From Gemmatimonadota bacterium (GTDB lineage: Bacteria > Gemmatimonadota > Gemmatimonadetes > Gemmatimonadales > GWC2-71-9): DNA of 27,077 nt. The DNA lies in assembly GCA_003220905.1 (NCBI GenBank), contig QHTS01000087.1, positions 1 through 27,077 of the forward strand. Direction: 5' to 3'. Positions within the stretch are counted from its first letter, which is position 1. Each line of letters opens with the position of its first letter. Both the position numbers and the translations under genes were made by a program. Shown piece by piece: positions 1 to 27,077 of this stretch. The notes under the pieces were generated by a model. That model made no database searches. It worked only from the letters and a program-made list of their open reading frames with translations, and was not told where the DNA came from.

Positions 1-1
1 G

Positions 2-595
2 AAGCACGTCGTGGGGTTGTTGCAGCCCGACGCCGGAGACGTCATCGTTGACGGCCGCGCGGTATCGACGCTCGAGCGGGACGCCCTCATGGCGCTGCGC
101 CGCGAGATCGGATTCGTGTTCCAGTTCGCCGCGCTGTTCGACTCGATGACCGTGTTCGACAACGTGGCGCTGGGCTTGAGGCGGCGCGACCTCTCGGACG
201 ACGAAATCGCGGATCGCGTACGCGAGGCGCTGGCGGTCGTGGACCTGACGGGCGCGGAGGAGAAGCACCCGGCCGAGCTGTCGGGCGGGATGCGCAAGCG
301 GGTGGGCATCGCACGCGCCATCGCCCTGCGTCCCCGCTACCTCCTGTACGACGAGCCCACCACCGGCCTCGACCCGGTGACCTCGGCGGTGATCGACCAG
401 CTCATGGTGCGGACCCGCGAGCATCTCGGCGTGACCGGCATCGTGGTGACGCACGACATGCGGAGCGCCTATGCCGTCGGCGACCGCATCGCCATGTTGT
501 ACGAGGGCAAGATCCGGCAGGTGGGTACCGTGGCGCAGATCCAGCAGTCGGAGGATCCCGTGGTCCGCCAGTTCATCGAGGGACGCCCCGCGTGA
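2..595 (+). CDS. mlaF: ABC transporter ATP-binding protein, MlaF/Ttg2A type (5'-truncated by window edge)
   Basis: Frame is open from the window start (KHVVGLLQPD). It contains Q-loop FQFAALFDS, signature LSGGMRKRVGIARA, Walker B LLYDEPT and H-loop VVTHD. It overlaps the start of an MCE gene (GTGA). Confidence 0.88.
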   Translation, partial: KHVVGLLQPDAGDVIVDGRAVSTLERDALMALRREIGFVFQFAALFDSMTVFDNVALGLRRRDLSDDEIADRVREALAVVDLTGAEEKHPAELSGGMRKRVGIARAIALRPRYLLYDEPTTGLDPVTSAVIDQLMVRTREHLGVTGIVVTHDMRSAYAVGDRIAMLYEGKIRQVGTVAQIQQSEDPVVRQFIEGRPA

Positions 596-1599
596 AGCGC
601 GAGAACGAATTCGCCGTCGGCTTGGTCGTGATCGCGGCGTTCGCGGTCGTGGTGGCCGGCGCGTTGTGGCTGTCGGGCGCGCATCTCGGCCGCACGGAAG
701 CGGTGTACACGGCCCGGTTCCGCACCGTGGGGGGGCTCGGCGTGGGCGATCCGGTGGTGCTGCGGGGCGTACGGGTCGGCCGGGTCGAGGCGATCCGGCT
801 CGCCTCCGGCAACTGGGTGGAGGCGGATCTGAAGATCTACGCTGGCGCGCAGCCCCCGCCCAGGCCGGCGGTGATCGCCGCGTCGGCGTCCCTGTTCGGC
901 GAGTGGGCGGCCTCGCTCGTCTCGCTCGACCAGCTCCCGAACGATCCCAATATCAAGCAGGCGATCGCGGAGGCGCAGACGGCGGGGGGCGGGAAATGGC
1001 CGGGCGCCACGCTTCCCGACATCGGCCAGCTCACCGCGCAGGCGAGCCGCATCGCGACGGACATCGCGACCGTGTCCAGCCGGATCCAGACCGCGTTCGA
1101 CTCCGAGGCCGTGCTCGAGCTGCGGCAGTCGATCAAGGATTTCGGCCAGGTCGCCGACAAGCTGGTGAAAGTCACGAACGAGCAGGCCGAGGTGATCGGA
1201 TCGGTCGGGTCGAACCTGCGCCAGGGCTCGGACGTCCTCGCCAAAGCGGCGACCAACCTGCAGGCCACCCTGGGGCGCGTGGACTCGGCGACCAACCAAG
1301 GTCAGCTCGCGACCATCCTGAACAACTCCGCGACGACCAGCGCCAACCTGCGGTCGGCGTCACAGGACTTCCGCGACCTGCTCGACGCCGCCCACAAGAA
1401 CCAGGAAAGCCTGGTGCGCGTCCTGGTGTCGGCCGACAGCGTGATGTCGCGCATCGCGAACCGCAGCGGGACGCTCGGCCTGCTGGTGTCGGACTCGACC
1501 TTGTACCGCGAGACCACCCTCACGATGATCCAGCTGCGGCAGCTCCTGTCGGACATCCAGGCGAACCCGCGGAAGTATTTCTCGTTCAGCGTCTTCTAA
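592..1599 (+). CDS. mlaD: MCE/MlaD family protein with long helical C-terminal region
   Basis: N-terminal TM helix (AVGLVVIAAFAVVVAGALWL), MCE motif GLGVGDPVVLRGVRVGRVEAI, and C-terminal GTLGLLVSDSTLY...DIQANPRKYF typical of MCE proteins. Confidence 0.85.
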   Translation: MKRENEFAVGLVVIAAFAVVVAGALWLSGAHLGRTEAVYTARFRTVGGLGVGDPVVLRGVRVGRVEAIRLASGNWVEADLKIYAGAQPPPRPAVIAASASLFGEWAASLVSLDQLPNDPNIKQAIAEAQTAGGGKWPGATLPDIGQLTAQASRIATDIATVSSRIQTAFDSEAVLELRQSIKDFGQVADKLVKVTNEQAEVIGSVGSNLRQGSDVLAKAATNLQATLGRVDSATNQGQLATILNNSATTSANLRSASQDFRDLLDAAHKNQESLVRVLVSADSVMSRIANRSGTLGLLVSDSTLYRETTLTMIQLRQLLSDIQANPRKYFSFSVF

Positions 1600-1603
1600 G
1601 GCA

Positions 1604-1704
1604 AATGCGGATTTCGGAATGCGGAATGCGGAATTGCAGTGAAGGTTCGCTCGCCTCACGACCTCCCCTGTACATTCCGCATTCCGAATTCCGCATTCCG
1701 CATT
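1604..1704. repeat. Heptamer-armed palindromic element, copy 1
   Basis: Left arm 1604-1634 is (AATGCGG)x4 plus AAT, one unit being ATTTCGG. A 39-nt core follows at 1635-1673. Right arm 1674-1704 is (ATTCCGC)x4 plus ATT, one unit being ATTCCGA. It begins 4 nt after the mlaD stop. Confidence 0.95.
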
Positions 1705-1726
1705 GGGTGAGGGGCGGGGGGATGGG

Positions 1727-2209
1727 ATGAAGCGCAAGCAGCGCCGCGCCCAGCGGGAGACCTCGGCGGGCGGGGTGGTATTCCGGCGCGGATCGGACGG
1801 CGAGCCGCGGTTCCTGCTGATCCGCGATTCCTATCGCAACTGGGGGTTCCCCAAGGGCCACCTGGAACCCGGTGAGCCCCCTGCCGACGCCGCGCGCCGC
1901 GAGGTGGCCGAGGAGACCGGGCTCCAGGATCTGGTGCTGCACGGCCCGATTCGCGTGATCGACTGGTACTTCCGATTTCGCGGCAAGACGATCCACAAGT
2001 TCTGCCACTTCTTCCTGTTCGAGTCGAGGCGCGGCGAGTGCGTGCCGCAGACGGAGGAAGGCATCAGCGACTGCGCGTGGTACAGCCCCGAGGACGCCCG
2101 CCGCACCATCTCCTACGACAACGCGCGCGCGGTGCTGGAGCAGGCGACCGCGATGGTGCACGCCCTCGCCCACGTGGTGGACCGCGCCGCCCCGGAGCAG
2201 CCCGCATGA
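1727..2209 (+). CDS. Nudix hydrolase (Ap4A-hydrolase-like)
   Basis: Complete Nudix box G-HLEPG-E-PPADAAR-REVAEETGL, preceded by SAGGVV and WGFPKG. ATG 1727 is preferred because the longer ORF start lies inside the repeat. Confidence 0.88.
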   Translation: MKRKQRRAQRETSAGGVVFRRGSDGEPRFLLIRDSYRNWGFPKGHLEPGEPPADAARREVAEETGLQDLVLHGPIRVIDWYFRFRGKTIHKFCHFFLFESRRGECVPQTEEGISDCAWYSPEDARRTISYDNARAVLEQATAMVHALAHVVDRAAPEQPA

Positions 2210-2976
2210 CCGCCGTCGTGCCGGTGTTCAACCCTCGCGCCGAGCCGCGGCGGGCGGTGAAGCGCGGCTACCCGCGCGATGCGGGGAGCGTGCGGCTGTG
2301 CCGCACCCTCGCGGCAGTCGAGCGACTGCTGTACCAACGCCTCGTTGACGCGGTGGTGCTCGACGTGAAGACCGCGCCCGCCGCCGCGCTCGCGTTGCCG
2401 GCTCGGTTTCCCCGCATCCCCATGTTCGTGCTGTCGGCCCTGCGGCCCGACGACGGCCCGCTGCTCGCCGCCTGCGATGCGGCGGGGTTCGCCGGCATGC
2501 TGGTCGAGGGGGTGGACAACTCGGTGGCGGGGGAGTGGATCGCGGCCCGTACGGCGCAGGTGGCGCGACGCGAAGCGCTCGCCGATGCGCCCAAGCTGCT
2601 CCGCCTCACCGATCGGCTGCAGCTCGCTGCCTGGGACGAGGTGCTCCGCCGGGTCGGCTTCCCCACACAGACGGGCCAGGTGGCGGCGGCGCTGCGGGTC
2701 ACACGGGAGCACCTGTCACGTGAGTTCGCCGCCGGCGGCGCTCCCAACCTGAAGCGGGTCATCGATCTGGCGCGCACGGCGTGCGCCGCCGATCTGCTGG
2801 GCAATCCCGGGTACACGGTGCGGGCGGTGGTGCACATCCTCGGCTACGCGTCGACCAGCCACCTCGCGGGGGCGGCGCGGCGCGTGGCGGGAACGACGCC
2901 GCAGGAGCTGCGGGCGGTGGGGGCGCGAGGCGTGCTTCAGAGATTCATAAGAGGAAGGACGCGGTCGCGGATATGA
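2206..2976 (+). CDS. AraC-family HTH regulator with receiver-like N-terminal region
   Basis: ATGA overlap with the Nudix stop. The C-terminal double HTH pattern is VAAALRVTREHLSREF...AADLL...TVRAVVHILGYASTSHL...VAGTTP. The N-terminal alpha/beta region contains DAVVLDVK. Confidence 0.72.
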   Translation: MTAVVPVFNPRAEPRRAVKRGYPRDAGSVRLCRTLAAVERLLYQRLVDAVVLDVKTAPAAALALPARFPRIPMFVLSALRPDDGPLLAACDAAGFAGMLVEGVDNSVAGEWIAARTAQVARREALADAPKLLRLTDRLQLAAWDEVLRRVGFPTQTGQVAAALRVTREHLSREFAAGGAPNLKRVIDLARTACAADLLGNPGYTVRAVVHILGYASTSHLAGAARRVAGTTPQELRAVGARGVLQRFIRGRTRSRI

Positions 2977-3077
2977 AATGCGGATTGCGGAATGCGGAAT
3001 GCGGAATGTACAGGGCAGGTCGTGAGGCGAGCGAACCCTCACTGCAATTCCGCATTCCGCATTCCGAATTCCGCATT
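2977..3077. repeat. Heptamer-armed palindromic element, copy 2 (inverted relative to copy 1)
   Basis: Arms 2977-3007 (AATGCGG units) and 3047-3077 (ATTCCGC units). Core 3008-3046 is the reverse complement of core 1635-1673 with 2 mismatches. It starts immediately after the AraC-gene TGA. Confidence 0.95.
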
Positions 3078-3096
3078 CTTGTGATATTCCGCACTC

Positions 3097-3114
3097 TTGT
3101 GATAAGTTTCACAA
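3097..3114. promoter_or_regulatory. Palindromic operator, Rex-type or CRP-type, upstream of atpA
   Basis: TTGTGAT-AAGT-TTCACAA has one mismatch to the Rex consensus TTGTGAA-N4-TTCACAA and is a perfect TGTGA-N6-TCACA (3098-3113). It lies 19 nt before the atpA ATG. A duplicated half-site CTTGTGATA is at 3078-3086. Confidence 0.65.
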
Positions 3115-3133
3115 TCTCCTAACCGGCATCCCA

Positions 3134-4674
<1,541 letters not shown>

Positions 4675-4675
<1 letters not shown>

Positions 4676-5607
4676 TGGCGAAGCCCCGCGAGCTGCGCCG
4701 CCGCATCAAGTCCGTCCAGAGCACGCGCAAAATCACGAAGACGATGGAGCTCGTGGCCACGTCCAAGCTGAAGCGCGCCCAGGACCGCGTCGTCGCGGCG
4801 CGGCCGTACGCGACCGCCCTCGCCGAGGTCATCGGCGACCTCTACGCGCCGGAACTGGCGGAGCGGTTTCCCCTGCTGCGCCAACCGGCGCGGGACGGGC
4901 ACGGGCGCCGGGTGGCCCTCGTGGTCATCACCGCCAATCGGGGGTTGTGCGGCGCGTTCAACGCCAACCTGATCCGCGAGGCGCGGCGCCGGATCGAGCA
5001 GCTCGAGGCCGAGGGGACCGGGGTCGACCTTCATCTCATCGGGAAGAAGGGGATCACCTACTTCAAGTTCGCGAAGCGGGCGGCGGCGTCGCAGCGGACC
5101 GACGTGGGTGACAAGCCCAAAGCCGAGCATGCGGCCGAGATTGTGGGTCCACTCATGAGCCAGTTCGAGGCGGGGGCGCTGGATGCGGTGGAGGTGGTGT
5201 TCGCCCAGTTCAAGAGCGCGGTGAGCACCCCGCCCACGACGCTGCGCATCCTCCCGATTACCCCTCCCCGGGCGGACGGGCGGACGGGCGGACGGGCGGA
5301 CGCGGTGCAGTCACAGACCGCCAGTCCGGCTGACCGCCCGTCCGCCGCCTTCTATATCCTCAAGCCGTCCGCCGACGCGATCCTCGAGCAGCTCCTGCCG
5401 CTCTACGTGCGCAATCAGTTGTACCGGGCGCTCGTGGAAACCGCGGCGGCGTTCCTCGGCGCGCAGCGGACGGCGATGAAGAACGCCACCGACAACGCCG
5501 GCGAGATCATCGAGCTGCTGCAGCGCACGTACAATCGGGCGCGGCAGGCGCAGATCACCCAGGAGCTGGCGGAGATCGTCGGCGGGGCGGAGGCTCTGAA
5601 AGGATAG
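4675..5607 (+). CDS. atpG: F-type ATP synthase subunit gamma (carries an in-frame repeat-derived segment)
   Basis: Motifs RELRRRIKSVQSTRKITKTMELVA, ITANRGLCGAFNAN and AMKNATDNA...YNRARQAQITQELAEIVGGA. The ATG overlaps the atpA TGA. Confidence 0.97.
5269..5346. repeat. Octamer-armed palindromic element inside atpG
   Basis: Four perfect GGGCGGAC units at 5270-5301, a 13-nt spacer, then four degenerate reverse-complement units (AGACCGCC, AGTCCGGC, TGACCGCC, CGTCCGCC) at 5315-5346. It encodes RADGRTGGRADAVQSQTASPADRPSA. Confidence 0.9.
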
Positions 5608-7086
<1,479 letters not shown>

Positions 7087-7089
7087 GTG

Positions 7090-7338
7090 ATGCACGTCAC
7101 CGTCGTTTCGCCCGAGCGAGCGGTATTCGATGGGTCCGCCGACGCGGTCGTCGCGCCGGCGTACGACGGCCAGGTCGGCATCCTGCCGCGCCACGCTCCG
7201 TTCCTGACGTTGCTCGGGACGGGTGTGTTGCGGGTGCAACAGGGGAGCGCGTCGAGCCGCTTCCAGGTGGCGGGAGGATTCCTCCAGGTAGTCGGCGATG
7301 CCGTCAGGGTCGTCGCCGATCGGGTCGACGCGTCTTGA
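7090..7338 (+). CDS. atpC: F-type ATP synthase subunit epsilon, short form (beta-sandwich only)
   Basis: MHVTVVSPER, GQVGILPRHAP and FQVAGGFLQV motifs, directly after atpD. It is 82 aa from ATG 7090 (alternative GTG 7087). Confidence 0.92.
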   Translation: MHVTVVSPERAVFDGSADAVVAPAYDGQVGILPRHAPFLTLLGTGVLRVQQGSASSRFQVAGGFLQVVGDAVRVVADRVDAS

Positions 7339-7425
7339 CAGATCCGCGCCCCGCTTTTAGCGATGTGCGGCCGTTTGCTTCACTCGTCGCGCCCTTGCAC
7401 GGTTCCCTATAGGGGAGGCTCCCAC

Positions 7426-7974
7426 ATGCGGAAGTGGATCGGCAGTGCCCTGCTCCTTGCCGCCGTGGCGTTCATCCCGGCAGAACTCGTAGCCCAGCGG
7501 CGCCCTGCGGCCCGTCCCGCCACCCGCGCGCAGCGCCCCCGATTCGCGGCGGAGCTCAATTGGAGTAGCGACTTTGACTTCGGAATCGGCGCCCGGGGCG
7601 TGTTCGGGCTGCAGTCGCTGTTTCCCAAGGTGCCGCTCGATGGTAGCGTCTCGTTCGACTACTTCTTTCCGAGCCATCCCAGCGGCACCAGCTTACACTA
7701 CTGGGAGATCAACGGCGACGTCGCATACCGGTTCACTGTCCCGGCCAGGAGTTCCTTTCGTCCCTACGGCGGCGGTGGCTTGAACATCGTCCACGTCTCA
7801 AGCAAGGTCACCTTCGGGGGTCAAACCATCAGCGGCTCCGACACCAAGGTTGGACTGAACCTGCTCGGCGGTACCACGTTCAAGGTGAAGGGCACGATCA
7901 CCCCGTTCGTGGAAGCTCGCGGGGAGCTCGGTGGGGGTAAGACGTTCGTCCTCACGGGCGGCGTCCGCTTCTGA
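7426..7974 (+). CDS. Small outer-membrane beta-barrel protein (OmpA-membrane-domain-like)
   Basis: RBS GGGGAGG, signal peptide ending in ..LVAQ, alternating amphipathic strands (FRPYGGGGLNIV, PFVEARGEL) and C-terminal GGVRF. Confidence 0.8.
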   Translation: MRKWIGSALLLAAVAFIPAELVAQRRPAARPATRAQRPRFAAELNWSSDFDFGIGARGVFGLQSLFPKVPLDGSVSFDYFFPSHPSGTSLHYWEINGDVAYRFTVPARSSFRPYGGGGLNIVHVSSKVTFGGQTISGSDTKVGLNLLGGTTFKVKGTITPFVEARGELGGGKTFVLTGGVRF

Positions 7975-7987
7975 TCCATTGACTCTC

Positions 7988-8022
7988 GGCGCGGCCCGTC
8001 CACTTGGTGGGCGGGCCGCGTC
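7988..8022 (+). terminator. Probable intrinsic terminator or stabilising hairpin
   Basis: 16-bp stem GGCGCGGCCCGTCCAC / GTGGGCGGGCCGCGTC with 2 G-U pairs and a 3-nt loop, 13 nt after the stop. The U-tract is weak (GCTTTG). Confidence 0.5.
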
Positions 8023-8100
8023 GCTTTGCGCGCGCGGAACGATGCCCGGTCGGCTGGGTACCTGTTTCACGCTGACCCGGATTGACGGAAGGAGCCGAGC

Positions 8101-8718
8101 ATGAGACGTGAGGTAGCGGTCTTGGTCGCGGTGCTGGCGGGAGGGGCCTCCCCGCAATCGGCCGGGGCGCAGGCGACTGGCATGCCGTCATTCAACGCCC
8201 CCTACCGGGCCTTCCAGCGCTCGGAGCTCGGCGGCGTCTTCAGCTTTCCGGAGGGGGGCGGCACCGCGTTCGAAGGCGTGTACCGCTATGCGAGCGGCAA
8301 GTTCGACATCGGATTGCGTGGAGGGTTTTTCGCTCCTGGCAGCGGCGCGAAGACGGTCCTGCTCGCCGGCGCGGAGGCGCGCCAGCGCGTGATCACGCAC
8401 ACCGTGGATTTCCCGCTGGACGGGGCACTCATGGTGGGAGCGGGCGCCAATGTGGTGAGCGGCGGCTCGGCGCTCATCATCCCGGTCGGGCTCTCGCTCG
8501 GCCGGCGCATCGATCCGCAGGGATCCACCGTGAGCATCGTGCCGTACGTGCAGCCCACGTTCGCGTTCATCGTCGGCGACTTCCCGTCCGATCTCGTGTT
8601 CGGCTTCGGCGTCGGCGCGGACTTCCGGCTGTCTCGCGTGCTCGACGCGCGCGTCTCCGGCGGCCTGGGCGACCGGCCGCTCACCGGCGTGTCGATCGGC
8701 GCCGTGTGGGTGCACTGA
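8101..8718 (+). CDS. Putative outer-membrane beta-barrel protein
   Basis: RBS GAAGGAG, signal peptide (..AGAQ), Gly/aromatic-rich amphipathic strands (IVPYVQPTF, FGFGVGADFRL). The mature N-terminus QATGMPSFNAP resembles the next two genes. Confidence 0.72.
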   Translation: MRREVAVLVAVLAGGASPQSAGAQATGMPSFNAPYRAFQRSELGGVFSFPEGGGTAFEGVYRYASGKFDIGLRGGFFAPGSGAKTVLLAGAEARQRVITHTVDFPLDGALMVGAGANVVSGGSALIIPVGLSLGRRIDPQGSTVSIVPYVQPTFAFIVGDFPSDLVFGFGVGADFRLSRVLDARVSGGLGDRPLTGVSIGAVWVH

Positions 8719-8721
8719 ACT

Positions 8722-8793
8722 GAAGGAGGTTGTGGAGGATGGTGAAGGTTGGTGATCCTCCACCATCCTCCACCGACCTCCACCAACCTCCCC
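8722..8793. repeat. Decamer-armed palindromic element
   Basis: Left arm of GGTGGAGGTT-like units (GGAGGTT GTGGAGGAT GGTGAAGGTT GGTGA) abuts right arm TCCTCCACCA TCCTCCACCG ACCTCCACCA ACCTCC. It starts 3 nt after a stop codon. Confidence 0.85.
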
Positions 8794-8805
8794 GAAGGAG
8801 TACTT

Positions 8806-9441
8806 ATGCGCGCAGTGTTGACACTGGGATTGGCAGCATGTCTGGCGACGCCCGCAGCGGCGCAGTGGCTGGGAATGCCGGTGTGGAACAGCCCCAAGGG
8901 CGGGACCGGGGTCACGATCAGCGGTGACTACGGGAAGCCCAATGATGCGAACGGGGGTGGTAACGCTTGGGGAGGCCACGCCTCGCTCGGCGTCGGCACG
9001 CTGACCTTCACGGCCGGTGTGGCGCGCTGGAAGCCCGACGCGGCTACTGAGGGCTTCACGTCCATCGGTGGGAACGCGGCGTTCCGGCTGATCGGCGGCA
9101 GCTTGCTGCCGTTCTCCCTCAACCTGCAGGCCGGTGCGGCTCGGACCGATTCCGCCAATTCCACGCCCGCCCGGACCGCGGTCACGGGTGCGGTAGGGTT
9201 TTCTGTGCCCCTGCCGACGCCCGGCATCAGCATCGAGCCGTATTTCTCTCCCGGCATCCGGTACCGCAGTAGCGGCGGCACGAACACCACCAAGTTCGGG
9301 TACGTGTTCGGGGCCAACCTCAGCTTCGGCCTCGTCGGGGTGCACCTCGCCTACGACAATGAGAGAAAGACGGGCGGCGGGAACGTGGGGGTGTTCGGCG
9401 TCGGTCTGCACGTGGATCTCCACCTGCCGCTCGGTATGTGA
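8806..9441 (+). CDS. Putative outer-membrane beta-barrel protein, paralog A
   Basis: RBS GAAGGAG, signal peptide (..TPAAAQ), amphipathic strands. It is a clear paralog of 9615-10265 (shared QWLG.P.WN.P..GTG.TI.GDY, AAFRLIGGSL.P..LNLQ, EP..SPGIRY). Confidence 0.75.
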   Translation: MRAVLTLGLAACLATPAAAQWLGMPVWNSPKGGTGVTISGDYGKPNDANGGGNAWGGHASLGVGTLTFTAGVARWKPDAATEGFTSIGGNAAFRLIGGSLLPFSLNLQAGAARTDSANSTPARTAVTGAVGFSVPLPTPGISIEPYFSPGIRYRSSGGTNTTKFGYVFGANLSFGLVGVHLAYDNERKTGGGNVGVFGVGLHVDLHLPLGM

Positions 9442-9451
9442 GCGGGACCTA

Positions 9452-9477
9452 AAGGAGGTTCCTCCACCAACCTCCCC
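9452..9477. repeat. Internally deleted remnant of the decamer-armed element
   Basis: AAGGAGGTT-CCTCCACCAACCTCCCC joins the first and last parts of the 8722-8793 element. It lies 10 nt after the paralog A stop. Confidence 0.65.
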
Positions 9478-9520
9478 CGTGTCGATCAGCCTCGTGCAGG
9501 TGCATTAGAGCGACACAGGA

Positions 9521-9549
9521 TTGACTAGCGGGGCCGCGGTTCCTACCGT
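9521..9549 (+). promoter_or_regulatory. Candidate sigma70-type promoter for paralog B
   Basis: TTGACT, a 17-nt spacer, then TACCGT (TAnnnT), 65 nt upstream of ATG 9615. Confidence 0.45.
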
Positions 9550-9614
9550 TGCTCCATCTCGCTGGACCGTGCGCCCTGGTCCCACACGGTTTCCTCAGGC
9601 GTGAGGGGGCACTT

Positions 9615-10265
9615 ATGAAGCGCACAGCGTTGACGCTCGGATTGGCATTGCTGGCGACGCCGGCCACGGCACAGTGGCTCGGCGAGCCGGCGTGGAACCA
9701 CCCAAACGCCGGGACCGGCTTCACGATCTACGGGGATTACACCCAGCCCAGCAGTGAGGCGGGGGGCGGGAACGCTTTCGGCGGCCGCATCACGCTCGGG
9801 GCCGGTACGTTCACCTTGACGGGCGGGGTGTCGTCCTGGAAAAAAGACCTCGTCAGCGAGCGGGTAACCACCTTCGGTGGCACGGCCGCGTTCCGCTTGA
9901 TCGGCGGCAGCCTCATCCCGGTCGCCCTCAACCTGCAGCTTGGCGGCGGTCACAGCCTGGAGATCACCTCCAGCAGGACCACCGTGCCGGTGCAGACCAC
10001 GCTGCTCGCCGCGGTAGGCTTGAGCGTCCCGCTGCCCACACCGGTCGTACGTGTCGAGCCGTTCGTCTCGCCCGGGATTCGGTATCACCACTATGCAAAC
10101 GCGGCCCCGAACCAGACCAACTTCGGATGGGTGATCGGAGGCAACGTCGGGTTCGGACCGATTGGGATTCACGTCGCCTACGACTCGGAAAAGTTCGACG
10201 ACGGGAAGAGACACGGAGTGCTCGGCATCGGCGCCAACATCGAGCTCCGGCCGTCAGGCCCGTAA
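9615..10265 (+). CDS. Putative outer-membrane beta-barrel protein, paralog B
   Basis: RBS GAGGGGG, signal peptide (..TPATAQ), same motifs as 8806-9441. Confidence 0.75.
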   Translation: MKRTALTLGLALLATPATAQWLGEPAWNHPNAGTGFTIYGDYTQPSSEAGGGNAFGGRITLGAGTFTLTGGVSSWKKDLVSERVTTFGGTAAFRLIGGSLIPVALNLQLGGGHSLEITSSRTTVPVQTTLLAAVGLSVPLPTPVVRVEPFVSPGIRYHHYANAAPNQTNFGWVIGGNVGFGPIGIHVAYDSEKFDDGKRHGVLGIGANIELRPSGP

Positions 10266-10339
10266 CGGCTGGATCACAACCCGGTCGGAAGCCGCTACCT
10301 TTTGGGGCGCGGCGCGCCCCGTCCGTTTCCAGGAGCTCT

Positions 10340-10708
10340 GTGATCCGGTTTCTCGTCACGCGGGGGTCGGTCCTCGTGCTGGCCCTCGCGCTGAGCGGCT
10401 GTGCGCTCACGCTGGACTCGACCCATCTCGGCGTCCCGGTCTCGCTCGCCGGCGCCGCCCAGCGGCCCGATTCGGGCACGCCGTTCCGCGTGACGAAACA
10501 CTCGATCTATATGCTCCTGGGCCTCCTGCCGGTGGCGCAACCAAATCTCGAGGACATCCTCGCCGGACAAGCCGGCACCGGAACGCGCATCACGAATTTG
10601 CGCATCAAGGTGCGGAGCCGCTGGAGCGACCTGCTGGTGACCGGTCTGACGCTGGGGCTCGTCGTGCCGCGGTCGGTGACGTTCGAGGGCGTGGTCGTCG
10701 GACAGTAG
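10340..10708 (+). CDS. Small lipoprotein, Bor/TRL-like
   Basis: AGGAG RBS before a GTG start, lipobox LSGC, and C-terminal DLLVTGLTLGLVVPRSVTFEG resembling the Bor/Iss-type motif. Confidence 0.65.
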   Translation: MIRFLVTRGSVLVLALALSGCALTLDSTHLGVPVSLAGAAQRPDSGTPFRVTKHSIYMLLGLLPVAQPNLEDILAGQAGTGTRITNLRIKVRSRWSDLLVTGLTLGLVVPRSVTFEGVVVGQ

Positions 10709-10723
10709 CGGCAGGTGCGCCAG

Positions 10724-12028
10724 TTAACGCGCGACCAGCTTTTTCACGAGCGCGGTGGTCCGCTCCGCCGCACCCCGTCCCTCCCGCACCAGCCGCTTCC
10801 CGGCCGCGCCCGCCTTGGCGCGGGCCCCTGGATCGTGATGCCACACGAGCCACTGCGAGTGCAGCTGGTGCCGGCCGTCGGCGCTCAAGGCCACCGCGCC
10901 GCCGCGCTCGATCAACAGCGTCGCGTCGCGGCTCATGTGCCAGTGTGGGCCCACCGCCACCGGCACCCCGAACACCGCCGGCTCGAGCACCGAATGGAGT
11001 CCCGCGCGGTGGTACCCGCCGCCGACGACCGCGACGTCCGCGAGCGCGTACAGGTCGGCCAGGATCCCCACGCGATCGACGACGATCACCGGCGCGGAGG
11101 ACGTGTGCTCTACCTGTGACAGCCGGACGGGGCGGGGCAGGCCCAGCCGCTTGGCGGCCTGCGCGATGCCGGCGAGGTGGTCGGGGTTGGGCTCGTGGGG
11201 CGCGAGGACGAGCCGTGCGCTGGGCACCTGCGCGAGCAGGTCTACGAACGCCGGCAGGACCACCGCTTCGTCGGCCGGCCAGGTGGACCCGGCGACGATG
11301 GTGAACGTGCCGGCCGGGGCGATGGCGAGGCGCGCGAACGGGTCGCGCGTGCGGTCGAAACGCTCCGCCCGCTCGGCGACGCTGTCGTATCGCGTGTCCC
11401 CCGTCACCTCGATGGCCCCGGGGCGCGCGCCCAGCTGCTCCAGGCGCCGGCCATCCTCTGCGCTGATCGTGCCGATGCGCTCGAGCGCGCGGTAGGCTGC
11501 CTCCGCCCAGCCGCGCGCCGGCCAGCGGAGCCGCGAGCTGTGCGGCGCGACCGTGGCGGAGATGAGGCCCAGCTTCACGCCGCGCTGTGCCGCCGCGAGC
11601 GTCAGCTCGGGCCACACGTCGAGCTTCGAGAACACGAGCGCCGCGGGCTGGAGCGCCTCGAGCACGCTCGCCACTTCGGCCGGGCGGTCGAGCGGCAGGT
11701 AATCGGCGACATCGACCGGCAGGGTACGCGCGAGCCGCTCGGCGGAGGGGGAGAAGAACGTATAGGCGAGCTGCCAGTGCGGTGCCTCGGCGCGCACGGC
11801 TTCGAGCACCGGCTTCGCCTGGAGGCCCTCGCCCACCGACGGGGCGTGCACCCACAGCAGCGGTCGCTTGGGATCGCGGTGGGCCCGCGCCCACGCGGCC
11901 AGCCGGTCGGTCACGCCGCGACGCGCATCGAGACCGCGGGCGAGCTTCTTGTCGAACCGCGCGGCGAAGGGCAGGGCCCGGTGCGCGAGCCCGATGCTGA
12001 GCCGATATATGAAGGAAGGGCGCGCCAT
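10724..12028 (-). CDS. waaA: 3-deoxy-D-manno-octulosonic acid (Kdo) transferase
   Basis: Motifs LLWVHAPSVGE, DYLPLD, IVAGSTW, DRVGILADLYALADVAVVGG and HSVLEPA. The ATG at 12028 overlaps the upstream gene's TGA. Confidence 0.9.
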   Translation of the reverse strand: MARPSFIYRLSIGLAHRALPFAARFDKKLARGLDARRGVTDRLAAWARAHRDPKRPLLWVHAPSVGEGLQAKPVLEAVRAEAPHWQLAYTFFSPSAERLARTLPVDVADYLPLDRPAEVASVLEALQPAALVFSKLDVWPELTLAAAQRGVKLGLISATVAPHSSRLRWPARGWAEAAYRALERIGTISAEDGRRLEQLGARPGAIEVTGDTRYDSVAERAERFDRTRDPFARLAIAPAGTFTIVAGSTWPADEAVVLPAFVDLLAQVPSARLVLAPHEPNPDHLAGIAQAAKRLGLPRPVRLSQVEHTSSAPVIVVDRVGILADLYALADVAVVGGGYHRAGLHSVLEPAVFGVPVAVGPHWHMSRDATLLIERGGAVALSADGRHQLHSQWLVWHHDPGARAKAGAAGKRLVREGRGAAERTTALVKKLVAR

Positions 12029-12687
12029 CAGCGCGGCCGGGGAGGGGGCGTCGCCGTCTTGGTCCGGTAGATCGAGTCCAGCACGGCCCGGAAGACCGTG
12101 ACCGGGGCCGCGCCCTCGAGCAGGGCGCCCTCGATATAAAAGGTAGGGGTACTCGTCGCGCCCGAGCGCCGCGCGCGCTCGGCGTCCGCGCGGACGTCCG
12201 CGGCCGTGGCCCCGGACGCGACGCAACTGGCCAGGCGCGCGCGGTCGAGACCTGCCGAGTCGCCAAGCGCCAGGAGATACGCTCGGGGGGAGGCGAGGGC
12301 GGCCCACTGGTCCTGGCGGCGGAACAGCAGGTCGTGCATCGGCCAAAACCGTTCCTGCCGGGCGGCGCACAACCCGACCTCCGCAGCCGTCGCGGCGTTC
12401 TTGTGCACGCTCGACAGGGGCAGGTTGATGTACACGAACCGGACCTTGCCCGTCTGGACGTACTCGCGCTCGAGCAGCGGCATCGTGCCGAGGGCGAACT
12501 CGCGGCAGTAGGGACACTGGAAGTCCGACATTTCGTACACGGTCACGGGCGCGTCGGGACGGCCCTTGGTCCGGGCAGCCAGCGGGTCGGGCGCCTGGCG
12601 GGATCCCGGGCGGCCCGGCATGATGACGAACCACGCGGCGGCTACGAGGAGTGCACGGATCATGAGGGTTTTCTGGCGACCAACCAT
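12028..12687 (-). CDS. DsbA-family thioredoxin-fold disulfide oxidoreductase
   Basis: KGRPDAPVTVYEMSDFQCPYC, cis-Pro loop STPTFYI and an N-terminal hydrophobic segment. Start uncertain (12687 or 12663). Confidence 0.85.
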   Translation of the reverse strand: MVGRQKTLMIRALLVAAAWFVIMPGRPGSRQAPDPLAARTKGRPDAPVTVYEMSDFQCPYCREFALGTMPLLEREYVQTGKVRFVYINLPLSSVHKNAATAAEVGLCAARQERFWPMHDLLFRRQDQWAALASPRAYLLALGDSAGLDRARLASCVASGATAADVRADAERARRSGATSTPTFYIEGALLEGAAPVTVFRAVLDSIYRTKTATPPPRPR

Positions 12688-12720
12688 AGTCAGTCGTGAG
12701 TAGCGGCGCCACGGCGGGAC

Positions 12721-12961
12721 TGTTCCACAATGAAACATCTGTCAGGGCCCGGCCCGCTCTAGCGCGGTGCGGTAAATGATGATATAAAAGCGGCGTTAGC
12801 CGTCGCCGTCACCGCGCGTTGTGCGCCCTTCCCGCCGTCGTCGTCGTGCGAGCGCGCGGTTCGTTGAATGAACATCGGTAGGTGCAGTGCGTTGTTGGAT
12901 TGCCGGACCGCCAGACAGGCGGCGCCGGTCGTGCGTGTCACATTACCTCGCAGGAGGGGAC
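12721..12961. promoter_or_regulatory. Divergent promoter region between the dsbA-like gene and susC1
   Basis: Non-coding, with AT-richer patches (TAAATGATGATATAAAAG), an imperfect palindrome TGTTCCA-CAA-TGAAACA at 12721-12737 and RBS GGAGGGGA before ATG 12962. Promoter elements were not individually resolved. Confidence 0.4.
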
Positions 12962-15900
12962 ATGCAATTCACACCCCGTCGGTTCATTCCCTTCATTCTC
13001 AGCGCGTTTCTCGCTCTACCGGCCCTGCTCGCCGCGCAGGCGCCGGTGACGATCACCGGCAAAGTCACGAGCGACGCCGGCCAGCCGCTAGGGCAGGTCG
13101 AAGTCGCGATTCCGACCATGGGGCTGGGCGCGCTGAGCAAAGACGACGGTCGTTACACGATCGTCGTGCCCGGCGCCCGCGTCTCGGGCCAGACCGTGAC
13201 GATGGCCGCGCGACGCCTGGGCTACAAGTCGCAGAGCGCCCAGGTCACCCTCACCGCGGGAGGTGTGACGCACGACTTCGTGCTCGCGGCCAACCCGCTG
13301 CAGCTCGGTGAGGTCGTCGTGACCGGTGCCGGTACCTCCACCGAAACCGAAAAGCTCGGCGCCGTCCGTAACAACGTTTCATCGGACCTGATTCAGAAGG
13401 CGGGCGAGACGAACGTGGTCGAGGCACTCGCCGCGAAAGCGCCGAACGTCACGGTGCTCCAGCAGTCAGGAGACGCTGGGGCCGGGTCGTTCATTAACAT
13501 CAGGGGCATCAGCACCATCCTTGGCTCGAACCAGCCGTTGTTCGTCGTGGACGGCGTCCCCATGGACAACTCGAGTTTCTCGACGGCCAACTTCGACGCA
13601 TCGTACTCCGGTAACGGCGCGGCCGGGCAGACCGAAAGCACCGTGTCAACGAACCGGCTTGCGGACTTGAACCCGAACGACATCGAGTCCGTGGAGATCC
13701 TGAAGGGGCCGGCGGCAAGCGCCATCTACGGATCGAAGGCTGGAGCGGGCGTGGTGCTCATCACGACCAAGTCCGGCCGCCCAGGGCCCACGCATTTCAC
13801 TTTCCGCTCGACGACGTCCTTTGACGACGTCAACCACACCTACCCACTGCAGACCAAGTGGGCGCAGGGGGATCTCAATGTCGCTGCTGATACAACGGTC
13901 GCGACGGGGTGTGGCCAGCACGCCAGCCAGGGGAACTGCGCCACGTCGTGGGGCCCGCAGGTCACGAGTCCCGTCTACGACCATGCGAACGAGATCTATC
14001 GGACAGGGAGCACCCTGGACAACAGCATCGCGATCTCGGGCGGAAACGACCGCACGACGTTTTACCTGTCGGGCGGCAACACCTACCAGCGCGGCATATT
14101 CCTCGGTCCGAACAATGACTTCTCGCGCACTTCCGTACGCTTCAAAGGGACGCACCGCCTGGTCGACGTCCTAAAGATCGGGGCAGACCTGGCGTTCGCG
14201 GATACGCGCGCCAAGTACACACAGACGGGGAACAACGTCTTCGGCGTCCAGCTCGGTGACCTGCGTACGCCGCCGAACTTCAACAACATGCCGTACTTCG
14301 TCAATATCGGTGGTGGCATCCAGGAGCGCTCGTACCGGTTCCAGAGCCCCGGTCCCACCACAGCCCTGAACACGCGCGGCTACGATAACCCGTTTTGGGT
14401 GCTCAACCAGCAACTGAACACTTCCAACGTGGGCCGCGTGTACGGCAACGTGAACGCAGAGTATGTGCCGCTCGCGTGGCTCAAGTTTAACTACACCCTC
14501 GGCGCGGACTACGCGAACGACGAGCGGCTGGAGGGATGTCCAATCGGATCCACCGATGTCTGCACCAAGGGGCGAGTGATCTCGGCCAAGATCGTCAACT
14601 ACCAGATCGATCACAACCTCACCGGGACCGCAACCTACACGATCAACCCCGATTTCGGCGGTACGGTCACCGTTGGGCAGAACTTGAACACCCGGAACGT
14701 ACGGTTCCTGGGAGCCGTGGGCCGCACCCTGGTGGCGCCCACGCCATTCAAGTTGTCGAACACGGTAACGCAAGACCTGCCAGCCGACTCGGAAACGGTG
14801 ATCCACGACGCCTCGTGGTTCGGCCAGGCGACCTTCGACATGTGGAACCAGCTGCACGTATCGGCGGCGATCCGCAACGACGGTTCGTCGACGTTCGGCC
14901 GGCAGAATTTGCGCAGTTGGTTCCCGAAGGGCAGCCTAGCGTGGGAGTTCACCAAGGCGATCGGCGAGCGCTCTTGGCTGTCGTACGGCAAGGCCCGCGT
15001 GGCCTACGGTGAGGCGGGCGTGGAGCCGCAGCCCTATCTCACCTCGCAGACGTTCTCGAGCGCCTGTAACGGCGGTATCGCACAGGGGACGTGCAACACG
15101 CCCACCCAGAACAACATCGGCGGGCTCACGGCGAGTACGACAAGGGCGGCCTCGGTGCTCAAGCCCGAGCGCTCGAAGGAGTTCGAAGGCGGGCTTGACC
15201 TGGGGTTCGCGAAGGACCGGGCCGACGCGAGCATCACCTGGTACAACAAGAAGTCCGAGGATGTCATTCTGCTCGAGCCGCTCGCCGCATCGACAGGCTT
15301 CCTGTTCCAGGGCGCGAATGCCGCCACCATCCGCAACCGGGGCTGGGAGCTGGCGGTCAACGCGCGCCTGGTCCAGCAGGCGGACTACGGGTGGATCGTG
15401 GGGTTGCAATGGGCTCGCAATCGGAGCCTCGTGCAATCGCTCGGCCCCTTCGGGCACGTGTCGATCGGCGACTTCCTCACCCAGATCGATTCGGTCGGCC
15501 AGCCGGTCGGTGTCTACCTCGGCGGCGGGTACTATCGGTGCGGGCTCACCGACCCCGCCACGCCGGTGGCGATCGACGCCGCTGGTACCACGGGACCTCT
15601 CAGTACGGTGTGCAGCGGCGCGCCGAAGGGCGCGCTGTATATCGATCCGACCGGGTTCCCCGTGGGGCCTGACTCGCGCATCATGATGGATCCGAACTAC
15701 GATTGGACCGGCAATGTGCGGACCTCCTTCCGCTACAAGGGTTTGCAAATCTCCGGCCTGCTCGACGTCCGCCACGGCGGGAAGATCTGGAACGGCACCA
15801 AGGGATCGCTCTACAACTGGGGGACCCATCTGGACACCCAACAGCGCGCGATCTGCGACGCCGCCGGGTGCACGGGGAACACGCAGACGTTCGGATCCAG

Positions 15901-16282
15901 CGGCTGGTTCCCTGGGCCGGTTGTAGGGCCAGGGAAGGGGACGGCGGTCCCCATCGGAGAGAACTGGTATGCCGGGTACGCGGCCTGCCCCTACACGGGC
16001 ATCGACGAGGCGTGCATCGAGGATGCCGGGTTCGTCAAGCTGCGCGAGATCTCCCTCAGCTACACCATTGACGCGCCCTGGGTGCAGCGCACGATCGGCT
16101 TCTCGAGCATCGACCTGCGCATCTCGGGCCGCAACTTGAAGACCTGGAGCAACTATACGGGCTATGACCCTGAGACGAACCTCGGGGGAACGATCTCGTC
16201 GAATTTGGGAGCCAGCGGCGTCGATTACTTCAACAACCCGCAGACGCGCTCGTTCTCGTTTGCGGTCACCCTCAACCACTAA
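12962..16282 (+). CDS. SusC/RagA-family TonB-dependent transporter (susC1)
   Basis: Signal peptide, N-terminal carboxypeptidase-regulatory-like domain, plug NQPLFVVDGVP, signature LNPNDIESVEILKGPAASAIYGSKAGAGVVLITTKSG, and C-terminal FVKLREISLSY...YTGYDPE. Confidence 0.93.
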   Translation: MQFTPRRFIPFILSAFLALPALLAAQAPVTITGKVTSDAGQPLGQVEVAIPTMGLGALSKDDGRYTIVVPGARVSGQTVTMAARRLGYKSQSAQVTLTAGGVTHDFVLAANPLQLGEVVVTGAGTSTETEKLGAVRNNVSSDLIQKAGETNVVEALAAKAPNVTVLQQSGDAGAGSFINIRGISTILGSNQPLFVVDGVPMDNSSFSTANFDASYSGNGAAGQTESTVSTNRLADLNPNDIESVEILKGPAASAIYGSKAGAGVVLITTKSGRPGPTHFTFRSTTSFDDVNHTYPLQTKWAQGDLNVAADTTVATGCGQHASQGNCATSWGPQVTSPVYDHANEIYRTGSTLDNSIAISGGNDRTTFYLSGGNTYQRGIFLGPNNDFSRTSVRFKGTHRLVDVLKIGADLAFADTRAKYTQTGNNVFGVQLGDLRTPPNFNNMPYFVNIGGGIQERSYRFQSPGPTTALNTRGYDNPFWVLNQQLNTSNVGRVYGNVNAEYVPLAWLKFNYTLGADYANDERLEGCPIGSTDVCTKGRVISAKIVNYQIDHNLTGTATYTINPDFGGTVTVGQNLNTRNVRFLGAVGRTLVAPTPFKLSNTVTQDLPADSETVIHDASWFGQATFDMWNQLHVSAAIRNDGSSTFGRQNLRSWFPKGSLAWEFTKAIGERSWLSYGKARVAYGEAGVEPQPYLTSQTFSSACNGGIAQGTCNTPTQNNIGGLTASTTRAASVLKPERSKEFEGGLDLGFAKDRADASITWYNKKSEDVILLEPLAASTGFLFQGANAATIRNRGWELAVNARLVQQADYGWIVGLQWARNRSLVQSLGPFGHVSIGDFLTQIDSVGQPVGVYLGGGYYRCGLTDPATPVAIDAAGTTGPLSTVCSGAPKGALYIDPTGFPVGPDSRIMMDPNYDWTGNVRTSFRYKGLQISGLLDVRHGGKIWNGTKGSLYNWGTHLDTQQRAICDAAGCTGNTQTFGSSGWFPGPVVGPGKGTAVPIGENWYAGYAACPYTGIDEACIEDAGFVKLREISLSYTIDAPWVQRTIGFSSIDLRISGRNLKTWSNYTGYDPETNLGGTISSNLGASGVDYFNNPQTRSFSFAVTLNH

Positions 16283-16300
16283 CCCCGAGGAGATCGACAT

Positions 16301-17803
16301 ATGGTTCGCAATACAAGTGTCGCGATCGTCTCGCTGGGCTTGCTCCTCGGGGCGGCAAGCTGTAATAGCTTCTTGACGGGAGACAAGCTGAGCTCGACCC
16401 CGAACCAGCCCGCGAGCGCCTCCCTCCAGCAGCTCTTCATGGGCGTGCAGGCCACGCAGTTCGCGTTGCAGGAAGGCCAGATCCCCATGATGGTGTGCAT
16501 GTGGGTGCAGGCGTGTGGGGCAAGTGGCAACCGCTTTGTCGAGCTGTCGGGGCGCTACAACTTCACCGTGGCCTCGAACGTCGGTGCCAACACGGCAGAC
16601 TGGGCGCTCATATACGACGCTGGCGGTCTTGTGGACATCCACCAGGCTGAGGCGGACGCCCGGACGGCCGGGGATTCGACTTGGCTCGGGATCGCGAAGA
16701 TCTGGGAAGCGCTCACGGTGGGGAGTACGGCCGACCAGTGGGGGAACATTCCGTACTCCCAGATTGCGACCAGCCCCACGCCGGCCGCCGACGACCAGTT
16801 CGCGGTGTACAACGCCGTACAGACCTTGCTCGACGAGGCGATCGCCGAGCTCCGAAACGCGAGCGGGGGCGGCCCTACCACGGCGGACCTCGTGTTCCGG
16901 GGCGACAGGACGAAGTGGATCGCGGTGGCGTACACCCTGAAGGCGCGCTACTTCATGCACACGGCGGAGTCCCTCGGGACGCCCGCTTATCAGAACGCCA
17001 TCACCGCGGCAACGAACGGCATCGGTGACAACACCGGTGCCGGCGATTTCCGTGCGTTCCATTCGTCGGCGCCCGCGGAACGCAACATGTGGGCCCAGTT
17101 CCAGGGGACCTCGTTTGGGAACGACATCAAGGCCGGAAAGACCCTCACCGACATCATGAATGCGCGCAACGATCCGCGATTGCCCGCGTACTTCTGCTTG
17201 AACGGGAACGGCGGATACGGTGGCCAAGACTTCAACGCGCCGCAGCCCGCGGCGACGATATCAGGTTATGGATGCACGCCGGCACCACAGCGGTTCGGCG
17301 ACACGTTCCGGGTGCCCTATGTCACCTATGGCGAGAACGAGCTCATCCTCGCCGAGGCGAACAAGTGCCTTGCGAGCGCGCTGCCATGCAATCACACGAC
17401 GGCTACCGCGACGGCAGGCGATCCCACCGCCCTCACGCACCTGAACAATGAGCGGACGTACGTCAACACCCTCTATCCGGCGACCGCACCTCAGGTTGCG
17501 CTGCCGCCCGTCGGAGCCGTGGTCGGGGCCGCGCTCTTGGACTCGATCATGACCGACAAGTACGTGTTGATGTTCCAGAACATGGAAACGATCATGGATT
17601 ATCGGCGGACCTGCATTCCGACGATCACGCCCGTGGTCGCGGGCAACACCTTGGGATTCAAGAACGTGCCCGGGGAGCTGTTCTTCCCGTTGAGCGAGCT
17701 CGACGCGAACCCGGGCTTGCCGAATCAGAGCACGCGGCTCGCAGCCCACTTCTTCCGGACCCCGGGCGACACGCACGCGTGCACGAACGACGCTGCGCCG
17801 TGA
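16301..17803 (+). CDS. SusD/RagB-family lipoprotein (susD1)
   Basis: Lipobox AASC, directly after susC1. Motifs D.WGNIPYSQ, LLDEAIAEL, DLVFRGDRTKWIAVAYTLKARY and ENELILAEA. Confidence 0.9.
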   Translation: MVRNTSVAIVSLGLLLGAASCNSFLTGDKLSSTPNQPASASLQQLFMGVQATQFALQEGQIPMMVCMWVQACGASGNRFVELSGRYNFTVASNVGANTADWALIYDAGGLVDIHQAEADARTAGDSTWLGIAKIWEALTVGSTADQWGNIPYSQIATSPTPAADDQFAVYNAVQTLLDEAIAELRNASGGGPTTADLVFRGDRTKWIAVAYTLKARYFMHTAESLGTPAYQNAITAATNGIGDNTGAGDFRAFHSSAPAERNMWAQFQGTSFGNDIKAGKTLTDIMNARNDPRLPAYFCLNGNGGYGGQDFNAPQPAATISGYGCTPAPQRFGDTFRVPYVTYGENELILAEANKCLASALPCNHTTATATAGDPTALTHLNNERTYVNTLYPATAPQVALPPVGAVVGAALLDSIMTDKYVLMFQNMETIMDYRRTCIPTITPVVAGNTLGFKNVPGELFFPLSELDANPGLPNQSTRLAAHFFRTPGDTHACTNDAAP

Positions 17804-17848
17804 GGCCAGCGGTGCGTGCGTAATCGTACGGGCACTGTTATGATGAAT

Positions 17849-17881
17849 GGGGAGCGAATCCGCGGTCGGGGTTCGCTCCCC
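17849..17881. other. Intergenic hairpin between susD1 and the lipoprotein pair
   Basis: GGGGAGCGAA / TTCGCTCCCC is a perfect 10-bp stem, extendable with a G-U pair. It is preceded by an extended -10-like TGTTATGAT (17836-17844). Confidence 0.5.
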
Positions 17882-17916
17882 TACCCATGTAGGAGTCGAG
17901 GCCAAGGCGGGGATCA

Positions 17917-18366
17917 ATGGACTCACGCCGTGCCCTCCTAGTCGCCGGAGTGCTCGCGCAGGTCGGCTGCTACAACTACCTGCCGTTGCGACGGTCGGGT
18001 CTCGTCCCGTCGAGCCACCTGTCAATCACGCTCACCGAGTCCGGCTCGGATGAGCTGGCTCCCTATCTGGGGCCGAACGTGCTCGTGGTCCGCGGGCGCT
18101 ACGTGGGCCCGAACGAGCGCGGCCTTGCGGTCTCGGTGGAGTCCGTGGAGTCGCGCCGGGGGGGCATCGCGCGGTGGGCCGGCGAGACGATCGTCGTACC
18201 TGCGGAGTTCGTACGGGCATTGGAGCAGCGCCAAGGTTCGTGGAGCAAGACGCTCCTGCTCGCCAGCGCGTCGGTAGTAGGGTTCGTGGTGGCCTACGAG
18301 GCACTCGGCCCGGGCTCCAGCGGGGACGTCGCCGGGCGGTCCGGGCCCGGGCCCAGTCGGCACTGA
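17917..18366 (+). CDS. Hypothetical lipoprotein with C-terminal hydrophobic helix, paralog 1
   Basis: Lipobox-like QVGC, C-terminal LLLASASVVGFVVAY. Shares LT..G..ELA.YLG..V..VRGR and W.GE...P with the next gene. Confidence 0.7.
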   Translation: MDSRRALLVAGVLAQVGCYNYLPLRRSGLVPSSHLSITLTESGSDELAPYLGPNVLVVRGRYVGPNERGLAVSVESVESRRGGIARWAGETIVVPAEFVRALEQRQGSWSKTLLLASASVVGFVVAYEALGPGSSGDVAGRSGPGPSRH

Positions 18367-18420
18367 AGTGAACGAGCTTGCCACGGCGGGGTATGGAGGA
18401 ACTCATTGGGAGATGTGCGT

Positions 18421-18861
18421 ATGCGCGCCGCAGTCTTCATCGCCGCCTGCTTGACCGCAGGGTGCTACTCTTACACTCCGCTCACGACCACCGACCCTGA
18501 GCCGGGGACATCTCTCGTGACCACCCTTACGGACGACGGGGCGCGTGAGCTGGCCCGCTATCTCGGGTCGGACGTCTTCCTCGTGCGCGGACGCTGTGTG
18601 GGCGGGGACGAGCTCGGCCTGCGCGTGTCGGTCGCCGCGGTGGAGACGAAGGGTGGCGACCTCAAGTTGTGGGGCGGCGAGATCGTCACCATTCCCGCGG
18701 CCGCCATTGCGTCGGTCGAGATCCGGCGCTTCGCCAAGGGGCGGAGCCTCTTGCTCGCCGGTGTCGGCGTGGCGGGCGTGGCTGCGACTACCTTGGCGTT
18801 CTCCTTGACGGGCAGTGGCTCCGCCCCGGGCGCCAAACCGCCGCCACCCCCGCCCAAGTAG
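18421..18861 (+). CDS. Hypothetical lipoprotein with C-terminal hydrophobic helix, paralog 2
   Basis: Lipobox TAGC, same core motifs as 17917-18366, hydrophobic LLLAGVGVAGVAATTLAFSL and a Pro-rich tail. Confidence 0.7.
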   Translation: MRAAVFIAACLTAGCYSYTPLTTTDPEPGTSLVTTLTDDGARELARYLGSDVFLVRGRCVGGDELGLRVSVAAVETKGGDLKLWGGEIVTIPAAAIASVEIRRFAKGRSLLLAGVGVAGVAATTLAFSLTGSGSAPGAKPPPPPPK

Positions 18862-18868
18862 CTTCGTC

Positions 18869-19288
18869 CTAGAACACGCCGACGCTCGAGCGGCGCAGGT
18901 CCGTCTCGAGCGTCCATTCGATGTATTGGCCGGGCTGAATCACCAGGGTCTGCGTGCGGGCGTAGTCCGTGCTGCCGATCGGATCGCCAAGCAGTTGCAA
19001 CTCATGCCCCAAGCCGAGCAGCCGGACGGGGATGAAGAACACCCTCGAGGACGATCCGGTTACGGTACCCACCCGCGTTTCCTGGCCGTCATGCAGGACG
19101 TAGACCACCACGTCTAGATAGTTGTGGTTGGTGACGCTGAGGGCGATCTCGCCCTCGGGGACGTCGAACGCGGGCAACCGCTCGGCCTTGTTGCCCCGGT
19201 TGAATACGAAGCAGGCGGGTGAGACAGCGAGCAGCGCGACGAGCGCCGCCCGGAGCCGAAGCACGCGGACCGAGCGCTCGCGGGTCAT
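18869..19288 (-). CDS. Hypothetical lipoprotein with a small beta-rich domain
   Basis: This is the C-terminal 139 aa of the long antisense ORF. It has a basic and hydrophobic signal ending SPAC, and a beta-strand pattern SVTNHNYLDVVVYV...RVGTV...IEWTLE. The rest of that ORF is shadow of susC2. Confidence 0.68.
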   Translation of the reverse strand: MTRERSVRVLRLRAALVALLAVSPACFVFNRGNKAERLPAFDVPEGEIALSVTNHNYLDVVVYVLHDGQETRVGTVTGSSSRVFFIPVRLLGLGHELQLLGDPIGSTDYARTQTLVIQPGQYIEWTLETDLRRSSVGVF

Positions 19289-19571
19289 GCGAGCGAACGT
19301 ATCACGCGCTCGGAACAGGCGGAAGGCGACGCACCAGGCACGTGTGGGCATGACAATTCCCGGACAAACACGCGTCGTCTTTACAGTCCAGATGTTCCGT
19401 TTTGTAACACCACCGAGCTTGCGACTGCTCGTGCCGCGGGACACCTTAGCGAGGCCGTTCCACTCCTCTTCCCCCGTCATTAGGAGAGTGGCATATGCGC
19501 CACGCATGGTCCGCTTGCCGTCCTTCTTGCTCGTCCGCCGTCTCACTCGGAGCGCGATGCAGATGTAGTTG

Positions 19572-19600
19572 CCGGTAGGCCGTCGGAGCTGGCCTACCGG
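19572..19600. promoter_or_regulatory. Perfect 10-bp inverted repeat upstream of susC2
   Basis: CCGGTAGGCC-N9-GGCCTACCGG, about 100 nt before ATG 19703, in the divergent intergenic region. Confidence 0.45.
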
Positions 19601-19702
19601 ATGCCTGCGCGACCGACTCACCGCAACGCTCCGCGGGTGCTGCAGCGTGTGCCCGCGCCGGCCGGATCCCGTTCCAGGACCCTTTGGATGAGGACACGCT
19701 CC

Positions 19703-22690
19703 ATGAACGCATTTCGCATTCGCCAATTCCTCGGCAGCGCGGCAGCGATCCTGTTGCTCGCAGCGGTTGTCGCCGAGCCGGTGCAGGCGCAGCGCGGCAC
19801 AGTCGCTGGGCAGGTGACGGACAAGTCGAACCAGCCGGTGTCGGGCGCCTCGGTGATCATCATCGGCACCAGCCTCCAGGGGCGCACGACCCGCGAAGGC
19901 CGCTTCACGCTCACGAACGTGCCGGCGGGCCAGTACCAGGTCCAAGTCCGGCTGATCGGCTACGCGACCGCGACGAGCCCGGTCACCGTGGCCGCTGGTC
20001 AGACCGCGACAGCCGACTTCGTGCTCACCGCGGCTGCCGTGCCGCTCGATGTGGTCATCGTGTCGGCCACGGGACAGGAACAGCTCAAGCGCGAGAGCGG
20101 CAGCAACGTGGGGACGATCGACGCGGCCACCGTCGCGCAGGCCGCCTTGCCGACCAACGCCGCAGATCTCCTCAACTCCCGCGTGCCGGGCGTGGAGGTG
20201 ATGCAAAGCGGCGGGACCACCGGGACCGGGTCCCGCATCCGGATCCGGGGCGCGACCAGCCTCTCGCTCCGTAATGAGCCGATCATCGTCGTGGACGGCG
20301 TGCGCGTGGACAACGTCCCGAACGCCGACGGCGGACTGGGCGCGGCGGGCGGGCAGGCGCCGTCGCGTCTCAACGATCTCAACCCGGAGGACTGGGAGTC
20401 GGTGGAAGTGGTCAAGGGTCCGTCCGCGGCGGCGCTGTACGGTACCGACGCGGCCAACGGCGTGATCCAGATCCGAACCAAGCAAGGGCGGCCCGGGCCC
20501 ACGAAGTGGAGTGGATATCTCGAAGGCGCCGTGCTGAACGACCCGACTCAATGGCCGGCGAACTATTTCTCCCGCGGGAGCAACGGCAGGTCCTGCCGCC
20601 TTACGTCCCAGGCCTTGGGAAGCTGCACGGTGGTCGCCGTGGACAGCTTCAACCCGCTCGAGCAGAACTCGCCGTTCCGGCAGGGGGTGCGCCAACAGTA
20701 CGGTGTGAACGTCTCGGGGGGCAACGAGGCCACCACGTTCTACGTGTCCGGGGATTTCCAGCGTGAGAAGGGCATCTTCGAGTCGAACGACCTCAAGAAG
20801 ACCAACCTGCGCGTCAACCTGCACAACCAGATCAGCCAGCTGATGGATCTGTCGGTCACGAGCGCCTACGTGTCGAGCGATCTGGCGCTCCCACAGAACG
20901 ACAATAACTCCTTCGGGATCCTCCCGAGCGGGCTGCTCGGGTTCGCGTTCGACACGGCCGCGCCCCTCGCGAACGTGCCGAATCCACGAGGCGGGTACCG
21001 ATTCCTCACGCCGGCACAGGCCACCGCTATTTCCGCCACCCAGCGCATCGAGCGCTTCACGGGTGGCCTGAACCTCAACTTTCGGCCGTGGAGCTTCCTC
21101 TCGGTGCGCGGCACCGCGGGCTACGACGTGAACAACCAAGGCGACAACTTCCTGAACCCCCCCAGCGTGAACCCCTTCGATCTCGAGGGGAGCGCGTTCG
21201 GGTACCGCGCGCAGGTCCGCACCTACTCGGCGAACCTGTCGTCGACGGGGTCGTTCCGCCTGTCGCCGGTGGTGACGTCGAACACGACGGTGGGGGTGCA
21301 GTACACTAAGAACATCTTCGAACAGATTCGGGCGTCCGGTCGACGGATTGTCACGGGAACCGGTGGGGTAGGCGGGGTGGTCATCCCGGCGGCGAGCGAT
21401 TCCATCGCGCCGCAAGTCACGCTGGGCGGCTACGTCGAAGAGCAGATTGGCATCCGCGACCGGGTGTACCTCACCGGGGCGCTGCGTGCCGACAAGAACT
21501 CAGCATTCGGCACGGAGTTCAGCAATATCCTGTACCCGAAGCTCTCCGGTTCGTGGGTGATCTCGGAGGAGCCGTTTTTCCCGCGCCTGAGCTGGCTGTC
21601 TAGCCTCCGGCTGCGGGCCGCGTGGGGCGGGTCCGGCCGGGCGCCGGGAACGCTCGATGCCCAGCGGTTCTTCGTGCCCGTCGCGGTGGCGGCGGACGGC
21701 AGCGACTTGCCCGGGGTCACGATCGGTGGGGTCGGGAATGCGGGCCTCAAGCCGGAGCGGACCCGGGAAATCGAGACCGGGTTCGACGCGGACTTCGCGC
21801 AGCAGCGGATCCACTTCGAGGCCACGTATTACGACAAGGACTCGAAAGACGCTCTGGTCGCGGTCCCGATCGCGGGGTCGGCGGGTGAAAGCTTCACCCG
21901 GCTGGACAACCTCGGCGAGGTGAGCAATAAGGGCGTGGAGTTCCTCCTCTCGGCCCAGGTGATCAATACGCCGAGCCTCTCCTGGAGCGTGACCGCGAGC
22001 GCGTGGGGGAACAAGAACCGCGTCCTCGCCACCGACGCGGACAGCACGCCGATCATCTTCGGCCTGGGCGGCTCGACGCAGCGCCACCAGGTCGGGTACC
22101 CGGCAGGCGGCTATTGGGGCACGTCCTACACCGCCCGGGATCTCAACGGCGATGGGTTGATCGATCCCATCGCCGAGATCACCCTGGGCGATTCGGACAC
22201 GTTCCAGGGCTCGTCGGTCCCGACGCGCGGCCTGTCGATCTCCACGGAAGTCAATTTCCTGCGGCATTTCAGCCTGCACGGCCTGCTCGACGGCCGCTGG
22301 GGCGGCAAGCTCGACAACAGCACCGAGCAGTTCCGTTGCTTGTTCTCGATCTGCCGAGGCCTTCGCGTTCCGAGCTCGTCGCTCGAGGAGAAGGCGGCAG
22401 CGGCCTCCGCGCTGTTCTACGGGCTTGAGACCGGATATTTCGAGGATGCGGGCTTCCTGAAGCTGCGCGAACTGTCCCTGACCTACTTCGCTCCCGCGAT
22501 GTGGGCCTCCCGCATCGGAGCCAGCGCACTCAGCCTGACCATATCGGGTCGCAACCTGGCGACGTGGACGAATTACAAGGGCCCTGATCCCGAGGTGAGT
22601 CAGTCGGGGCAGTTCAACTTCAGCGTCGCCGACTTCCTGACGCAACCGCCGGTGCGGTCGTTCGTCGCCCGCGTCAACGTGACCTACTGA
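19703..22690 (+). CDS. SusC/RagA-family TonB-dependent transporter (susC2)
   Basis: RBS GAGGA before ATG 19703, signal peptide (..VQAQ), plug NEPIIVVDGVR, signature LNPEDWESVEVVKGPSAAALYGTDAANGVIQIRTKQG, and C-terminal FLKLRELSLTY...YKGPDPE. Confidence 0.93.
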   Translation: MNAFRIRQFLGSAAAILLLAAVVAEPVQAQRGTVAGQVTDKSNQPVSGASVIIIGTSLQGRTTREGRFTLTNVPAGQYQVQVRLIGYATATSPVTVAAGQTATADFVLTAAAVPLDVVIVSATGQEQLKRESGSNVGTIDAATVAQAALPTNAADLLNSRVPGVEVMQSGGTTGTGSRIRIRGATSLSLRNEPIIVVDGVRVDNVPNADGGLGAAGGQAPSRLNDLNPEDWESVEVVKGPSAAALYGTDAANGVIQIRTKQGRPGPTKWSGYLEGAVLNDPTQWPANYFSRGSNGRSCRLTSQALGSCTVVAVDSFNPLEQNSPFRQGVRQQYGVNVSGGNEATTFYVSGDFQREKGIFESNDLKKTNLRVNLHNQISQLMDLSVTSAYVSSDLALPQNDNNSFGILPSGLLGFAFDTAAPLANVPNPRGGYRFLTPAQATAISATQRIERFTGGLNLNFRPWSFLSVRGTAGYDVNNQGDNFLNPPSVNPFDLEGSAFGYRAQVRTYSANLSSTGSFRLSPVVTSNTTVGVQYTKNIFEQIRASGRRIVTGTGGVGGVVIPAASDSIAPQVTLGGYVEEQIGIRDRVYLTGALRADKNSAFGTEFSNILYPKLSGSWVISEEPFFPRLSWLSSLRLRAAWGGSGRAPGTLDAQRFFVPVAVAADGSDLPGVTIGGVGNAGLKPERTREIETGFDADFAQQRIHFEATYYDKDSKDALVAVPIAGSAGESFTRLDNLGEVSNKGVEFLLSAQVINTPSLSWSVTASAWGNKNRVLATDADSTPIIFGLGGSTQRHQVGYPAGGYWGTSYTARDLNGDGLIDPIAEITLGDSDTFQGSSVPTRGLSISTEVNFLRHFSLHGLLDGRWGGKLDNSTEQFRCLFSICRGLRVPSSSLEEKAAAASALFYGLETGYFEDAGFLKLRELSLTYFAPAMWASRIGASALSLTISGRNLATWTNYKGPDPEVSQSGQFNFSVADFLTQPPVRSFVARVNVTY

Positions 22691-22706
22691 GCCCGAGGAG
22701 AACGCC

Positions 22707-24149
22707 ATGAAGCATACAGCCAAGCTGTTCGCGCTCCTGGTGGTCACGCTGGTGACGGCACAGGGCGGCTGCAACGACCCGCTGCGCGTGCACATTTCCG
22801 ACATCGTCCCTCCCGGTTCGCTCACGGATACGGCGGCGCTCGCCACGCTGCGCGCCGGCGCGATCGGCGACTTTTCCATCGCCTACAGCGGCGACCACCC
22901 GGACGGATCGGGGGGAACCGGGGAGGGCGTGATCATGTACGGCGGCCTCCTGGCCGACGAGTGGATCAACTCGGAGACGTTCCCGACCCGCATCGAGGTG
23001 GATGCGCGCCAGACCAGTCCGGCGGGGGGGTTGACGACGACCAACGCGGACGTGGACCTGTGGTATCGCCTGCTGCATCAGGCTCGCAACTCGGCGGAGA
23101 AAGCCGCCGCGCGGTACGCGGCGTTGCGCCCGGAGGATCTCGGACATTCCGAGGTGCTGAACCTCGCGGGCTACACGTACCTGTTCTTCGTGGAAACGTA
23201 CTGCTCAGGAGTTCCGGTGAGCCATCTGGACCCCGCTACGGGAAAGATCGCGTATGGGGTGCCGCTCACCACCAGGCAGCTCATCGATACGGCGATCGTG
23301 CGATTCGACGCGGCGACGGCCGCCGCGAACTTGGACACAGTGTCGGCGAACGCGACCCGGAAGGCGGTGATGTTGAATCTCGCGGCCGTCGGCAAGGCCC
23401 GGGCGCTGGTCGACAGTGGTAACTTCGCCGCCGCCGCTGCCGTCGTCGCTGGAGTGCCGACCAACTTCGCCTACCTGAGCGAGCACTCCGAGATCACCGA
23501 CTTCGAGAACAACGGGGTGTTCAACGGCAACCTCTTCGACGCACGGTACTCCGTCGCCGACCAGGAAGGCGTGAACGGGTTCGCGTTCGTGTCGTCACCG
23601 GATCCCCGGACCACCTCGTTCCCGGCGGGCGACGGCTTCGATCAGGCTACGCCGCTGGAAGCCACGTTGCGCTACGGCGACCGCAAGGCGCCGATCACCC
23701 TCGCGACCGGCGTGGAGGCGCGCCTGATCGAGGCAGAGGCTGCCCTGAGTGCGGGAAACATCCCGGGGTACTTTACCGCGCTGAACCAGCCGCGCCAGAA
23801 TCCGGCCGACCGGGCGTACTTCAACCCCAACCCGTTCAACCGCACCGAGCCGCTCACGGCGGCGATCCCCCAGATGCCGGACTTGACGGCGACCGACACG
23901 ACGAACGCCGGCGGGGCCGTGAACCTCCTGTTCAACGAGCGGGCGCGCTGGTTATGGCTCACGGCGCACCGTTTGGGAGACCTGCGACGTTTGATCCGGC
24001 AGTACGGGCGGCTCCCAAACACGGTCTTCCCGACCGGGCCCTACTTCAAGGTGAATTTTACGGACTACGGCAACGACGTGAACATCCCCGTTCCGATCAC
24101 GGAGCGGAACAACCCCAACTTCACGGCCTGCCTGAATCGGGACCCCTAA
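22707..24149 (+). CDS. SusD/RagB-family lipoprotein (susD2)
   Basis: Lipobox QGGC, directly after susC2. Motifs EARLIEAEAAL and NERARWLWLTAHRLGDLRR (variant of ER.xEL..EG.R..DL.R), plus PVPITERNNPN. Confidence 0.9.
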   Translation: MKHTAKLFALLVVTLVTAQGGCNDPLRVHISDIVPPGSLTDTAALATLRAGAIGDFSIAYSGDHPDGSGGTGEGVIMYGGLLADEWINSETFPTRIEVDARQTSPAGGLTTTNADVDLWYRLLHQARNSAEKAAARYAALRPEDLGHSEVLNLAGYTYLFFVETYCSGVPVSHLDPATGKIAYGVPLTTRQLIDTAIVRFDAATAAANLDTVSANATRKAVMLNLAAVGKARALVDSGNFAAAAAVVAGVPTNFAYLSEHSEITDFENNGVFNGNLFDARYSVADQEGVNGFAFVSSPDPRTTSFPAGDGFDQATPLEATLRYGDRKAPITLATGVEARLIEAEAALSAGNIPGYFTALNQPRQNPADRAYFNPNPFNRTEPLTAAIPQMPDLTATDTTNAGGAVNLLFNERARWLWLTAHRLGDLRRLIRQYGRLPNTVFPTGPYFKVNFTDYGNDVNIPVPITERNNPNFTACLNRDP

Positions 24150-24184
24150 GAGCGCCAGTCGCTCACGGGGATGGGAGGAAGCAG

Positions 24185-24213
24185 AGGGAGGGAGCGTCGG
24201 CGGCTCCCTCCCT
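24185..24213. terminator. Probable bidirectional terminator
   Basis: 11-bp perfect stem AGGGAGGGAGC / GCTCCCTCCCT between the convergent susD2 and plug-domain genes, followed by TGCTGTTT. Confidence 0.6.
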
Positions 24214-24219
24214 TGCTGT

Positions 24220-24645
24220 TTACGACCGGCCGTCCTTGGTCTTGATCAGAATCACACCGCTCACGGAATTCGTCCCGTAGTAGGTCGTCCCCTCGATGCC
24301 GTCGTAGATATAGATCAAGAGAATCGACTGGGCGTCGATGTCTTCGAGCGCCCGGAAATCCGGGAGGCGGACGCCGTCGAGCAGAATCGCGGGAGAGTCG
24401 TCGAGATAGAAGCTCGCCCGGCCGCGCCGCCCGAGGCTTGCAGGACGGCCGTTACGGTCGTCCTGGGCTTGCAGCATCGGCGCGTGCCGCTTCAACACCT
24501 GCCACGCCGTGTGCGCCCCCGACTTCTCGATCTCCTCGGCGGTGATCGTGAACGTCCCGGCGGGCACGTCACGCTTCGTGCCGTGCTGGGCCGCCGGGCC
24601 GCATCCGAGCAACACAACAACGAGCGACGCGGTGAGCGCCTTCAT
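24220..24645 (-). CDS. Stand-alone TonB-dependent-receptor plug-domain lipoprotein
   Basis: RBS GGGAGG, lipobox LLGC, plug motifs ITAEEIEKSG, PAILLDGV and YYGTNSVSGVILIKTK. It stops after the plug (141 aa) with no barrel. Confidence 0.8.
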   Translation of the reverse strand: MKALTASLVVVLLGCGPAAQHGTKRDVPAGTFTITAEEIEKSGAHTAWQVLKRHAPMLQAQDDRNGRPASLGRRGRASFYLDDSPAILLDGVRLPDFRALEDIDAQSILLIYIYDGIEGTTYYGTNSVSGVILIKTKDGRS

Positions 24646-24734
24646 GGAGGCCTCCCGTTTCAACTCTATACTCATGCCCCCCGCCACGAGCGTCAAGGTA
24701 TCGGGCGCGTTCGGCCGCGTGTATCTTCGCGGCG

Positions 24735-25502
24735 ATGCTGCAACTCACGGCGCTGCTGCTCGTTGCCCAGGTCCAGGTGCCGCCTCCGCGGGGCTACGTG
24801 AACGATTTCGCCGGCGTGCTCGACGCCGCGTCGGTCGCGCACATGGAAGCGGTGGTCGCCGAGGTCCGGGAGAAGACGCGCGGCGAGATCGCCGTGGTGA
24901 CCCTCCCCGATATCGGCGACCGCCCGGCGGCGGACGTGGCGCTCGAGATCGGGCGCCGCTGGGGCGTCGGAGCAAGGGGGGAGGCGGGCGACCCAGCGAA
25001 GAACCTCGGCGTCGTGGTGCTGCTCGTTCCTCAGAAGAATCACCGACCGGGCACGGGTCAGGTCTTCATCGCCACCGGTCGCGGCGCCGAGGGATTCCTC
25101 ACGGATGCCCGCGTGGGCCGGATTCGGGACGCCATGACACCGTATCTCGCGCGGGAACAATACGGGGCGGGACTGGTGCATGGCCTGAACCTGATCGCCC
25201 AGGCGTTCGCTCAAGAGTTCGGCGTCACGCTGACCGGGGCACCGGCCCCGCGCCCGAACGATGGCTCGGAGCGGCTGCCGATTCCCGTGACCTGGATCAT
25301 CGTCTTCGTGATCGTGTTGATTGTCCTCAGCCGCGGGCGCATTCTCCTGCTGCCGCTCCGGTTCGGCGGGTTGGGTGGCGGGGGCCGCGGCTGGAGCGGC
25401 GGTGGCGGGTTCGGCGGCGGTGGCGGGTTCGGCGGCGGTGGCTTCGGCGGGTTCGGTGGTGGGGGTGGATTCTCAGGCGGTGGAGCGGGAGGGCGCTTCT
25501 AG
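24735..25502 (+). CDS. TPM-domain (YgcG/TLP18.3-like) membrane protein with Gly-rich tail
   Basis: GYVNDFAGVL, GEIAVVTL, WGVG...NLGVVVL and ATGRGAEGFLTD, followed by a TM helix and a GGGFGG...GGGAGGRF tail. Confidence 0.88.
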   Translation: MLQLTALLLVAQVQVPPPRGYVNDFAGVLDAASVAHMEAVVAEVREKTRGEIAVVTLPDIGDRPAADVALEIGRRWGVGARGEAGDPAKNLGVVVLLVPQKNHRPGTGQVFIATGRGAEGFLTDARVGRIRDAMTPYLAREQYGAGLVHGLNLIAQAFAQEFGVTLTGAPAPRPNDGSERLPIPVTWIIVFVIVLIVLSRGRILLLPLRFGGLGGGGRGWSGGGGFGGGGGFGGGGFGGFGGGGGFSGGGAGGRF

Positions 25503-25503
25503 T

Positions 25504-26217
25504 ATGGCGTCGAAATTGACAGTCGAGCAATTTGCCGCAGAGGTCGCCCGCGCGCTCGGCGAGCGTCTGGTGGCGCTGCTGCTCTACGGTTCCTGGGCGC
25601 GCGGGACCCACGTACCGGACCGCTCCGACGTGAACACGCTGCTCATCTGCGACACGGCGGACGATGCCTTGTTCGAGGCGCTCGCTCCGGCCGCGCGCGA
25701 CTGGACCCGCGCGGGCCAGCCCGCACCGCTCATCCTGACCGAGCGGGAGTGGCGCGAGTCGGCGGACGCCTTCCCGATCGAATACGAGGACATGCGCGAC
25801 GCGCACCGGGTGCTCGCCGGGCGCGACCCGTGGCCCGGCATCCAGGTGGACCGCGGCCATTTGCGGCGCCAGCTCGAGCACGAGCTGATGGGCAAGCTGG
25901 TGCGGTTGCGACAGGCGTACGCGCCGCTGCATGAGGACCCGAAACAGCTCGCACGGGTCATCGTAGGGAGCGCCGGCGGCTTTTTCACCATGCTGCGTGC
26001 GGTGCTGCGCTTCGGCGGCCGACCCGTGCCCGCGTCACCCGCCGAGCTGGTACGGGGCGCGGCGTCGCTGATCGGATTCCCGGCCGAGGGGCTCGCACCG
26101 TTGGTACAGCATGCGCTGGGCGGTCCGATGCCGCGGGTCGGGAAGGGTGATCCTCTGGCGGCCGCGTATCTTGGCGCCGTGGCGCGCACCGCTGAGTATG
26201 TGAACCGTTTGACGTAG
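25504..26217 (+). CDS. Nucleotidyltransferase-fold protein with helical C-terminal region
   Basis: LLYGSWARG...RSDVNTLLI resembles the Pol-beta-superfamily GS...DxD motif, with Asn at the second position. The ATG is 1 nt after the TPM-gene stop. Confidence 0.72.
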   Translation: MASKLTVEQFAAEVARALGERLVALLLYGSWARGTHVPDRSDVNTLLICDTADDALFEALAPAARDWTRAGQPAPLILTEREWRESADAFPIEYEDMRDAHRVLAGRDPWPGIQVDRGHLRRQLEHELMGKLVRLRQAYAPLHEDPKQLARVIVGSAGGFFTMLRAVLRFGGRPVPASPAELVRGAASLIGFPAEGLAPLVQHALGGPMPRVGKGDPLAAAYLGAVARTAEYVNRLT

Positions 26218-26249
26218 AGTGCGGCAACAGATATGACGTATCGAACCCA

Positions 26250-26356
26250 TGTTGTTCCCACCCTCAAGGGTGGGCCCGGCGAGACACAGTGCTGCAGCAC
26301 ATCTGTGTCCTTCAGGACAGTGCAGGCCGGGCCCAGGCTTCAGCCTGGGAAAACAC
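26250..26356. repeat. REP-doublet-like multi-hairpin element or structured RNA
   Basis: Hairpins CCCACCC-TCAA-GGGTGGG (26257-26274) and CCCAGGC-TTCA-GCCTGGG (26332-26349), 10-bp inverted repeat TGGGCCCGGC/GCCGGGCCCA, central palindrome GTGCTGCAGCAC, and a TGTCC-TTCA-GGACA hairpin. Confidence 0.65.
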
Positions 26357-26380
26357 ACCACGGACTTGATAGAGAAGGAG

Positions 26381-26965
26381 ATGCTCGTGTTCGCTTGGAC
26401 GCGTGAGTGGGCCCTGGCCCTAGTTGTCCTAGCCAGCGTCGGGGCGGCCGGCTGCGGCTACAACACGATTCAGACGTACGACGAGCAGGTGACTGCCGCT
26501 GGCTCGCAGATCAAGGTGCAGCTGCAGCGCCGCGCCGATCTCATCCCCAACCTGGTCGAAACGGTGAAGGGGTACGCCAAGCAGGAGCAGACGGTCTTCA
26601 CCGAGGTGGCGGAGGCCCGGGCCAAGCTCGCCGGGGCGGTCCAGAGCGGCGACCTGCAGCAGATGGCGCAGGCGAACGCCCAGCTCACGGCCCCGCTCGG
26701 CCGCCTGCTCGCCATCGCCGAGAATTACCCGCAGCTCAAGTCCAACGAGAACTTCCGCGCGTTACAGGACCAGCTCGAGGGGACGGAGAACCGCATCGCC
26801 GTCGCGCGGCAGGACTACAACGAGGCCGTGAACCGCTACAACGCCTACATCCGGCGGTTCCCGCAGGTGCTCACCGCGAAGCTCCTCGGGAAGGGGCCGC
26901 GGCCCTACTTCGAGCTGGAGACGCCGGGCGCGGCCCAGGCGCCGAAGGTGGACTTCTCGAAGTGA
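26381..26965 (+). CDS. lemA: LemA family protein
   Basis: GCGYNTIQ, QLQRRADLIPNLVETVKGYA, ENYPQLKSNENF..LQDQLEGTENRIAVAR..YN and APKVDF. The start may be GTG 26387 given RBS spacing. Confidence 0.93.
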   Translation: MLVFAWTREWALALVVLASVGAAGCGYNTIQTYDEQVTAAGSQIKVQLQRRADLIPNLVETVKGYAKQEQTVFTEVAEARAKLAGAVQSGDLQQMAQANAQLTAPLGRLLAIAENYPQLKSNENFRALQDQLEGTENRIAVARQDYNEAVNRYNAYIRRFPQVLTAKLLGKGPRPYFELETPGAAQAPKVDFSK

Positions 26966-27077
26966 ATTGTCAGAAACGTGTGAAGAGGCTTTAGAGAGGT
27001 TGGATTTCTCGAAACCGCGTTTGTTTTAGGCCTCTTGCGACGTTCTGATACAAGCTGCACAATAGTCCCTACATGGA

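Follow-up and report, generated by a model that had tools for sequence, protein, structure and literature searches.

We identified two heptamer-armed hairpins on either side of a gene pair directly upstream of atpA in a 27,077-nucleotide stretch of DNA (the window) from a soil Gemmatimonadales metagenome-assembled genome (MAG; 2.65 Mb, 73% complete, 69% GC). The two hairpins are probably independent, gene-less, MITE-like copies of a heptamer-armed family whose full-length form is a cassette carrying a PF05635 gene. The family is abundant, is placed at stop codons, occurs in either orientation, shows no target-site duplication and varies in copy number among species. What is new here is a 28-nt arm shared by at least five phyla, the PF05635 cargo that it encloses, the grouping of the cargo proteins in one clade, and the alignment of the hairpin loops with the cassette. 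The role of the hairpins at this locus is most likely incidental.

The two hairpins and their family in the genome

Each hairpin is 101 nt long and consists of (ARTGCGG)x4 plus AAT, a 39-nt core, and ATT plus (CCGCAYT)x4 (Table 1). An arm contains exactly four heptamers of the form A[A/G]TGCGG, with few variant units, in addition to the AAT or ATT. Within each copy, 31-nt inverted arms that are 90–94% complementary surround the 39-nt loop, and an inverted-repeat search joins the two copies as a 101-nt inverted repeat, 95% complementary, with the partners 1272 nt apart. The core of copy 1 matches the minus strand of the core of copy 2 with two mismatches, where 100 shuffles gave an expectation of 0 matches. 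The arm stems of 28–31 bp are very stable on folding, and both strands of both copies fold to between -54 and -63 kcal/mol (z -7.9 to -8.9 compared with shuffles). Copy 1 begins 4 nt past the TAA of mlaD, and copy 2 abuts the TGA of the gene for the AraC-type HTH_18 regulator. A previous sequence-only reading of the window had described two such 101-nt hairpins with 39-nt cores that are reverse complements apart from two mismatches, each within 4 nt of a stop codon, that bracket NUDIX and AraC-type genes ahead of atpA; the sequence, the inverted-repeat search and the Pfam matches confirm this description.

Table 1. Positions in the window of the two hairpins, their parts and the neighboring genes
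Feature	Position	Strand	Details
Hairpin copy 1	1604..1704	- (cassette sense)	Sequence reading, inverted-repeat search, folding, loop alignment A1
Copy 1, left arm	1604-1631		4 heptamers, followed by AAT
Copy 1, core	1635-1673		
Copy 1, right arm	1677-1704		Preceded by ATT
Copy 1, relic GTG	1657-1659	- (cassette sense)	Complement CAC
Hairpin copy 2	2977..3077	+ (cassette sense)	
Copy 2, left arm	2977-3004		Followed by AAT
Copy 2, core	3008-3046		
Copy 2, right arm	3050-3077		Preceded by ATT
Copy 2, relic GTG	3022-3024	+ (cassette sense)	
MlaD-family gene	592..1599	+	Pfam PF02470; TAA 1597-1599
NUDIX hydrolase gene	1730..2209	+	Pfam PF00293; stop overlaps start of next gene (ATGA)
AraC-type HTH (HTH_18) regulator gene	2206..2976	+	Pfam PF12833; TGA 2974-2976
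atpA (F1 ATPase alpha subunit)	3134..4675	+	Pfam PF00006/PF00306/PF02874; downstream neighbor
18-nt tandem duplication	3071..3106	+	Last arm unit and flank (CCGCAYT+cttgtgata..)

The 18-nt duplication at the outer end of copy 2 is found in this genome only; the same sequence is present as a single copy in G009, which is among the closest relatives, and in other relatives. The same inverted architecture also occurs inside the window with 8-mer and 10-mer units.

A census of the MAG identified 47 paired heptamer hairpins and about 12 genuine orphan arms, some of which lie at contig ends. The arms nearly always contain about four units. The cores are diverse in length (22–315 nt, with classes of 22, 29, 42, 46, 56, 62-63, 131, 192 and 315 nt) and are present in both orientations. 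Inverted array pairs of at least three units are concentrated at a period of seven (55 pairs), with 5 pairs at period 6 and 7 at period 8. The sequence-only reading had suggested examining copy number and position relative to stop codons. Counting the stops of long, high-GC3 ORFs, 35 of the 47 elements have a stop codon at -2 to +15 nt from one end, and 27 of 47 have one at -2 to +5 nt. The stop codon is often completed by the first one or two nucleotides of the arm.

In approximately 20 loci, the homology extends beyond the arms to a 46-nt loop, which comprises the 39-nt core and the AAT/ATT. Within the genome, each window copy is most similar to the other (95% identity, compared with 87% for the next best), and pairs of elements less than 2 kb apart are mildly over-represented (5 observed, 1.4 expected, P about 0.01). 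Given these two observations, one window copy was probably derived from the other, or the two have been homogenized.

Six of the seven positions of the arm heptamer are almost invariant, and the second position is A or G. Across the stem this position is uncompensated (A-T 55, G.T 32, A.C 31, G-C 5), which suggests that pairing itself may not be the conserved property.

The locus in relatives and the spread of the arm

The order mlaD-nudix-araC-atpA is collinear and in the same orientation in 26 of the 27 other genomes of the genus, whatever the spacers hold. The spacer between mlaD and nudix is empty (3–20 nt) in 11 relatives, and in the others it contains AATGCGG-armed elements with 46- or 62-nt cores, or members of a sister family with AACGCGG arms. 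The spacer between araC and atpA is occupied in most relatives by differing subfamilies, and three genomes have a right-arm remnant only. The states of the two spacers are independent of each other; in G009 the ortholog of copy 2 is 96% identical and the mlaD-nudix spacer is empty. On a tree of the flanking coding sequences the element states flip between sister taxa, leaving the history of gain and loss at both spacers unsorted, and recombination at the locus is likely.

The window sequence is also found in soil metagenomes. Contigs from three soil metagenome runs carry the empty mlaD-nudix allele, and arms with other cores are present there too. Sequencing depth in the metagenomes spikes over both elements, as expected of a multi-copy repeat, and metatranscriptome contigs cover the repeats.

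No target-site duplication was found at the two clean pairs of filled and empty sites (C341:10432 and C212:1777), which show at most 4 nt of microhomology. At C212:1777, a relative has an AACGCGG-armed element at the identical nucleotide. The empty orthologous spacers are 3–20 nt long and hold no palindrome. In all four of the spacers examined, different species carry different elements, which could reflect old residence with replacement in place rather than repeated fresh insertion. Because orthologous sites are empty in close relatives, the hairpins are dispensable.

The arm pattern was identified in 21 of 24 genomes of the genus, with 1–51 arm matches per strand, and there are zero matches in the remaining three. 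It is missing from all 16 genomes examined in two sister families. Many phyla nonetheless have the arm: exact 31-nt matches are present in more than 120 contigs of species genomes, with Verrucomicrobiota, Planctomycetota, Acidobacteriota, Bacteroidota, Chloroflexota and Clostridia among the sources. One arm-bearing contig labeled 'Thermoplasmatota' is probably a mis-binned Gemmatimonadales sequence. The arms in other phyla also make hairpins, with lineage-specific cores, and 19 of 30 such hairpins lie at ORF ends, compared with 9.6% of random positions.

The sequence-only reading had offered independent insertion of a dispersed element as one of two explanations for the window. The 47 copies in this genome, the presence of the arm in 21 of 24 genomes, and the empty orthologous sites in relatives and soil populations all bear this out. 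Its remark that neither a target-site duplication nor a transposase was to be seen also holds, both at the two filled and empty sites and in that no transposase is tied to the heptamer arms.

The PF05635 cassette

Every long-looped copy that we examined contains a PF05635 gene, which encodes a four-helix bundle similar to those of 23S rRNA intervening sequences (IVS) and Avd. The full-length form would thus consist of inverted (AATGCGG)x4 arms enclosing a single PF05635 gene. All five PF05635 matches in the 590 kb of loci examined in other phyla fall within the loops of AATGCGG hairpins; the hosts are two Verrucomicrobiota, one member of the Clostridia, one of the Chitinophagales and one of the Planctomycetota. 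Within the genus of the window, PF05635 genes occupy AATGCGG/AGTGCGG-armed loops at three loci (L264, L254 and L274); the ORF in L264, a locus of relative G022, spans positions 333-743. No cargo other than PF05635 was found between AATGCGG arms among the loci examined.

There are 0–14 PF05635 genes per genome in the genus, and about one third of the 76 examined lie between inverted arrays of heptamers that differ in their unit, with AATGCGG/AGTGCGG in three cases. In five genomes from other phyla, approximately 15 of 30 PF05635 genes are flanked on both sides, by a unit specific to each lineage. In a tree of 101 PF05635 proteins, those with AATGCGG, AGTGCGG or ATTGCGG arms form one clade, apart from the paralogues in the same genomes. 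This clade includes proteins from Clostridia, Planctomycetota, Bacteroidota, Verrucomicrobiota and Gemmatimonadota.

The clade member is a single-copy gene at one conserved locus, between a gene whose product ends in '..WEDV' and obg, in 17 of 28 genomes of the genus. The current arms at this locus are often surrounded by older, partial ones. No cognate gene-bearing cassette was found in the assembled 73% of this MAG, in which the usual locus is not part of the assembly. PF05635 copy number and arm count show no quantitative trend across the genus; the one notable pattern is that G012 and G017 lack both. The arm type of the gene copy (AATG/AGTG or AACG) is the dominant hairpin type in nine genomes, and in four genomes both are mixed. 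The two disagree in G021, G015 and G002, where the gene copy is ATTGCGG-armed, an arm type left out of the hairpin counts. Since the relatives are not independent of one another, the agreement is suggestive only.

The gene-less hairpins can be linked to the cassette through their loops. The 46-nt loops, including those of both window copies, align to the 5' and 3' ends of the cassette loop (alignments A1 and A2). The 5' end of the cassette loop reads ..AAGG.AGGTCGTG, and its GTG, the start codon of the gene, is within the aligned stretch. The alignment scores of the window copies exceed those of shuffled cores (z 4.1-4.4, p 0.005), and 18 of 22 cores reach p <= 0.035 in the same comparison. 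The homology is short, about 25 + 20 nt, and the orientation calls are noisy because the cores are partly palindromic. Given that the cores align with both ends of the cassette loop, the hairpins are best read as miniatures produced by internal deletion.

We favor the following model. Internal deletion of the cassette would give rise to the miniatures, which would then be copied in trans, and the conserved arms may provide the cis site for the cognate protein or for a partner. Once transcribed, the 28-31-bp stem could plausibly act as an RNase III substrate or 3'-end structure between mlaD, nudix-araC and the atp operon. Any such effect on the RNA would be incidental rather than a function under selection.

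It is possible, though we regard it as doubtful, that the heptamer arms are the recognition sites of a cognate Avd-like protein that drives the copying of hairpins to positions behind stop codons. With similar reservation, we suggest that the protein clade and the 7-nt unit may have been inherited together across phyla; the protein would act with neither a transposase nor a reverse transcriptase of its own. If true, this would add a new class to the known mobile elements. An excess of heptamer repeats has been noted in bacterial genomes, and descriptions of 23S rRNA IVS with an S23p ORF go back to the 1990s. To our knowledge, neither the heptamer excess nor the IVS has an explanation so far; recognition of the arms by a cognate protein would, if true, account for the former and for the origin of the latter.

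Alternative readings and related elements

The sequence-only reading had also proposed that the hairpins are the ends of an invertible or mobilizable cassette, that is, that the inverted 101-bp copies flip or move the unit of nudix and araC. The inverted pair, 95% identical, 1272 nt apart and composed of mutual closest relatives, is what such a unit would present, and the excess of close pairs (5 compared with 1.4, P about 0.01) points the same way. In addition, a single joint in one run connects opposite strands (1708 to 2988). However, the side of this joint that is 33 nt long falls in palindromic, multi-copy arms, for which reason we discount it, and the public Logan contigs, at about 150 nt, are shorter than is needed to span an element or to test inversion. 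There is no recombinase or transposase within or beside the segment, which encodes MlaD, NUDIX, HTH_18 and AtpA, and the spacers vary independently, as in G009 with copy 2 only. The cassette reading fails because 26 relatives keep both gene order and orientation irrespective of whether their spacers contain these elements, different ones or nothing, so that it is highly improbable and the dispersed repeat remains. A REPIN-type element moved by a RAYT (Y1 transposase) shares conserved inverted ends, a less conserved spacer, a length of about 100 nt and the lack of a target-site duplication with our family (PMC3116915), and the genome contains one Y1_Tnp gene (C357). However, this gene is flanked by classical REP sequences (CCCCGGGC..GCCCGGGG) and not by heptamers, the arms are tandem repeats rather than self-palindromic REPs, and PF05635 is the only cargo found between them. 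We give movement by a RAYT almost no credence.

Two further readings dispense with mobility or subordinate it to function. Heptamers could have expanded in place around small palindromes by replication slippage. The arms are tandem, unit variants and extra partial arms occur, unrelated units, including the 8- and 10-mers in the window, share the architecture, and an 18-nt slippage duplication lies beside copy 2. However, slippage does not provide a homologous 46-nt loop in about 20 loci in addition to the arms, nor spacers that are empty and free of any palindrome in relatives, nor an arm length fixed near four units, nor one protein clade that accompanies the same arm across phyla, and we consider it very unlikely. 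It is somewhat less improbable, but still unlikely, that the hairpins are host-selected RNA elements behind stop codons, which would insulate operons, terminate transcription without a U tract, offer an RNase III processing site or stabilize the mRNA. The placement behind stops and between co-directional genes is tightly kept, the stems of 28-31 bp are very stable, and metatranscriptome contigs extend over the repeats. RNase III is known to cut 28-bp IVS stems (PMC4990558), and Xanthomonas has heptamer pairs that are found in transcripts and are no more than 50 bp away from stops (PMC4692102). Against a selected RNA stand the dispensability of the hairpins and the lack of a signal for either strand. 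Relative to the transcript of the upstream gene, wobble and A.C mismatches are balanced (30 and 29), and the orientation of the cores is mixed. RNAalifold found no conserved inner helix in the 46-nt loop beyond the arms, and covariation in the core is not demonstrable. A scan of the whole window identified no Rfam family, there are 0 terminator-like sites in 1400-3300 and no U tract after the stem, and the promoter scan was likewise empty. The missing U tract and terminator-like sites also led us to reject an intrinsic terminator. Integron attC sites were set aside given copies dispersed among housekeeping genes and conserved synteny.

Gene-less copies of a PF05635 cassette, the reading that we prefer, resemble several known elements. 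ORF-bearing IVS in the 23S rRNA of Coxiella burnetii and Leptospira encode an S23p ORF of the PF05635 family (PMC4990558). The Coxiella IVS has a 28-bp terminal stem that is cut by RNase III, and its mobility is unexplained; gene-less forms of IVS exist, and IVS are regarded as selfish (PMC4990558). In both IVS and the AATGCGG family, a terminal stem of approximately 28 bp closes a loop that encodes PF05635 in full-length members; gene-less forms occur in both, and both are regarded as selfish. However, IVS are located in helices 25/45 of 23S rRNA, whereas the AATGCGG hairpins lie between protein genes, many of them right behind stops. Tandem-heptamer arms and tens of gene-less copies per genome also set the family apart from IVS.

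Heptamer arrays have been reported as GGGAATC inverted pairs in Xanthomonas and as GGGGAYT heptamers in Nostoc (Rehm et al. 2015, PMC4692102). The Xanthomonas pairs are mostly between co-directional ORFs and are at most 50 bp from the stop or overlap it (PMC4692102). They are similar to the family described here in having tandem 7-nt units in convergent, inverted arrangement near stops between aligned ORFs. However, the AATGCGG unit has GG runs only, in contrast to the G-rich unit of Xanthomonas, and the G-quadruplex rationale does not apply because G3 runs are missing. The arms here are also fixed at about four units and come with a common core and a tie to a protein-coding cassette, neither of which the Xanthomonas report describes.

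By analogy of function, REPINs are the closest system. Like the hairpins, they are non-autonomous, about 100 nt long and variable in their spacer, and have no target-site duplication (Bertels & Rainey 2011, PMC3116915). The cognate gene is likewise present in single copy at a fixed locus and flanked by the same ends (PMC3116915). However, the REPIN cognate gene encodes a Y1 transposase and the ends are REP palindromes, while here a four-helix-bundle protein and heptamer arrays take their places.

The hairpins also share features with MITEs such as Correia/NEMIS and ERIC. Both are short and end in inverted repeats, and MITEs derive from longer elements by internal deletion, as the hairpins probably do. 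Co-transcription in operons and polymorphism among strains, which are typical of MITEs, would likewise be common to both. However, no target-site duplication is seen at the two clean sites, and the parent element encodes PF05635 and no known transposase. The cargo protein has the same fold and family as Avd, the accessory protein of diversity-generating retroelements (DGRs), which is homologous to PF05635 / cd16375 (PMC10053308). A DGR was rejected because a reverse transcriptase (PF00078) is missing from 25 of 28 genomes of the genus, this one (G000) included; there is also no pair of template and variable repeats.

A literature search found no report linking heptamer repeats to IVS-type cassettes, and a full-text search for the arm sequence returned one irrelevant match only. 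The family described here ties the two together through the same 28-nt arm and one protein clade in five phyla, and through a single gene-bearing locus per genome accompanied by dozens of gene-less copies at stop codons. For purposes of annotation, such hairpins would mark neither the ends of a cassette nor a regulatory RNA. MAG assemblies also break at them, and ORFs can run through them.

The gene-bearing cassette within the genus

The gene-bearing cassette of the AATGCGG clade, in which arms of this type surround a PF05635 gene, occupies one conserved locus in the genus, the interval between a gene whose product ends in '..WEDV' and obg (loci L306-L322). At these loci the outermost arm units overlap both the stop codon of the upstream gene and the ATG of obg. 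Nested older arrays of a different unit lie outside the current arms in four relatives (G022, G009, G008 and G001), and the cassette gene is truncated in two (G007 and G019). At two loci, L264 and L254, the ORF of the cassette continues across the right arm, and the C-terminal tail of the protein is thus repeat-encoded. The same peptide is found in ORFs called across gene-less hairpins.

The 46-nt loop type of the gene-less hairpins also occurs on contig DASYRW010000035.1, whose record title is Thermoplasmatota archaeon. It has 71% GC and 77% identity to G000, the window's own MAG, over 1.5 kb. Mis-binning of a Gemmatimonadales contig probably explains its presence in an archaeal MAG.

Bracketing and nested arrangements

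In another phylum, a pair of AGTGCGG-armed hairpins 0.8 kb apart encloses a portion of a reading frame of the collagenase-like DUF3656 type (L109). This pair resembles copies 1 and 2, the window's two 101-nt hairpins, as both pairs bracket intervening sequence. One G000 element has a doubled left arm, consisting of two 4-unit arrays with 9 nt between them, an arrangement that nested or repeated insertions into an occupied site could produce.

The interval between copy 2 and atpA

The palindrome preceding atpA matches the CRP/FNR-type operator consensus, and is operator-like by sequence. It is kept in every aligned relative, always downstream of the hairpin. Half of it is copied by the tandem duplication, which is found in the window's genome only.

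Other repeat families

Each side of the only Y1_Tnp gene in G000 carries several classical REPs of the form gaCCCCGGGC-ttgc-GCCCGGGGtc; this repeat family is distinct from the heptamer hairpins. A genome-wide census of G000 turned up 10 pairs with GGGAGCA-type units, which make up a second family of heptamer hairpins. The window itself contains a hairpin with 8-mer arms, (GGGCGGAC)x4, separated by a 17-nt loop, and a GGAGGWTGGT-type 10-mer array opposite its complement with almost no loop. The third such site is a short remnant of the 10-mer hairpin.

Coordinates of the repeat-associated features
Feature	Location	Detail
Cassette ORF through right arm	L264:333-743	
Cassette ORF through right arm	L254:328-735	
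Bracketing hairpin pair	L109:5776-6821	
Element with doubled left arm	G000:C57:10605-10743	
Perfect palindrome TGTGA-N6-TCACA	window 3098-3113	20 nt upstream of atpA
18-nt tandem duplication	window 3071-3106	duplicates the final arm unit and adjoining flank, CCGCAYT + cttgtgata..
Y1_Tnp (RAYT-like) gene	G000:C357:1844-2182 (L032)	sole copy in G000
PF05635 gene	G000:C104:254-752	between GGGGAAW arrays (n=1)
Three further hairpin sites	window 5270-5346, 8722-8795, 9452-9480	unit lengths other than 7; architecture as in heptamer-armed hairpins

What the first reader, a model, noticed from the sequence alone, without database searches (positions are those of the whole stretch)
5269..5346. Palindromic DNA repeat translated in frame inside ATP synthase gamma
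Seen: 78 nt made of four perfect GGGCGGAC units, a spacer and four degenerate reverse-complement units encode 26 aa between ILPITPP and AFYILKPS. Established: this is the variable loop before the conserved Y..EP motif of gamma, and in-frame palindromic insertions are known from Rickettsia palindromic elements. Inference: a dispersed repeat has become protein sequence in an essential rotor subunit. The unit is 8 nt, so gain or loss of one unit would frameshift atpG. The array is therefore under frame constraint or is a slippage-prone switch.
Basis: partly seen in the sequence, partly recalled or inferred. Interest (0 to 1): 0.75.

Follow-up and report, generated by a model that had tools for sequence, protein, structure and literature searches.

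The report
Translated repeat hairpin in ATP-synthase gamma
A 78-base hairpin made of 8-base repeats is read in frame as a 26-residue loop of the ATP synthase rotor protein of a soil Gemmatimonadales bacterium. It is one copy of a genome-wide, fast-changing repeat class that fills gene ends and tolerant protein loops, and it looks like tolerated passenger DNA, not a genetic switch.

Summary
Observation confirmed. Window 5270-5301 holds four perfect GGGCGGAC units. A 14-nt spacer follows, then four degenerate reverse-complement units (5316-5346). The RNA fold is -60.4 kcal/mol (z -3.8). The segment is exactly 26 codons (R199-A224) of atpG (4675-5607).

- The unit is dispersed: 39 hits to a 3-unit pattern in this MAG against 0 for the control. 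About 113 hairpins in the genome share the architecture, and at least 12 more lie in frame in conserved genes.
- Close relatives show a short allele at this site, or other repeats.
- One allele lacks exactly three units (24 nt). No out-of-frame allele was seen in more than 180 relatives. This supports frame constraint, not a switch.

New here:
- The site is the same one that carries the cyanobacterial and chloroplast gamma regulatory insertion.
- Within the genus the loop carries different units in different species. In 5 of 6 species the unit is the family most abundant in that genome.
- No other copy shares the atpG spacer, and no transposase is linked to these repeats.

This scan had already found the class in other Gemmatimonadales genomes, in frame in tgt, glmM, meaB, pfkB and alaS. 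The closest published parallels are Rickettsia palindromic elements, the Xanthomonas and Nostoc four-unit G-rich heptamers, and the Geobacter four-unit repeats. I rate it a new variant of a known kind.

The parts
4675..5607 (+). atpG, F1 ATP synthase gamma subunit, 310 aa; the only copy found in the MAG
   Evidence: Pfam PF00231 E 1e-93. Translation. Single match in the genome. Flanked by atpA (3134-4675) and atpD (5611-7086).
5269..5346 (+). Translated palindromic segment: 26 codons (R199-A224) forming the loop after ILPITPP
   Evidence: An RNA-library contig of 151 nt covers 5241-5391 with 0 differences and 0 gaps.
5270..5301 (+). 5' G-rich arm: four perfect GGGCGGAC units (also a G3N5 x4 motif by direct reading)
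   Evidence: TRF period 8, 100% matches. Direct repeats.
5302..5315 (+). Spacer (hairpin loop) unique to this locus
   Evidence: blastn-short of the element against the genome: other copies match positions 1-34 or 50-78 only, never the spacer.
5316..5346 (+). 3' C-rich arm: four degenerate reverse-complement units (GACCGCCA GTCCGGCT GACCGCCC GTCCGCC)
   Evidence: Inverted repeat I1, 29 nt and 86% complementary. Fold.
1604..1704 (.). Same architecture, heptamer AATGCGG arms; intergenic, starts just after a stop codon
2976..3078 (.). Same architecture, AATGCGG arms; inverted copy of 1604-1704 including its core; upstream of atpA
   Evidence: Relatives have hairpins at the same place with units AACGCGG or ATTGCGG.
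8727..8795 (.). Same architecture, decamer GGAGGTTGGT-type arms; intergenic

Best explanation
The segment is one resident copy of a lineage-specific class of 'tandem-unit hairpins'. Each has about four copies of a 7-10-nt G-rich unit, a locus-specific spacer, and about four copies of the complementary unit. In this Gemmatimonadales genus they occupy places where sequence is free to vary: just after stop codons, and in surface loops or linkers of proteins.

In atpG the repeat sits in the one loop of gamma that tolerates long insertions, the same site as the cyanobacterial and chloroplast regulatory insertion. It is transcribed and read through as a low-complexity Gly/Arg/Ala/Asp/Thr/Pro loop.

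Shown:
- the anatomy of the repeat;
- its dispersal in the genome;
- in-frame status;
- natural alleles at the site, including a short one;
- a three-unit deletion allele;
- different units in different species at the same site;
- absence of any shared spacer.

Inferred:
- Unit number changes by replication slippage, and selection on an essential gene lets through only changes that keep the frame.
- The unit sequence is kept in step with the genome's own dispersed family by some copying or gene-conversion process that acts on arms rather than on whole elements.
- The hairpin in atpG has no function of its own. It is a tolerated passenger, not a phase-variation switch.
For: Class and dispersal:
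- 112 hairpins were found by the TRF plus reverse-complement test, against 2 for a reverse-only null.
- 99 have the G-rich arm first and 8 the C-rich arm first.
- The modal arm has 4 units (117 of 198 arms).
- (GGGCGGAC)3 gives 39 hits in the own genome against 0 for the control.

Tolerated positions:
- At least 12 further copies lie in frame inside Pfam-confirmed genes. Most sit in inter-domain linkers (LigD, MutL, NadE, PheT, the 2-oxoglutarate dehydrogenase E1/E2 fusion) or loops (MFS, TGT, KsgA).
- That is only about 12% of copies, in a genome that like most bacterial genomes is mostly coding (general knowledge).

Site:
- HMMER alignments place the segment exactly where 5zwl_G and spinach 6fkf_g (residues about 239-272) carry their insertion.

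Alleles:
- Short (21-nt), hairpin, direct-array and REP alleles occur in proteins 83-95% identical.
- Loop state is homoplastic on the tree: the octamer state needs at least 5 changes.

Frame filter:
- L082 equals L085 minus 24 nt, which is 3 units.
- No loop among more than 180 loci is out of frame.

Coupling to the genome's family:
- The atpG unit is the most abundant of the tested families in 5 of 6 genomes.
- G000: 39 GGGCGGAC against 15 GGTCGGAY. G008: 70 against 0. G007: 0 against 109. G018: 0 against 38. G032: 30 GACGGAAG.
- Decamer arrays are dispersed only in genomes that carry the decamer allele.

Not needed as a hairpin:
- 11 of 20 species representatives carry a direct decamer array with no inverted arm.
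- The three-unit deletion allele drops the fold from -60 to -34 kcal/mol.

Transcribed unspliced:
- An RNA-run contig spans the segment.
Against: - Pairing is well kept where the hairpin exists: 91% of cells are paired, against 28-54% when the partner is slid.
- Unit variants change on both arms together: GGGCGGAC/GTCCGCCC, GGTCGGAC/GTCCGACC and GGTCGGAT/ATCCGACC. This could mean selection for the structure rather than passive copying.
- The octamer state is old. There is an octamer-only clade of 12 sequences with 100/98 support, and hairpins occur in relatives down to 74% identity. That is long for pure junk.
- Translation was not shown directly.
- The RNA contig has depth 2, and DNA carry-over in that library cannot be excluded.
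- Logan contigs cannot reveal rare length variants.
- The copying or conversion process is inferred only. No enzyme was identified.
- Metagenome contigs may be strain chimeras, which would inflate the homoplasy on the tree.
Confidence: 0.7

Rival explanations
1. RNA- or DNA-level function. The very stable stem, or a G-quadruplex in the G3N5 x4 arm, inside the atpA-atpG-atpD message slows ribosomes or directs processing. This would help set the low gamma:alpha/beta stoichiometry.
For: - MFE is -60.4 kcal/mol, z -3.8.
- 91% of cells are paired across 7 homologous hairpins against 28-54% in slid controls, with two GC-to-UA double changes.
- Arms change together in G007, G018 and G000.
- Intergenic members sit right after stop codons, as terminators or REP-type stabilisers do.
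- Rehm et al. 2015 (PMC4692102) showed G4 formation in vitro for four-unit G-rich heptamers.
Against: - Most species of the genus (11 of 20) have no inverted arm at this site.
- Natural deletion alleles break the stem.
- Short alleles exist in near-identical backgrounds.
- The covariation statistics are weak: 2 cells, and 53 of 500 shuffles do as well.
- With a complementary arm 14 nt away, a G4 would have to compete with a 26-bp stem.
Confidence: 0.12
2. Protein-level function. The 26-residue loop is a new regulatory element of gamma, analogous to the cyanobacterial and chloroplast insertion that modulates ADP inhibition or redox control.
For: - It occupies the same insertion site as 5zwl_G and 6fkf_g.
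- Long loops persist and stay in frame across a clade of 74-93% identity.
Against: - The loop sequence is hypervariable and dictated by the DNA unit: GRTGGRAD, GRTVGQSD, GKVGRLEG and TEGRKDGK in different species.
- It has no Cys pair.
- An 8-aa deletion and 11-residue alleles occur in almost identical proteins.
- The loop has the lowest pLDDT (27-36) and no secondary structure, though the model as a whole is poor.
Confidence: 0.08
3. Contingency locus. The 8-nt array is a slippage-prone on/off switch of atpG.
For: The unit length is not a multiple of three, and there are four perfect units.
Against: - No out-of-frame allele was found in more than 180 homologous loci.
- No indels or joints were found in the contigs of two DNA runs (weak evidence, because contigs drop rare variants).
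- atpG is single-copy and is a core energy gene.
- Four units is a short tract for efficient slippage (general knowledge).
Confidence: 0.03
4. Ordinary MITE or REPIN mobilised by a transposase and inserted once as a block.
For: - The repeat is dispersed and genus-restricted, with patchy copy number of 0 to 70 per genome.
- One Y1 (RAYT-type) transposase gene is present in the genome.
Against: - The RAYT is flanked by a different repeat, GACCCCGGGCGCAAGCCCGGGGTC, not by octamer arrays.
- No other copy shares the spacer.
- Outgroups carry the direct array alone at this site.
- In KsgA the two arms overwrite two variable segments with almost no length change, and the 'spacer' is a conserved native strand.
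- No target-site duplication is evident by comparison with the short allele.
Confidence: 0.07

Closest known systems
Rickettsia palindromic elements (RPEs; Ogata et al. 2000, from my own knowledge)
   Same: Palindromic dispersed repeats that lie in frame inside conserved, even essential, genes. They are translated as extra surface segments without destroying function.
   Different: RPEs are 100-150-bp families with a conserved full-length consensus. Here only the arms are shared, the arms are tandem 7-10-nt units, the spacer is specific to each locus, and the unit differs between species at the same site.
G-rich heptamer repeats of Xanthomonas and Nostoc (GGGNATC; Rehm et al. 2015, PMC4692102)
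   Same: G-rich units with a clear preference for four copies. They are spread over the genome, lie near stop codons, and form 70-75 convergent inverted pairs per Xanthomonas genome that could fold as stem-loops. The modal arm here also has 4 units.
   Different: The phyla differ. Xanthomonas has one dominant unit per genome. Here many units of 7, 8 or 10 nt coexist, nearly all copies are paired with the G-rich arm first (99:8), and several are translated. Those authors report under-representation in coding regions and describe no in-frame cases.
Four-unit hepta- and octanucleotide multicopy sites of Geobacter metallireducens (Aklujkar et al. 2009, PMC2700814)
   Same: Four tandem heptanucleotides (GGACCGG) occur at 49 intergenic and intragenic places. 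Paired sites of four tandem octanucleotides lie on opposite strands at variable distance.
   Different: They were interpreted there as regulator-binding sites or RNA elements. No in-frame allelic series or species-specific unit turnover was described.
REP/REPIN elements with their RAYT transposase
   Same: Short dispersed palindromes at gene ends. The genome has one RAYT-type gene with its own REP, and that REP is itself found in frame in AtpG loops of relatives.
   Different: The octamer hairpin is not the repeat that flanks the RAYT, and its arms are tandem arrays.
Regulatory insertion of cyanobacterial and chloroplast ATP synthase gamma
   Same: Same insertion point in gamma, after the (L/I)LP(L/I)xP strand and before the C-terminal helix.
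   Different: There is no sequence similarity, no Cys pair, and no evidence of a folded beta-hairpin. Here the peptide is a by-product of a DNA repeat.

Membership tests
Rickettsia palindromic elements (RPE) | In-frame presence inside conserved protein-coding genes | tested here: met
   26 codons inside atpG. At least 12 further in-frame copies in Pfam-confirmed genes.
Rickettsia palindromic elements (RPE) | Copies share a conserved full-length consensus of about 100-150 bp | tested here: not met
   Other copies match the arms only; the spacer is unique. The element is 78 nt.
REP/REPIN-RAYT system | The repeat flanks, and is cognate to, a Y1 (RAYT) transposase gene | tested here: not met
   The single PF01797 gene (G000:C357:1844-2182) is flanked by a different palindrome, GACCCCGGGCGCAAGCCCGGGGTC.
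MITE | Conserved internal sequence between terminal inverted repeats, inserted as a block with target-site duplication | tested here: not met
   No shared core. No duplication is visible against the short allele. In KsgA the arms replace native segments around a conserved native strand.
G-rich four-unit simple-sequence repeats (Rehm 2015 type) | Tandem G-tract units with a preference for four copies | tested here: met
   Four perfect units containing GGG. The modal arm has 4 units across the genome.
G-rich four-unit simple-sequence repeats (Rehm 2015 type) | Convergent inverted pairs able to form stem-loops | tested here: met
   The paper reports 70-75 such pairs per Xanthomonas genome.
G-rich four-unit simple-sequence repeats (Rehm 2015 type) | G-quadruplex formation of the G-rich arm | not testable with these tools
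   The sequence fits G3N5 x4 by direct reading. It needs CD or UV melting, with and without the complementary arm.
Phase-variable contingency locus | Unit-number polymorphism that switches the reading frame on and off within populations | tested here: not met
   All loop lengths are multiples of three. The only unit-number change seen is 3 units. No indels in contigs. Rare variants remain untested.
Cyanobacterial/chloroplast gamma regulatory insertion | Insertion at the same point of gamma | tested here: met
   HMMER alignments to 5zwl_G and 6fkf_g.
Cyanobacterial/chloroplast gamma regulatory insertion | Homologous sequence (conserved beta-hairpin; redox Cys pair in chloroplasts) | tested here: not met
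   The inserted residues show no similarity and contain no Cys.

The most novel reading that the evidence does not exclude
This Gemmatimonadales genus has an unrecognised, unit-specific copying or conversion process with no evident transposase. It writes about four G-rich units and their complement into permissive 'slots' (gene ends and protein loops) and overwrites what was there. Each slot therefore tracks the repeat family currently active in its genome. The atpG loop is one such slot, at the very site where photosynthetic lineages evolved a regulatory insertion. On this reading a DNA-level process continuously redrafts protein loops and supplies raw material for new regulatory segments.
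Probability: 0.25. Interest if true: 0.85.

Novelty: new variant of a known kind. Interest (0 to 1): 0.58.

Why it matters
An essential, slowly evolving rotor protein can carry a -60 kcal/mol DNA/RNA hairpin as coding sequence. Natural populations offer a ready allelic series at one site: short loop, direct array, hairpins with four different units, and REP insertions.

This makes two questions testable.
- How do lineage-specific insertions in conserved proteins, such as the chloroplast gamma loop, arise in the first place?
- What process spreads and homogenises these four-unit repeat hairpins? Their origin and role have stayed unexplained since they were noted in Xanthomonas, Nostoc and Geobacter.

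The match between the unit in atpG and the genome's dominant unit family points to a trans-acting mechanism worth looking for.

Tried and rejected
- Structure prediction. The AlphaFold2 model of AtpG from alignment A1 came out poor (mean pLDDT 52.6, pTM 0.44). It shows only that residues 193-238 are the least confident part, so I ran no fold search on it.
- Covariation statistics. Seven homologous hairpins give only two double-sided changes, and 53 of 500 shuffles do as well. I do not claim proven structural selection.
- Read-level unit variation. Only Logan contigs were available. These hide rare variants, so the absence of indels is weak evidence.
- Gene finding. My first GC3-based gene finder missed atpG itself. 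I replaced it with a spanning-ORF filter plus Pfam checks. Four of the 16 candidates had no Pfam hit (L092, L098, L099, L102), and I do not count them.
- Literature. Full-text searches for Gemmatimonadetes palindromic or in-frame repeats, and for RPE papers, returned nothing specific.
- RAYT or MITE origin. Rejected for this element.
- Assembly artefact. Rejected.
- Simple single insertion followed by vertical descent. Rejected, because loop states are strongly homoplastic. Recombination or strain-chimeric contigs may contribute to that pattern.

Full report
**What is there.** The window comes from contig C3 of a 2.65-Mb, 386-contig MAG with 69% G+C and 73% completeness. Its closest public relatives are Gemmatimonadales MAGs from soil. 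atpG runs from 4675 to 5607, giving 310 aa with Pfam PF00231 at E 1e-93. It lies between atpA and atpD and is the only gamma gene found in the genome. Positions 5270-5301 are four perfect GGGCGGAC units; TRF reports period 8 and 100% matches. After a 14-nt spacer, 5316-5346 holds four degenerate copies of the reverse complement. The two 29-nt arms are 86% complementary. The RNA folds at -60.4 kcal/mol, and 1 of 200 dinucleotide shuffles folds as well (z -3.8). Position 5269 opens codon 199, so 5269-5346 is exactly 26 codons between ILPITPP and AFYILKPS.

**It belongs to a genome-wide class.**
- TRF over the whole genome, combined with a test for a reverse-complement partner within 160 nt, finds 112 elements of the form (unit)n-spacer-(complementary unit)n. 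A reverse-only null finds 2.
- 82 elements have period 7 and 27 have period 8.
- The G-rich arm comes first in 99 elements and the C-rich arm in 8.
- The modal arm has four units, in 117 of 198 arms.
- 108 of 113 units are stop-free in all six frames, against about 80% for random genomic k-mers.
- Three more elements lie in the window itself: 1604-1704, 2976-3078 and 8727-8795.
- About 13 hairpins on other contigs use the GGGCGGAC-type unit.
- A three-unit pattern with up to 2 mismatches hits this genome 39 times, against 0 for the reversed control.
- Other copies share only the arms with the atpG element, never the spacer.
- The soil metagenome runs show a depth spike, and many contigs with unrelated flanks, exactly on the array.

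**Other copies are translated too.** A spanning-ORF filter followed by Pfam checks shows at least 12 further elements in frame in conserved genes. Most lie in inter-domain linkers: LigD, MutL, glutamine-dependent NadE, PheT and a 2-oxoglutarate dehydrogenase E1/E2 fusion. Others lie in loops: MFS transporter, TGT, KsgA, an ATP-grasp enzyme, a Y-family polymerase, a ClpB-like AAA+ protein and ComF. Only about one copy in nine lies in coding sequence, and those copies sit in permissive positions. That is what purifying selection on a non-specific process would leave behind.

**The site in gamma.** HMMER alignments to solved structures place the segment between the (I/L)LP(I/L)xP strand and the start of the C-terminal helix. 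This is exactly where a cyanobacterial gamma (5zwl_G) and spinach chloroplast gamma (6fkf_g, about residues 239-272) carry their lineage-specific insertion. More distant Gemmatimonadota have a 7-residue loop there. The AlphaFold2 model is poor overall (mean pLDDT 52.6). It says only that residues 193-238 are the least confident part, with no secondary structure.

**Natural alleles at the site** (relatives 74-96% identical):
- A short loop, PPRSGGSAANY.
- Homologous octamer hairpins (L081, L085, L086, L106).
- The same hairpin with unit GGTCGGAC (L067, which is G018) or GGTCGGAT (G007). Both arms carry the change, and the spacer is shared.
- Unrelated octamer hairpins: GGAAGGTT in L115 and G037, GACGGAAG in G032.
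- Direct decamer arrays, GGGCGGCAGA x about 3.5, with no inverted arm. These occur in 11 of 20 species representatives.
- Direct octamer arrays without an inverted arm (G008, L001, L002, L125).
- In-frame doublets of an ordinary REP (L084, L107, L129).

L082 differs from L085 by a clean 24-nt deletion, which is three units or 8 residues. No loop in more than 180 loci is out of frame.

**Tree.** A tree of 121 gamma sequences with both variable loops removed shows strong homoplasy. The octamer state needs at least 5 changes, the decamer state at least 9, and the short state at least 4. There is also a deep octamer-only clade of 12 sequences with 100/98 support. So the repeat at this site is old, but its state turns over or recombines much faster than the rest of the protein. 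Strain-chimeric metagenome contigs may exaggerate this.

**Coupling to each genome's own repeat family.** Counts are of three-unit patterns with up to 2 mismatches; all reversed controls were 0 for the first three families.

| Genome | GGGCGGAC | GGTCGGAY | GACGGAAG |
|---|---|---|---|
| G000 | 39 | 15 | 0 |
| G008 | 70 | 0 | 0 |
| G007 | 0 | 109 | 1 |
| G018 | 0 | 38 | 4 |
| G032 | 1 | 17 | 30 |
| G037 | 34 | 7 | 0 |

- In five of six genomes the unit in atpG is the most abundant of the tested families.
- G037 is the exception. Its GGAAGGTT unit is no commoner than the control (4 hits against 5).
- The decamer is dispersed, with 4-11 hits, in five genomes that carry the decamer allele. It is absent from G000.
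- Related genomes are not independent, so this is suggestive rather than proven. It does argue that the array in atpG is not a private microsatellite and is tied to a genome-wide pool.

**Same slot, different filling.**
- The hairpin upstream of atpA uses AATGCGG here, and AACGCGG or ATTGCGG in relatives, with unrelated spacers.
- The atpG/atpD junction is empty here. In three relatives it is filled by three unrelated hairpins.
- In KsgA of this genome the two AATGCGG arms overwrite two variable segments with almost no length change. The 'spacer' between them is the conserved native VVHGDAL strand.
- So arms need not arrive as a block with their own spacer.

**Mechanism.** The genome has one Y1 (RAYT-type) transposase. 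It is flanked by a different palindrome, GACCCCGGGCGCAAGCCCGGGGTC, so a REP-RAYT or MITE origin for the octamer hairpin is not supported. My reading runs as follows.
- Arrays expand and contract by slippage (inference).
- In atpG only frame-preserving outcomes survive. This is shown by the three-unit deletion and the lack of frameshifted alleles.
- Arms are copied or converted between loci within a genome. This is inferred from the family coupling, the arm-only similarity and the KsgA case.
- The hairpin in atpG is a tolerated passenger.

Against a required RNA or DNA structure: most species lack the inverted arm at this site, and the deletion alleles break the stem (-34 against -60 kcal/mol). 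In its favour: pairing is well preserved where the hairpin exists (91% of cells against 28-54% in slid controls), and two GC-to-UA double changes occur. Those numbers are too small to be significant.

**Expression.** A 151-nt contig from a metatranscriptome run covers 5241-5391 without a single difference or gap. The segment is therefore not removed from the transcript. The depth is only 2, and DNA carry-over cannot be excluded. Contigs of two DNA runs show no indels or joints in the array, but contigs drop rare variants.

**Comparison with what is known.**
- Functionally the element behaves like a Rickettsia palindromic element: a dispersed palindrome read in frame in essential genes. It fails the RPE criterion of a conserved full-length consensus.
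- Architecturally it is closest to the four-unit G-rich heptamers of Xanthomonas and Nostoc, which include 70-75 convergent inverted pairs per Xanthomonas genome (PMC4692102).
- It also resembles the four-unit hepta- and octanucleotide sites of Geobacter metallireducens, some of which are intragenic (PMC2700814).
- None of these papers describes the in-frame allelic series, the species-specific units at one site, or the strict G-first polarity.
- Earlier agents of this scan found the same class in other Gemmatimonadales genomes, in frame in tgt, glmM, meaB, pfkB and alaS. This finding is a further, well-documented member. What it adds is the gamma regulatory site and the link between the atpG unit and the genome's repeat family.

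Noticed in passing
G000:C357:1844-2182 (-) and flanks; relatives L084:3586-3660, L107:3086-3160, L129:1041-1124, L086 and L106 (loop after LLRQP): A single RAYT-type Y1 transposase gene is flanked by the REP GACCCCGGGCGCAAGCCCGGGGTC, which has about 20 copies in the MAG. In relatives this REP is itself inserted in frame at two different loops of AtpG, read as DPGRKPG or PGLAPGV. So two unrelated repeat classes invade the same protein.
   Followed up: partly
L097 (G000:C341:11177-12010, minus strand), element at G000:C341:11670-11791: In KsgA/RsmA the two AATGCGG-type arms replace two variable segments with almost no length change. The 54-nt 'spacer' between them is the conserved native VVHGDAL strand, as shown by alignment to 6ifs_A. 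The arms therefore did not arrive as one block with their own spacer.
   Followed up: partly
L081:2563-2641, L086:3951-4022, L088:3891-3971 (atpG/atpD junction); window 5607-5611: Three relatives carry three unrelated tandem-unit hairpins (units CATCCGT, GGGACTA and GGGTGYC), each starting right at the atpG stop codon. The window and other relatives have only a 3-nt junction there.
   Followed up: partly
window 2976-3078 and L082:1280-1424, L083:1288-1459, L084:1285-1459, L088:1327-1459: The hairpin upstream of atpA sits at the same place in relatives but uses the one-base unit variants AATGCGG, AACGCGG and ATTGCGG. Both arms change together, and the spacers are unrelated.
   Followed up: partly
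G000 contigs C100, C128, C168, C227, C261, C291, C341, C47, C49, C57, C93 (loci L089-L105): At least 12 further tandem-unit hairpins lie in frame inside Pfam-confirmed housekeeping genes: ClpB-like, LigD, MFS, ComF, MutL, NadE, PheT, KsgA, ATP-grasp, a 2-oxoglutarate dehydrogenase E1/E2 fusion, DinB and TGT. Most are in linkers.
   Followed up: partly
window 3078-3133: An AT-rich palindrome, TTGTGATA-N-TTTCACAA, lies just upstream of atpA. It is conserved in all relatives examined (L081-L088) while the adjacent hairpin varies, so it is probably a regulator binding site.
   Followed up: no
G000 contigs C291:2505-2612, C30:275-390, C378:3939-4026: A separate C-first palindromic family (CCTCACCCCCTG...CAGGGGGTGAGG) with internal sub-hairpins accounts for several of the rare 'C-rich arm first' cases. 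It looks like a different kind of repeat.
   Followed up: no
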